A program made the position numbers and the translations under genes. 32,613 bases of DNA from assembly GCA_034723395.1 (NCBI GenBank), contig JAYEOW010000039.1, forward strand, positions 1-32,613. The letters are read 5' to 3'. Source of the DNA: Candidatus Margulisiibacteriota bacterium. Its GTDB lineage: Bacteria; Margulisbacteria; WOR-1; O2-12-FULL-45-9. The first letter of the stretch is position 1. Every line of letters starts with the position of its first letter. The notes below the pieces were generated by a model. That model saw only the letters and a list, made by a program, of their open reading frames with translations, ran no database searches and had not been told where the DNA came from. This document shows positions 1-32,613 of the stretch, piece after piece.

Positions 1-125
1 AAATGATCAAACGGTTAAGTTTCGGCTTTCGCAATGTCCAAATTTACATCAGAAAAATGATGCTGGCGTTTATTCCCATTACTTATCTAGGAGGTTTAGT
101 TTGGCACACTTTTTGCTGAGGAGCC
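1..125 (+). mobile_element. Right end of an ISL3-family insertion sequence (truncated by window edge)
   Basis: Frame from nt 3 reads MIKRLSFGFRNVQIYIRKMMLAF...HTFC* (stop 117-119), matching the ISL3 transposase C-terminal IKRxxxGFRN motif. It is followed by GAGCC (121-125), the reverse complement of the GGCTC ISL3 terminus, and an A-rich flank. Confidence 0.8.
3..119 (+). CDS. ISL3-family transposase, C-terminal fragment (5' partial)
   Basis: Manual translation shows the KRLSFGFRN motif; not in the ORF track because it is truncated. Confidence 0.78.
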   Translation: MIKRLSFGFRNVQIYIRKMMLAFIPITYLGGLVWHTFC

Positions 126-134
126 AAAAACGTC

Positions 135-163
135 TTGACTTTGCCGTCCCAAGGTTATATCTT
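135..163 (+). promoter_or_regulatory. Putative sigma70 promoter for the 251..904 gene
   Basis: TTGACT (135-140), 17 nt spacer, TATCTT (158-163). Confidence 0.5.
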
Positions 164-250
164 TTAGGTAAATTAAAAAAGGAGGAGTGTTAAAAGAAAA
201 AGATTAGTCCCGATTTAATTAACAAGGACCTCGGTCCGAAGGAGAAAAAG

Positions 251-904
251 ATGAGAACATTTTTGGTTTCTTTACTTTTGGCAGTTTTTCTAATTTCTAC
301 GGCATCCGCTGAACTACTGACCACGGCAAATCCCATTGGCCAGGGAAAGTGGGCGTTCGAGCTTCTCGGGTTGCAAAATCAAAATGCCAGCAATAACTCC
401 GCTTATTCGCAAACCGCTTATGGCGGCTATGCCGGCTATGGATTGACGGATAAGCTCGACCTTCTTGTCAACGTCGCGTCAGCGAATATGAGCGGATTAC
501 CCACGGGGATGGAGATCTCCGGTACCGCTATCGGAGCCAATCTAAAATATGCGGTCATCGAAGAAGCCCCGGTTTCAGTCGCGGTCGGCCTTGGATATAA
601 ATCAACGAACACAACAATTAAAACGATCACGACCACTAACACTCCCGGAACCCAAATGATGCTCGGGATCGGGGTCAGCAAGATAATGGCGCCTTTTATC
701 CCTTACGGCGGGGTCGCTTATCGAAAAACCGCGTCGAATGGGACCGATGCATCGACCCAGCTGGATGGAACAATTGGCAGCGCGATCGCCTGGTCGAAAC
801 AAGGAGCTATCTTTATTGAATATACCCTACAGTCGATCACCCTTACCGGCGGAACCAATTATTCCAGCGGCCAAATCGCGCTCGGCGTAGGATACAAAAT
901 TTAA
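251..904 (+). CDS. Exported, probable outer-membrane beta-barrel protein
   Basis: Sec signal peptide (MRTFLVSLLLAVFLISTASA), alternating Gly/aromatic beta-strands (YGGYAGYGL, PYGGVAY), C-terminal strand IALGVGYKI; SD AAGGAG upstream. Confidence 0.7.
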   Translation: MRTFLVSLLLAVFLISTASAELLTTANPIGQGKWAFELLGLQNQNASNNSAYSQTAYGGYAGYGLTDKLDLLVNVASANMSGLPTGMEISGTAIGANLKYAVIEEAPVSVAVGLGYKSTNTTIKTITTTNTPGTQMMLGIGVSKIMAPFIPYGGVAYRKTASNGTDASTQLDGTIGSAIAWSKQGAIFIEYTLQSITLTGGTNYSSGQIALGVGYKI

Positions 905-927
905 TCTTCCCGGATCATTTTAATATC

Positions 928-959
928 AAAGCCCTCGCTTTATAGCGAGGGCTTTTTTT
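928..959 (+). terminator. Rho-independent terminator
   Basis: AAAGCCCTCGCT-ttat-AGCGAGGGCTTT perfect hairpin followed by a T-run. Confidence 0.9.
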
Positions 960-1004
960 ATGTGCTAGAATACGCTTAGTTAAACAAAAAATGAGGTGTA
1001 CGTT

Positions 1005-1940
1005 ATGCTTGCTACTGTTACTTTAAATCCTGCTTTCGACCATCTTTTATTAATTCCCGATATCAATTTAGGGACCTTTAATCGCGCAAAAACCACTGCC
1101 CGTATGCCGGGCGGAAAGGGGATCAATGTCGCCTCTTCGCTTGCTATTTTAGGAAACGAAGTTGTAGCCACCGGACTCTTGGGGGGCCAGGGGTGCCCGG
1201 TATTTGAAGGAGCGCTTAGAAAAATCGGGGTTACCACCAATTTTATCTATGTCGACCAGGAGATCCGCACCGATTTTTTTATTATGGAAGAAGGCAAGCG
1301 CCGGCAAACCCTGATCGTAGAAAAAGGGAACCCAATTGGGCTCCGTTACCTGAATAGCTTTAAAGCGAACTTTGAGCGGCTTCTATCTTCTATCGACCTT
1401 GTGGAAATTGGCGGAAGCTTACCCAGCGGGGTCGCCCCTAATTTTATTAAAGAATTAGTCGCAGCCGCTAACAAAAAAAATATTGATGTTGTCCTTAATT
1501 TACCGGAAGATATCCTCCAGGAGTGCGCGCAGGGGACAAAACAGTTTATCGTCTGTCCCGACCTCCGCGAGAACAAGAATATGTTCGGTAAAGATATCTA
1601 CGATGCCGCGGCCCGCCTCGAAATAATTAAAGAACTAAGGAAAAAAGAGACAGAAATAATCATCCTTAAGTTTGGCAACTTGAACTATCTGGTCGCGTCC
1701 AAAGATGAGATCTGGGAAGGCGAAATCGAACTCAGTGATTATACGGTTATGATCGGAGTTCGTGATGCCTTTTTAGCCGGTTTTATCCACAAATACAAGG
1801 AAAAAGAAAGTATCGGCGAGGCTTTAAAATATGGATTGGGCGCCGGCCGGTCGGCGGCTTTAAATAACCGGAACCATCCAAAATCTAAAAGTGAAGTCGA
1901 AGAGTTTTATTTAATGGCGAAGGCAAGGAAGGTCGGTTAA
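1005..1940 (+). CDS. 1-phosphofructokinase/hexose-kinase-like PfkB family protein (atypical catalytic motif)
   Basis: TVTLNPAFD, PGGKGINVA and GGSLPSGV motifs. Start placed at ATG 1005 behind SD GAGGTG (993-998). The usual GAGD motif reads GVRD. Confidence 0.85.
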   Translation: MLATVTLNPAFDHLLLIPDINLGTFNRAKTTARMPGGKGINVASSLAILGNEVVATGLLGGQGCPVFEGALRKIGVTTNFIYVDQEIRTDFFIMEEGKRRQTLIVEKGNPIGLRYLNSFKANFERLLSSIDLVEIGGSLPSGVAPNFIKELVAAANKKNIDVVLNLPEDILQECAQGTKQFIVCPDLRENKNMFGKDIYDAAARLEIIKELRKKETEIIILKFGNLNYLVASKDEIWEGEIELSDYTVMIGVRDAFLAGFIHKYKEKESIGEALKYGLGAGRSAALNNRNHPKSKSEVEEFYLMAKARKVG

Positions 1941-1941
1941 A

Positions 1942-2397
1942 ATGAAAAAAGTAAAAGATTTTATTACCCGGGACCTGACTTCGGTTACCGAAGACACTCC
2001 GCTAAAAGATGTTGCCGAACTTCTTTCGCTGCGAGGGGTAAATGGCATACCGGTGGTAAACATGAAGAACGAAGTTACCGGTTGGATATCCGAGCGGGAC
2101 CTTATCACTTCGATCTTTCCCGAAAAATTCCAGGCTGAAAATCCCGACTTGATCGGCTTCATAAACCTTTCTAAGGTCGTAAAAAAACTGACCCAGGTTG
2201 GCGAGGCCATGGTAAAAGATCATATGATCAGAACTTTTCACCCGGTCAAAGAAGAGACCCTGGCCTCAGATGTTGCTGACATAATGCTGCAAAAAAACCT
2301 AAAACGCATACCGGTACTAAGGCACAAACGCCTGGTCGGAGTGGTTGATCGCGCAAGTTTGGCGCACATATTATTAGAAGAGGGGTCGCTCGATTGA
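1942..2397 (+). CDS. Tandem CBS-domain protein
   Basis: Two CBS repeats (GIPVVN...VTGWISERDL; KRIPVL...LVGVVDRASL). Confidence 0.9.
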   Translation: MKKVKDFITRDLTSVTEDTPLKDVAELLSLRGVNGIPVVNMKNEVTGWISERDLITSIFPEKFQAENPDLIGFINLSKVVKKLTQVGEAMVKDHMIRTFHPVKEETLASDVADIMLQKNLKRIPVLRHKRLVGVVDRASLAHILLEEGSLD

Positions 2398-3623
2398 TCC
2401 CATCGATCACCGAAATTCTTAATGTCATTAACCAAGATGTCTTTATCTTATCGGCCGCCCTGCTTATCGTCGGTTTCGCCTCCGGCCGGTTAGTCAGCAT
2501 CATCCGCCTCCCGCGGGTTACCGGATATATAATTGCCGGGGTAGTTTTTGGCCCTTCTCTCTTAAAGGTATTTTCCGAAAATTCTCTCTCCCATCTCGAA
2601 TTTATCCCCCAGCTCGCGCTGGGGATAATCGCCCTGGTTATCGGGGCCGGACTAAGCCTTAGCCTGGTCAAAAGGCTTGGATTCCGCCTGATCTTGATCA
2701 CCCTTCTCCAGGCTGTTGGGGCTTTCCTTTTTGTATTTGTCTTCCTGTTTATCTTCAAAATGCCGCTGGGGGCCGCCCTCCCCCTCGCCGCAATTGCTAC
2801 GGCAACCGCGCCGGCGGCAACCGTCGCGGTAATAAAGGAATGCCGCGCGCGCGGGCCCTTTACCGAAACAATCCTGGCCGTAGTCGCTTTAGATGACGCG
2901 ATCGCGATCATCTTGTTCGGTCTAGTATTAACCTTTGACCCTAAGCATCTGACTGAATTTGGCTCCGGTGCCCTCCATTCGCTGTCAAATTCATTTGTTG
3001 AAATATTACTGGCCTTAGTTATCGGCCTTGTTCTTGGAATAATTGCCCACTCTTTAATAAAGATCACCAAAGAAAAGACAGATACGCTAATTATCATTCT
3101 GGGGATGGTACTTTTGGGGATCGGGGTCTCTACGATCTCCCATGTCTCCGCCCTTTTGACAAATATGTTCTTAGGGCTAACCCTTATTAATATCTCTTCC
3201 CGCAATGAGGATATCATAGTAAATCTCGAGCGCCTAACCCCTCCCATATATTGTTTCTTTTTTGTTCTAGCCGGCGCGTACCTCAACCTTAATATTTTTA
3301 TTACCGCCGGGACCGTGCTGATCATCTGGGGAATTATTTTTGTTATGATGCGCATCGCAGGGAAGGTGCTCGGGGCGTATGCTGGGGGAGCCCTTTCGGG
3401 ATCATCCGATGCGGTACGGAAATACCTCGGCTTAACCCTTATCCCGCAAGCTGGTGTTGCCATCGGTCTAACTTTGCTGATTACCAAAGGGTCCCCATAT
3501 TACGATTTCCGAACTATTATATTAAATATCACCCTAATTTCCGTTGCTTTTAACGAAATTATCGGGCCGATCTGCACCAAGTACGCCCTGTTCAAGGCCA
3601 GGGAAGCAATTGTAGAAAAATAA
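2394..3623 (+). CDS. Cation:proton antiporter (Na+/H+ exchanger, Kef-like membrane domain)
   Basis: About 12 hydrophobic segments; LPRVTGYIIAG, ATAPAAT, VVALDDA and PQAGVAIGL motifs; TTG start overlapping the upstream stop. Confidence 0.9.
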   Translation: MIPSITEILNVINQDVFILSAALLIVGFASGRLVSIIRLPRVTGYIIAGVVFGPSLLKVFSENSLSHLEFIPQLALGIIALVIGAGLSLSLVKRLGFRLILITLLQAVGAFLFVFVFLFIFKMPLGAALPLAAIATATAPAATVAVIKECRARGPFTETILAVVALDDAIAIILFGLVLTFDPKHLTEFGSGALHSLSNSFVEILLALVIGLVLGIIAHSLIKITKEKTDTLIIILGMVLLGIGVSTISHVSALLTNMFLGLTLINISSRNEDIIVNLERLTPPIYCFFFVLAGAYLNLNIFITAGTVLIIWGIIFVMMRIAGKVLGAYAGGALSGSSDAVRKYLGLTLIPQAGVAIGLTLLITKGSPYYDFRTIILNITLISVAFNEIIGPICTKYALFKAREAIVEK

Positions 3624-3637
3624 ACTGGGGGTAAAAA

Positions 3638-4024
3638 ATGGCAAAAAAGAAAACTAACGGCAAAGGGAAAAAAGTACTCATCATAGAAGACTACCCGGCA
3701 ACATCCGAAATGATATTAAACTTTCTGGAAACCGAGGGAATCAAGGCATCGGTCGCGCCGGATGGCCTCATTGGGCTAAAAATGGTCGGATCGGAAAAAC
3801 CTGACCTGATCTTATTGGACATCATGATGCCGGAGATGAACGGGTTTGAAGTATTAGAGAAATTAAAAAGCGACCCTAAAACAGCAAAGATCCCGGTAAT
3901 TGTGGTTTCGATAAGGGCCTCCGAAGACAGTATAAATAAGGGGAAAGGCCTCGGCGCTGATGATTATATTCCTAAGCCCTTTGATCCGTTTAAATTGATG
4001 GAAGTGGTCAGGAAGTTTCTTTAG
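3638..4024 (+). CDS. Single-domain response regulator (receiver only)
   Basis: VLIIED, PDLILLDIMMPEMNG, GADDYIPKPF; no output domain. Confidence 0.93.
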   Translation: MAKKKTNGKGKKVLIIEDYPATSEMILNFLETEGIKASVAPDGLIGLKMVGSEKPDLILLDIMMPEMNGFEVLEKLKSDPKTAKIPVIVVSIRASEDSINKGKGLGADDYIPKPFDPFKLMEVVRKFL

Positions 4025-4844
4025 TAGATTCAAAAACTACCAGAGCTTTAATAAGCCTGTCTACTTTTTTGGCTAATTTATTTTCCTTTAGCATTTTATT
4101 AAATTCATTTCTGGTCAGCGCCGGACGGCAAAACCATTTTCCCGGGAAATAAAAAAGCTCCATCATCAGGTCGGTGATCCATCTCTCTTTTTTTACGACT
4201 AAAGAACCAAAAAAAGCGCTCCCCTTTTTTAATACCCGTGACATTTGCCGCATCCCCGCCTCTTTTTCGGGAAAAGAGTGGATCCCGTTTAGAGTAAGCA
4301 AACCGTCAAATGCCCCATCTTTAAATGGGAGCTTGGCTACATCTGCCCTCACAACCACCACATTTTTTAACCCCATTTTATCTATCTTGCTTTTAGCCTC
4401 TTTTACCATCCCCCATGAATAATCGATCGCTACAAATAAAATATCAGGATGTTTCGCGTACTCCCTTATGGTGTGGATTCCAGTTCCAATCGGGACCTCT
4501 AAAACAATTCCCCTTTTCACCCTTTGAAATAGCTTTCTGGTTATATTCTCACACTCCTTGATATCATCGTAGCCGTATCCCAGCAGCAAGTATTTTAAAA
4601 GCCTCCAGCGAAACTTATTCCCCTCCATATAATCATCATACATAAAAAGTGACTGGTCATAGGCCTCCCCGATTTTTTTGTGCTTTGTATTTGACTCCGG
4701 GCCAACAAAATTTATTATCCCGTTAATTTCCGGATAGAAAATATCTTTATCTTTTTCCAGGAAGCCCCGCCTTCCCTCTTTTTCAAAATACGAAAGCGTC
4801 GAATCCGTCCGCGGACATTTAATGATCTCTTCTAAGCGTTCCAT
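4008..4844 (-). CDS. Class I SAM-dependent methyltransferase with Trm112-like N-terminus
   Basis: VLEVPIGTG motif I, AIDYSWGM, ADVAKLPFKDGAFD; N-terminal IIKCPRT...YPEINGIINF; SD AAGGAG. Confidence 0.88.
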   Translation of the reverse strand: MERLEEIIKCPRTDSTLSYFEKEGRRGFLEKDKDIFYPEINGIINFVGPESNTKHKKIGEAYDQSLFMYDDYMEGNKFRWRLLKYLLLGYGYDDIKECENITRKLFQRVKRGIVLEVPIGTGIHTIREYAKHPDILFVAIDYSWGMVKEAKSKIDKMGLKNVVVVRADVAKLPFKDGAFDGLLTLNGIHSFPEKEAGMRQMSRVLKKGSAFFGSLVVKKERWITDLMMELFYFPGKWFCRPALTRNEFNKMLKENKLAKKVDRLIKALVVFESTKETS

Positions 4845-4874
4845 GCTGTCTCCTTTGCAGGTTTATTTAATACA

Positions 4875-4925
4875 ATTATAGCAATAAATATGTACATTGA
4901 CACTGCTCAAAAAATATATAATAAT
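4875..4925. promoter_or_regulatory. Overlapping divergent promoter region (methyltransferase / ketosynthase)
   Basis: Minus strand TGcTATAAT (4883-4875); plus strand TTGACA (4897-4902) followed by an AT-rich -10 region (TATAATAAT, 4917-4925). Confidence 0.5.
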
Positions 4926-4961
4926 AAACCATTCTAATTCTTATACGAAAGGAGTCGTAAA

Positions 4962-6068
4962 ATGACCACACTAAAAGAGGTTGAGTTAGTTTCCACTGGA
5001 GTATACCTGCCCGGCGAACCGGTTCCCTTTGAAAAAATCGAAGAAAGGATAGGACATCTTGACCGCGCAACTCCCAGGATCCAAAAACTCGTTAAAAAAC
5101 TAAAGCCTTCAATTAAAAAGTTGCTCGGAATCGATCAATGTTACTTTGCCATAAACCCGGTAACAAAAAAAGTTACCGAAAGTAATACTAGTATGAGCAC
5201 AAAAGCGATCCAACATGCTCTAGGCAAAGCAAAAATGGAAGCCAATGAAATTGACTGCATTATATTAGCTAACCCTCTCTCTGATTATCAAACTCCCCCA
5301 ACAACAACTCTGATCCAAGAAAGCCTGGGGATTGAAAATTGCGCAGAGATCGAGGTTCATTCTAATTGCACAGGAATCACTAAGGCAATGCAGATTGCGT
5401 TTGATTCTCTGCGATTGGGAAGATATAAAAACGTCGCTATATCATATTCGCAGTTATCATCTGCTTATCTTTTGTCTGATATTTATAATCAAGAAAAAGT
5501 AAAAAGCGAAAATCTCCTTCTTCGCTGGTTCCTGTCGGATAGTGCAAGCGCCGTAATTCTTAAGGCCAGAGATTCGTTTGATACAGGCATTAAGGTGGTA
5601 GGGGTCCATAATGAGTCCCTTGGCTGCAAACACAAACCCGCAATGTGGTCCAGGCTTGGGGCAAAAAATATAAACCTGCCAGAGGTATTTGAAGCAGGCA
5701 TCCATCACCTTGGCCAGGATTATTCTGCAGTAAACAACCTCGCCCCTGAATTTATTGCTTGCGGATTCGAAAAATTATTAAATCATACAAAAACGAATAT
5801 TAATAAGATCGATCATGCGCTCTCAACTATCCCCTCTATCATGCTTTTTGACAAGATCCGGAATCATGTCGATGGCAGGCTATCAATATCCGCCGACAAA
5901 TGGTTCTGTAATATGCAGAATAAGGGGTATAGCGGCGGTTCATCAGTTATCATCGGCCTCGATGAAATGATCGATACAAATGTATTTAAAAAGAATGAAA
6001 CCCTTGCCTGTGTTACAATAGAATCGAGTAAATGGATGGTTGGAGGATTTATTCTTGAATATCTATAA
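4962..6068 (+). CDS. FabH/KS-III-fold condensing enzyme, DarB/StlD-like
   Basis: GVYLPGEPV N-terminus, catalytic Cys in HSNCTG, LRWFLSDSASAVIL (DarB/StlD-type LRWMLSDGAGA), KWFCNM..GYSGGSS, IESSKW; SD AAAGGAG. Confidence 0.8.
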   Translation: MTTLKEVELVSTGVYLPGEPVPFEKIEERIGHLDRATPRIQKLVKKLKPSIKKLLGIDQCYFAINPVTKKVTESNTSMSTKAIQHALGKAKMEANEIDCIILANPLSDYQTPPTTTLIQESLGIENCAEIEVHSNCTGITKAMQIAFDSLRLGRYKNVAISYSQLSSAYLLSDIYNQEKVKSENLLLRWFLSDSASAVILKARDSFDTGIKVVGVHNESLGCKHKPAMWSRLGAKNINLPEVFEAGIHHLGQDYSAVNNLAPEFIACGFEKLLNHTKTNINKIDHALSTIPSIMLFDKIRNHVDGRLSISADKWFCNMQNKGYSGGSSVIIGLDEMIDTNVFKKNETLACVTIESSKWMVGGFILEYL

Positions 6069-6071
6069 AAA

Positions 6072-8561
6072 ATGATCTTTAAACCTGTTCTAACTGCTTC
6101 AATTTTGTTGTTCATTTGTGCCTTTGCTAATTTCTTTCTAGGATTTATTGTTTTTGCGAAGTCTAAGCGAACTATATCTCAAATAATATTTGCTTTTGTC
6201 TCTCTCTCTCTGGCACTCTGGTGCGTGGGAATTGGGTTATTTAGTTCAAACCTTTTTCCTATTGTTAGATCAGTTGGAATAAGGTTGGGGTTTTTTGCCG
6301 CAGCCCCTATTCCCTATCTCGCATTATTGTTAAGCTTTACTTTCCCTCAGAAGAAGTTACATATAAATAAATATGTAGTTGCGGCCCTTTTTATCCCCTC
6401 CCTTATATTGATAGTTTCAGTTTTTGACGGGATGCTACTCAAGCCTATTTCTACTAGCGAAGGAATATTTCTTGAGCTCGGACCATTAAATATGCTTTAT
6501 GCTCTTCATTTTATTATTTATTTTTTTGTTGCTATTTATAATTTTGTTAAGGGTTACTTCAATTCATCGTTTAGCGAGAAAAATAGATTTAAATATCTTT
6601 TTGCCGGAATAATCATTTCGTCCTTAATTGGCATCCTTTTCAATGTGAGCCTGGTTTCATTTTTCGGTTTGAGCAAAATGGTCTACATTGGTCCAATGGG
6701 CACGATCTTCCTTGTGGCTTTCACCACATACGCTATTCTTAAACACCGCATCATGGACATCGCGCTGGTCATTAAAAAAACTACCGCTTATTCCCTGGTA
6801 ACCACCGGAATAACTTTTGTATATGTTTTCGTCGTCCTCGGTTTTGAGTTCGCCTTTCGCGCTATTTTTGGATATTACTCTTTCCTCGCCTCCGCCCCCG
6901 CTGCTTTGGTCATTGCGGTTACATTTATCCCCCTGCGTGACCGCTTTCAAAAGATCACCGACCAGGTATTTTTTAGAAAAACACTCGAATACCAGAACAT
7001 TATTAAAGATGTTACCCGCTTAATCGTCTCGGTCACCGACTTAAACACTCTTTTCCGCCTGATCGACCGCACCATCATCCGGGCAATGTGCGCTAAGAAT
7101 GCCTCTATCCTTTTGCTTGAAGAAAAAGAGAACCATTTTCTCGTAGAAAAAGTAAGCGGGGTCCCAAAAATCGTAAAAGGGATAAAACTCTCCCTCGATG
7201 ACCATCTTGTCCGGTATTTTTACGAAAGAAAAGATGCCGTTGTCCTGGATGAGGTAAACGGCCTTATTCAAAGCGATATAATCTCGCAAAAAGAGAAAGA
7301 GAAATTGATAAAAGTCAGCGAAGAGATGGCCCATTTCGAAAGCGCGGTTACCATCCCCTCCTTTCTCAAAGGTAAATTAGTAGGCATTTTAAACCTTGGC
7401 GAAAAGTTATCCGGAGAACTCTACAACCCTGACGACCTGGAACTCCTGCTCACCATGGCCTCCGAAGCTGCGATCGCAATTGAAAACGCAAAACTCTATC
7501 GGGATATAACCGAGACCAGAGATTATCTTAACAATCTTGTTGAAGGATCGGACGACGCCATCTTAACTGTTGACCTCGAAGGAAAAGTCCTCTCCTGGAA
7601 CGAAGGGGCCAGTAAAATATTTGGCTTTACCCCCTCGGAAGTGCTCGGCAACCAGCCCCCGTTCTTTTCCCATGAAGAGACAATTCAACTAGTTAATAAG
7701 GTCCTTAGTAAAGAGGTGCTTAAGGCAATTGAGCTAGACAGAAAGAATAAATTCGGCCGGAACGTTCCGTTATTGCTTACCGCATCTCATGTAAAAGACA
7801 CCAACGGAAATATTATTGCGATTTCTGCCATCCTAAAAGATATCACCGAACTGAGAAAAGTTGACCAAATGAAGCACGAATTCCTCTCCATCGTCAGCCA
7901 TGAGCTTAGGACACCGCTCACCCCAATTAAGGGATATACCGCCATGCTTATGGCAGAAAAACTTGGAGAGATAAATTCCAGGCAAAAGAACGCGCTCGAA
8001 ATGATCTCCAAGCAAAGCAACCATCTGCACGAATTGATCGATAGTGTAATTGATATTGCCCGGATCGAATCTGGCAAAAAGATCAGCCTGCAAAAAGAGC
8101 CGATCTTCCTGGAAGATATTATTAACGAGAGTATCAAGATTATTTCGGAATCATCTCTTAGCAAGTCGGTAAATATTGAATTTACTGCTCCACCGGATCG
8201 CAGCGCTTTTTTAGGGGACCGCAAAAAACTGATCCGGGTATTGGACAACCTCCTTGGAAATGCGATCAAGTTTACTCCTGCCAAAGGGAATATCACGGTT
8301 ACGCTCGAAAAGATCAAAGAAGATATCATAATTTCTGTCTCCGACACCGGGATCGGCCTGGATGCTGGTGAAACCAAAAAAATATTTGAACGCTTCTACC
8401 AGGTTGATACTTCTTATACCAGATCATCGGGCGGGATGGGGATGGGGTTGTCGATCGCCCGTGAGATCATCGAGGCGCACAACGGAAGTATCTGGGCCGA
8501 ATCCAAAGGGGCCGGCAAAGGAACTTCTCTTATATTAAAGCTTCCGATCGAGATTAAGTAG
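6072..8561 (+). CDS. Membrane sensor histidine kinase (N-terminal 7TM-type sensor, GAF, PAS, HisKA, HATPase)
   Basis: Multi-TM N-terminus; GAF end LGEKLSG...AAIAIENA; PAS DAILTVDLEGKVLSWNEGA; H-box SHELRTPLTPI; N/G boxes NLLGNAIKFT, DTGIG, GGMGMGLSI. Confidence 0.95.
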   Translation: MIFKPVLTASILLFICAFANFFLGFIVFAKSKRTISQIIFAFVSLSLALWCVGIGLFSSNLFPIVRSVGIRLGFFAAAPIPYLALLLSFTFPQKKLHINKYVVAALFIPSLILIVSVFDGMLLKPISTSEGIFLELGPLNMLYALHFIIYFFVAIYNFVKGYFNSSFSEKNRFKYLFAGIIISSLIGILFNVSLVSFFGLSKMVYIGPMGTIFLVAFTTYAILKHRIMDIALVIKKTTAYSLVTTGITFVYVFVVLGFEFAFRAIFGYYSFLASAPAALVIAVTFIPLRDRFQKITDQVFFRKTLEYQNIIKDVTRLIVSVTDLNTLFRLIDRTIIRAMCAKNASILLLEEKENHFLVEKVSGVPKIVKGIKLSLDDHLVRYFYERKDAVVLDEVNGLIQSDIISQKEKEKLIKVSEEMAHFESAVTIPSFLKGKLVGILNLGEKLSGELYNPDDLELLLTMASEAAIAIENAKLYRDITETRDYLNNLVEGSDDAILTVDLEGKVLSWNEGASKIFGFTPSEVLGNQPPFFSHEETIQLVNKVLSKEVLKAIELDRKNKFGRNVPLLLTASHVKDTNGNIIAISAILKDITELRKVDQMKHEFLSIVSHELRTPLTPIKGYTAMLMAEKLGEINSRQKNALEMISKQSNHLHELIDSVIDIARIESGKKISLQKEPIFLEDIINESIKIISESSLSKSVNIEFTAPPDRSAFLGDRKKLIRVLDNLLGNAIKFTPAKGNITVTLEKIKEDIIISVSDTGIGLDAGETKKIFERFYQVDTSYTRSSGGMGMGLSIAREIIEAHNGSIWAESKGAGKGTSLILKLPIEIK

Positions 8562-9415
8562 TGAAGATATTTATCGACGGCAAGATAATCCCTTCCGAAA
8601 AAGCGACAATTTCTGTTTTTGACCGCGGCCTTTTTTACGGTGACGGTGTTTTTGAATCGCTCAGAACTTACAACGGTAAAGCCTTCCAGCTCGATGAACA
8701 CCTAAAACGCCTGGTTAAAGGAACAAAATCACTTAAGATCCGCCTCCCTTATTCGATTAAACAATTAAAACAGGCCGTTGTAAAAACTATCGCGGCAAAT
8801 AAATTTGAAGAATCTTATATAAAAATTATCGTTACTCGCGGAAAATCAATGGGCCATGGGCTTGATCCAAGAAATGTTGAAGGCAAAGCGACCCTGATCA
8901 TTATCGTTGAAAAGCAGAAAGTCTTCTCCCAAAAAATATATTCCTCAGGATGGAAGGCGATTATCAGTTCGGTCAAAAAAGCAAATGTCCCAATTTCAAA
9001 GATAAAGTCGCTAAACTACCTGGATAACATTTTAGCTAAGATCGAAGCTAATAAAACAGGGGCGAACGAGGCCATTCTGCTTGACGAAAAAGGAAACATC
9101 GCTGAAGGGACCATTAGTAATATTTTTATAGTAAAACATGGGACCATTTACACACCGCCCGCGGACTCTCCCATCCTCCCCGGCCTGACCAGGAAGCTGA
9201 CGATTAAACTGGCCAGGCAATCCGCCTTTAAAATAATCGAAAAGGTGATCTCTCCAAAGGAACTATACACCGCGGACGAATGTTTTATAACTTTTAGCGG
9301 CGCGGGAGTTGTTCCAATCACCCGGATTTGGAATAAAAAGATCAGCAAGGGAAAGTGCGGACCAATCACCTCAGGCTTAATCGGACTATACGCTGCTGAA
9401 ACAAAAAAGATTTAA
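8561..9415 (+). CDS. ilvE: Class IV PLP aminotransferase, probably branched-chain amino acid aminotransferase (4-amino-4-deoxychorismate lyase not excluded)
   Basis: DRGLFYGDGVFE, KSLNYL (PLP lysine), EGTISNIF, ILPGLTR; GTG start overlaps the kinase stop. Confidence 0.7.
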   Translation: MKIFIDGKIIPSEKATISVFDRGLFYGDGVFESLRTYNGKAFQLDEHLKRLVKGTKSLKIRLPYSIKQLKQAVVKTIAANKFEESYIKIIVTRGKSMGHGLDPRNVEGKATLIIIVEKQKVFSQKIYSSGWKAIISSVKKANVPISKIKSLNYLDNILAKIEANKTGANEAILLDEKGNIAEGTISNIFIVKHGTIYTPPADSPILPGLTRKLTIKLARQSAFKIIEKVISPKELYTADECFITFSGAGVVPITRIWNKKISKGKCGPITSGLIGLYAAETKKI

Positions 9416-10185
9416 GGAAGTAAAACGTACTTTGCTCTCTTTGTGCTCGGATTTTTCCTGACCGTTGCCTTTATCCGATAAGCCTTCCATATATTTTCAG
9501 GGGTAAGGACCTTGTTTGGCTCCCCTTCGGCGATCAATTCACCCTTTTTTATCAGCATAAGCCTGGAACAGTGCCGCGCCGCCAGGTTAAGATCGTGGAA
9601 GGTTGCAACTACTGCCCGGTGTTTTCTTAATTTCCATAACAACTTACAGATCCTCACCTGGAAGCGAAGATCCAGGTGGGTCGTTGGCTCATCCAATAAT
9701 AAAACCCTGGGCTCTTGAGCAATTGCCCGGGCAATTGCTACCCTTTGGAATTCACCTCCCGATAATTTGGTCACCGGCCGGTCTTTTAACTTCTCTATCT
9801 TAAGCTCCGAGAGCGCCCAATCGACCGCGTTATAATCTTTCTCTGTCTCAAAAAAGAAGCGTCCAAAATATGGGGTTCTGCCGAGAAGGATCAGCTCTTC
9901 GACCGAAAACCCGGCAACCGGCTCCATCATCTGCGGGACAAAGGCGATCCGCCGCGCAACCTCTCTTGGTTCCAGATGATCGATCCGTTGGTTGCTGACC
10001 AGGACTTCTCCTTTCTGGATCGCCAATAGGCCGATGATCGCGCGGAGAAGGGTTGTTTTACCAGATCCGTTGGGGCCAACGATCCCGACAAAATCACCCT
10101 CATCTACCGAGAACGACATATTTTTAACGATCGGTTTTTCCGGTAAATATCCGCAGCTTAAATTCTCTACTTTTAAAACGGTCAT
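9412..10185 (-). CDS. Cobalamin/iron-complex ABC transporter ATP-binding protein
   Basis: Walker A GPNGSGKT, LSGGE signature, LLLDEPTTHLD, HDLNLA. Confidence 0.93.
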   Translation of the reverse strand: MTVLKVENLSCGYLPEKPIVKNMSFSVDEGDFVGIVGPNGSGKTTLLRAIIGLLAIQKGEVLVSNQRIDHLEPREVARRIAFVPQMMEPVAGFSVEELILLGRTPYFGRFFFETEKDYNAVDWALSELKIEKLKDRPVTKLSGGEFQRVAIARAIAQEPRVLLLDEPTTHLDLRFQVRICKLLWKLRKHRAVVATFHDLNLAARHCSRLMLIKKGELIAEGEPNKVLTPENIWKAYRIKATVRKNPSTKRAKYVLLP

Positions 10186-11165
10186 TCCCCAGATAACCTC
10201 CGTCGCCTGAGCAGGTAAAGGAAAAATGGGGCGCCCACTAAGGCCATGATTATTCCGATCGGGATTTCCATTGGAGATAATATTGTCCGTGCAAACGTAT
10301 CGGCCAAAACCATAAAAAGCATCCCCGATAACGCGGTAACCGGGACGAGTACCCGGTGGTTAGGCCCTACGATCAAGCGGATCCAATGCGGAATGATCAA
10401 TCCGACAAAGCCGATCAATCCGGAAACTGATACCGCCGCTGCGGTCATTAAGGAGGCAACCCCGATTAAGATCAATCTCGTGTTCTCAACATCAACTCCT
10501 AAAGTAGTTGCCATCTCCTCGCCAAGCAGCAGCGCATTAAGTTCCTTGGAATAGAAATACGCTACCCCTCCTCCGATCGCGGCAGCCGGCAGGACCGTAA
10601 AGATATTATTCCAGTTCGCGGACGATAAACTCCCCAGCAGCCAAAAATAGATCGACTGCAAGCTCCCAGTCATAATAATAATAAGCGCCAGGATTGCCGC
10701 GCAGAATGCGGATAACGCGACCCCGGCCAGGATCAAGGTTTCAGAAGAAGTCTTTCCAGCCGCCTTGGATAATTCGTACACGATAAAAACGGCTAAAAGG
10801 GCAAAGATAAACGCAGTCACCGGGACCGATCCCACCCAAAGGACCAAAAAGTGGGAACCGATAGCGATGGAGATCGCGGCACCAACCGCACCGCCGGCAG
10901 AAATTCCCAGTATATAAGGATCGGCCAACGGATTCCTTAATATCCCCTGCAGGATAACCCCGGAAATCGAAAGCATCAGGCCGACCAACGCGGCCAAGAT
11001 TACTCTTGGTAAACGGATCTGCCAGAGGATCTCGCTCTCCCACAATTCGTCGGGAGAGATAAAAACCGAGCCCAAAAAGAGAGAGAAGAACATAGCCGCC
11101 AGTAAAAGAACGGCTAGGATGGTAATTACGATTCCAGTTTTAATTTTTCGCGATCTTCTTGTCAT
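10182..11165 (-). CDS. Cobalamin/iron-complex ABC transporter permease (FecCD/BtuC family)
   Basis: IRLPRV, RNPLADPYILGISAG, GFVGLIIPH, EIPIG...GAPFF. Confidence 0.95.
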   Translation of the reverse strand: MTRRSRKIKTGIVITILAVLLLAAMFFSLFLGSVFISPDELWESEILWQIRLPRVILAALVGLMLSISGVILQGILRNPLADPYILGISAGGAVGAAISIAIGSHFLVLWVGSVPVTAFIFALLAVFIVYELSKAAGKTSSETLILAGVALSAFCAAILALIIIMTGSLQSIYFWLLGSLSSANWNNIFTVLPAAAIGGGVAYFYSKELNALLLGEEMATTLGVDVENTRLILIGVASLMTAAAVSVSGLIGFVGLIIPHWIRLIVGPNHRVLVPVTALSGMLFMVLADTFARTILSPMEIPIGIIMALVGAPFFLYLLRRRRLSGE

Positions 11166-11183
11166 AACTGAAGCTTCGAAACC

Positions 11184-11213
11184 ATTTTACATTACCAAAT
11201 GGCACATGGTCAA
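11184..11213 (-). promoter_or_regulatory. Possible internal promoter upstream of the permease
   Basis: Minus strand TTGACC, 18 nt spacer, TAAAAT in the 55 nt gap. Confidence 0.35.
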
Positions 11214-11220
11214 GTTGGCA

Positions 11221-12120
11221 TTATTGGTAAATAAATCCGGCAATCTCTTCGATCACCTCAGCCACTCTCGGACCGGGGCGCGACAACTTATCGGCATCCA
11301 CAAATAAGACCCGGTTGTTCTTAACCGCGGACAAGCTCTGCCAGCGGCGGTCCTTTCTTATCTCCTCTTTTCTTAGCAGGCCATCCGGAATGATAATAAA
11401 GTCCGGATCCTCTTCCATTAAATTTTCAAAACTGTACTGCGGATAAGCGGCATTTGTTTTATACGCAATATTTTGCGCGCCCGTGTAATGCAGCATGTCA
11501 TCGATCAATGTCTCTCCCCCAACGACAACCAGCGGATTCATCCCGATTATAACCAATGCCTGGGGTTGCTTTACTTTTAACACGTGATATTGGGTGATCT
11601 CAACTGTCTTCCCGTCCGCGCTCTCTTCTTCGACCCTGACCAACTCATCCCCTGGCTCGGCAAGCGCAACATTACACTCCACTAATTCCAGTTTTTTACG
11701 CATAGCATCCACAACCTCCAGCGCTCTTTTCCTTTTCCCCGTCATTTCCCCCAATTTTATTATCTCTTCCATCACCTGGCCCACTGTTTTCGGGTCCATA
11801 GTGTACACCGGCAATCCAAAATCCCTAAACCTTCTAACCTCTCGCGGCTGCGCCCCCTCCAACATTACGACCATATCCGGATCAAGCGAAACCACTTTTT
11901 CTAAATTAAGAAAAAAGCCGCCGATTTTTTCTTTACTTCCAGTTTGTGGAGGAAAGTTGCAATTTGTCGTTACCCCGACAATTTTATCCTCAAGTCCAAG
12001 AGCATAGAGTATTTCGGTTATCGATGGCATGCCCGAGACAATGCGTTTTGGATGATCGGCGATCGATTGCGGAACAAAGAGAAAAAAGCACAGGATAAGC
12101 GCAACAAGAATTCGCATCAT
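11221..12120 (-). CDS. Periplasmic cobalamin/iron-complex binding protein (BtuF-like)
   Basis: Signal peptide; [33 protein letters not shown]. Confidence 0.9.
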
Positions 12121-14366
12121 TCCACGCCTAAAGATTTAAGCGTTTCCAGGCTTGCCAAAATTCGGCGGGGCTTATTCTCTCCTTCGGGGGGAGAAACAAC
12201 ACCGGCAGATTCCATTTCGTCCATCAGGCGCGCCGCCCGGTTATATCCAATTCTAAATTTTCTCTGGACATAAGAGGTCGATGCCTGACCGGTGCTGGTT
12301 ATTAATTTAGCAACTTCACTAAAGAGCTCATCCCTCTCCCCCTCTCCGCCATCTCCGCCACCTGACCCTTTCCCAAGTTCGATCCCTTTGATCGTCTCGA
12401 TCTCTTCAAGGTATTCTGCTTCACATTGCTCCTTAACAAATTTAATAATTTTTTCTGTCTCTTTATCGGTAACAAACGATCCCTGTACGCGGGTCGGTTT
12501 CATCGCCCCGATCGGATTATAAAGCATATCGCCGCGGCCGAGCAGTTTTTCGGCGCCAGATGCGTCAAGGATTACCCGGGAATCGATCTGCGTCGCTACA
12601 GCAAATGCTATCCGGGACGGTATATTCGCCTTGATCAAACCGGTAATAACATCAACCGACGGACGCTGAGTAGCAATTACCAGGTGGATTCCGGTAGCCC
12701 GCGCCATTTGGGCAACCCGGCAGATCGACGCTTCAACCTCATTGGCCGCTACCATCATCATATCGGCAAGCTCATCAACGATTACCAGGATTTCCGGCAG
12801 GCTCTCTTCTTCGTCAACTTTATTATTATACGCTTTGAGGTTTCTTGCCCCTTTATCATGAAAAAGCTTATAGCGACGTTCCATCTCGGGAAGAACCCAA
12901 CCTTTTAGCGTCGCCGCCGCTTTCTTTGGATTCGTAACAACCGGCGCCAGTAAATGGGGAATCCCATTGTAGATCGATAGCTCTACCATTTTAGGATCGA
13001 TCATCAGCATCTTGACCTCTTCCGGAGTAGCGCGTAAAAGGATGCTGGTAATTAAAGAGTTGATCGCGACACTTTTACCCGATCCGGTCGTTCCGGCAAT
13101 CAAGATGTGCGGCATTTTTGCAATATCTCCAAATACCGGCTGTCCGCCCAGATCTTTACCAATTCCGATACAAAGCTTGGAAGGATATTCTTTGAATCTC
13201 TTGGTATTAACGATTTCTTTGAGCCTGACTGGCGTGACTAGAGCATTTGGAACCTCAATTCCTACAACAGATTTGCCAGGGACCGGAGCTTCGATGCGAA
13301 CTCCGGAGGCTGCCAAATTTAATGCGATATCATCCGCCAGATTAGCGATCCGGCTCACTTTTACGCCGGGCTCGGGCTGTAATTCATAGCGGGTAACTGC
13401 GGGCCCCTGGAAAATTGCGACCACCCGCGCTCCAACCCCAAAGTTACGCAGGGCTTCTTCGAGCAATACTTTTCGCTGCTCAGTTGTTGCGCCAAGTTTC
13501 TGGGCCTGCTTCTTCTCCTTAGCGGTTGCATCATCCAGCAAGTCCAGCGGCGGAAGGTTATACTTCGAATATTTCTTCTTTGGGGAATCTGCTGAAACGA
13601 CCTTAACCCTGCCTGGCGGCTCGGTCTCTGTCTCAAATTTTGGCAGCGGAAATTCTACTACCGGTTTATGCTCCGGTTCCGGCGGCGGTGGAGGCGAAGG
13701 GATGACTTCTAATTCGGTCGGGATATCTTTTATCACCGGAAGCTGCTCGGCGATAGTTTTCTTTCCCTCATTTTTCCCTTTGGTTTTTTCCTTTTCCTCT
13801 TCATTCCTCTCTGGTCTTAATAGATGATAAAGCCCGGCAATCACGCTTAAGGCCGTAACGTTCATTATCATCAACGTTCCGATCATGGTTAAAGCAGTTA
13901 GAATAATATAGGCTCCCCAATTGCCGATCACCCGGGTTAGCGCGTATTTGGCCCCGTAGCCGATCAATCCCCCCGCGCCGGCAAAATATACTGATCCAAT
14001 ATCCGGAAAATAATTTACCGAATAAAATTGGGCGACGGCAATATAGGCAATAAAAAGGACCGATAGTCCCGTTAAACGGACCGTGAGCTCTTTTACTTCG
14101 TGACGCAGGAGAAGAATTGCCCCGTAAAGCGCGATAAAAAACGGGAGGACCAAAACACCAACACCTAAGGCGGAGCGTAAGACAGTTTTTACAACAAAGA
14201 AACCGACCAGGCCGGTTGAGGTGGAAAGGTTTGCGGTAAAAACAAAGACGGCTAACGCCAAAAGGAGTATACCAACAATATCTTGCTTAAATTTTGATGG
14301 CAGGCTCTTTGGCTTATCGTTCTTGGTGTTCCTGGCTTTCTTTCTATTCTTTGATTTAGGGGGCAT
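12117..14366 (-). CDS. ftsK: DNA translocase FtsK/SpoIIIE
   Basis: N-terminal TM helices, [29 protein letters not shown], gamma domain IGYNRAARL. Start placed at ATG 14366. Confidence 0.97.
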
Positions 14367-14412
14367 TCTAGTGAGAATTATAGCAAAAATGGTAAATTCT
14401 AACAAGGAAAAG

Positions 14413-14440
14413 TGAAATTAACATGATTTTACATCGACAA
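14413..14440 (+). promoter_or_regulatory. Putative sigma28 (FliA)-like promoter
   Basis: tGAAA, 15 nt spacer, ATCGACAA; same layout as 16813-16840. Confidence 0.4.
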
Positions 14441-14456
14441 CAATGTGGTGAGATAG

Positions 14457-14861
14457 ATGATAAAAATAAATTGCCCCGTAATAACTTTTTGCCCGTCAAA
14501 GGGGATCAATGCCCGCAGGGCAACATTTATTCCCCTGCTCAATCGGAGACCATACTATGTAAGGGGAATAGATATAGAATTAACAAAAGGTAATAAGCAA
14601 ATAATTATTCATCTAACCTCTTACGCGGCGAAAAACCAAAAACTTGCCGAAGCCGCGCTTGATTTCTTTTCATCAGACCGAAGGGGCCAGATGGCCGCTG
14701 AATCAAGGGCATACATAGATGACCGGCCAACTGAGGTAAAAACAGAGGGGATCACTTTTAGATATTTGCGATTCCACACAGACACTCACCGCACCGAAAA
14801 ACTTTCTACACCCGAAGGACATCAAGTTGCCGAAGTTGTTCTTTCCTATCGATATAAATAA
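14457..14861 (+). CDS. Hypothetical protein (134 aa)
   Basis: ORF fills the gap between ftsK and the methyltransferase; SD-like GGTGAG; no recognised motif. Confidence 0.6.
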   Translation: MIKINCPVITFCPSKGINARRATFIPLLNRRPYYVRGIDIELTKGNKQIIIHLTSYAAKNQKLAEAALDFFSSDRRGQMAAESRAYIDDRPTEVKTEGITFRYLRFHTDTHRTEKLSTPEGHQVAEVVLSYRYK

Positions 14862-14890
14862 AATTTCCGAAATAAGATATAATTACCGAT

Positions 14891-15553
14891 ATGGCAAATA
14901 TCCCCTGCAAAATATGCTCGAATACCACAGCCATTATTTACGACGGACAATACGACCAAAACTATTACTACTGCAATAACTGTGATTTTATATTCCTGGA
15001 CGAGAACAAAATTCTCTCCCCCGATCAAGAGAAAAAAGAGTATTCCTTCCACCAGAACAATTTTGAAAATGAAGGCTACGTCAATATGTTTCGCGAATTT
15101 ATCGACAAAGCAATTAATCCACATAAAGCAAAGATCAAAACCGCACTCGATTTTGGCTCCGGCCCCGGACCGGTATTGGCTGAACTTTTACGCAAAGAGG
15201 GATTTAAAACCGACGTATATGACAAGTATTTCGCTCCGGAAAAAGTTTATTTAGACAAGAAATACGATCTTATAACTGCTACTGAAGTTTTCGAACACTT
15301 AAAGGATCCGTTGGAGACCTTAAAACTACTAAAGTCACTCCTTAATAAAGATGGAATAATCGCAATCACGACCCTCTTCCATCCTAATAACGACGAAGAA
15401 TTTAAAAAATGGTGGTACCGGCGGGATTCTACCCATATCGCTTTTTATACGCCGAAGACTATCGAACGAATAGCAAGATTAGTCGGGATGAAGGTTTTGA
15501 TGGCAGACGAGAAGAATACGATAACTCTGGGGGACAGGGATTTTTCACAATAA
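14891..15553 (+). CDS. Class I SAM methyltransferase with N-terminal Zn-ribbon
   Basis: CKIC...CNNC, ALDFGSGPG, YDLITATEVFEH, WWYRRDSTHIAFY. Confidence 0.9.
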   Translation: MANIPCKICSNTTAIIYDGQYDQNYYYCNNCDFIFLDENKILSPDQEKKEYSFHQNNFENEGYVNMFREFIDKAINPHKAKIKTALDFGSGPGPVLAELLRKEGFKTDVYDKYFAPEKVYLDKKYDLITATEVFEHLKDPLETLKLLKSLLNKDGIIAITTLFHPNNDEEFKKWWYRRDSTHIAFYTPKTIERIARLVGMKVLMADEKNTITLGDRDFSQ

Positions 15554-15559
15554 TATTTT

Positions 15560-15847
15560 TTATTTCTTTTTTCGACATCTCGAAGCTGCTTTCAAGAATC
15601 CCCTTTCTCCCTTTATTAAAGCCAACTTTTTTGTTCGAGACCATCTCTTTATCTGAATTTCTCGTTTAGTAGCCGCACTTCTGTTTGGGTGTTCTTCGGA
15701 ATATCTAATCCTTTTCCCTGGGTTGTAGCTCGTATAATGCCCACCTTCTCCGGTTTTATGTTGTCTTAATCGTCTGGCAAGATTATTCGTTATTCCGGTA
15801 TACAAGGCTTTGTTTACACATTCGAGGATGTAGACGTAGTAAGGCAT
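15560..15847 (-). CDS. Small GIY-YIG nuclease family protein
   Basis: YYVYILEC...LYTGITNNLARRLRQH...A.KREIQIKRWSRTKK; start placed at ATG 15847. Confidence 0.92.
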   Translation of the reverse strand: MPYYVYILECVNKALYTGITNNLARRLRQHKTGEGGHYTSYNPGKRIRYSEEHPNRSAATKREIQIKRWSRTKKLALIKGERGFLKAASRCRKKK

Positions 15848-15860
15848 ATATTTCCTTAAT

Positions 15861-15956
15861 CTCAACTCTCTCGCTACGCTCGTTCGCTCGATCTCCTTCG
15901 CCTCGGAACGAGGGACGCAGTCCTGAGCGAGGGAGCATAGCGACCGAGTCGAAGGA
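15861..15956. repeat. REP-like long imperfect inverted repeat / hairpin
   Basis: 15861-15889 (ctcaactctctcgctacgctcgttcgctc) pairs imperfectly with 15925-15954 (gagcgagggagcatagcgaccgagtcgaag); internal hairpin cctcg-gaa-cgagg at 15901-15913. Confidence 0.75.
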
Positions 15957-16713
15957 CTGCCGGGCTTGGACTCGAACCAAGACTGCTTGCTTCAAAGGCA
16001 AGTGACCTACCATTAGTCGACCCGGCAATACTGTTAGTAATCCCTTCTATCCAACCTGCAATCCTACGGTTTAAATCGGTGCTTCGTCTAATCGTTAAAT
16101 TTAATAAGCCGAAATAATTCTTACCAATATTTTTCCTATTCGTTTTGATCCGATTCACTTTAAAATACACATTGTTTAAATATTTTCTACTTATTCCCAC
16201 TTCATCCGCCCAGTATTCAACAACTTCTTTAATCCTATGTTTATTATTTTCATGAATATATATTTCATATCTTATTCTATTTTCCTTCACTTTACAAATT
16301 TCACGAAGCCACTTTATAAACATTTTCATCATGCCGGGGTCCGAATTGCCAAATTTCATCCTCGAAGATTTCCTGTCTTCCCTATCCTTTGCTCCCTCTG
16401 CCCAGTAAAGAATTGTCCCAATTAGCCAAAGTTTTTCACGGTTAATATTTATTTTAGCCGCTTCTACCCTTGCTTTCTCTTTAATTTGCCGGGTGATTTC
16501 CAATCTTTTGGCTCTCTGCACCTGCGCTCCTCGTCTCGCCGCGTCTAATTTTTTTTGGGTCAATCTCTGTTTTTGCTTTTTGCTCAGGCCAACTTCCCTT
16601 AACCATAGCGATAAGGTAGACTTTGCAACAGGAATTTGTTCCAATATTTCCCCATACGAAAATCCTTTTCTTCTTAAATTAACTGCCCTCTTTTTTTCTT
16701 TTGATTTCACCAT
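15874..16713 (-). CDS. HTH + LAGLIDADG-like ('LYWAEG') basic protein whose frame runs through tRNA-Gln
   Basis: N-terminal HTH (LRRKGFSYGEI...VAKSTLSLWLR); GTILYWAEGAK helix followed by FGNSDP, resembling a LAGLIDADG endonuclease core. No stop codon before the tRNA. Confidence 0.7.
   Translation of the reverse strand: MVKSKEKKRAVNLRRKGFSYGEILEQIPVAKSTLSLWLREVGLSKKQKQRLTQKKLDAARRGAQVQRAKRLEITRQIKEKARVEAAKININREKLWLIGTILYWAEGAKDREDRKSSRMKFGNSDPGMMKMFIKWLREICKVKENRIRYEIYIHENNKHRIKEVVEYWADEVGISRKYLNNVYFKVNRIKTNRKNIGKNYFGLLNLTIRRSTDLNRRIAGWIEGITNSIAGSTNGRSLAFEASSLGSSPSPAVLRLGRYAPSLRTASLVPRRRRSSERA
15957..16027 (-). tRNA. tRNA-Gln (UUG)
   Basis: Acceptor stem TGCCGGG/CCCGGCA, D-loop TAATGGTA, anticodon arm CTTGC-CTTTGAA-GCAAG, T-arm CTTGG-TTCGAGT-CCAAG, discriminator G; CCA not encoded. 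Confidence 0.97.
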
Positions 16714-16740
16714 ATTAGAACCACCACAATGATATAATTT

Positions 16741-16768
16741 ATTATACCACCCTTGTTCGTTTTATCAA
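16741..16768 (-). promoter_or_regulatory. sigma70 promoter for the LAGLIDADG-like ORF/tRNA-Gln unit
   Basis: Minus strand TTGATA, 16 nt spacer, TATAAT with extended TG. Confidence 0.65.
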
Positions 16769-16812
16769 ACTCACTTTTGCCATATTTTGCGTCTTTGCGA
16801 TCATTAAATATA

Positions 16813-16840
16813 TGAAATTTTTCAAATAAAACGGCGATAA
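16813..16840 (+). promoter_or_regulatory. Putative sigma28 (FliA)-like promoter
   Basis: tGAAA, 15 nt spacer, GGCGATAA (consensus TAAA-N15-GCCGATAA); ATG follows 10 nt later. Confidence 0.55.
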
Positions 16841-16850
16841 ATAATGCAGC

Positions 16851-19265
16851 ATGAGAATAGGATCAAGAGTACCGTATGGCCACGCTATTCATTTTAAAAG
16901 ACCTGGCCCCGGTCCGGGTGAGGGGAGGGGAAATATCCCCCTTAAAACAACTTCTGCAAAGCCCCCCGGGGAAGCGGGGATCCCCCAGCTAAAGAATGAT
17001 CTCCTTGAAGAACTACGCTCAAAAAAGAGATACAACAATATTGAGATTGAAGCTCTGGAGCGGGCCTTTAACCTAATGGTCAGCCACTACGGGGAAAAAG
17101 AAGCCGATTGGAAAAAAACAGTTATCAACCTTCTTCACGTCGCAAAAACGCTGGCAGCCTGGGGCACCGACCCCCTGGTTGTTTCCGCCGGACTTCTTCA
17201 TCTCATGCCCGTCGACGAATTGGCCCGGGAAAACATTGACCCTCGGGTAGTTGACCTGATAAAAAGAAAAAGCATTCTTGGATCTTATTTATTTATCCCT
17301 CTTATTGGAAAGATATCGGAGCGTGAAGCAGATTACTTGTTAAAAATGTGCCTGATGCAGGAAGGAAACAGGAACGTCTGGCTTCTTGAGGGCGCGTGTG
17401 AATTCGCATCTTTATCGACCAACTCCCATACCGGCACGACCGCTTCAAGGGCTTATCATATAACTTCGCGTATACTTAGCCTGTTTGACCTGGATTCAAT
17501 ATCGGTCCTGGTTGAAGATATTTCTCTTCTCCGGCTAGATAAAGAAGAATATCAAAAAATCGAGTCCATCATAACCGCCGCAAATAAAAGATCACGTTTA
17601 GATGCTCTATCACGTCTCAGGACCGTTACAGGGTTGGTTAGCGAAGATCTAGCCCTCAAGGGAATTAAACATCGCATCCAAATCGATGTAAAAAGTGTCC
17701 CGCGAACCCTAAAAAAGATACGAAAGGGGAAGAAATTAACTGACGCAAGCCGGTTCAGGGTTATCATTGAAGGCGCGGCAGAGCAATGCGTCAAAACCAT
17801 GGACGTTGTTACCGAAGACCTGACCGCCCTTGGCTATTATGAACTTACAATGGGGAGGAACAATTTTTTGCACGGCGTTACAATAACTCCCGGCAATAAT
17901 TTTGGGCGGAAGAAGAATGGTTATGAATCAATCCATCTTCATTTCAGAGGCGAAAATTACGAACCGGTAAACGTCCAAATTCGGACCGAAGAGATGCATG
18001 CCGAGGCAGAAGCAGGCTCCGCTTCGCATGGCCGATTCAAATTAAACGGATTGCTGGGAGCCCCGTCTATTGATGAGGCCGGCATTATTAGAGAGAAGTT
18101 AATCGCCAGCGGAGAAAAATATGGAATTCACCGGGGGATAACCTATCGATTATTACCCAACGATGCCGGCAAAAAGGTAAAATTGCTGGATTTGGCTTTT
18201 TGCGTAAATCCGGACCTCGGACTGCGCTGCCCCGAACATGTAGACGTGCGAAGGATCGACCCAAAGACCGGAAAACGAGAAAGGTTAATCCTTAAAGTTT
18301 CTTCCCCGGTTGAAAATGGCGACGTCGTTATCATCAAAAAAGGAAATATCTTATCCAGAAATCCAAATCAGGCCTCAACCGCCTCAACCTCCACCGCATT
18401 AAAATTGGCCACTAGGGGCGTTCTTGATAAGCAGAGAATTCAACAGCGGACTTCCGAAGCAGCCCAGGAAGGGGAAATTGCAATCGAAACCGAACTTTCC
18501 CCCTGGTTCAGGACGTTGACCGAATCAATTCATTCAGCTCTCGAAAGAGATGGGAAAGATCCGGGGAAGGCAAAAATTTATATTTCAAGCTCGCTTTCCC
18601 ATGTTGCGCACGCCAGGTTTGGCCTGGAGGATGAAAAAGGGCTTTTTGTTTATGCCGGATTAGCTAAAGATAGAGAGCAGACACTAAAAAAAATTGTTCA
18701 AGGCATAAAAGATGCTTCCGTAGCATCCGCTTACCTGGTGGAAGAACGGCACACCCGTCTCTGGATGATGGTTCGCGATATTCCAGGAGTTGTTTCTGCA
18801 ATTTTTCTGCTTATTAATAAGCAGAACCTCGGCATAGAGACCTTTAATATAAAACAGGTAACAACTAACTATTCACTGGCAAAAATAACAATGCGGTCGC
18901 GTAAAAAAGATTTCGAATCGGAAATGCGGCATATCCTGGCGGGAGCAAAAAACATATATTCTAATATAACCCATAGGACTAAGGGGATAATGCGCAGGAA
19001 GATCGAGGTCCTTTTCTCCTTAAACCGCTGTAATGCTTATGTGGCCCATAAGATTTCCGCAATGATGGCAAAAAACGGCGCAAATATCGTTTCCGCACAA
19101 ATGGACAAAGATGAATCAAGAGCGAAAATGGCCTGCTCTTTCACAATTTCTGTCCCGATAGGTTCACTAGATTCTTATATAAGAAATTTGAACAGAAGAA
19201 TTGAACTATTGAAAAAATCAATAAAGTGGCTGCGTGTTTCTCCCCTTTCCATCGATAAATACTAA
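16851..19265 (+). CDS. Divergent long RelA/SpoT homologue (HD-like, synthetase-like, TGS-like, ACT-like domains), catalytic residues degenerate
   Basis: HVAKTLAAWGTD..VVSAGLLH, KNGYESIH, VQIRTEEMHAEAEAGSASH, LLDLAFCVNPDLG..C, VENGDVV, MVRDIPGVVSAI. Confidence 0.82.
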   Translation: MRIGSRVPYGHAIHFKRPGPGPGEGRGNIPLKTTSAKPPGEAGIPQLKNDLLEELRSKKRYNNIEIEALERAFNLMVSHYGEKEADWKKTVINLLHVAKTLAAWGTDPLVVSAGLLHLMPVDELARENIDPRVVDLIKRKSILGSYLFIPLIGKISEREADYLLKMCLMQEGNRNVWLLEGACEFASLSTNSHTGTTASRAYHITSRILSLFDLDSISVLVEDISLLRLDKEEYQKIESIITAANKRSRLDALSRLRTVTGLVSEDLALKGIKHRIQIDVKSVPRTLKKIRKGKKLTDASRFRVIIEGAAEQCVKTMDVVTEDLTALGYYELTMGRNNFLHGVTITPGNNFGRKKNGYESIHLHFRGENYEPVNVQIRTEEMHAEAEAGSASHGRFKLNGLLGAPSIDEAGIIREKLIASGEKYGIHRGITYRLLPNDAGKKVKLLDLAFCVNPDLGLRCPEHVDVRRIDPKTGKRERLILKVSSPVENGDVVIIKKGNILSRNPNQASTASTSTALKLATRGVLDKQRIQQRTSEAAQEGEIAIETELSPWFRTLTESIHSALERDGKDPGKAKIYISSSLSHVAHARFGLEDEKGLFVYAGLAKDREQTLKKIVQGIKDASVASAYLVEERHTRLWMMVRDIPGVVSAIFLLINKQNLGIETFNIKQVTTNYSLAKITMRSRKKDFESEMRHILAGAKNIYSNITHRTKGIMRRKIEVLFSLNRCNAYVAHKISAMMAKNGANIVSAQMDKDESRAKMACSFTISVPIGSLDSYIRNLNRRIELLKKSIKWLRVSPLSIDKY

Positions 19266-20371
19266 TTCCTCTTCCGCTCTCCCGCCGTCAGCTTAAACAC
19301 CTGTTTCAATAGATCTGAATCCGCATCGGTCATCTTTATCCCCCGCCGCCACATCACCGCGATCGCCGTTTCGACCGCCCTTTGAATATTATGGATATAT
19401 TTGTTCCCCCAGCTGAAAGAAGGAGTCGCCTTGGGCGTCACCCCTCCCCCAAAAACATTTGCGGCAACTCCGATCGTTGCCCCAGTAGTAATTAATGTTC
19501 CGATCCCGGTCTTGGCGTGGTCGCCGATAAAACATCCGACAAATTTTTCCCCGGTATCAACCCTTTTCCCGTTAACCAGCATCTTGACCGGATTATAATT
19601 ATTTTTTAGATCCGAGTTGGTCGTTCCCGCCCCCAAGTTTACCCACTCCCCAACATATGAATGCCCGATAAAACCGTAGTGCTGCTTATTAACCCGCCCG
19701 TGAAAAATCGATTCCCCAACCTCTCCGCCAACCCTACAATCTGGACCAATCGAGAGCGGTCCCTTTAAATAAGTTAAGGGTTTAACAATTGTCCCTTTAC
19801 CGATAAAGATCGGGCCGCCGCGGGCATCGACCACCGAATTTGCTTCGATTGTTACCCCTTCATCGATAAAAACCTGGCCCCGATTATAAAAAACAACCGA
19901 TTTATCGATCTTAATTTTGTTCCGCTTCTTTTTTCTTAAGTAATTCCAATCTTCTTTGACCTGCTCTCCATTTTCTCTTATCAAGTCCCATAGGTTTTTT
20001 GCCACTTTTACTCTTATCTTTTTTATCTTTGCTTTTTTGCGGACCTGGTCAAAGGTTCCGCTGACCGCCCGGATGGCGATGATCTCGTCCCCGGCAACAA
20101 AAACCTGGTCCTGACCTTTTACAGTGATCTCTTTCGCCAGCCTTGCGTCCATCAGGACCCTTCCGTTAATAAACAACCCCTTTTCAAACTTCATAAGCTT
20201 GTTCCCGGGGAGGTAGTAGCGGCAGCTGTGCTCCGCCTTATTCTTTGGATAATGGCGAATAATCTTTTCCGCTAAAGTCGAGATCCCGCAGCGCAGATTA
20301 TAAACCGGCCGGGTCCAGGTTAGCGGAAGAAACTTTTTATATCCCTCGTCTTCGTAAATTATTATATTCAT
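19262..20371 (-). CDS. GlmU-related putative sugar nucleotidyl/acyl transferase with hexapeptide repeats
   Basis: FLPLTWTRPVYNLRCG N-terminus; NKQHYGFIGHSYVGEWVNLGAGTTNSDLKNNY. Confidence 0.85.
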   Translation of the reverse strand: MNIIIYEDEGYKKFLPLTWTRPVYNLRCGISTLAEKIIRHYPKNKAEHSCRYYLPGNKLMKFEKGLFINGRVLMDARLAKEITVKGQDQVFVAGDEIIAIRAVSGTFDQVRKKAKIKKIRVKVAKNLWDLIRENGEQVKEDWNYLRKKKRNKIKIDKSVVFYNRGQVFIDEGVTIEANSVVDARGGPIFIGKGTIVKPLTYLKGPLSIGPDCRVGGEVGESIFHGRVNKQHYGFIGHSYVGEWVNLGAGTTNSDLKNNYNPVKMLVNGKRVDTGEKFVGCFIGDHAKTGIGTLITTGATIGVAANVFGGGVTPKATPSFSWGNKYIHNIQRAVETAIAVMWRRGIKMTDADSDLLKQVFKLTAGERKRN

Positions 20372-21558
20372 TGGATTTTCCTTTTATGCCTCGGATTTTC
20401 GAACGCGTACTTAAAATGAGTATGAGTCTCATATCTCCCCTCCAGAATGGCCACAACATCTTCGATAAAAACCAGTTCTTCATCGGTCGGGATGACATAA
20501 ACCTTTATTTTTGAATCAGGAGCAGAAATTAGGGTCTCTTTTTCTCGAGTTCTGGTTTTCACATTGACCTTCCCGTCTAATTTAATTCCCAATCCATCAA
20601 GCCCCTCACAAACCTTCTCCCTTAGCATCGGATTTAATTCCCCTGCTCCGGCGGTGAAAACAATCGCATCAACTTCCCCCAAGGCCGCTAGATAATTCCC
20701 GATGTATTTTTTCAGCCGGTATGCTTCGATCTCAATTGCCAGCTGACAACGCCTATTGCCCTCTGCGGCTCCTTTCTCAATGTCCCTGCGGTCCATATAT
20801 TTACCGGTAATTCCCAAAAGCCCCGATTTCTTATTTAAAATATAATCGATCTCTTCGGCATAAAATCCCTCTTTCTCAATCATAAAAAGGATAATCGCCG
20901 GATCAATATCTCCCGACCGCGTCCCCATCACCGCGCCCTCAAGTGGAGTTAACCCCATGCTGGTGTCTACCGAAATCCCCTCCTTTACAGCAGTAATACT
21001 TACCCCGTTTCCGATATGCATAGTGATTAAGTTAACCTCCGAAGATTGTTTACCGAGCAAAACAGCAGCGCGCCGGGACACATAAAGATGGGAGGTACCA
21101 TGAAAACCGTAACGCCTTACCCCGTACATCTTATACCACTCATAAGGGACCGGATAAAGGAAAGAGTGTTCGGGCATGGTTTGATGGAAGGCGGTATCAA
21201 AGACGGCAATATGGGGAACATCCGGCAAAACCTCTTTAGCGGCCTCGATCCCTAAAATATTTGGTGGATTATGGAGAGGAGCTAAATCTTGGACACTCTT
21301 GATCGCATCTAGAACTTCATCGTTAATTAGAACCGAACTTTTAAACTTTTCTCCTCCGTGGACAACCCGATGTCCTACGGCCGAGATCTTATAATTCAAC
21401 CCGGAAATGACTTGCTGCAATGCCTGGCGATGATCAGGAGGACCCCCCTCTATCCCAATCCGTTCCACTGCCCCCTTGGCTAAAACTTCTTTATTTTCCC
21501 AGGAATAAAGTTTGTATTTAACCGATGAACTTCCACAATTTAAAGCAAGTATAATCAT
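20368..21558 (-). CDS. ackA: Acetate kinase
   Basis: LNCGSSSVK, GHRVVHGG, APLHNP, FDTAFH, RYGFHGTSH, MGTRSGD, PTDEE. Confidence 0.97.
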   Translation of the reverse strand: MIILALNCGSSSVKYKLYSWENKEVLAKGAVERIGIEGGPPDHRQALQQVISGLNYKISAVGHRVVHGGEKFKSSVLINDEVLDAIKSVQDLAPLHNPPNILGIEAAKEVLPDVPHIAVFDTAFHQTMPEHSFLYPVPYEWYKMYGVRRYGFHGTSHLYVSRRAAVLLGKQSSEVNLITMHIGNGVSITAVKEGISVDTSMGLTPLEGAVMGTRSGDIDPAIILFMIEKEGFYAEEIDYILNKKSGLLGITGKYMDRRDIEKGAAEGNRRCQLAIEIEAYRLKKYIGNYLAALGEVDAIVFTAGAGELNPMLREKVCEGLDGLGIKLDGKVNVKTRTREKETLISAPDSKIKVYVIPTDEELVFIEDVVAILEGRYETHTHFKYAFENPRHKRKIQ

Positions 21559-22430
21559 ATCTCTTCTAAATTAAATCCGGATGATTTAACGATCGCTCCT
21601 TCTTTATCGATGATCAATGCCTCATAGCCAGGCAAAGATCCGATCAATTTAAGCCCACTCCTCGGCCCAAGGACAAAAACTGCCGTAGACAGCGCGTCTG
21701 TCTCTGCCGCATTATGGCCAACTACCGTCACACTTTGGCACATGTCCGCCGCTTTTCCGCTTCTTGGGTCAATAATATGGCCACCACGTTCGTAGTCGCC
21801 CGAGGTCGATAAACTCTGTCCATTAATAAGGGTAATCTTCCCAATTAACTCATTACTCTTACGCGGATGCTGGATCCCGATCTTCCAGCGCTTTTTGCCA
21901 AAGACCGCGATCGTCGAACGCATATCTATCATACCACTTTTTGCCCCACTTTTCAGCAGGAGGCGGCGCACATGGTCCGCCGCATATCCCTTACCGATCG
22001 CCCCAAGATCGATTTTTACCCCTTTCCTCTTCAAAAAGAGCTGTCTCCCCTCGCTGTTTAAGATCAGATCTTTAGAATGGCCCAATGTTATATCGAACGC
22101 GCCGCCGGATAGCCTTGAGATCTCCATCGCAACTTCAACGCAGCGAAAAGTGTCCTCCGAAACCTGGATTGGGGCAAGCCCGGCAAGACTATTTACCAAT
22201 CCAATCTCCCCTTCAGGGATCGAACTCCCAAAGCTCCCCTCCAACCTCCGCACCTCTCCGATCGCATGGGGAGATAATAAAACAGAAAAATATCCATCCA
22301 CCCTTACCTTGATCGGGGTGCCCATTAAGTAGGCGGATTTTGTCGTGTGAAAAAATCTTCCCAGCGGCACGACGACCAGGATCAGCAGAACTATAATAAT
22401 ATCAACCGGCCGTATTCTCATAACATCCAT
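21555..22430 (-). CDS. apbE: FAD:protein FMN transferase
   Basis: LMGT, GAFDIT, IDLGAIGKGY, STSGDYE, HIIDPRSG, DALSTA; true start may be ATG 22421. Confidence 0.92.
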   Translation of the reverse strand: MDVMRIRPVDIIIVLLILVVVPLGRFFHTTKSAYLMGTPIKVRVDGYFSVLLSPHAIGEVRRLEGSFGSSIPEGEIGLVNSLAGLAPIQVSEDTFRCVEVAMEISRLSGGAFDITLGHSKDLILNSEGRQLFLKRKGVKIDLGAIGKGYAADHVRRLLLKSGAKSGMIDMRSTIAVFGKKRWKIGIQHPRKSNELIGKITLINGQSLSTSGDYERGGHIIDPRSGKAADMCQSVTVVGHNAAETDALSTAVFVLGPRSGLKLIGSLPGYEALIIDKEGAIVKSSGFNLEEI

Positions 22431-22454
22431 ATTATGATATAATAATCCTTTAGG

Positions 22455-23396
22455 ATGAACAAGGTTAAAAGTCTCAACCGGAAAGACCTGCTCGGGCTCA
22501 AGGGTCTCTCTGTTGATGAAATAAAATTAATTCTTCGCACTGCCCGCTCGATGAAAGAGGTCGCCTCCCGACCCATCCCCAAAGTTCCCACCCTGCTTGG
22601 AAAGCACATCGTTACTCTTTTTTACGAAGCCAGCACGCGGACCCGGACTTCATTTAATATGGCGGCAAAGATCCTGTCGGCCAACATCACTAATGTCGCT
22701 ATCTCTTCCAGCAGTGTGGTAAAAGGGGAAAACCTGATCGACACCATAAAAAATCTTGAGGTGATGGGGGTAGACGCCCTGGTCATCCGCCATAGCATGG
22801 CGGGAGCCCCGCACCTGGCGGCAAAAAATTCTGCGGCATCGATAATTAACGCCGGCGATGGCTTTGACGAACATCCAACGCAGGCCCTCCTCGATATCTT
22901 TACCATGAAGGAGAAGAAGGAGACGGTTAAAGGGAAAAAGGTTCTGATTGTCGGAGATATAACCCACTCAAGAGTTGCCCGCTCAAATATTTGGGGATTA
23001 ACAAAATTGGGCGCAAAAGTCACCGTTATCGGCCCCCCCACTATGATCCCCAAAGATATCGAAACAATGGGAGCCAAGGTCTCATATAACTTTGACCGGG
23101 AGATTAAGGATGCCGATTTTATCAATATGTTAAGGATCCAAAAAGAGAGGCAAGACACCAGCCTCTTCCCTTCGGTCGAAGAATACCACAAGCTTTACGG
23201 ATTGGATTCGGAACGGATAAAAAAGGCAAAGAAGGACGTAGTCGTTATGCACCCGGGACCAATTAACCGCGGCATCGAGATAACCTCCGAGATCGCAGAT
23301 GGGCCATATAACGTCATCCTCGAGCAGGTTACCAACGGCGTGGCCGTTAGAGCGGCGCTTCTATTTCTTCTCCTGGGCGGCAAGAGCTCAGATTAA
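22455..23396 (+). CDS. pyrB: Aspartate carbamoyltransferase catalytic subunit
   Basis: FYEASTRTRTSF, INAGDG..EHPTQALLD, LRIQKER, HPGPINRG. Confidence 0.98.
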   Translation: MNKVKSLNRKDLLGLKGLSVDEIKLILRTARSMKEVASRPIPKVPTLLGKHIVTLFYEASTRTRTSFNMAAKILSANITNVAISSSSVVKGENLIDTIKNLEVMGVDALVIRHSMAGAPHLAAKNSAASIINAGDGFDEHPTQALLDIFTMKEKKETVKGKKVLIVGDITHSRVARSNIWGLTKLGAKVTVIGPPTMIPKDIETMGAKVSYNFDREIKDADFINMLRIQKERQDTSLFPSVEEYHKLYGLDSERIKKAKKDVVVMHPGPINRGIEITSEIADGPYNVILEQVTNGVAVRAALLFLLLGGKSSD

Positions 23397-23973
23397 AACT
23401 CCTCCGGTGGATCCCGCACGGTCCAAACTTACCCAAAGCTTCGTAATGTCTTTTTGTTCCATATCCTTTATGCTGGTCAAATCTATACTTGGGATATTTA
23501 CGATGATATTTTTGCATGATACGGTCGCGGGTAATTTTGGCTACAATCGATGCCGCGGCAATCGAGAAACAGCGTGCATCCCCCTGCGGGACCGCCTGCT
23601 GGGCAATCGGCAGATCAATTTTATGCCGGGCGCCGTCGATTAAAATAAAATCGGGGACAATTGATAATGCCTCTACCGCCTGCTTCATCGCTAATAGATT
23701 TGCCTGCCAAATATTTATTTTATCAATTATTTTATAGCTTACTTTACCGATGCCGATGGCGAGCGCCTTTGTTTTGATCTCGGCATATAATCTTTCCCTT
23801 ACCTTAGAAGATACCTTTTTCGAATCTGATAATCCGCGAATCTTAACATCTTGGGGAAAAATGACGGCGGAAGCAACTACCGGTCCGGCCAATGGCCCCC
23901 GGCCAACCTCATCCACTCCTGCTACATATTTAATTCCTGGTTTCCAAAGCTTTCTTTCAAACGAAAGGTTCAC
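23347..23973 (-). CDS. rnhB: Ribonuclease HII
   Basis: AGVDEVGRGPLAGPV, DSKK, SIAAASIVAK, HKGYGT, HRRSF. Start placed at GTG 23973 (GTGA overlap with the lepB stop). Confidence 0.96.
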   Translation of the reverse strand: MNLSFERKLWKPGIKYVAGVDEVGRGPLAGPVVASAVIFPQDVKIRGLSDSKKVSSKVRERLYAEIKTKALAIGIGKVSYKIIDKINIWQANLLAMKQAVEALSIVPDFILIDGARHKIDLPIAQQAVPQGDARCFSIAAASIVAKITRDRIMQKYHRKYPKYRFDQHKGYGTKRHYEALGKFGPCGIHRRSFNLSSCRPGEEIEAPL

Positions 23974-24503
23974 GGAAGCATGCCGAATTTGGTCAACGGC
24001 CAAATTCGCAAAAAAGCGGGGCCGATAACATTTTTCTCGGGGAGAAACCCCCAAAAGCGGCTGTCGGCAGAGGCGGGACGGTTATCACCCATAACAAAAT
24101 AATGGTCATCGGGAATTTGGACCGGCCCGAAATCGGCAAAATCCTGGTTCATCGGATGGCTCTCTTTAATCTTCTCCCCATTAATATAAATAATGCCATC
24201 TTTTAGCTCGAGGACCTCTCCCGGAAACCCAACCAACCTTTTGATCAGATCTCTTTTTGGAGAGCCGACAGGCGCCACTTCTCTAAAAACTACAACTTCC
24301 TGGCGGCGCGGGAGCCTAAAATGGTAGGAGACCTTATTGACTACGATCCGGTCTTTAATATTTAATGACGGCTCCATCGAGCTTGATGGTATCCAAAAAA
24401 CCTGGACAAAAAACGCGCGGATAATAAGCGCCAGGATAAAGGCGACAACGATAGTTTCGAGCCAGTCAAAGAGCCAGTGATTTAATTTACTTTTCTTCTC
24501 CAC
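23970..24503 (-). CDS. lepB: Signal peptidase I
   Basis: [10 protein letters not shown] (catalytic Ser), LIKRLVG (catalytic Lys), MGDNR..S.DSRFWG. Confidence 0.97.
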
Positions 24504-24852
24504 TAGGTGTTCTTTCTTCCACTCTGGTAGCCTTGCTACCGATCCTCTTTCTTAAATAATAAAGTTTTGCCCGTCTGACTTTACCTCTGCGGATAACATT
24601 GACCTTCTCAAGGCGCGGTGAATGCACAGAGAAGGTCCTTTCAACCCCAACCCCCTGAACAATCCTTCTAACCGTGAAGGTGGCGCGATTCCCGCCCCCC
24701 TGGCGCTTAATGACCAACCCTTCAAAACCGTGGCTCCGCTCTTTCCCCCCTTCAACGATCCGGGTAAAGACCTTTACGACATCTCCCACGTTGAACTTAG
24801 GAAAATCCTTTTTCATTATTGATTTTTCGATATCTAAAATAACAGTACTCAT
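24487..24852 (-). CDS. rplS: 50S ribosomal protein L19
   Basis: [35 protein letters not shown]. Confidence 0.98.
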
Positions 24853-24867
24853 TGCAATCTCTTCCTC

Positions 24868-25410
24868 CTAGCGGCCTAGCAGCCTATCTAATATTATAGC
24901 AATTGCCGAGCGAACTGGCAAATGGTTGTAGTCACTTACCCCTTTGATCGGCTCAAGCACAGCGTCAGCCTTCTCAAGAACCTCGTCTGTCATCCCCCAA
25001 CCGGTCCCAAAAAGGACCAGGTAAGGGCCCTTTGAAGCTTTGATCTCTTTTCTAAGCTTCTCAAAAGTTACCGCCCCTTTCGGCTTTGCTGAAGTAGCGA
25101 TAACTTTTACATTTTTCGGCAGTTCCGCCAAAACGTCATCCAGATTCTCTTTTACAGACAACAGCTTAAACGCTTCCGCCCGCGTCCAGTTGAATTCCTG
25201 GCTGGCTTCGTCCATCCAGAAATCAACGATCCGATTGGCAAAGGCCATCTGCGCTTTCAGCGGATTGACCACAAAATATTTTTTTACTCCATAAGTTAAT
25301 GCGGTGCGCGCTATATCATGGAGATCGAAACCGGTAATACAGGTGGTTACGATATCCTTCCGCTTGTTATAGATCGGATGATGGACCAAAGCAATATAAA
25401 TGTTGCTCAT
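24868..25410 (-). CDS. TrmD-associated SPOUT-family RNA methyltransferase
   Basis: YIALVHHP, DLHDIAR...TYG, LFGTGWGM, YNHLPVRSAIAIILDRL. Confidence 0.88.
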   Translation of the reverse strand: MSNIYIALVHHPIYNKRKDIVTTCITGFDLHDIARTALTYGVKKYFVVNPLKAQMAFANRIVDFWMDEASQEFNWTRAEAFKLLSVKENLDDVLAELPKNVKVIATSAKPKGAVTFEKLRKEIKASKGPYLVLFGTGWGMTDEVLEKADAVLEPIKGVSDYNHLPVRSAIAIILDRLLGR

Positions 25411-25411
25411 A

Positions 25412-26122
25412 TTAGTCCAAAAAGAATCCCGCTAAACTCTTTTTGTCTTCCTCGGTTAAATTTACTCTGGCCAAAAGTCCAGGATAAAGCCTCAGCGTTT
25501 TTTTTAATGATCTTTCTCTCCGCCAGGAACTAATTTTTTTGTGGTCTCCCGAAAGCAAAACTTCGGGAACCTTCTCACCATTATGCTCATCCGGCTTGGT
25601 ATAGCTTGGATAATCTAAAAGGCCGTTATAAAAAGAATCCCGCCTAACCGACTCATCTTCTTTAATAACCCCCGGAACCTGGCGGGCAACCGCATCAACC
25701 AGGACCATCGCCGGGATTTCTCCCCCGGTCAAAACATAGTCGCCGACCGAGATCTCCTCGTCAACCATCTTCCGGACACGCTCATCTACCCCTTCATAAT
25801 GCCCGCATACAATTGTCAAATGTTCATACCCTGACAGGTCTTCCACTTTTTCGTGGGTCAACCGCCTCCCGGTGGGGCACATCAAAACCACGCGCCCTCC
25901 GGCACTAGAAATCGCCTTTGCCAAAACGTCCGGCTTCATTACCATCCCCGGACCACCGCCATACGGAGTATCATCAACTGTTTTGTGTTTGTCCGAGGCG
26001 TAATCGCGGATATTAACTACTTTTAAACTTAAAAGGCCCTTTTTCTGGGCCTTTTTAAGCAGACTCTCACTCATCGGTCCCTGAAACATCTCAGGGAAGA
26101 GAGTTAGGATATCAATGCGCAT
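25412..26122 (-). CDS. trmD: tRNA (guanine37-N1)-methyltransferase
   Basis: LTLFPEMF, VDDTPYGGGPGM, CGHYEGVDER, SVGDYVLTGGE. Confidence 0.98.
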   Translation of the reverse strand: MRIDILTLFPEMFQGPMSESLLKKAQKKGLLSLKVVNIRDYASDKHKTVDDTPYGGGPGMVMKPDVLAKAISSAGGRVVLMCPTGRRLTHEKVEDLSGYEHLTIVCGHYEGVDERVRKMVDEEISVGDYVLTGGEIPAMVLVDAVARQVPGVIKEDESVRRDSFYNGLLDYPSYTKPDEHNGEKVPEVLLSGDHKKISSWRRERSLKKTLRLYPGLLARVNLTEEDKKSLAGFFLD

Positions 26123-26547
26123 TAGATCTGACGGATTTCTTGGATTACCCCGTCTTTTACTATGATCTCGGTTCCGCCAACTTTTTTATAAAGATTATCA
26201 CCAATCCCAACCATTACCGGCCCTTCCAACGGCCCTTGGACAAACTCTGATCCGATCTGTAATTTCTTCGCTTCTTCAATCTTCATCAAAAGATCGCTCT
26301 TGGCCGCCGCCTGTTTTGCTTTTTCCTCGGTCATCTGGTGCTTAAAGGCAGCTGCTCTCTGGTTTAATCCCTTCTTTTTCAGATTGTCTAAATAGATCTT
26401 GCTTCTTTGGTCTAACTGAGAGGTCTGAGCGTCAATATTTGCGACTGCCCTTTCCAGCTCCTTTTGCAGGTTTTGCTTAAACGCATCGGTAACAATTGCC
26501 TTGACCATTACAACTCTTTTTAACTCGATCAATCTCTTTTCTGCCAT
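26122..26547 (-). CDS. ylqD: YlqD family protein
   Basis: LKRVVMVKAIVT, coiled coil, EIIVKDGVIQEIR; position after the KH gene. Start ATG 26547 with SD AGGAGG. Confidence 0.85.
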   Translation of the reverse strand: MAEKRLIELKRVVMVKAIVTDAFKQNLQKELERAVANIDAQTSQLDQRSKIYLDNLKKKGLNQRAAAFKHQMTEEKAKQAAAKSDLLMKIEEAKKLQIGSEFVQGPLEGPVMVGIGDNLYKKVGGTEIIVKDGVIQEIRQI

Positions 26548-26560
26548 TTTTTCCTCCTGT

Positions 26561-26821
26561 TTATATGCTTTTCTTCTCCGACTTTTCATCGTCGGTTAAT
26601 ATTTCAACGGTAATTTTCTTATGTTGTTTTGCCGCTGCCGCTTTGGCAATTGCACGGATGGAATTTGCGATCCTCCCCTCCCGTCCAATAACCTTTCCAA
26701 CATCTTCCGGCGCAGTACGAATCTCAATGATCGCTACGGATTCCCCAACGGTCTCACTAATACTTATTTGATCAGGTTTATCAACAAGCGCTTTTACTAT
26801 ATATTCTACTAGTTCTTTCAT
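26561..26821 (-). CDS. khpA: KH-domain RNA-binding protein (KhpA/YlqC)
   Basis: MKELVEYIVKALVD.P, DVGKVIGREGR. Confidence 0.93.
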   Translation of the reverse strand: MKELVEYIVKALVDKPDQISISETVGESVAIIEIRTAPEDVGKVIGREGRIANSIRAIAKAAAAKQHKKITVEILTDDEKSEKKSI

Positions 26822-26835
26822 GTCGATTCCTCCTG

Positions 26836-27282
26836 TTAACTTTTCGGGGCCTCTTTCACCTCCTCCCTAGCTTTTTCTTCTACTTTTGGCTCTTCTGTTT
26901 TTTTCTCCTCTGTCTTTGGCGGTTCAGCTCCTTCTTTTGCTTCACCTGCAACTTCAGGTTTTTTCTCTCCCTCGGCAGCCGCTTCTGTTTTTATTTCCGC
27001 TTTTGGTCTTCTTTTATGTAATGATGCGAGATCAACCGGAGGAAGAACGCCAGCCTTACCTAGAAGGATTCTAACTCTTTCGGTCGGCTTAGCCCCTTTT
27101 TTTACCCATTCAGCGGCTTTTTTCTTATCAACATTAAAAATCGAAGGTTCAGCTAACGGATTATACTGACCTAAGGTATCAATCGCCATCCCTTTAGTTG
27201 CCAATGAGTCATCTTGAATGATAATATTATAAATCGGCCTCTTTTTTGTCCCTTTTCTTTGTAGTTTTATCTTTGCTCCCAA
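26836..27282 (-). CDS. rpsP: 30S ribosomal protein S16 with charged C-terminal extension
   Basis: KIKLQRKGTKKRPIY, LGQYNP, WVKKGAKPTERV; TTG start with SD AAGGAGGT. Confidence 0.95.
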   Translation of the reverse strand: MGAKIKLQRKGTKKRPIYNIIIQDDSLATKGMAIDTLGQYNPLAEPSIFNVDKKKAAEWVKKGAKPTERVRILLGKAGVLPPVDLASLHKRRPKAEIKTEAAAEGEKKPEVAGEAKEGAEPPKTEEKKTEEPKVEEKAREEVKEAPKS

Positions 27283-27297
27283 TGTAATTTACCTCCT

Positions 27298-27347
27298 TTC
27301 TCCTACGCCCCTTCTACGCACTTCGTGCTTCGGAGAGCTTTGGAGAA
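27298..27347 (-). repeat. Nested hairpin (REP-like) in the rpsP 5' leader
   Basis: Minus strand TTCTCC...GCTCT...GCAC-GAA-GTGC...AGGGC...GGAGAA, ending immediately 5' of the SD. Confidence 0.55.
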
Positions 27348-27401
27348 CTTATTATTATAGCGACCTGATTGCGCTACATTAGTATAGACGCACAAACAAG
27401 A

Positions 27402-27430
27402 ATTATACCAAATTATAGGAAAAACGTCAA
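27402..27430 (-). promoter_or_regulatory. sigma70 promoter of the rpsP operon
   Basis: TTGACG, 17 nt spacer, TATAAT with extended TG; the -35 overlaps the aroC stop. Confidence 0.8.
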
Positions 27431-28464
27431 ACAATCCTTGAGAGGTATGCTTCAAAAGTTGAAGTTAGGTCCTCGATCGAATCCCCGCCAAATTTTTCAA
27501 GGAAAGCAGCCGCGATTTCAATCGCCACGACCGCTTCGCCAATCACCGCCGCCGGTTCAACTGCCGAAATATCCGAACGCTCAACAAATGCCTCCGAGGC
27601 CTTTTTTGTCACCAGATCAACCGATTTTAGAGGTTTAACCAAGGTTGCGATCGGTTTTACCGCCGCACGGAGAATGATCGGCTCCCCATTGGTCATTCCA
27701 CCCTCTAAACCGCCTGCATTATTGGTCTTTCTTTCAAACCCTTTATCTTTTTTGTAAAATATCTCGTCCTGCATCTTTGAGCCCGGGGTTTCGGCCACTC
27801 CAAAACCAACGCCAACCTCCACCCCTTTAACCGCGGGAATGGCCATCAATACACGAGCCAGATTCCCATCTAATCTTCGGTCCCAATGGACATGGCTTCC
27901 CAACCCTACCGGTGATCCGGTAACGGTGACTTCAATTATTCCCCCCAATGTATCTCCATCTTCCCGCGCCTTATCGATCGTTTTTTTCCACTGCTTCTCG
28001 CTTTTTACTTCTCCGATCTGTACTACTTTACTAAAAACATTTATCCTGAATTCGGAAAGGAGTTTTTTGGCGATCGCCCCAACGGCAACTTTGGCCGCGG
28101 TCTCTCTGGCAGATGCCCGCTCTAAAATATTTCGAACATCCTTCTGGTTATATTTCAGCGCGCCGGGAAGGTCGGCATGTCCGGGACGGAGCTGAGCAAT
28201 TGGTTTATCGAAGAATTCCTGGCTCCGGTTATCGACCCGCAAAGCGATCGGACTGCCGATCGTCTTTCCGTCTCTAACCCCCGAAGTTAGTTCAACCTTA
28301 TCCTTTTCGATCTTCATCCTGGCGCCGCGGGCGTACCCCTGCTGGCGCCTTTCCAATTCGCGGTTAATGTCGTTCTCAGAAAGTTTTAAATTTGCGGGGA
28401 TACCTTCGAGAATAGCAATTAACGCGGGACCATGTGATTCACCGGCGGTTAAATATCTAAGCAT
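27427..28464 (-). CDS. aroC: Chorismate synthase
   Basis: LTAGESHG, RPGHAD, ERASARETA, NNAGGLEGGMTNG, ERSD. Confidence 0.98.
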   Translation of the reverse strand: MLRYLTAGESHGPALIAILEGIPANLKLSENDINRELERRQQGYARGARMKIEKDKVELTSGVRDGKTIGSPIALRVDNRSQEFFDKPIAQLRPGHADLPGALKYNQKDVRNILERASARETAAKVAVGAIAKKLLSEFRINVFSKVVQIGEVKSEKQWKKTIDKAREDGDTLGGIIEVTVTGSPVGLGSHVHWDRRLDGNLARVLMAIPAVKGVEVGVGFGVAETPGSKMQDEIFYKKDKGFERKTNNAGGLEGGMTNGEPIILRAAVKPIATLVKPLKSVDLVTKKASEAFVERSDISAVEPAAVIGEAVVAIEIAAAFLEKFGGDSIEDLTSTFEAYLSRIV

Positions 28465-28473
28465 TGCGAGAGG

Positions 28474-28513
28474 ATTATAGCATGGGGTAAAATGATAGGC
28501 AATATGTTATAAT
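28474..28513. promoter_or_regulatory. Back-to-back extended -10 promoters for aroC and ilvD
   Basis: Minus strand TGcTATAAT (28482-28474); plus strand TGtTATAAT (28505-28513). Confidence 0.65.
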
Positions 28514-28536
28514 CTTGCGCAAAGGATGGTGCTTTA

Positions 28537-30195
28537 ATGAGATCAGACCGTGCTAAAAAGGGATTAGAAAGGGTTCCCAATCGCGCCCTTGTTTACGGGA
28601 CGGGGGTTACCAGGAAAGGGATGCAAAAACCGTGGATAGGGATCGCTAATTCATACACTAATTTGATCCCCGGACATGTAGATATGCGGCCGCTGGCCGA
28701 AGCGATCGCAAACGGGATCTTCGCGGGGGGCGGGCAGGCTTTTCAATTTGGCCTTCCCGGCATATGCGACGGCGTAGCCATGGGACACCTGGGGATGCAT
28801 TACTCTCTCCCTTCCAGGGAACTGATCGCCGATTCTGTAGAATCTGTCACCCAGGCCCACGCCTTCGACGGGATCGTCCTGCTGACCGCATGCGATAAAA
28901 TAACTCCCGGGATGCTTATGGCCGCCGGCCGGCTGAACATTCCCGCTATCGTTGTAACTGCCGGCCCTATGTATTCCGGCCGCCATAACATGATCAAAAG
29001 ATCTCTGGTACGCGATACATTTGAGGCGCTGGCCTCTCATAAATCAGGGAAGATTGCCGCCCAGGAGCTGGCCTGCCTTGAAATGGAGGCCTGTCCCGGA
29101 GCCGGAGCCTGCCAGGGGCTTTATACAGCTAACACTATGGCCTGTTTGACCGAAGCGATGGGAATGTCTCTTCCTGATTGTGGAACATCCCTTGCTGTTT
29201 CTGCTAAAAAGAAAAGGATCGCCTTTGAATCCGGAGAAAAGATCGTTGAACTTGTAAAGAAAAATATTACTGCCCGCACAATCCTAAATTCCAACGCTAT
29301 TTACAACGCCGTTGTAATGGACAACGTCTTGGGGGGCTCCACTAATTCTGTTTTGCATATCCCGGCAATCGCGCATGATGCAGGAGCAGATATTTCGCTT
29401 GATCTTTTTGACGAAGTCAGTAAAAAAGTTCCGCATATTACCAATTTGCGCCCGGGCGGCGATTATTTTATGGAAGATTTCCATTTCGCCGGCGGAGTGC
29501 AGGCCGCCCTGCATGTCATAAAAAATAAGATAAAGAATAATCCTACGGTCACAGGGAAAAGCATCAAGCAGCTGGCAACAGAAGGGAAAATCGCAGACCA
29601 CGATATTATCCGCTCCCTGTCAAAGCCCTATCATAAAGAGGGCGGCATGGCGGTGCTCAAGGGAAACATTGCGCCCAACGGCTGTATCGTAAAACAAAGC
29701 GCGGTCTCCCCAAAATCTATGAAGTTTAAAGGGAAAGCGGTAGTTTTTGAATCTGAAGAGGCGGCGATGAAAGCCATTCTCGGCAAAGAGATAAAGCCCG
29801 GAATGGTGGTTGTCGTGCGTTATGAAGGGCCAAAAGGCGGTCCCGGGATGAGAGAAATGCTGGCGCCGACGGCTGCGATTGCGGGAATGGGGCTCGGCGA
29901 ATCGGTCGCCTTAATTACCGACGGAAGATTTTCGGGCGGGACCCGCGGCGCTTGCATTGGCCACATTTCTCCGGAAGCGGCCGAAGGCGGACCGATCGCA
30001 ATTATTCATGACGGGGATATAATTGAGATCGATATTCATAAACGGAAGATCGATCTTAAATTAAGCATTGATGAAATTAATTCACGCTTGGCAAAGTGGA
30101 AAGCTCCCAAGCCAAAGATCACTACTGGCTGGCTTGGCCGTTACCAGAAGTTGGTTAGCTCAGCTAATACTGGTGCAGTTTTAAATAGTTATTAG
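28537..30195 (+). CDS. ilvD: Dihydroxy-acid dehydratase
   Basis: [52 protein letters not shown]. Confidence 0.98.
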
Positions 30196-30218
30196 TCATA
30201 GTGAGCAAAGCTTGCGTG

Positions 30219-30247
30219 TTGTTAGTTGGTAATAGCTATGGTAAAAT
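30219..30247 (+). promoter_or_regulatory. Putative promoter of ilvBN
   Basis: TTGTTA, 17 nt spacer, TAAAAT with extended TG; ATG 10 nt downstream, no SD. Confidence 0.55.
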
Positions 30248-30257
30248 CCTTTAACCC

Positions 30258-31934
30258 ATGGAAATAACTGGAGCCCAAGCGTTAATTGAATCACTAAAAA
30301 AAGAGGGCGTTAAGCATATTTTTGGCTATCCCGGCGGTACAGTGTTGCCCATTTATGACATTCTTTTTAAAGAAAAAGATATTAAACATATCCTTACCCG
30401 TCACGAACAGGGGGCGGCCCACGCGGCGGACGGCTATGCTCGAACCACCGGAAAGGTGGGTGTGTGCCTGGCCACCTCTGGCCCAGGAGCCACCAATACG
30501 ATAACTGGAATTGCTACTGCTTTTATGGATTCTATCCCCATGGTGATCATTACAGGGCAAGTAGCCACAGCACTTTTAGGAAGAGACTCTTTTCAAGAGG
30601 CAGATGTAACAGGCATTACCCAGCCTATTACAAAACACAACTATTTAGTAAAATACGTGGAAGACATTCCAAGAGTTATTAAAGAAGCTTTTCATATCGC
30701 TAGGACCGGGAGGCCCGGCCCGGTAGTGGTCGATATCGCAAAAGATGCCCAGGTTAAAACCTTAAAGTTTAAATATCCGGACAAGGTCGATCTTCCCGGA
30801 TACAAGCCAACATTGAAGGGTCATCCGAGACAGATTAAAGCGGCTGCCAAAATGATCTCCCTGGCTAAGAAACCGGTCATCTATGCTGGCGGCGGAGTCG
30901 TCTCCTCCGGAGCCGCTAAGGAGCTAAAGGAATTTGCCGAAAGATTAAATATTCCGGTTACCACCACAATGATGGGGCTCGGAGCGTTTCCGGAAAACCA
31001 CAAATTGGCATTGATGATGCTCGGGATGCATGGGACCGCTTATGCAAACTATGCGGTCCAGGAGTGCGACCTCTTGATCGCGGTCGGCGCGCGTTTCGAT
31101 GATCGTGTTACTGGTCATTTACCGACCTTCGCTCCAAAAGCAAAACATATTCAAATCGATATCGATCCGGCAGAGATCGGAAAGAATGTGCGGATCGACG
31201 TGCCGATCGTTGGCGATGTAAAACAGACCTTAAAAGATCTGATCAGCAAAATCCCGGTAAAAGAGGGGAGACACCTTGACTGGCTTAAACAGGTTGAGGA
31301 GTGGAAAAAGAAATTTCCGTTAAGCTACAAGAAGAACGGTGTCTTGAAGCCTCAATATATAGTTGAGATGATCGATGAAGTAACCAAGGGTGAAGCGATC
31401 ATCACCACCGAAGTGGGACAGAACCAAATGTGGGCGGCCCAGTATTTTAAATTCAAAAAACCGCGCACCTGGGCATCCTCCGGCGGACTGGGAACCATGG
31501 GATACGGATTCCCGGCCGCAATCGGCGCCCAGTTTGGCAATCCGGACAAAATCGTATTTGATATCGCCGGCGACGGAAGTATCCAGATGAATATTCAAGA
31601 AATGGCCACCGCGGTTATCCACAAACTGCCGATCAAGATCGCCGTACTAAATAACGGTTTCTTGGGAATGGTACGACAGTGGCAGGAGCTATTATATGAT
31701 AAACGATATTCAGCAACTAATCTTTGCAATAATCCCGATCTGGTAAAGATCGCAGAAGCCTACGGCGCCGCGGCGATGCGGATCGACAAAAAAGAGGACG
31801 TGAAAAAGGCCCTGGAAGATTCACTCAAGATAAAAGATCGTCCGGCGCTTTTGGATTTTATGGTTTTTAAGGAAGAGAACGTTTTTCCGTTTGTCCCGCC
31901 GGGGCAGGCGATCAACGAGATGCTAATCGACTAA
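30258..31934 (+). CDS. ilvB: Acetolactate synthase large subunit
   Basis: FGYPGG, RHEQGA.HAADGYAR, TSGPGATN, GMHG, RFDDRVTG, GDGSIQMN, LGMVRQWQ. Confidence 0.98.
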   Translation: MEITGAQALIESLKKEGVKHIFGYPGGTVLPIYDILFKEKDIKHILTRHEQGAAHAADGYARTTGKVGVCLATSGPGATNTITGIATAFMDSIPMVIITGQVATALLGRDSFQEADVTGITQPITKHNYLVKYVEDIPRVIKEAFHIARTGRPGPVVVDIAKDAQVKTLKFKYPDKVDLPGYKPTLKGHPRQIKAAAKMISLAKKPVIYAGGGVVSSGAAKELKEFAERLNIPVTTTMMGLGAFPENHKLALMMLGMHGTAYANYAVQECDLLIAVGARFDDRVTGHLPTFAPKAKHIQIDIDPAEIGKNVRIDVPIVGDVKQTLKDLISKIPVKEGRHLDWLKQVEEWKKKFPLSYKKNGVLKPQYIVEMIDEVTKGEAIITTEVGQNQMWAAQYFKFKKPRTWASSGGLGTMGYGFPAAIGAQFGNPDKIVFDIAGDGSIQMNIQEMATAVIHKLPIKIAVLNNGFLGMVRQWQELLYDKRYSATNLCNNPDLVKIAEAYGAAAMRIDKKEDVKKALEDSLKIKDRPALLDFMVFKEENVFPFVPPGQAINEMLID

Positions 31935-32000
31935 CCCCTTCTGTCCCGACGAAGCGTCGGGACATCTCCCCCTTAATAAAGGGGAGAATGAGAGGGGGTT
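31933..32000 (+). repeat. Intergenic three-way-junction palindrome (REP-like)
   Basis: Outer stem AACCCCTTCT/AGAGGGGGTT enclosing GTCCCGACG-aag-CGTCGGGAC and TCTCCCC-cttaataaa-GGGGAGA. Confidence 0.75.
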
Positions 32001-32012
32001 GAAGGTGAAAAC

Positions 32013-32501
32013 ATGAAGCATACAATTTCAGTAATTGTAGAAAATAAACCGGGGGTCCTGCATAGAGTGTCGGGACTATTTTCCCGCCGTGGATTTAATA
32101 TCGAAAGTTTGGCAGTAGGCACCACCGCAAAGCCAAACATTTCGCGCATAACCATTGTTGCCGAAGGAGATGACCAGACTCTCGAGCAGATCATCAAACA
32201 GCTCTACAAACAGATCGATGTGCTTAAAGTTTTTGACCTGCCACCGGGTGAATCGATTGAGCGTGAGCTGGCCTTGATCAAAGTTCATGCTAACGAAAAA
32301 ACACGTGGTGAGATCACCCAGATCGTCGATATCTGTAAAGCCAAGGTTGTGGATGTCACCGAAGAGTCGATGATCGTTGAGATCTCGGATGAAAAGGAAA
32401 AAGTCGAGAACATCCAAAAGCTTCTCGATAAATTTGGCATTCATGAATTAGTAAGGACGGGAAAGATCGCGCTGCAAATCGGTGCTCGGGATCGGGAATA
32501 A
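32013..32501 (+). CDS. ilvN: Acetolactate synthase small (regulatory) subunit
   Basis: VENKPGVL.RVSGLFSRRGFNIESLAVG, ERELALIKV, ELVRTG. Confidence 0.97.
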   Translation: MKHTISVIVENKPGVLHRVSGLFSRRGFNIESLAVGTTAKPNISRITIVAEGDDQTLEQIIKQLYKQIDVLKVFDLPPGESIERELALIKVHANEKTRGEITQIVDICKAKVVDVTEESMIVEISDEKEKVENIQKLLDKFGIHELVRTGKIALQIGARDRE

Positions 32502-32613
32502 GCCGCTGGACTTAATTTTGCGCTCTCCGCATCTCCTTAGAGATACAAATTCCGGCGGTATTAAGTATTCGACAAGACGGGCCGCGTTGTTGTTATAACG
32601 GTTCTCAGGGTTG

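Follow-up and report, generated by a model that had tools for sequence, protein, structure and literature searches.

A candidate signal synthase and receptor: a ketosynthase inherited together with the sensor of a 7TM histidine kinase in Margulisiibacteriota

The DNA analysed is a contig of 32,613 nt from a Candidatus Margulisiibacteriota bacterium (hereafter the window). Within it, four intact genes lie in the order receiver, methyltransferase, stand-alone ketosynthase (KS-III; hereafter KS) and kinase. The first (3638-4024, + strand) encodes a single-domain receiver of 128 residues. Its 3′ end overlaps by 17 nt the methyltransferase gene (4008-4844, − strand; 278 aa), which is divergent from the KS gene (4962-6068, + strand; 368 aa). 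The kinase gene (6072-8561, + strand; 829 aa) begins after a gap of only 3 nt. This is the arrangement given in an earlier note on the DNA. Residues 1-226 of the kinase (6072-6749, + strand) are a HisKA_7TM sensor. The remainder, which we call the chassis (6750-8561, + strand), has further membrane helices, matches to GAF (approximately 7038-7487) and PAS (approximately 7527-7850) domains, and HisKA and HATPase_c domains.

The divergent region between the methyltransferase and KS genes (4845-4961) is 117 nt long. It contains the highest scoring σ70-like site of the region (4897-4925, + strand; 11/12), overlapped by a site on the opposite strand with an extended −10 (4903-4875, − strand; 10/12). 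An AAGGAG Shine-Dalgarno-like motif precedes the KS gene. The total of such sites across positions 3500-9600 is at chance level (12 versus 12.7 ± 3.2). Downstream, an ilvE-like aminotransferase gene (8561-9415, + strand) shares 1 nt with the kinase stop codon. We rejected ilvE as a precursor supplier; it occurs in 24 of 65 genomes of the class, mostly without the cassette, and in genome G008 directly adjoins a Na/H antiporter gene. It is a flank of the insertion site only and lies outside the cassette.

The KS has a thiolase fold and belongs to a family without a name. Its model (pLDDT 96) is closest to StlD (Z 45.3, rmsd 2.3 Å over 354 residues), followed by AbyA1 (Z 41.2) and FabH (Z about 40), among Foldseek's top 1000 chains. 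Among solved structures, StlD/DarB also gives the best match by sequence (E = 2e-14). With the Photorhabdus and Pseudomonas enzymes (PDB 5GK0 and 5GK2) the KS shares motifs around LRW-x-L-S-D and a C-terminal ES; identity is 21%. Scores against the NCBIfam StlD/DarB models are far below the cut-offs (122.3 versus 450 for NF005293; 100.8 versus 550 for NF053539). Its relatives P0062, P0063 and P0074 score similarly (100-127 and 79-99 bits, respectively). The FabH model TIGR00747 gives 77 bits against a cut-off of 292.

The catalytic cysteine is kept as Cys136. Thr289, Tyr323 and Gln164 stand at the positions of StlD His302, the triad Asn and Glu154; we assume these residue roles in StlD, and take Glu154 to be its catalytic base. 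In an alignment of 72 family members, the cysteine is present in all 72. The canonical His position never contains His (Thr in 42, Ser in 14, Asn in 13, Pro in 2 and Ala in 1), and the Asn position is Tyr in all 72 and Asn in none. The Glu154 position is Gln in 62 members and Glu in none. Thus, the DarB chemistry, in which β-ketoacyl and enoyl thioesters give carboxy-cyclohexanediones, would need other residues. DarB-type matches in the same alignment retain SE, H and GN. Residues His249, Gln252, Glu354 and Lys357 are invariant in the KS family. The KS belongs outside DarB/StlD despite the similar fold, and the label "DarB-like", used in the earlier note, is apt for the fold. The family is large. 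One metagenome scan gave 519 confirmed matches, indicating hundreds of relatives; viral contigs yielded none.

No DarA match was found by tblastn with three DarA-family queries in the 97%-complete genome, nor in 20 close KS loci. As noted earlier, none of the 32 window ORFs scanned encodes an ACP, a fab product or DarA, so that the cassette differs from StlD/DarB systems in having neither DarA nor ACP. Conversely, among the 139 more distant KS loci nine have a DarA-family gene, and at these nine the sole DarB-like enzyme in the DNA fetched is of this KS type.

We examined 20 close KS loci, of which three are cut by contig ends. A 7TM kinase gene lies directly downstream of the KS gene in all 17 assessable loci, and no 7TM match was found in the 139 more distant loci. 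The gene flanks differ among the close loci. The linkage of KS to sensor kinase is conserved, and far beyond chance. It could be argued that the two are chance neighbours in an island of signalling genes, or that the KS is a spare housekeeping FabH. Several KS loci are indeed kinase-rich islands, and 7TM genes are abundant (328 matches in 64 of 65 class genomes). Both ideas are refuted by the 17/17 adjacency and by the KS-specific sensor clade described below, and we regard them as highly improbable. Furthermore, the genome has a separate fabH, beside plsX in a fab operon (fabH, plsX, fabD, fabG, acpP, fabF) on contig C29, and the KS has neither the His nor the Asn.

The sensor has seven predicted helices, with a β-hairpin between helices 4 and 5, and scores 35.6 bits against PF16927 (gathering score 28.6). 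This model matches 15 of 17 members of alignment A3 at E 0.01. In the kinase core, His610 of the HisKA domain is present and the HATPase_c boxes (N, G1, F, G2) are intact. By score and motifs the protein is a HisKA_7TM sensor histidine kinase. The best PDB matches listed for the sensor model are all GPCRs but are weak (E 0.002-0.008, TM 0.30-0.52); searched by sequence, the 7TM profile had no match among solved structures at E up to 1.

Sensors linked to the KS form one clade of 21 among 136 sensor domains (SH-aLRT 100), and 20 of the 21 adjoin this KS. The clade was recovered in a quick tree of residues 1-205 under a mixture model (57 rows, support 100). Conversely, a single clade was rejected for the kinase cores of the same proteins (AU p = 3.8e-94). 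Over 58 kinases, the partner class changes 14 times on the sensor tree and 26 times on the core tree. At least 11 changes are needed, and 200 shuffles gave no fewer than 33 and 32, respectively. The labels were assigned after the sensor tree was seen, and related sequences share them. The junction of exchange is near kinase residue 200. The window kinase and that of locus L262, which carries a different KS type, are 18-24% identical before this point and 40-70% identical after it. Three subgroups are common to the KS and sensor trees. The unit that is inherited and swapped is the KS together with kinase residues 1 to approximately 200, on differing chassis. This replaces the four-gene unit envisaged in the earlier note.

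The methyltransferase, a class I SAM enzyme resembling UbiE/COQ5, is present at 6 of the 20 close loci. In the class it is limited to KS-bearing genomes (5 of 65). It is a dedicated but optional partner of the cassette. The receiver retains Glu17, Asp18, Asp61, Ser91 and Lys113, and is possibly a phospho-acceptor for the kinase. Its linkage to the locus is loose. We rejected it as a fixed member; four genomes in which no KS was found have orthologues with 54% identity or more, and in genome G022 it lies apart from the KS.

Synthase and membrane kinase pairs are familiar from quorum sensing, as in CqsA/CqsS, LqsA/LqsS, PhcB/PhcS and RpfF/RpfC, and from the hypervariable loci agrBDC and comQXP. 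At these loci the enzyme is encoded beside a kinase with multiple membrane helices; the enzyme and the N-terminal part of the sensor co-vary, and the kinase core is common. Two of the marks of such pairs, conserved adjacency and co-variation of putative synthase and sensor, are found here. A further mark would be a diffusible product that accumulates outside the cell, binds the receptor and elicits a response dependent on density; the outer-half conservation of the sensor described below is an indirect sign of it, equivocal for this KS class. We consider it somewhat more probable than an even chance that the KS and the 7TM sensor are a signal synthase and its cognate receptor, communicating by a small acyl-derived signal. 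Because the enzyme is inherited and swapped with the membrane part of the sensor, the KS likely makes a lipid-like signal for that sensor. The sensors of the clade are approximately 30% identical over residues 1-200 and the KS proteins 49-63%, which fits poorly with a common ligand unless the products vary. One sensor within the clade (L275/L404) has no adjoining KS and resembles a solo receptor.

Joint exchange fits physical contact between enzyme and sensor equally well. Hence, the KS might act as a co-sensor, which binds or turns over cytoplasmic acyl-CoA or acyl-ACP and contacts the inner face of the sensor, or acylates or methylates the receptor, with no diffusible signal. We rate this as unlikely. 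The loss of the canonical His and Asn is in keeping with it, as is the resemblance of the partner proteins to binders of SAM, acyl-CoA, cysteine/PLP, nucleotide sugars and B12. In 11 of 13 partner classes the outer half of the sensor shows the greater partner-specific conservation, which argues against an inner contact. However, the gains are nearly equal for this KS class (0.12 outer, 0.11 inner), and in the SufS-like class the inner half leads. The L275/L404 sensor does without an adjoining KS. Finally, the same altered active site is found in the 139 kinase-free loci, many of them lipid or polyketide clusters (neighbours include FabF in 33, PEMT-like proteins in 71 and DarA-family proteins in 9), and this points to a working biosynthetic enzyme.

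The same loci bear on another idea, namely that the sensor reads, in the cell's own membrane, the level of a structural or protective lipid which the KS and methyltransferase produce or alter. Distant KS genes lie beside PEMT/isoprenylcysteine-type methyltransferases, OleD-like reductases and LolA-like or ABC exporters, and the cassette itself has no exporter gene. On the other hand, a structural lipid pathway would hardly be so patchy (the KS is in 11 of 65 class genomes) or be replaced freely by unrelated enzymes at one chromosomal site (L033 versus L262). Such self-monitoring seems to us rather improbable.

If the KS is a signal synthase, the following steps can be proposed. The housekeeping fab pathway would provide acyl-ACP or acyl-CoA, whose acyl chain is transferred to Cys136. 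Because the KS does not have the His and Asn that serve in malonyl decarboxylation, this acyl group would next be joined, with no decarboxylation, to another acyl thioester or a different nucleophile. Our best single guess at the product, offered tentatively and only within the synthase-receptor reading, is a lipid of the dialkyl-cyclohexanedione type, formed by DarB-like head-to-head condensation; it would stay unaromatised because no DarA was found in the genome. Where present, the methyltransferase would cap the product to give a variant signal. The lipophilic product may then leave the cell or enter the membrane and bind the 7TM bundle, probably from the membrane's outer face. Binding would alter autophosphorylation of His610, with relay to a single-domain receiver, possibly that encoded at 3638-4024.

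An enzyme with Cys alone could instead be an acyltransferase like CerJ and ChlB3 (PMC9573744, in the text available). In that case the KS might convert or remove a cue from a host or neighbour that is sensed by the kinase, and make no signal of its own. This would yield the same co-evolution with the sensor. Against it, the closest relative of the KS in fold and sequence is a condensing enzyme (StlD, Z 45.3), and DarA-family genes lie near some KS relatives; we consider cue conversion improbable. According to the same text, CerJ and ChlB3 have a KS-III fold with an altered triad and do not carry out decarboxylative elongation, and in this they resemble the KS. Their triad is Cys-His-Asp; in the KS family Tyr replaces the Asn and the canonical His is absent. 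The conserved active site is unlike that of FabH, DarB or CerJ. Hence, the family probably has a new thiolase-fold chemistry, even if signalling is not involved.

Pairing of a ketosynthase with a kinase has been proposed before. In CPR genomes, a PpyS homologue beside a sensory kinase was put forward as a complete quorum-sensing system in three cases, and 18 LuxI homologues were also reported (Bernard et al., 2020; PMC7567580, in the text available). There too a stand-alone KS-III neighbours a sensory kinase, and to this extent the adjacency seen here is not new; the KS family and the phylum are different. The term "7TM" is absent from the supplements of that paper, and its available text contains neither sensor co-phylogeny nor domain exchange. 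In StlD/DarB systems the receptor is a LuxR solo, PauR (PMC7154725, in the text available), rather than a membrane kinase. A literature search, with most subscription journals outside its reach, found no account of this cassette. Our sensor, a HisKA_7TM domain, also differs from those of CqsS, LqsS, PhcS and RpfC-type pairs, and two papers on the domain name no ligand for it.

The slot upstream of 7TM kinases is not reserved for this KS. It also holds three further KS-III types (eight loci in seven genomes), FeeM-like acyltransferases, methyltransferases and radical SAM enzymes. Several other occupants, namely SufS-like, GlmU-like nucleotidyl transferase and CheR-like proteins, are no obvious signal synthases, which weighs against the synthase-receptor reading. 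CqsA/CqsS- and agrBDC-type loci vary within one enzyme family, whereas here unrelated families swap in one slot. There is a little under an even chance, in our judgement, that this is a lineage-wide plug-in system, in which an enzyme and its own GPCR-like sensor of 200 residues are recombined onto shared chassis, the KS, with a Cys/Tyr/His active site not described before, makes an acyl-derived autoinducer of a new class, and optional methylation creates dialects. If so, it would supply the first ligand class for HisKA_7TM, and would show chemical communication in an uncultured phylum. The kinases concerned are found in nearly every genome of the class, the two-gene pair is small enough for expression in E. 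coli, and the natural swaps offer cognate and non-cognate controls. One of the other occupants, the type C KS-III of loci L256, L261 and L268, has Cys-His-Asn with an OleA-like Glu-Pro, and may stand nearer to the PpyS homologues than does the KS of the window.

Contig C39, the whole window, belongs to a 1.68-Mb genome that is 97% complete; homologues that carry names are from Ca. Margulisbacteria/Saganbacteria. All four open reading frames of the earlier note were confirmed: the receiver (3638-4024, + strand), the class I SAM methyltransferase (4008-4844, − strand), the stand-alone KS-III ketosynthase (KS; 4962-6068, + strand, 368 aa) and, after a 3-nt gap, the kinase (6072-8561, + strand, 829 aa). 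The divergent gap between methyltransferase and KS, likewise confirmed, spans 117 nt. The two best-ranked promoter-like sites overlap inside this gap, and the regional total of such sites is at chance level. The kinase has the domain order HisKA_7TM-GAF-PAS-HisKA-HATPase, with His610 and the ATP boxes intact. Phospho-site residues are kept in the receiver. A housekeeping fab operon, its own fabH and acpP included, lies on contig C29.

Close KS (50-100% identity) were found in 11 of 61 related genomes, and extending the search to 146 genomes of the phylum brought up no more. Genome loci were pooled with close loci from metagenome and genome scans, for which the best 80 of 519 and the best 80 of 222 matches were used. 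Near-duplicates (L067, L068, L069, L072, L078) and genome-scan repeats (L146-L152) were dropped, giving 20 loci. The pairing of KS and sensor kinase, proposed from one locus, held across this set: a 7TM kinase starts within ~11 nt of the KS stop in 17 loci, and the other three end at contig ends. The genes flanking the pair vary widely, and genome G008 has an empty site, with a Na/H antiporter gene then ilvE without the cassette. As a control, we used 139 distant KS loci (34-41% identity, among the matches listed; 117 of them followed by 1 kb or more of sequence). None had a 7TM match, and some kinase core lay within 6 kb in six. Chance adjacency, or a spare FabH, is in practice excluded. Locus L074 (342-2575) has a tandem pair of diverged KS copies, then a single 7TM kinase. 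Locus L153 is a KS-7TM pair on a contig labelled Ca. Taylorbacteria; its neighbours (metK, xerC) resemble Margulisbacteria genes and misbinning is possible.

A 7TM profile search of 65 class genomes gave 328 matches, in 64 of the genomes. Our sample comprised hand-picked higher-ranked matches among 150 of the 328 listed, plus 20 regions with extra KS matches. When 136 sensor domains were placed in a tree, a single clade of 21 (SH-aLRT 100) took in every one of the 19 sensors that follow a window-type KS; its other two members were one upstream of such a KS and one without a KS alongside. The clade was retained with residues 1-205 and a mixture model. Sensor and core trees were compared for 58 kinases (70 were labelled; 11 had no core in the fetched DNA and one duplicate was dropped). 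The class of the upstream gene changed 14 times on the sensor tree versus 26 times on the core tree (minimum possible 11), using labels that follow BLAST and Pfam classes but were assigned after the sensor tree had been seen, with singletons left unlabelled and two KS types pooled. With shuffled labels (200 rounds) the lowest counts were 33 and 32, respectively. A single clade for the 18 KS-linked cores was rejected (AU p 3.8e-94); in the core tree L031 and L153 sit on long branches, and L076 lies inside a 100-support clade of other partners. Identity profiles place the junction between sensor and core near residue 200. Loci L033 and L262 share a context upstream of a NAD-epimerase gene and have related cores, with differing KS types and sensors. 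Within the KS-linked sensor clade, three subgroups are common to the KS and sensor trees, as co-phylogeny would predict. Two unusual genes were seen: L404:1-1119 (genome G044, 80% complete), a KS-clade sensor without a neighbouring KS, and L077:628-1728, a 366-aa 7TM gene without a kinase, upstream of a KS.

We favour, with some reserve, the reading that KS and 7TM sensor are a signal synthase and its cognate receptor. Three rivals remain because joint exchange of enzyme and sensor fits all alike. Direct coupling of enzyme to receptor is distinctly less probable; that the sensor monitors a lipid of the cell itself is rather unlikely, and conversion of an outside cue by the enzyme more unlikely still. 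A synthase-receptor cassette would work like known synthase/membrane-kinase pairs and the hypervariable agr and com loci. In the literature searched, mostly outside subscription journals, we found no description of the KS family, its HisKA_7TM partner or enzyme-plus-sensor exchange. Bernard et al. (2020; PMC7567580) describe three PpyS homologues adjoining sensory kinases in CPR genomes. Particular to the KS locus are a ketosynthase active site not listed before and a tree test over 12 partner classes.

The sensor model (pLDDT 93) has seven helices, the fourth and fifth of which are separated by a beta-hairpin. The positive-inside count (10.1 versus 2.8 Lys+Arg) predicts that the N-terminus and hairpin are outside. 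Clade-specific residues include the outer Leu136, Tyr143 and Tyr205, and also inner-half positions 79, 86 and 176. Partner-specific conservation was higher in the outer half for 11 of 13 classes, and near-equal between halves in the window KS class. Foldseek listed only GPCRs, but none reached E 0.001.

The earlier description of the KS as DarB-like is borne out by fold and not by family scores. The AlphaFold model (pLDDT 96) is nearest StlD (Z 45.3, versus ~40 to FabH), but scores fall far under the DarB cut-offs. Aligned to StlD, the KS has Thr289 for His302, Tyr323 for the triad Asn and Gln164 for Glu154. Among 72 of 76 KS homologues (four partial ones were omitted), His, Asn and Glu were absent from these positions, and Cys136, His249, Gln252, Tyr323, Glu354 and Lys357 were invariant. 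Malonyl decarboxylation in FabH is driven by His and Asn. Since both are missing, chain elongation by the KS is unlikely, judging by sequence. In StlD, Glu154 is presumably the base and His302 dispensable. The DarB reaction is a head-to-head joining of beta-ketoacyl and enoyl thioesters (PMC6836626, PMC7154725). DarA had no match in the source genome. Nine distant loci, among the matches listed, carry a DarA-family gene (automatic Atlas names, score 0.97, without an NCBIfam match), and in the DNA retrieved for them a KS of the window family is the sole enzyme of DarB-like type. Mainly because of this pairing, our guess is a product of cyclohexanedione type. These Tyr-type KS clusters (L094, L099, L115, L131, L132, L158, L159, L177, L182; Thermodesulfobacteriota where named) contain FabF copies, enoyl-CoA hydratases and ACP, with type III PKS or sulfotransferases in some; they may encode an orphan resorcinol-like lipid pathway. 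In Planctomycetota (e.g. L105, L136) the KS family precedes a methyltransferase of PEMT/isoprenylcysteine type and an OleD-like reductase, counted 71 and 55 times, respectively, among the 139 distant loci listed.

Three further KS-III types (8 loci, 7 genomes) lie directly upstream of 7TM kinases, as do genes for FeeM-like and GNAT acyltransferases, methyltransferases, B12 radical SAM and SufS-like proteins and nucleotidyl-transferases. One KS type (L256, L261, L268; genomes G033, G049, G032), which has Cys-His-Asn together with a Glu-Pro motif resembling that of OleA, directly precedes its own 7TM sensor clade and is possibly a pyrone- or olefin-type synthase. An unexpected partner, SufS-like class V aminotransferase genes, precedes one 7TM kinase clade (L291, L298-L301, L307). 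A widespread double-7TM kinase (~1090 aa; G000:C29:95067-98339 and L335-L354) has a regulator downstream and a hypervariable gene upstream. Its sensor domains regroup against the core according to the upstream gene: the C29 and L354 copies, both methyltransferase-linked, fall together, as do L335, L348 and L353 in domain 2.

The methyltransferase, proposed as a cassette member, is an optional partner: at 6 of 20 loci it is transcribed divergently from the KS (<500 nt lies upstream in three). It was found in five of the 65 class genomes, and each of these also carries a window-type KS; the G005 copy sits at the start of its contig, in tail-to-tail orientation with the receiver, the arrangement seen in the window. 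Receiver orthologues (at least 55% identity) occur within ~2.5 kb of the KS in 8 of 20 loci, and also in four genomes without KS, often downstream of a different ~500-aa gene. The ilvE-like aminotransferase gene (8561-9415, + strand), found in 24 of 65 genomes, was rejected as part of the cassette and is a mere flank. A B12-binding radical SAM gene, possibly an extra tailoring enzyme, adjoins KS or methyltransferase at L033:7427-8698 and L035:4900-6210. Elsewhere in the window, 16851-19265 (+ strand) encodes an 804-aa divergent RelA/SpoT-like protein (57 versus a family cut-off of 499) with an unusual basic N-terminus. Two open reading frames had no Pfam match, 14457-14861 (+ strand) and 15874-16713 (− strand); the latter, judged by eye, resembles a gene of homing-endonuclease type.

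Follow-up and report, generated by a model that had tools for sequence, protein, structure and literature searches.

The window analyzed here, a 32,613-nucleotide stretch of DNA from a Candidatus Margulisiibacteriota genome, contains a minus-strand open reading frame (ORF) of 279 amino acids (positions 15874 to 16713), which starts with ATG and stops at a TAG codon at 15876 to 15874. ARAGORN identified one tRNA in the window, a tRNA-Gln with the anticodon TTG (15954 to 16028, minus strand), and the Rfam tRNA model matched it over the full model length of 1 to 71 (15957 to 16027, minus strand, without an encoded CCA; 62.6 bits, E = 1.3e-12). Genome-wide, 47 RNA genes were found, among them one for Gln-UUG and, on another contig, one for Gln-CUG; the window copy is the sole gene for tRNA-Gln(UUG) in this genome. 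The initial annotation had described an ORF that passes in frame through an entire same-strand tRNA-Gln and the hairpin behind it, and the ORF list and tRNA models bear this out: the first base of the tRNA is the third base of codon 229, the frame spans the whole tRNA, and the ORF terminates in the 3' half of the hairpin region. Homology and predicted structure delimit a conserved coding part of 228 codons (16030 to 16713, minus strand), followed by a read-through tail of about 50 to 51 codons (15874 to 16029, minus strand) that translates the tRNA and hairpin and is not conserved.

Directly 3' of the tRNA lies the GC-rich hairpin region (15866 to 15953, minus strand), 88 nt long with a minimum free energy of −44.5 kcal/mol. 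It is unique in the window genome, and a near-identical 5' half is found behind tRNA-Gln in the related genome G017; positions 15921 to 15956 were found again in other contigs of sequencing runs X1 and X3. Next on the minus strand is a gene for a small GIY-YIG domain protein of 95 amino acids, counted from the ATG at 15847 (15560 to 15847; PF01541, E = 1.3e-19). A GIY-YIG gene follows tRNA-Gln in G017 and G018, is absent there in G016, and lies downstream on the same strand in 11 related loci. The hairpin belongs with this downstream gene rather than with the cassette of the ORF.

Only two of the 46 tRNAs in this genome have an ORF running into them from upstream with at least 100 codons ahead of the tRNA, which makes the arrangement more than a chance one. 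The second such ORF (222 codons) is unrelated to the family and ends 8 nt inside tRNA-Arg(CCU); by eye we read it as a housekeeping-type gene, panB. Tight ORF-tRNA junctions also occur elsewhere outside the family, as in G066, where dnaX stops 4 nt before tRNA-Gln.

Among relatives of the window ORF, the typical protein length is 226 to 234 amino acids, and we compared stop positions across 76 related loci of the Gln type. The ORF stops ahead of the tRNA in 36 of these, by 3 to 79 nt (3 to 24 nt in 34 of the 76). In a further 35 the stop falls among tRNA nucleotides 1 to 22, and for 32 of the 76 it is the canonical TAA in the D-loop, at nucleotides 13 to 15. Full read-through was seen in just 4 of the 76, in unrelated genomes. 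The window junction is one base shorter than the canonical one, and the D-loop TAA is thereby out of frame; one additional base before 16027 would bring back both the canonical frame and the TAA stop. This arithmetic raises the prospect that a one-base assembly or sequencing error hides the D-loop stop and that the true end lies at tRNA nucleotides 13 to 15, as in most relatives; moreover, the sequence is present in only one sample. Against an artefact, a Logan contig of run X1 (24,510 nt, depth 17.3) is identical over positions 15700 to 16900, with no indel across the junction. Run X1 is probably the source sample of the window, and because this independent assembly is identical, an assembly slip at the junction is unlikely; a hidden stop before 16027, the error that the initial annotation had named as fatal to its reading, is contradicted at the level of assemblies rather than raw reads. 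The junction is also not a homopolymer run, and the same out-of-frame read-through occurs in the four unrelated genomes. We regard an artefact as very improbable.

Because relatives are 226 to 234 amino acids long, the last 50 or so codons of the window ORF are best read as a by-product; the 50 extra residues match other proteins solely where those too translate a tRNA. The initial annotation had gone further and proposed that tRNA maturation couples expression of the protein to tRNA processing. As a selected design, this would mean that RNase P processing leaves a non-stop message whose product is destroyed through tmRNA, so that the amount of a potentially toxic nuclease would depend on how the tRNA matures. 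In its favor, the stop lies in the tRNA or further on in 40 of the 76 related loci and in the window, both RNase P RNA (252.6 bits) and tmRNA are encoded in the window genome, and a separate tRNA promoter was not seen. However, a stop within the tRNA is not required, since 36 of the 76 relatives stop ahead of it; the common stop at +12 is simply the first in-frame TAA offered by the D-loop, and the full read-through is rare and its peptide not conserved. Read-through of the whole tRNA as a conserved, designed feature is therefore not borne out, and a selected non-stop design seems to us distinctly improbable. The consequence itself is a different matter: a non-stop message is expected for the window copy and for the roughly half of its relatives that stop inside the tRNA. 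Once RNase P has cut such a transcript, the ORF would be left on a non-stop mRNA for tmRNA to deal with, and full-length protein would then come only from unprocessed transcripts; we expect this outcome without claiming that it is selected.

Upstream of the ORF is a sigma-70-type promoter (16741 to 16768, minus strand) with the −35 box TTGATA at 16768 to 16763, a 16-nt spacer and the −10 box TATAAT at 16746 to 16741, giving 11/12 matches and an extended −10 (TGgTATAAT). It is the sole minus-strand promoter-like site between positions 15400 and 17000. A scan of both strands gave 3 sites against 3.7 expected in shuffles, a count not above chance; what is notable about this promoter is its quality and position, and a like layout was found again in related loci. 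Promoter scans thus agree with the earlier placement of the ORF in the pre-tRNA leader, with the only promoter-like site upstream of it. The competing arrangement, a separate tRNA promoter inside the ORF, was seen neither in the window scan nor in 79 loci: across the latter, no −10 box recurs at a fixed position within the 80 nt that precede the tRNA, a search that weak promoters could escape. A bump at −87 (23% of loci) was considered as an internal tRNA promoter and rejected, as it coincides with conserved Tyr codons. From this arrangement, we infer that ORF and tRNA are co-transcribed from the cassette promoter.

The −10 box is bracketed by the cores of an inverted repeat (16718 to 16758, minus strand), namely GAAC at 16758 to 16755, within the promoter spacer, and GTTC at 16721 to 16718, 4 nt before the ATG; a Shine-Dalgarno-like run, GGTGG, lies at 16725 to 16721. 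When the pattern was defined as GAAC and GTTC separated by 20 to 48 nt, GTTC falling within the 16 nt that precede the ATG, it was present in 31 of 61 loci including the window, with a −10 box between the cores in 29, while shuffles gave a mean of 0.2 and a maximum of 2. Many loci have longer repeat arms of 8 to 12 bp. The repeat is a probable operator for a dimeric HTH protein, a function suggested by its sequence and position. We also considered whether a repeat arm is a copy of the T-loop, and the likeness ends at GTTC; nor was a target duplication seen, in the sense of part of the tRNA 5' end being repeated ahead of the ORF.

The conserved part of the protein consists of an N-terminal HTH (residues 4 to 37; 16704 to 16603, minus strand), modeled as three short helices, a predicted long helix of about 40 residues (residues 45 to 86; 16581 to 16456, minus strand), and a LAGLIDADG-fold domain assigned by predicted structure and structural matches (residues 92 to 227; 16440 to 16033, minus strand), which carries an extra helix (155 to 172) between strands 3 and 4. 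The motif LYWAEG (residues 102 to 107; 16410 to 16393, minus strand) closes the helix spanning residues 92 to 106. AF2 modeled the full length with a pLDDT of 95.8 and the domain alone with 86.9. When the C-terminal domain was compared by VIA with 48,161 chains, LAGLIDADG folds made up 9 of the 10 best matches, with Z from 4.6 to 6.6 and 79 to 90 residues aligned over model range 1 to 138: WhiA (8dy9_I; Z 6.6, rmsd 3.4, 90 aligned), I-DmoI (2vs8_A; Z 6.4, rmsd 2.6, 82 aligned), the TliVMA intein endonuclease (7qsu_A; Z 6.2), I-Tsp061I (Z 5.6), E-DreI (Z 5.4), I-Vdi141I (Z 5.3), WhiA again (3hyj and 3hyi; Z 5.3 and 5.2) and I-CeuI (Z 4.6). The full model likewise matched LAGLIDADG folds (Z 6.4 to 7.1), with WhiA on top at 7.1. 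These matches show the alpha-beta-beta-alpha-beta-beta-alpha core fold of LAGLIDADG proteins, all at Z below 8, a range that the tool rates as middling.

Other searches gave less. Foldseek with the full model against the PDB returned no match at E ≤ 0.001; against PDB sequences, the A2 profile gave weak HTH-region matches only (best E 0.044) and the A3 profile none. The window protein has no match to the Pfam LAGLIDADG profiles (LAGLIDADG_1/2/3), and 2 of 91 members match LAGLIDADG_3 weakly (best E 0.0014). HTH_23 is matched by 75 of the 91 at E ≤ 0.1 (best 1.7e-07) and by the window protein at E = 0.074, with 13.3 bits against a cut-off of 24.6. Model confidence, the structural matches and the frequency of HTH_23 together uphold the original call of an HTH plus LAGLIDADG-like protein.

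Residue 106 of the motif is Glu, and residue 107 Gly, in 45 of 48 superfamily members each in an evenly drawn genome sample. Going by its position rather than by residue-level superposition, this Glu may be equivalent to the catalytic Asp/Glu of LAGLIDADG enzymes. The protein is also predicted to form a homodimer through the packing of two LAGLIDADG helices: ipSAE came to 0.80, whereas the highest-scoring of 3 controls gave 0.01; among proteins of solved structure, 20 of 30 pairs of one chain and 1 of 23 single chains attained the mark set by the window protein. Contact agreement between runs was at least 92% and partner pLDDT at least 84; the interface is centered on residues 93 to 106, with the closest contacts between residues 97 to 105 of either chain. 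The score may in part reflect likeness to solved LAGLIDADG homodimers.

The prominence of WhiA among the matches suggests an alternative in which the protein is a domesticated, WhiA-like regulator that does not cut, acting on its own promoter and the tRNA behind it, with one paralogue per tRNA gene, vertical inheritance and frequent loss in genome reduction. WhiA is a LAGLIDADG-derived transcription factor in which two such domains precede a C-terminal HTH and the catalytic acidic residues are lacking; its gene is conserved and single-copy. Besides being the best structural match with both models (PDB 8dy9, 3hyi), it shares with the window protein the combination of LAGLIDADG fold and HTH and possible promoter binding, and the conserved inverted repeat round the −10 box (31/61 loci) would fit such a role. 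However, the combination of two degenerate domains, a C-terminal HTH and lost acidic residues is not found in the window protein, which has one domain, an N-terminal HTH and the Glu conserved in 45 of 48 members, at a position where WhiA-type proteins have lost the acidic residue; its variable copy number and tRNA linkage also set the family apart from WhiA.

The family of the window ORF is large and unnamed, its members being annotated just as hypothetical. Of 1,775 candidates, 1,412 proteins matched at E ≤ 0.001; further searches gave at least 3,878 representatives at E ≤ 0.001 in a 50%-identity library (1,884 at E ≤ 1e-10), and at least 590 family loci in species-representative genomes. At E ≤ 1, no Pfam family matches the window ORF taken as a whole, NCBIfam has nothing near its cut-off, and all ESM Atlas clusters of the family carry the label "hypothetical protein." PHROGs gave one weak HTH-region match only, and tblastn over the 50,697 phage records of INPHARED gave none.

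The association with tRNA genes that the initial annotation had asked about in homologues proved to be nearly universal in the Gln type. A same-strand tRNA-Gln(UUG) lies 330 to 480 nt after the motif in 76 of 80 Gln-type loci; of the others, two are linked by eye, one is cut by a contig end and one has its tRNA upstream, so that 78 of 79 assessable loci are linked. Paralogues have a same-strand tRNA within 62 nt in 17 of 18 loci. For 48 matches drawn from a sample of 61 genomes, the nearest tRNA was on the same strand and at most 100 nt downstream in 35, upstream in 3 and far away in 2, while 8 had no tRNA nearby (2 of these at contig ends); an opposite-strand tRNA was the nearest neighbor in none of the 48. 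Mapped onto a tree built from 54 proteins, the 14 tRNA labels are accounted for by 13 changes, the fewest that so many labels allow: clades of the protein correspond one-to-one with the identity of the tRNA. Of 34 distant relatives on IMG/VR contigs, 27 have a tRNA within 150 nt, and most of them sit in tRNA arrays, in either orientation.

The family is patchy. Of 41 genomes related to that of the window, 12 carry a member, and in one class of Patescibacteria the figure is 25 of 61, with 0 to 9 copies per genome; tblastn found no second member in the window genome. In-frame stops interrupt 4 of 52 matches, and in the G052 remnant the promoter, inverted repeat and last 24 or so codons are kept while the interior of the ORF is gone. 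Empty alleles, which had been suggested as a check, exist: in G010, G016 and G017, tRNA-Gln(UUG) has no ORF in front of it and is served by its own promoter 9 to 13 nt upstream, G010 belonging to the same family as the window genome and having a tRNA 96% identical. We thus observed presence/absence polymorphism with decay at a fixed site, the tRNA 5' edge, and the patchy distribution, remnants and ORF-less sites fit the earlier suggestion of an intron-less homing element. BLAST with the 74-nt tRNA over the Patescibacteria class was too insensitive for a wider count, recovering it in 6 of 61 genomes. Alignments of the upstream flank to G016 and G017, meant to place the 5' boundary of the insertion, are not significant, and an impression, gained by eye, of a retained ancestral leader was dropped; the score of 22 for the window flank against the G016 site was reached by 121 of 500 shuffles.

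Inheritance bears on the WhiA-like regulator from both sides. In 46 of 84 loci the gene lies behind same-strand dnaX and ahead of tRNA-Gln. Identity among the ORFs correlates with that among their dnaX neighbors (r = 0.44 over 848 pairs), the two diverging roughly in parallel, and the gene persists in very small genomes, with up to nine copies. The Gln-type gene within Patescibacteria looks, from these sequence comparisons, mostly vertically inherited. In none of the 848 pairs was the ORF clearly more similar than its dnaX neighbor, so there is no sign of recent homing between species. A domesticated regulator would, however, hardly be expected to be so patchy among near relatives, to carry in-frame stops or leave an internally deleted remnant, or to have relatives in tRNA arrays on IMG/VR contigs in either orientation, and ORF-less relatives have an ordinary promoter for the same tRNA. 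On balance we consider this alternative unlikely.

The explanation we favor, with moderate confidence, is that the tRNA-Gln(UUG)-specific member of this superfamily is a homing-endonuclease-type cassette at the tRNA 5' edge, or the long-resident descendant of one. The cassette would comprise its own promoter, the inverted-repeat operator and the ORF, free-standing and on the same strand as the tRNA. Its protein, with the acidic residue retained, would pair through the LAGLIDADG helix as in I-CreI and would cut or bind cassette-less tRNA-gene loci, spreading by repair. The HTH dimer may bind the GAAC/GTTC repeat round its own −10 box and so repress itself. The cassette promoter would also transcribe the sole tRNA-Gln(UUG), which RNase P would then excise, and the missing stop in the window copy would be an accident of frame. 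Counted against this explanation are the profile and PDB searches, the middling Z scores, the mostly vertical inheritance of the Gln type, the flank alignments that did not place the 5' boundary, and the tight junctions seen outside the family. A target inside an intact tRNA gene, moreover, would leave the host copy unprotected, a point against homing.

A further step, which we put forward only tentatively, is that such endonucleases replaced the promoter and leader of the tRNA, making the tRNA the 3' end of their mRNA, with the dose capped by autorepression and by RNase P and tmRNA. The host would then be unable to delete the cassette promoter, the very part that the G052 remnant kept, and the arrangement would have diversified over at least 18 tRNA species.

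Several known systems resemble parts of this picture. The tRNA gene clusters of phages contain free-standing genes for homing endonucleases of the GIY-YIG or HNH type, such as SegB of T4 and the F-Tfl enzymes of T5. They share with the family, whose distant relatives lie in IMG/VR tRNA arrays, the position of nuclease genes between or beside tRNA genes; in contrast, the window family is LAGLIDADG/HTH, occurs in cellular genomes, and is co-oriented with, and abuts or overlaps, one specific tRNA. tRNA genes are also the integration sites of integrase-bearing islands. I-TevI is a homing endonuclease that represses itself at an operator in its own promoter; an HTH-containing DNA-binding part and putative own-promoter repression, here through an inverted repeat that brackets the −10 box, would be common to both. 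I-TevI belongs to a different nuclease family, however, and in the window the promoter subject to the putative binding would also drive an essential tRNA. In mitochondrial tRNA punctuation, mRNA 3' ends are made by excising an abutting tRNA and no complete stop codon is encoded; the window locus is bacterial, without polyadenylation to complete a stop, and the outcome would instead be a non-stop mRNA. Homodimeric LAGLIDADG endonucleases of the I-CreI type are alike in their single domain, the predicted first-helix dimer and the acidic residue at the helix end. I-ShaI of rRNA insertion sequences is a CPR LAGLIDADG endonuclease (PMC11270868), and the enzymes of its type resemble the window family in CPR/Patescibacteria occurrence, patchiness and decaying copies. 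The window family differs from the I-CreI and I-ShaI types in being free-standing, not in an intron, intein or rRNA insertion, and it lies beside tRNA genes where I-ShaI-type genes lie inside rRNA genes; the word tRNA is absent from the main text of the CPR paper (PMC11270868). The window family differs further in its extra N-terminal HTH and long helix and in having no Pfam LAGLIDADG match. Literature searches turned up no account of LAGLIDADG/HTH proteins in cellular genomes with clades that each abut one tRNA gene.

For annotation, where an ORF of this family enters a tRNA, its end should be set at that tRNA, and it should not be called as a 280-amino-acid protein. If active, these proteins would act as small dimeric nucleases with sequence specificity and with targets that are highly conserved, and they would account for much of the rearrangement round tRNA genes in ultra-small bacteria. 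Should the cassettes indeed have replaced the promoters of their tRNAs, they would exemplify a new strategy by which selfish genes secure themselves to the machinery of translation.

The ORF extends on the minus strand from 16713 to 15874 (ATG start, 279 codons, TAG at 15876-15874) and contains the only tRNA gene of the window, a tRNA-Gln(UUG) on the same strand. The Rfam model places this tRNA at 15957-16027 (full-length match, 62.6 bits), and ARAGORN at 15954-16028. The third base of codon 229 is the first base of the tRNA, and the frame spans the entire tRNA and then enters a strong hairpin (-44.5 kcal/mol), stopping within the 3' half. The read-through reported in the initial annotation therefore holds, and an assembly error is unlikely: a Logan contig of sequencing run X1 (24,510 nt, depth 17.3) was identical to the window over 15700-16900. 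X1 is probably the source sample, so the contig adds another assembly rather than another sample.

Homologues were 226 to 234 amino acids long (1,412 at E<=0.001 among 1,775 candidates; 3,878 representatives at E<=0.001 in a 50%-identity library). Most aligned homologues terminate in C/W-G-V/I-V, the peptide obtained when the initial 12 bases of a tRNA-Gln are translated; the next codon is the TAA of the D-loop. We then scored where the stop falls in 80 related loci of species-representative genomes. A same-strand tRNA-Gln(UUG) lay 330 to 480 nt past the LYWAEG motif in 76 of them, most commonly at 381 nt, confirming that homologues are tRNA associated; the other four comprised two with the tRNA in place in which the motif pattern was missed, one truncated at the end of its contig, and one with the tRNA upstream. 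Among the 76, the stop fell within tRNA nucleotides 1 to 22 in 35 (exactly at +12 in 32), before the tRNA in 36 (within 30 nt in 34), deeper inside the tRNA in 1, and beyond it in 4. Read-through was thus not upheld as a conserved feature. The window junction is the canonical one, ending at the D-loop TAA, minus one base, so this TAA is out of frame. The ORF tail past the tRNA start is not part of the protein, and reading through the whole tRNA is probably a rare accident of frame rather than a conserved design. Transcripts processed by RNase P would be nonstop mRNAs, and the proposed coupling of expression to tRNA processing may follow as a consequence; with the stop placed before the tRNA in 36 of the 76 relatives, selection for such a coupling is unlikely. 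Elsewhere in the window genome, on contig C54, an unrelated housekeeping-type ORF of 229 codons (about 183-872, minus strand; panB by eye) stops 8 nt into a same-strand tRNA-Arg(CCU) (118-193), and short ORF-tRNA overlaps are therefore also found with ordinary genes.

The ORF is preceded by a near-consensus promoter, TTGATA-16-TGgTATAAT (16768-16741, minus strand), the sole minus-strand candidate within 15400-17000, and across 79 loci no -10 box was conserved in position within the 80 nt leading up to the tRNA. These results agree with the earlier placement of the promoter in front of the ORF, and the arrangement suggests that ORF and tRNA are cotranscribed. A GAAC...GTTC inverted repeat flanks the -10 box and terminates at the start codon. 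This architecture was present in 31 of 61 loci, compared to a shuffle mean of 0.2, with arms often of 8 to 12 bp. An RNA hairpin formed by the repeat in the transcript of this promoter was ruled out because the left arm sits in the promoter spacer. On the simplest reading, the repeat is a putative DNA operator to which the ORF product, the dimeric HTH protein, would bind. The window genome encodes a single tRNA-Gln(UUG), a single ORF copy, RNase P RNA, and tmRNA.

The whole window ORF matched no Pfam family at E<=1, and its sole NCBIfam matches were far below the cutoffs; HTH_23 was matched at E<=0.1 in 75 of 91 members. An AlphaFold2 model built from the 91-sequence alignment was confident (pLDDT 95.8, pTM 0.81) and predicted three short helices (residues 4-37), then one long helix (45-86), followed by an alpha/beta domain (92-227). 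Foldseek returned nothing significant for this model against the PDB. With an independent structure aligner, LAGLIDADG folds ranked top for both the full model and the domain alone (pLDDT 86.9; compared with 48,161 chains), accounting for 9 of the 10 best domain matches: WhiA, I-DmoI, an intein endonuclease, I-Tsp061I, E-DreI, I-Vdi141I, and I-CeuI. Their Z-scores of 4.6 to 6.6 are middling, and the case for a LAGLIDADG fold relies on the consistency of the match list and on the motif. LYWAEG forms the end of the first helix of the domain, and in a genome sample drawn evenly, 45 of 48 superfamily members retain its Glu. The predicted fold thus supports the original HTH and LAGLIDADG-like call, and the protein may cleave DNA. 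The main rival is a dedicated WhiA-like regulator, which the WhiA matches favor and which we consider unlikely. The best of three controls scored 0.01, and self-pairing of two copies was predicted with a score of 0.80; this mark was attained by 20 of 30 proteins whose solved structures are one-chain pairs and by 1 of 23 whose structures are single chains. In the predicted dimer (contact agreement at least 92%, pLDDT at least 84), the closest contacts involve residues 97-105 of both chains, the LAGLIDADG helix; solved LAGLIDADG dimers may have driven this result.

Linkage to tRNA genes extends across the superfamily. Among more weakly matching relatives, from kin of the window genome and from three Patescibacteria genomes, 17 of 18 loci had a same-strand tRNA within 62 nt (Met, Ile, Thr, Arg, Lys, and others). 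In 61 genomes evenly drawn from one Patescibacteria class, 25 carried one to nine superfamily copies. Of the 52 matches, four from G041 were looked at separately; for the remaining 48, the nearest tRNA was on the same strand and <=100 nt downstream in 35, <=100 nt upstream on the same strand in 3, and farther away in 2, while no tRNA was found in 8, 2 of them at contig ends. An opposite-strand tRNA was the nearest neighbor in none of the 48. Eighteen tRNA species were involved, and clades matched tRNAs: on a tree of 54 proteins, 14 tRNA labels required 13 changes, the possible minimum, and most label groups were starred clades. A further 34 distant relatives (23 to 35% identity) on IMG/VR contigs lay mostly within tRNA arrays, 27 of them at <=150 nt from a tRNA in either orientation. 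These arrays are dense, and the contigs (L163-L196), many of them 100 to 500 kb, are filed as viral; some large ones could be misfiled cellular DNA.

Individual loci added further observations. One Patescibacteria genome of ~0.6 Mb (G050) holds nine copies (L118, L131, L137, L141, L142, L144, L149, L151, and L156), most before different tRNAs (Gly, Ile, Ala, Arg, and Glu), one with an in-frame TGA. A subclade nested within the Gln(UUG) clade (L101, L118, L122, and L123) lacks a tRNA directly downstream, and L101 and L122 have a tRNA-Gln(CUG) 358 to 1088 nt upstream; it may represent a site shift or a branch that left the tRNA. Ile(GAU)-type copies (L104 and L144) are followed by tRNA-Ile(GAU) and then tRNA-Ala(UGC). 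The usual home of this pair is the 16S-23S spacer, and some members may therefore reside inside rRNA operons.

The distribution was patchy. A superfamily member occurred in 12 of 41 genomes related to that of the window, and the Gln type in only three besides the window genome (G006, G018, and G036; 53 to 61% identity). ORF-less tRNA-Gln(UUG) loci, for which the initial annotation suggested looking, do exist in relatives. In G010, of the same family, the tRNA-Gln(UUG) is 96% identical, the ORF is missing, and the upstream gene is different; in G016 and G017, of the same order, an ordinary GGTATAAT promoter precedes the tRNA by 9 to 13 nt. As in the window, the G016 promoter adjoins a divergent RelA/SpoT-like gene, with a protein identity of just 24%. 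Comparing the window's upstream flank with ORF-less tRNA-Gln sites did not locate a 5' insertion boundary. The usual Patescibacteria context is dnaX-cassette-tRNA-Gln (46 of 84 loci). A remnant was also found: G052 retains dnaX, the promoter and repeat, and the last ~24 codons and has lost the ORF interior. In G066, the dnaX stop lies 4 nt before the tRNA. ORF identity correlated with dnaX identity (r = 0.44, 848 pairs) and in no pair clearly exceeded it, which argues against frequent transfer. On a midpoint-rooted tree, the window copy clusters with copies from its own class (support 88, not starred), and this group falls within Patescibacteria sequences, which hints at, and does not prove, an old transfer between phyla. 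At one locus (L004, 120-2435, plus strand), the upstream dnaX encodes 771 amino acids, compared to ~370 at other loci, and by eye looks like it carries an intein insertion.

Directly 3' of the tRNA-Gln, the hairpin and a small GIY-YIG gene (15560-15953, minus strand; compared with L096 1567-1995 and L097 1380-1489) look like a second, independent come-and-go unit, and nuclease-type genes therefore flank the tRNA on either side. In G017, the hairpin 5' half is near-identical to that of the window and the GIY-YIG gene (67% identical) follows straight after the tRNA discriminator; both elements are missing from G016, which belongs to the same genus, and G018 has the GIY-YIG gene. The segment 15921-15956 recurs in other contigs of X1 and of a further run, X3, with unlike flanks. 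The flanking genes look ordinary: a divergent RelA/SpoT-domain protein (16851-19265, plus strand, 804 amino acids, weak ACT domain match) and a convergent class I methyltransferase (14891-15553, plus strand, 220 amino acids).

A full-text literature search revealed no account of LAGLIDADG/HTH genes linked to tRNAs. The closest publication (PMC11270868) concerns single-domain LAGLIDADG enzymes from rRNA insertions in CPR bacteria, in contrast to the tRNA linkage seen here; the term "tRNA" is absent from its main text. A meeting report (PMC10714607), in its accessible part, mentions CPR bacteria only with rRNA introns. Taken together, we favor, with some reserve, a homing-endonuclease-type cassette, or its long-resident descendant, that is anchored where a tRNA gene begins, at the 5' edge. 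Known systems for comparison are the SegB and F-Tfl enzymes, autorepression by I-TevI, WhiA, and the tRNA punctuation of mitochondrial transcripts. In such a cassette, the dimeric HTH protein would repress itself through the repeat at its own promoter, this promoter would provide the transcript, and RNase P would free the tRNA from the ORF-tRNA precursor.

Follow-up and report, generated by a model that had tools for sequence, protein, structure and literature searches.

Long RelA/SpoT homologues (RSH) are described as having both activities (Rel, SpoT), the synthetase activity only (RelA) or the hydrolase activity only (Moraxellaceae SpoT). In the cited sections of these studies, D264 and E323 are the catalytic, Mg-coordinating residues of the RelSeq synthetase (PMC7983052), a His of the TGS domain stacks on the CCA end of the tRNA (PMC7797070), and the ACT domain of R. 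capsulatus Rel binds Val and Ile (reviewed in PMC6606846). The gene described here lies in a stretch of 32,613 nucleotides, hereafter the window, from a Candidatus Margulisiibacteriota bacterium (GCA_034723395.1, JAYEOW010000039.1:1-32613), and its product is a long-class member of the RelA/SpoT homologue superfamily in which the canonical signatures of both catalytic centres are gone. Full-text searches of the literature and the cited sections of the RSH classification papers, whose supplementary tables (those of PMC7229694 among them) may list such proteins, gave no description of a long RSH that is conserved and has neither canonical centre.

The open reading frame occupies 16851..19265 of the plus strand, stop codon included, and encodes 804 aa. 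The ATG at 16851 is the sole in-frame ATG, GTG or TTG before codon 76; a later start at codon 76 was rejected because that codon lies inside sequence conserved with the relatives, and 16851 was kept. The protein was recognized as a divergent RSH by several approaches. PF04607 (RelA_SpoT) matched residues 285-398 with 43.9 bits against a cut-off of 27, hhalign against the canonical Rel profile gave a probability of 99.9 and an E value of 1.5e-35 over 654 aligned columns, and the top full-length structural match in Foldseek was full-length SpoT 7qpr (E 6.4e-19). The AlphaFold model, with a mean pLDDT of 81.4, was superposed with VIA on B. subtilis Rel (Z 25.3, model residues 39-388) and on 6yxa (Z 22.0, model residues 35-620). 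Together, hhalign and VIA place an HD fold, a synthetase fold, a TGS domain as well as a regulatory region at the C-terminus within a single chain. The scores to the family models TIGR00691 (57.4 bits, cut-off 499.2) and NF008124, the RelA equivalog (32.1 bits, cut-off 728), were below the cut-offs. The initial annotation had described an intact 804-aa RelA/SpoT homologue, and translation recovered both the open frame and every motif reading in place.

Residues 1-45 (16851..16985, plus strand) form the Pro/Gly-rich N-terminal extension noticed earlier, with 8 Pro and 9 Gly, and are predicted to be disordered (pLDDT below 50 over residues 1-41). N-terminal M[IV][KR]INL[LI]P and SRRSxE motifs occur in relatives, and the window protein begins with MRIGSRVP instead; the PilN-type [KR]INL[LM]P motif, which we take to be PilM-binding, is missing from its N-terminus and was found in several relatives only. 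A complex prediction between the PilM part (1-358) from the related genome G109 and residues 1-60 of the orthologue encoded there scored 0.00 in both of its control-free runs and counts neither for nor against such a contact. A scan of 16500-19600 for promoters and terminators gave counts not above those of shuffled sequences (5 against 4.5 and 3 against 4.5), and a search of sequencing runs listed one DNA holder, possibly the sample of origin, and no RNA holder.

The HD-fold domain (residues ~60-215, 17028..17495, plus strand) scored only 13.3 bits to HD_4, for which the cut-off is 27.2, and was identified by its fold, which matched small alarmone hydrolases with Z values of 10-11 in VIA. Translation and profile alignment place H117-L118 (17199-17204) opposite the canonical HD, in agreement with the HL reading reported before, and the metal-ligand Asp of the canonical ADRLH is Cys183 (17397-17399). 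Judged by these residues, the hydrolase centre is dead, and the region is a pseudo-domain without the metal-binding and catalytic residues.

The synthetase-fold (RelA_SpoT) domain (residues ~273-400, 17667..18050, plus strand) matched RelQ and RelP with Z values of 12.8-13.8 in VIA, and its pocket has been remodelled. The Mg-binding Asp was placed wrongly by the pairwise HMMER alignment to RelSeq, and the profile-profile placement was used for all residues discussed here, whose coordinates are on the plus strand. In DVKS 279-282 (17685..17696), which is invariant in 14/14 family members, the Arg of the canonical GRxK, the first adenine-stacking Arg and the equivalent of RelSeq R241, is Asp279; Lys281 of this motif is kept, as is Lys289 (profile alignment and clade rows). 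TDASRFR 297-303 (17739..17759) falls on the canonical YDLxAxR, and hhalign sets DLxAxR opposite D298-A-S-R-F-R303, in which the catalytic Asp and the second Arg (RelSeq R269, here R303) are kept and Arg301 is family-specific. NNF 337-339 (17859..17867) stands for the canonical (R/D)DY, with N338, invariant in the family, opposite the D of the motif. The guanine-binding loop KKNGYESIH 354-362 (17910..17936) is kept, with K354, N356, Y358, S360 and H362 unchanged from canonical Rel and invariant in the family. Where ExQIRT has its catalytic Glu, the window protein has Asn374 (17970..17972); this residue lies within NVQIRT at 17970-17987, and is N in 14/14 rows of the family alignment. SHGRFK 392-397 (18024..18041) takes the place of AHWxYK, the W of AHW being G394, in a region where pLDDT is below 50 (389-405).

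With respect to the catalytic Asp/Glu pair (RelSeq D264/E323), the Asp is thus present as D298 and the Glu is replaced by Asn374. As for the adenine-sandwich Arg pair, R269 is kept as R303 and R241 has become Asp279, with the new Arg301. The residues K354, N356, Y358, H362, Q376, R378, D298 and R303 are the same as those of the canonical acceptor pocket. The synthetase fold keeps the Asp that binds Mg, the loop with the Tyr that stacks on guanine and the majority of the phosphate ligands, and the change of Glu to Asn374 is the single one that argues strongly against canonical synthesis. The readings NVQIRT, DVKS, NNF and SHGRFK given in the initial annotation are all correct, and so is its view that the canonical signatures have gone from both centres. 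Its listed changes are not all damage, though, in that Arg301 accompanies Asp279, and that Asn338 and the Arg swap both occur in clade members keeping the Glu and are for this reason not arguments for inactivity. The strong conservation of the pocket would suit an active enzyme as well as a receptor.

The C-terminal half begins with a TGS-like beta-grasp (residues ~422-495, 18114..18335, plus strand), assigned by hhalign to the canonical TGS and by the strand/helix pattern of the model, in which the CCA-stacking His is Asn453 (18207-18209) and mostly Ser in relatives. It is followed by a helical linker (residues ~496-621, 18336..18713, plus strand) with DSSP helices at 511-521, 527-566 and 582-621. 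The Cys/His zinc-finger motif is absent from the 804-aa sequence, in which Cys occurs only at 167, 183, 313, 451, 460, 727 and 762. The last part, residues ~622-804 (18714..19262, plus strand), is a tandem ACT-like module. Pfam scored it below the cut-off of 27 (ACT_4 20.5 bits, ACT 13.6 bits), and its assignment comes from fold matches in VIA: model residues 632-804 matched threonine deaminase 8y1j with Z 12.7 and an rmsd of 2.9 over 145 residues, and the module matched the Ile-bound regulatory domain 9d2s with Z 12.0 and aspartate kinase 3l76 with Z 13.8. P645 in the ACT-type DxPG loop is invariant in the 14-row alignment, and the ACT regions are the least conserved parts of the protein (1-4% invariant columns). 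The TGS-like and the two ACT-like regions proposed earlier are borne out, the latter at the level of the predicted fold, and in the predicted structure the zinc-finger/RRM ribosome-docking end is replaced by the tandem ACT module.

Thirteen relatives of similar length (~800 aa) and 37-46% identity carry the same changes, and length and invariant motifs are unchanged among wider relatives at 31-46% identity. The substitutions are invariant in 14/14 aligned members of the family, whose overall identity is only 36-46%, and represent more than chance. The 14-row alignment has 68 invariant columns; the synthetase-fold domain holds 33 in its 128 columns, the highest share among the domains, as compared to 0-11% in the other parts. 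Constraint was judged by this per-domain conservation in place of the dN/dS suggested before, as the closest relative with DNA, that in G109, has 44% protein identity and synonymous sites are saturated. The ~800-aa proteins comprise about 50 sequence clusters at 50% identity, matching profile positions ~60-815, and form one clade of 54 rows in a quick tree (SH-aLRT 93). The clade has been found so far in a few genomes related to that of the window, one of its proteins being labelled Candidatus Margulisbacteria. A search of genome contigs with generic back-translated family patterns kept 80 loci, all canonical RSH at 22-30% identity, and added no members, and a search of the protein atlas returned only ordinary RSH clusters, at 0.90-0.92.

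Position 374 is N in 14/14 members of the crown group; the deeper relatives have S, M or A there, and the outer members of the clade have E. The wider clade, apparently unnamed, is a long-RSH group in which a pseudo-hydrolase is joined to a seemingly intact synthetase and to a C-terminal tandem ACT, and from the more distant members that keep the Glu, the window protein is placed by its sequence as a derived, Glu-less branch of it. The Glu may have been lost in one event or in several, both being compatible with the trees: P0028, a row with both the Arg and the Glu, falls within the Glu-less clade in the quick tree, and a tree uniting all 23 Glu-less rows was not rejected by the AU test (p 0.397). 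Within the ~800-aa clade, Arg301 is found wherever 279 is not Arg. Over the aligned rows, Arg at 279 goes with a residue other than Arg at 301 in 52/52 cases, and where 279 is not Arg, 301 is Arg in 31/34 rows, including P0034, P0044 and P0046, which keep the Glu. Asn at the DY position is also present in the Glu-keeping P0028, P0030, P0035 and P0046. Asp at 279 is confined to Glu-less rows (22/22), a distribution that may reflect a shift of the carboxylate with catalysis possibly retained.

The 1.68-Mb genome encodes a canonical Rel (686 + 110 bits to TIGR00691) and two other long RSH paralogues besides the 804-aa protein, which is thus not the sole RSH of its host; a check for such a rel had been proposed in the initial annotation. 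Rel lies at C35:21022-22977, the hydrolase-type paralogue at C35:10048-12177 and the third paralogue at C29:63419-65659. Rel above the cut-off was also present in the other carrier genomes (5/5 tested). The place of the gene is kept as well. It is convergent with an NTP_transf_4/hexapeptide gene and an acetate kinase gene in the window, G109 and G112, and in G110 acetate kinase and ApbE lie next to it across a gap; ApbE is also found in the window and in G109. With a monocistronic gene that is convergent with those around it, the context holds no clue to a partner.

Several explanations of such a protein have to be weighed, and the earlier alternative of a pseudo-enzyme or changed chemistry is the right pair of options for a gene that is intact and conserved, has lost the canonical signatures and coexists with Rel. 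A rewired active enzyme would have Asp279 supply the carboxylate lost at 374 and Arg301 replace the Arg lost at 279, and would still transfer pyrophosphate under the control of the ACT pair, perhaps from a different donor, to a different acceptor or with a different metal. The synthetase fold is the best-conserved domain, keeping Asp298, Lys281, Lys289, Arg303 and the whole guanine loop; the Arg exchange between 279 and 301 extends to members with the Glu, and Asp279 appears only where the Glu is lost, all of which speaks for such an enzyme. On the other hand, the deeper Glu-less relatives have Ser, Met or Ala at 374, and two of these, P0026 and P0029, are without an acid at 279, a pattern that resembles relaxation and not a newly defined triad. 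In the hydrolase-keeping 'b' paralogues, acid at 279, Arg at 301 and a non-Glu residue occur alongside an eroded guanine loop, and because of this the pattern can accompany a dead domain. The covariation is moreover carried by only three independent pairs on well-supported branches, with a sign-test p of 0.25 for 279/301 and a median p of 1 for acid-279 against Glu loss, which leaves the test with little power. We regard a rewired enzyme as somewhat unlikely on this balance.

A ribosome/tRNA decoy or dominant-negative inhibitor of Rel, as suggested in the initial annotation, would be a silent copy that competes for starved ribosomes or pairs with Rel. The full-length long-RSH architecture matches ribosome-bound RelA (5kpv, 5iqr) at Z 21, a match owed to the N-terminal half, the genome has a canonical Rel that could be regulated, and an excess of inactive D264G Rel inhibits wild-type pppGpp synthesis in vitro, as stated in the cited part of PMC7797070. 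The decoy is nevertheless improbable, and its ribosome- and tRNA-binding form is poorly supported, since the CCA-stacking His is gone (Asn453 here, mostly Ser in relatives), the zinc-finger/RRM end with its Cys/His motif has given way to the tandem ACT, and an invariant nucleotide pocket would serve no need in a pure decoy. Inhibition of Rel by heterodimers off the ribosome may occur and overlaps with the sensor explanation given below. A toxin-like or defence RSH of the toxSAS/CapRel kind, acting on tRNA or making ppApp, is very improbable. The synthetase fold does match CapRel 7ztb (Z 11.4) and Tas1 6ox6 (Foldseek E 5.7e-3), but less well than it matches Rel, RelQ and RelP; the gene has no bicistronic partner and is convergent with housekeeping genes in a conserved place; PADLOC assigned 0 families to the 804-aa protein and to two neighbouring ORFs; and the catalytic Glu is gone, whereas toxSAS are toxic only if their synthetase active site is functional according to the text of Jimmy et al. 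(PMC7229694). That the gene is a decaying, functionless copy has next to no probability. It does evolve faster than Rel, with 44% and 37% identity to the G109 and G110 orthologues as compared to 79% and 78% for Rel of the same genome pairs. Yet its frame of 804 codons is intact, relatives at 31-46% identity share its length and invariant motifs, its chromosomal position is conserved and its AlphaFold model is confident, and decay, which had been named as a possible refutation, is already contradicted by this pattern of conservation.

The explanation that we prefer, with a probability of roughly 0.5, is that the 804-aa protein senses nucleotides and amino acids away from the ribosome and does not carry out canonical (p)ppGpp synthesis. 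In this view the gene is selectively maintained, and its product works beside a canonical bifunctional Rel. In this sensor, (p)ppGpp would be neither made nor broken by the canonical mechanism, the preserved pocket would bind a guanine nucleotide, either GDP/GTP or (p)ppGpp, and the ACT pair would bind an amino acid. The signal would then be passed on by protein-protein contact off the ribosome, for example with the Rel or the hydrolase-only paralogues of the genome. Both ligand and output are predictions from the sequence and the model.

We tentatively propose that this is the first long RSH with both centres lost ([hs]) whose nucleotide pocket is nonetheless under the strongest constraint, and that it combines an alarmone/GTP receptor with a tandem ACT amino-acid sensor. 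The 1.7-Mb genome would then hold four specialised long RSH, namely Rel, a hydrolase-only copy, a divergent third copy and the sensor. In a bolder variant, a rewired site, with the carboxylate moved to 279 and the Arg to 301, would carry out a non-canonical reaction. If the protein is a receptor, it would exemplify the reuse of an alarmone synthetase fold for sensing, and alarmone control in a little-studied candidate phylum would receive a direct, ribosome-independent amino-acid input via the tandem ACT. Should it be a rewired enzyme, catalytic residues would have been relocated by nature within the nucleotidyltransferase fold.

Among the known systems, canonical Rel (RelSeq 1vj7, B. subtilis 8acu/6yxa, T. 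thermophilus 6s2u) superposes on residues 39-388 at Z 22-25, but the window protein departs from it in both catalytic signatures and in its C-terminal domains. The ACT pairs of threonine deaminase IlvA and aspartate kinase, including isoleucine-bound IlvA, superpose on residues 630-804 with Z 12-13.8, although their sequence identity to the window module is just 9-12%. The outer members of the ~800-aa clade (P0030, P0042, P0048 and a paralogue in G122) share the length, the pseudo-hydrolase and the C-terminal layout, but they keep the Arg, DDY/DNY and the catalytic Glu and in this resemble RelA-type synthetases. E. coli RelA ([hS]) similarly has a degenerate, retained pseudo-hydrolase followed by a synthetase fold and TGS, and coexists with another long RSH with hydrolase activity; it differs in that the Glu, Asp and Arg of the catalytic set are kept, as are the His that senses the CCA end and the zinc-finger/RRM end that binds the ribosome, for which the window protein has Asn374, Asp279 together with Arg301, Asn453 and a C-terminal tandem ACT. 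A. baumannii SpoT ([Hs], 7qpr) is, in the cited part of PMC9974481, a precedent for a silent synthetase fold kept as a regulatory domain. Its own hydrolase is active and its pseudo-synthetase lacks the adenine- and guanine-stacking Arg and Tyr (PMC9974481), whereas in the window protein the hydrolase is dead and the guanine loop, Asp298 and Arg303 are invariant.

The protein encoded by the window's RSH gene is a conserved long RSH paralogue whose hydrolase centre is dead, and it stands alongside a canonical Rel. The gene lies at 16851-19265 on the forward strand, where the frame is open for 804 codons, and ATG 16851 is the sole usable in-frame start upstream of codon 76, which already falls within sequence common to the relatives. 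The initial annotation had read an intact 804-aa frame with altered motifs at both catalytic centres, and translation reproduced every reading: H117-L118 (17199-17204), DVKS (17685-17696), NNF (17859-17867), N374 (17970-17972) and SHGRFK (18024-18041), all on the forward strand. In Pfam the RelA_SpoT domain scored 43.9 bits, over threshold, while HD_4 (13.3 bits) stayed under it; the NCBIfam long-RSH models were far from met (57 vs a cut-off of 499, 32 vs 728, 29 vs 947).

The catalytic residues were mapped by aligning the family profile (14 members) with a canonical Rel profile (10 proteins) over 654 columns (probability 99.9, E 1.5e-35). The hydrolase HD dyad has become HL and a further metal-ligand Asp of that fold Cys183. 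In the synthetase fold, Asp279 replaces the Arg of GRxK, Asn338 the Asp of the DY motif, Asn374 the catalytic Glu and SHG the AHW, and the residues retained are the Lys of GRxK (K281), the helix Lys (K289), the Mg-binding Asp and next Arg of DLxAxR (D298 and R303, both put wrongly by a pairwise alignment and assigned here from the profiles), the guanine loop K-N-Y-S-H (residues 354-362), Q376 and R378. According to PMC7983052, the catalytic residues that coordinate Mg in the canonical reference RelSeq are D264 and E323, the adenine of ATP is sandwiched between R241 and R269, and Y308 stacks with guanine. Read against these roles, the mapping leaves the acceptor side and half of the metal site intact, whereas the donor side and the other carboxylate are changed.

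The canonical rel that the initial annotation had wanted confirmed is present elsewhere in the genome (1.68 Mb, 97% complete), at C35:21022-22977, with 686 + 110 bits to TIGR00691 and Pfam scores of 169 (HD_4), 147 (RelA_SpoT), 75 (TGS) and 73 bits (ACT_4). It is one of four long-RSH-like frames, the gene under study included; the others are a paralogue whose synthetase fold is eroded but whose HD dyad is kept (C35:10048-12177) and a 747-aa protein (C29:63419-65659) whose only domain, RelA_SpoT at 508-635, follows 500 residues of unknown sequence. All three lie outside the window, and a PF04607 search of the genome found no short RSH. Rel was above cut-off in 5/5 other carrier genomes tested, where hydrolase-type paralogues were found too. 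The related genomes G109, G110 and G122 hold a further RSH type of 830-890 aa that retains the HD dyad and has Arg where the Glu would be.

A search of 5.8 billion proteins returned 13 relatives of 37-46% identity and 798-829 aa (one partial), after which the next matches were canonical Rels at E about 1e-4; one relative, the same as the G109 protein in the tree, carries the source label Candidatus Margulisbacteria. Matches at E <= 1e-20 occurred in 7/146 genomes of the phylum, the window's own counted, in 5/72 of the high-quality ones and in 4/15 of the window's own family. The 14-row family alignment has 68 invariant columns, 33/128 in the synthetase fold, 17/156 in the pseudo-hydrolase and 1-7 in each later domain; the nucleotide pocket is highly constrained yet lacks the catalytic Glu. 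Identity to G109/G110 is 44%/37% for the window protein, 79%/78% for Rel and 37%/41% for the hydrolase-type paralogue, so that the window protein evolves faster than Rel and similarly to that paralogue.

Searched exhaustively with the profile, 1.84 billion representatives gave 51 proteins at E <= 1e-30, most of about 800 aa and matching nearly the whole profile, whereas canonical Rels matched with the N-terminal half alone at <=120 bits. A quick maximum-likelihood tree of 86 rows and 338 columns put the ~800-aa proteins in one clade of 54 rows (SH-aLRT 93) and, within it, the window protein in a subgroup of 24 rows (SH-aLRT 96). Outer members resemble synthetases of the RelA type that end in a tandem ACT module, because the HD dyad is absent and Arg, the DDY motif and Glu are kept. 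In the inner group the Glu position holds Asn (the crown, the window protein's closest family), Ser or Met, and the sister pair P0033/P0037 has Ala; P0028 keeps Arg and Glu, yet is nested inside this group. Since the AU test did not reject a tree uniting all 23 Glu-less rows (p 0.397), one loss of the catalytic Glu and more than one both fit.

Across the 86 rows, position 301 was not Arg in 52/52 rows with Arg279, and Arg301 was present in 31/34 rows without it, the three exceptions being 'c' paralogues, another RSH copy type, of other genomes. This pattern suggests that the Arg change at 279 is a swap, not a loss, and the swapped arrangement also occurs in three Glu-keeping clade members (P0034, P0044 and P0046). 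Among independent pairs on well-supported branches only 3 carried signal, giving p 0.25 for the 279/301 association and a median p of 1 for that of acid-279 with Glu loss. Asp279 was confined to Glu-less rows (22/22), the Glu-less lineages P0026 and P0029 had no acid at 279, and hydrolase-type paralogues had Glu279/Arg301/Leu374 and an eroded guanine loop; on sequence grounds Asp279 is a possible substitute for the lost carboxylate.

An AlphaFold model made from the family alignment was confident (mean pLDDT 81.4), with residues 1-41 and 389-405 disordered, and Foldseek placed full-length SpoT first (7qpr, E 6.4e-19), followed by RelA and Rel. In VIA comparisons, residues 39-388 matched B. subtilis Rel (Z 25.3), the synthetase fold matched RelQ/RelP (Z 12.8-13.8) and residues 54-236 small alarmone hydrolases (Z 10-11). 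Residues 630-804 matched threonine deaminase (Z 12.7, rmsd 2.9, 145 residues), its isoleucine-bound regulatory domain (Z 12.0) and aspartate kinase (Z 13.8), so the C-terminal end is predicted to be a tandem ACT module in place of the zinc-finger plus RRM pair; no Cys/His cluster was found in residues 496-700. The TGS-like and two ACT-like regions proposed at the outset are thus borne out, the former by profile alignment and model, the latter by fold (Z 12.0-13.8), with Pfam ACT scores of 20.5 and 13.6 bits, both under threshold. The TGS His reported to stack on the CCA end of tRNA (H420 in B. subtilis, H432 in E. coli; PMC7797070) is replaced by Asn453 in the window protein and mostly by Ser in its relatives. 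The TGS fold of the protein thus lacks the CCA-sensing His, and the chain ends in the ACT pair.

The chromosomal place of the gene is conserved. In the window, G109 and G112 the gene's convergent neighbours are an NTP_transf_4/hexapeptide gene and acetate kinase. In G110 a gap separates the gene from acetate kinase and ApbE, which are on that side too; a scan for ApbE was positive in the window, G109 and G110. Upstream, a tRNA-Gln(ttg) (15954-16028, reverse strand) sits inside the 3' part of a 279-aa ORF (15874-16713, reverse) with 0 matches in Pfam and PADLOC, adjoined by a GIY-YIG ORF (15560-15865, reverse). At this place G109 and G110 instead have a large serine recombinase of ~498 aa, which makes the stretch 15560-16713 look variable and possibly mobile. 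In G112 an 855-aa ORF without Pfam match (L124:3126-5690, reverse) is divergent from the RSH paralogue, and a 134-aa ORF of the window (14457-14861, forward), between ftsK and a methyltransferase gene, had no Pfam or PADLOC match. Several of L092, L093, P0003, P0007-P0009, P0011, P0014, P0024 and P0046 begin with M[IV][KR]INL[LI]P (P0011 without the second residue, P0014 and P0046 ending in SP, P0003 degenerate) and have in common, within the disordered N-terminal extension, an SRRSxE motif; the window protein starts with MRIGSRVP instead (extension 16851-16985). The first of these motifs is similar to the (E/D)[KR]INL[ML]P sequence at the junction of the lineage's PilM-PilN fusions, single frames of about 520-547 aa in the window's genome (C1:3772-5382, reverse), G109 (two copies) and G110 (L129, L130, L131).

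The most likely reading, to which we give a probability of about 0.5, is that the protein neither synthesizes nor hydrolyses (p)ppGpp in the canonical way; its old active site would bind a guanine nucleotide and its ACT pair an amino acid, and its output would be contacts with other proteins away from the ribosome. The initial annotation had offered a pseudo-enzyme, as ribosome/tRNA decoy or Rel inhibitor, or an enzyme of changed chemistry. Pseudo-enzyme or changed chemistry holds up, with both centres altered and the gene conserved, but the decoy part does not fare as well: it is weakened by the missing TGS His and zinc-finger/RRM, and we consider it unlikely. A toxin or defence role fits poorly and is very improbable, given convergent housekeeping-type neighbours at a conserved place and 0 PADLOC matches, and simple decay, which the invariant synthetase columns contradict, is less credible still.

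In the literature searched, including the RSH classifications PMC3153485 and PMC7229694, whose supplementary tables may list such proteins, no long RSH in which both centres are lost was described. The sensor reading is supported by two precedents: dead catalytic domains are reported to be retained as regulatory modules in RelA and A. baumannii SpoT (PMC9974481), and the ACT domain of R. capsulatus Rel is reviewed as binding Val and Ile (PMC6606846). However, the pseudo-synthetase of A. baumannii SpoT is described as having lost its stacking residues (PMC9974481), whereas the pocket of the window protein is preserved, and this difference keeps alive a rewired but active enzyme as a tentative, less probable alternative.
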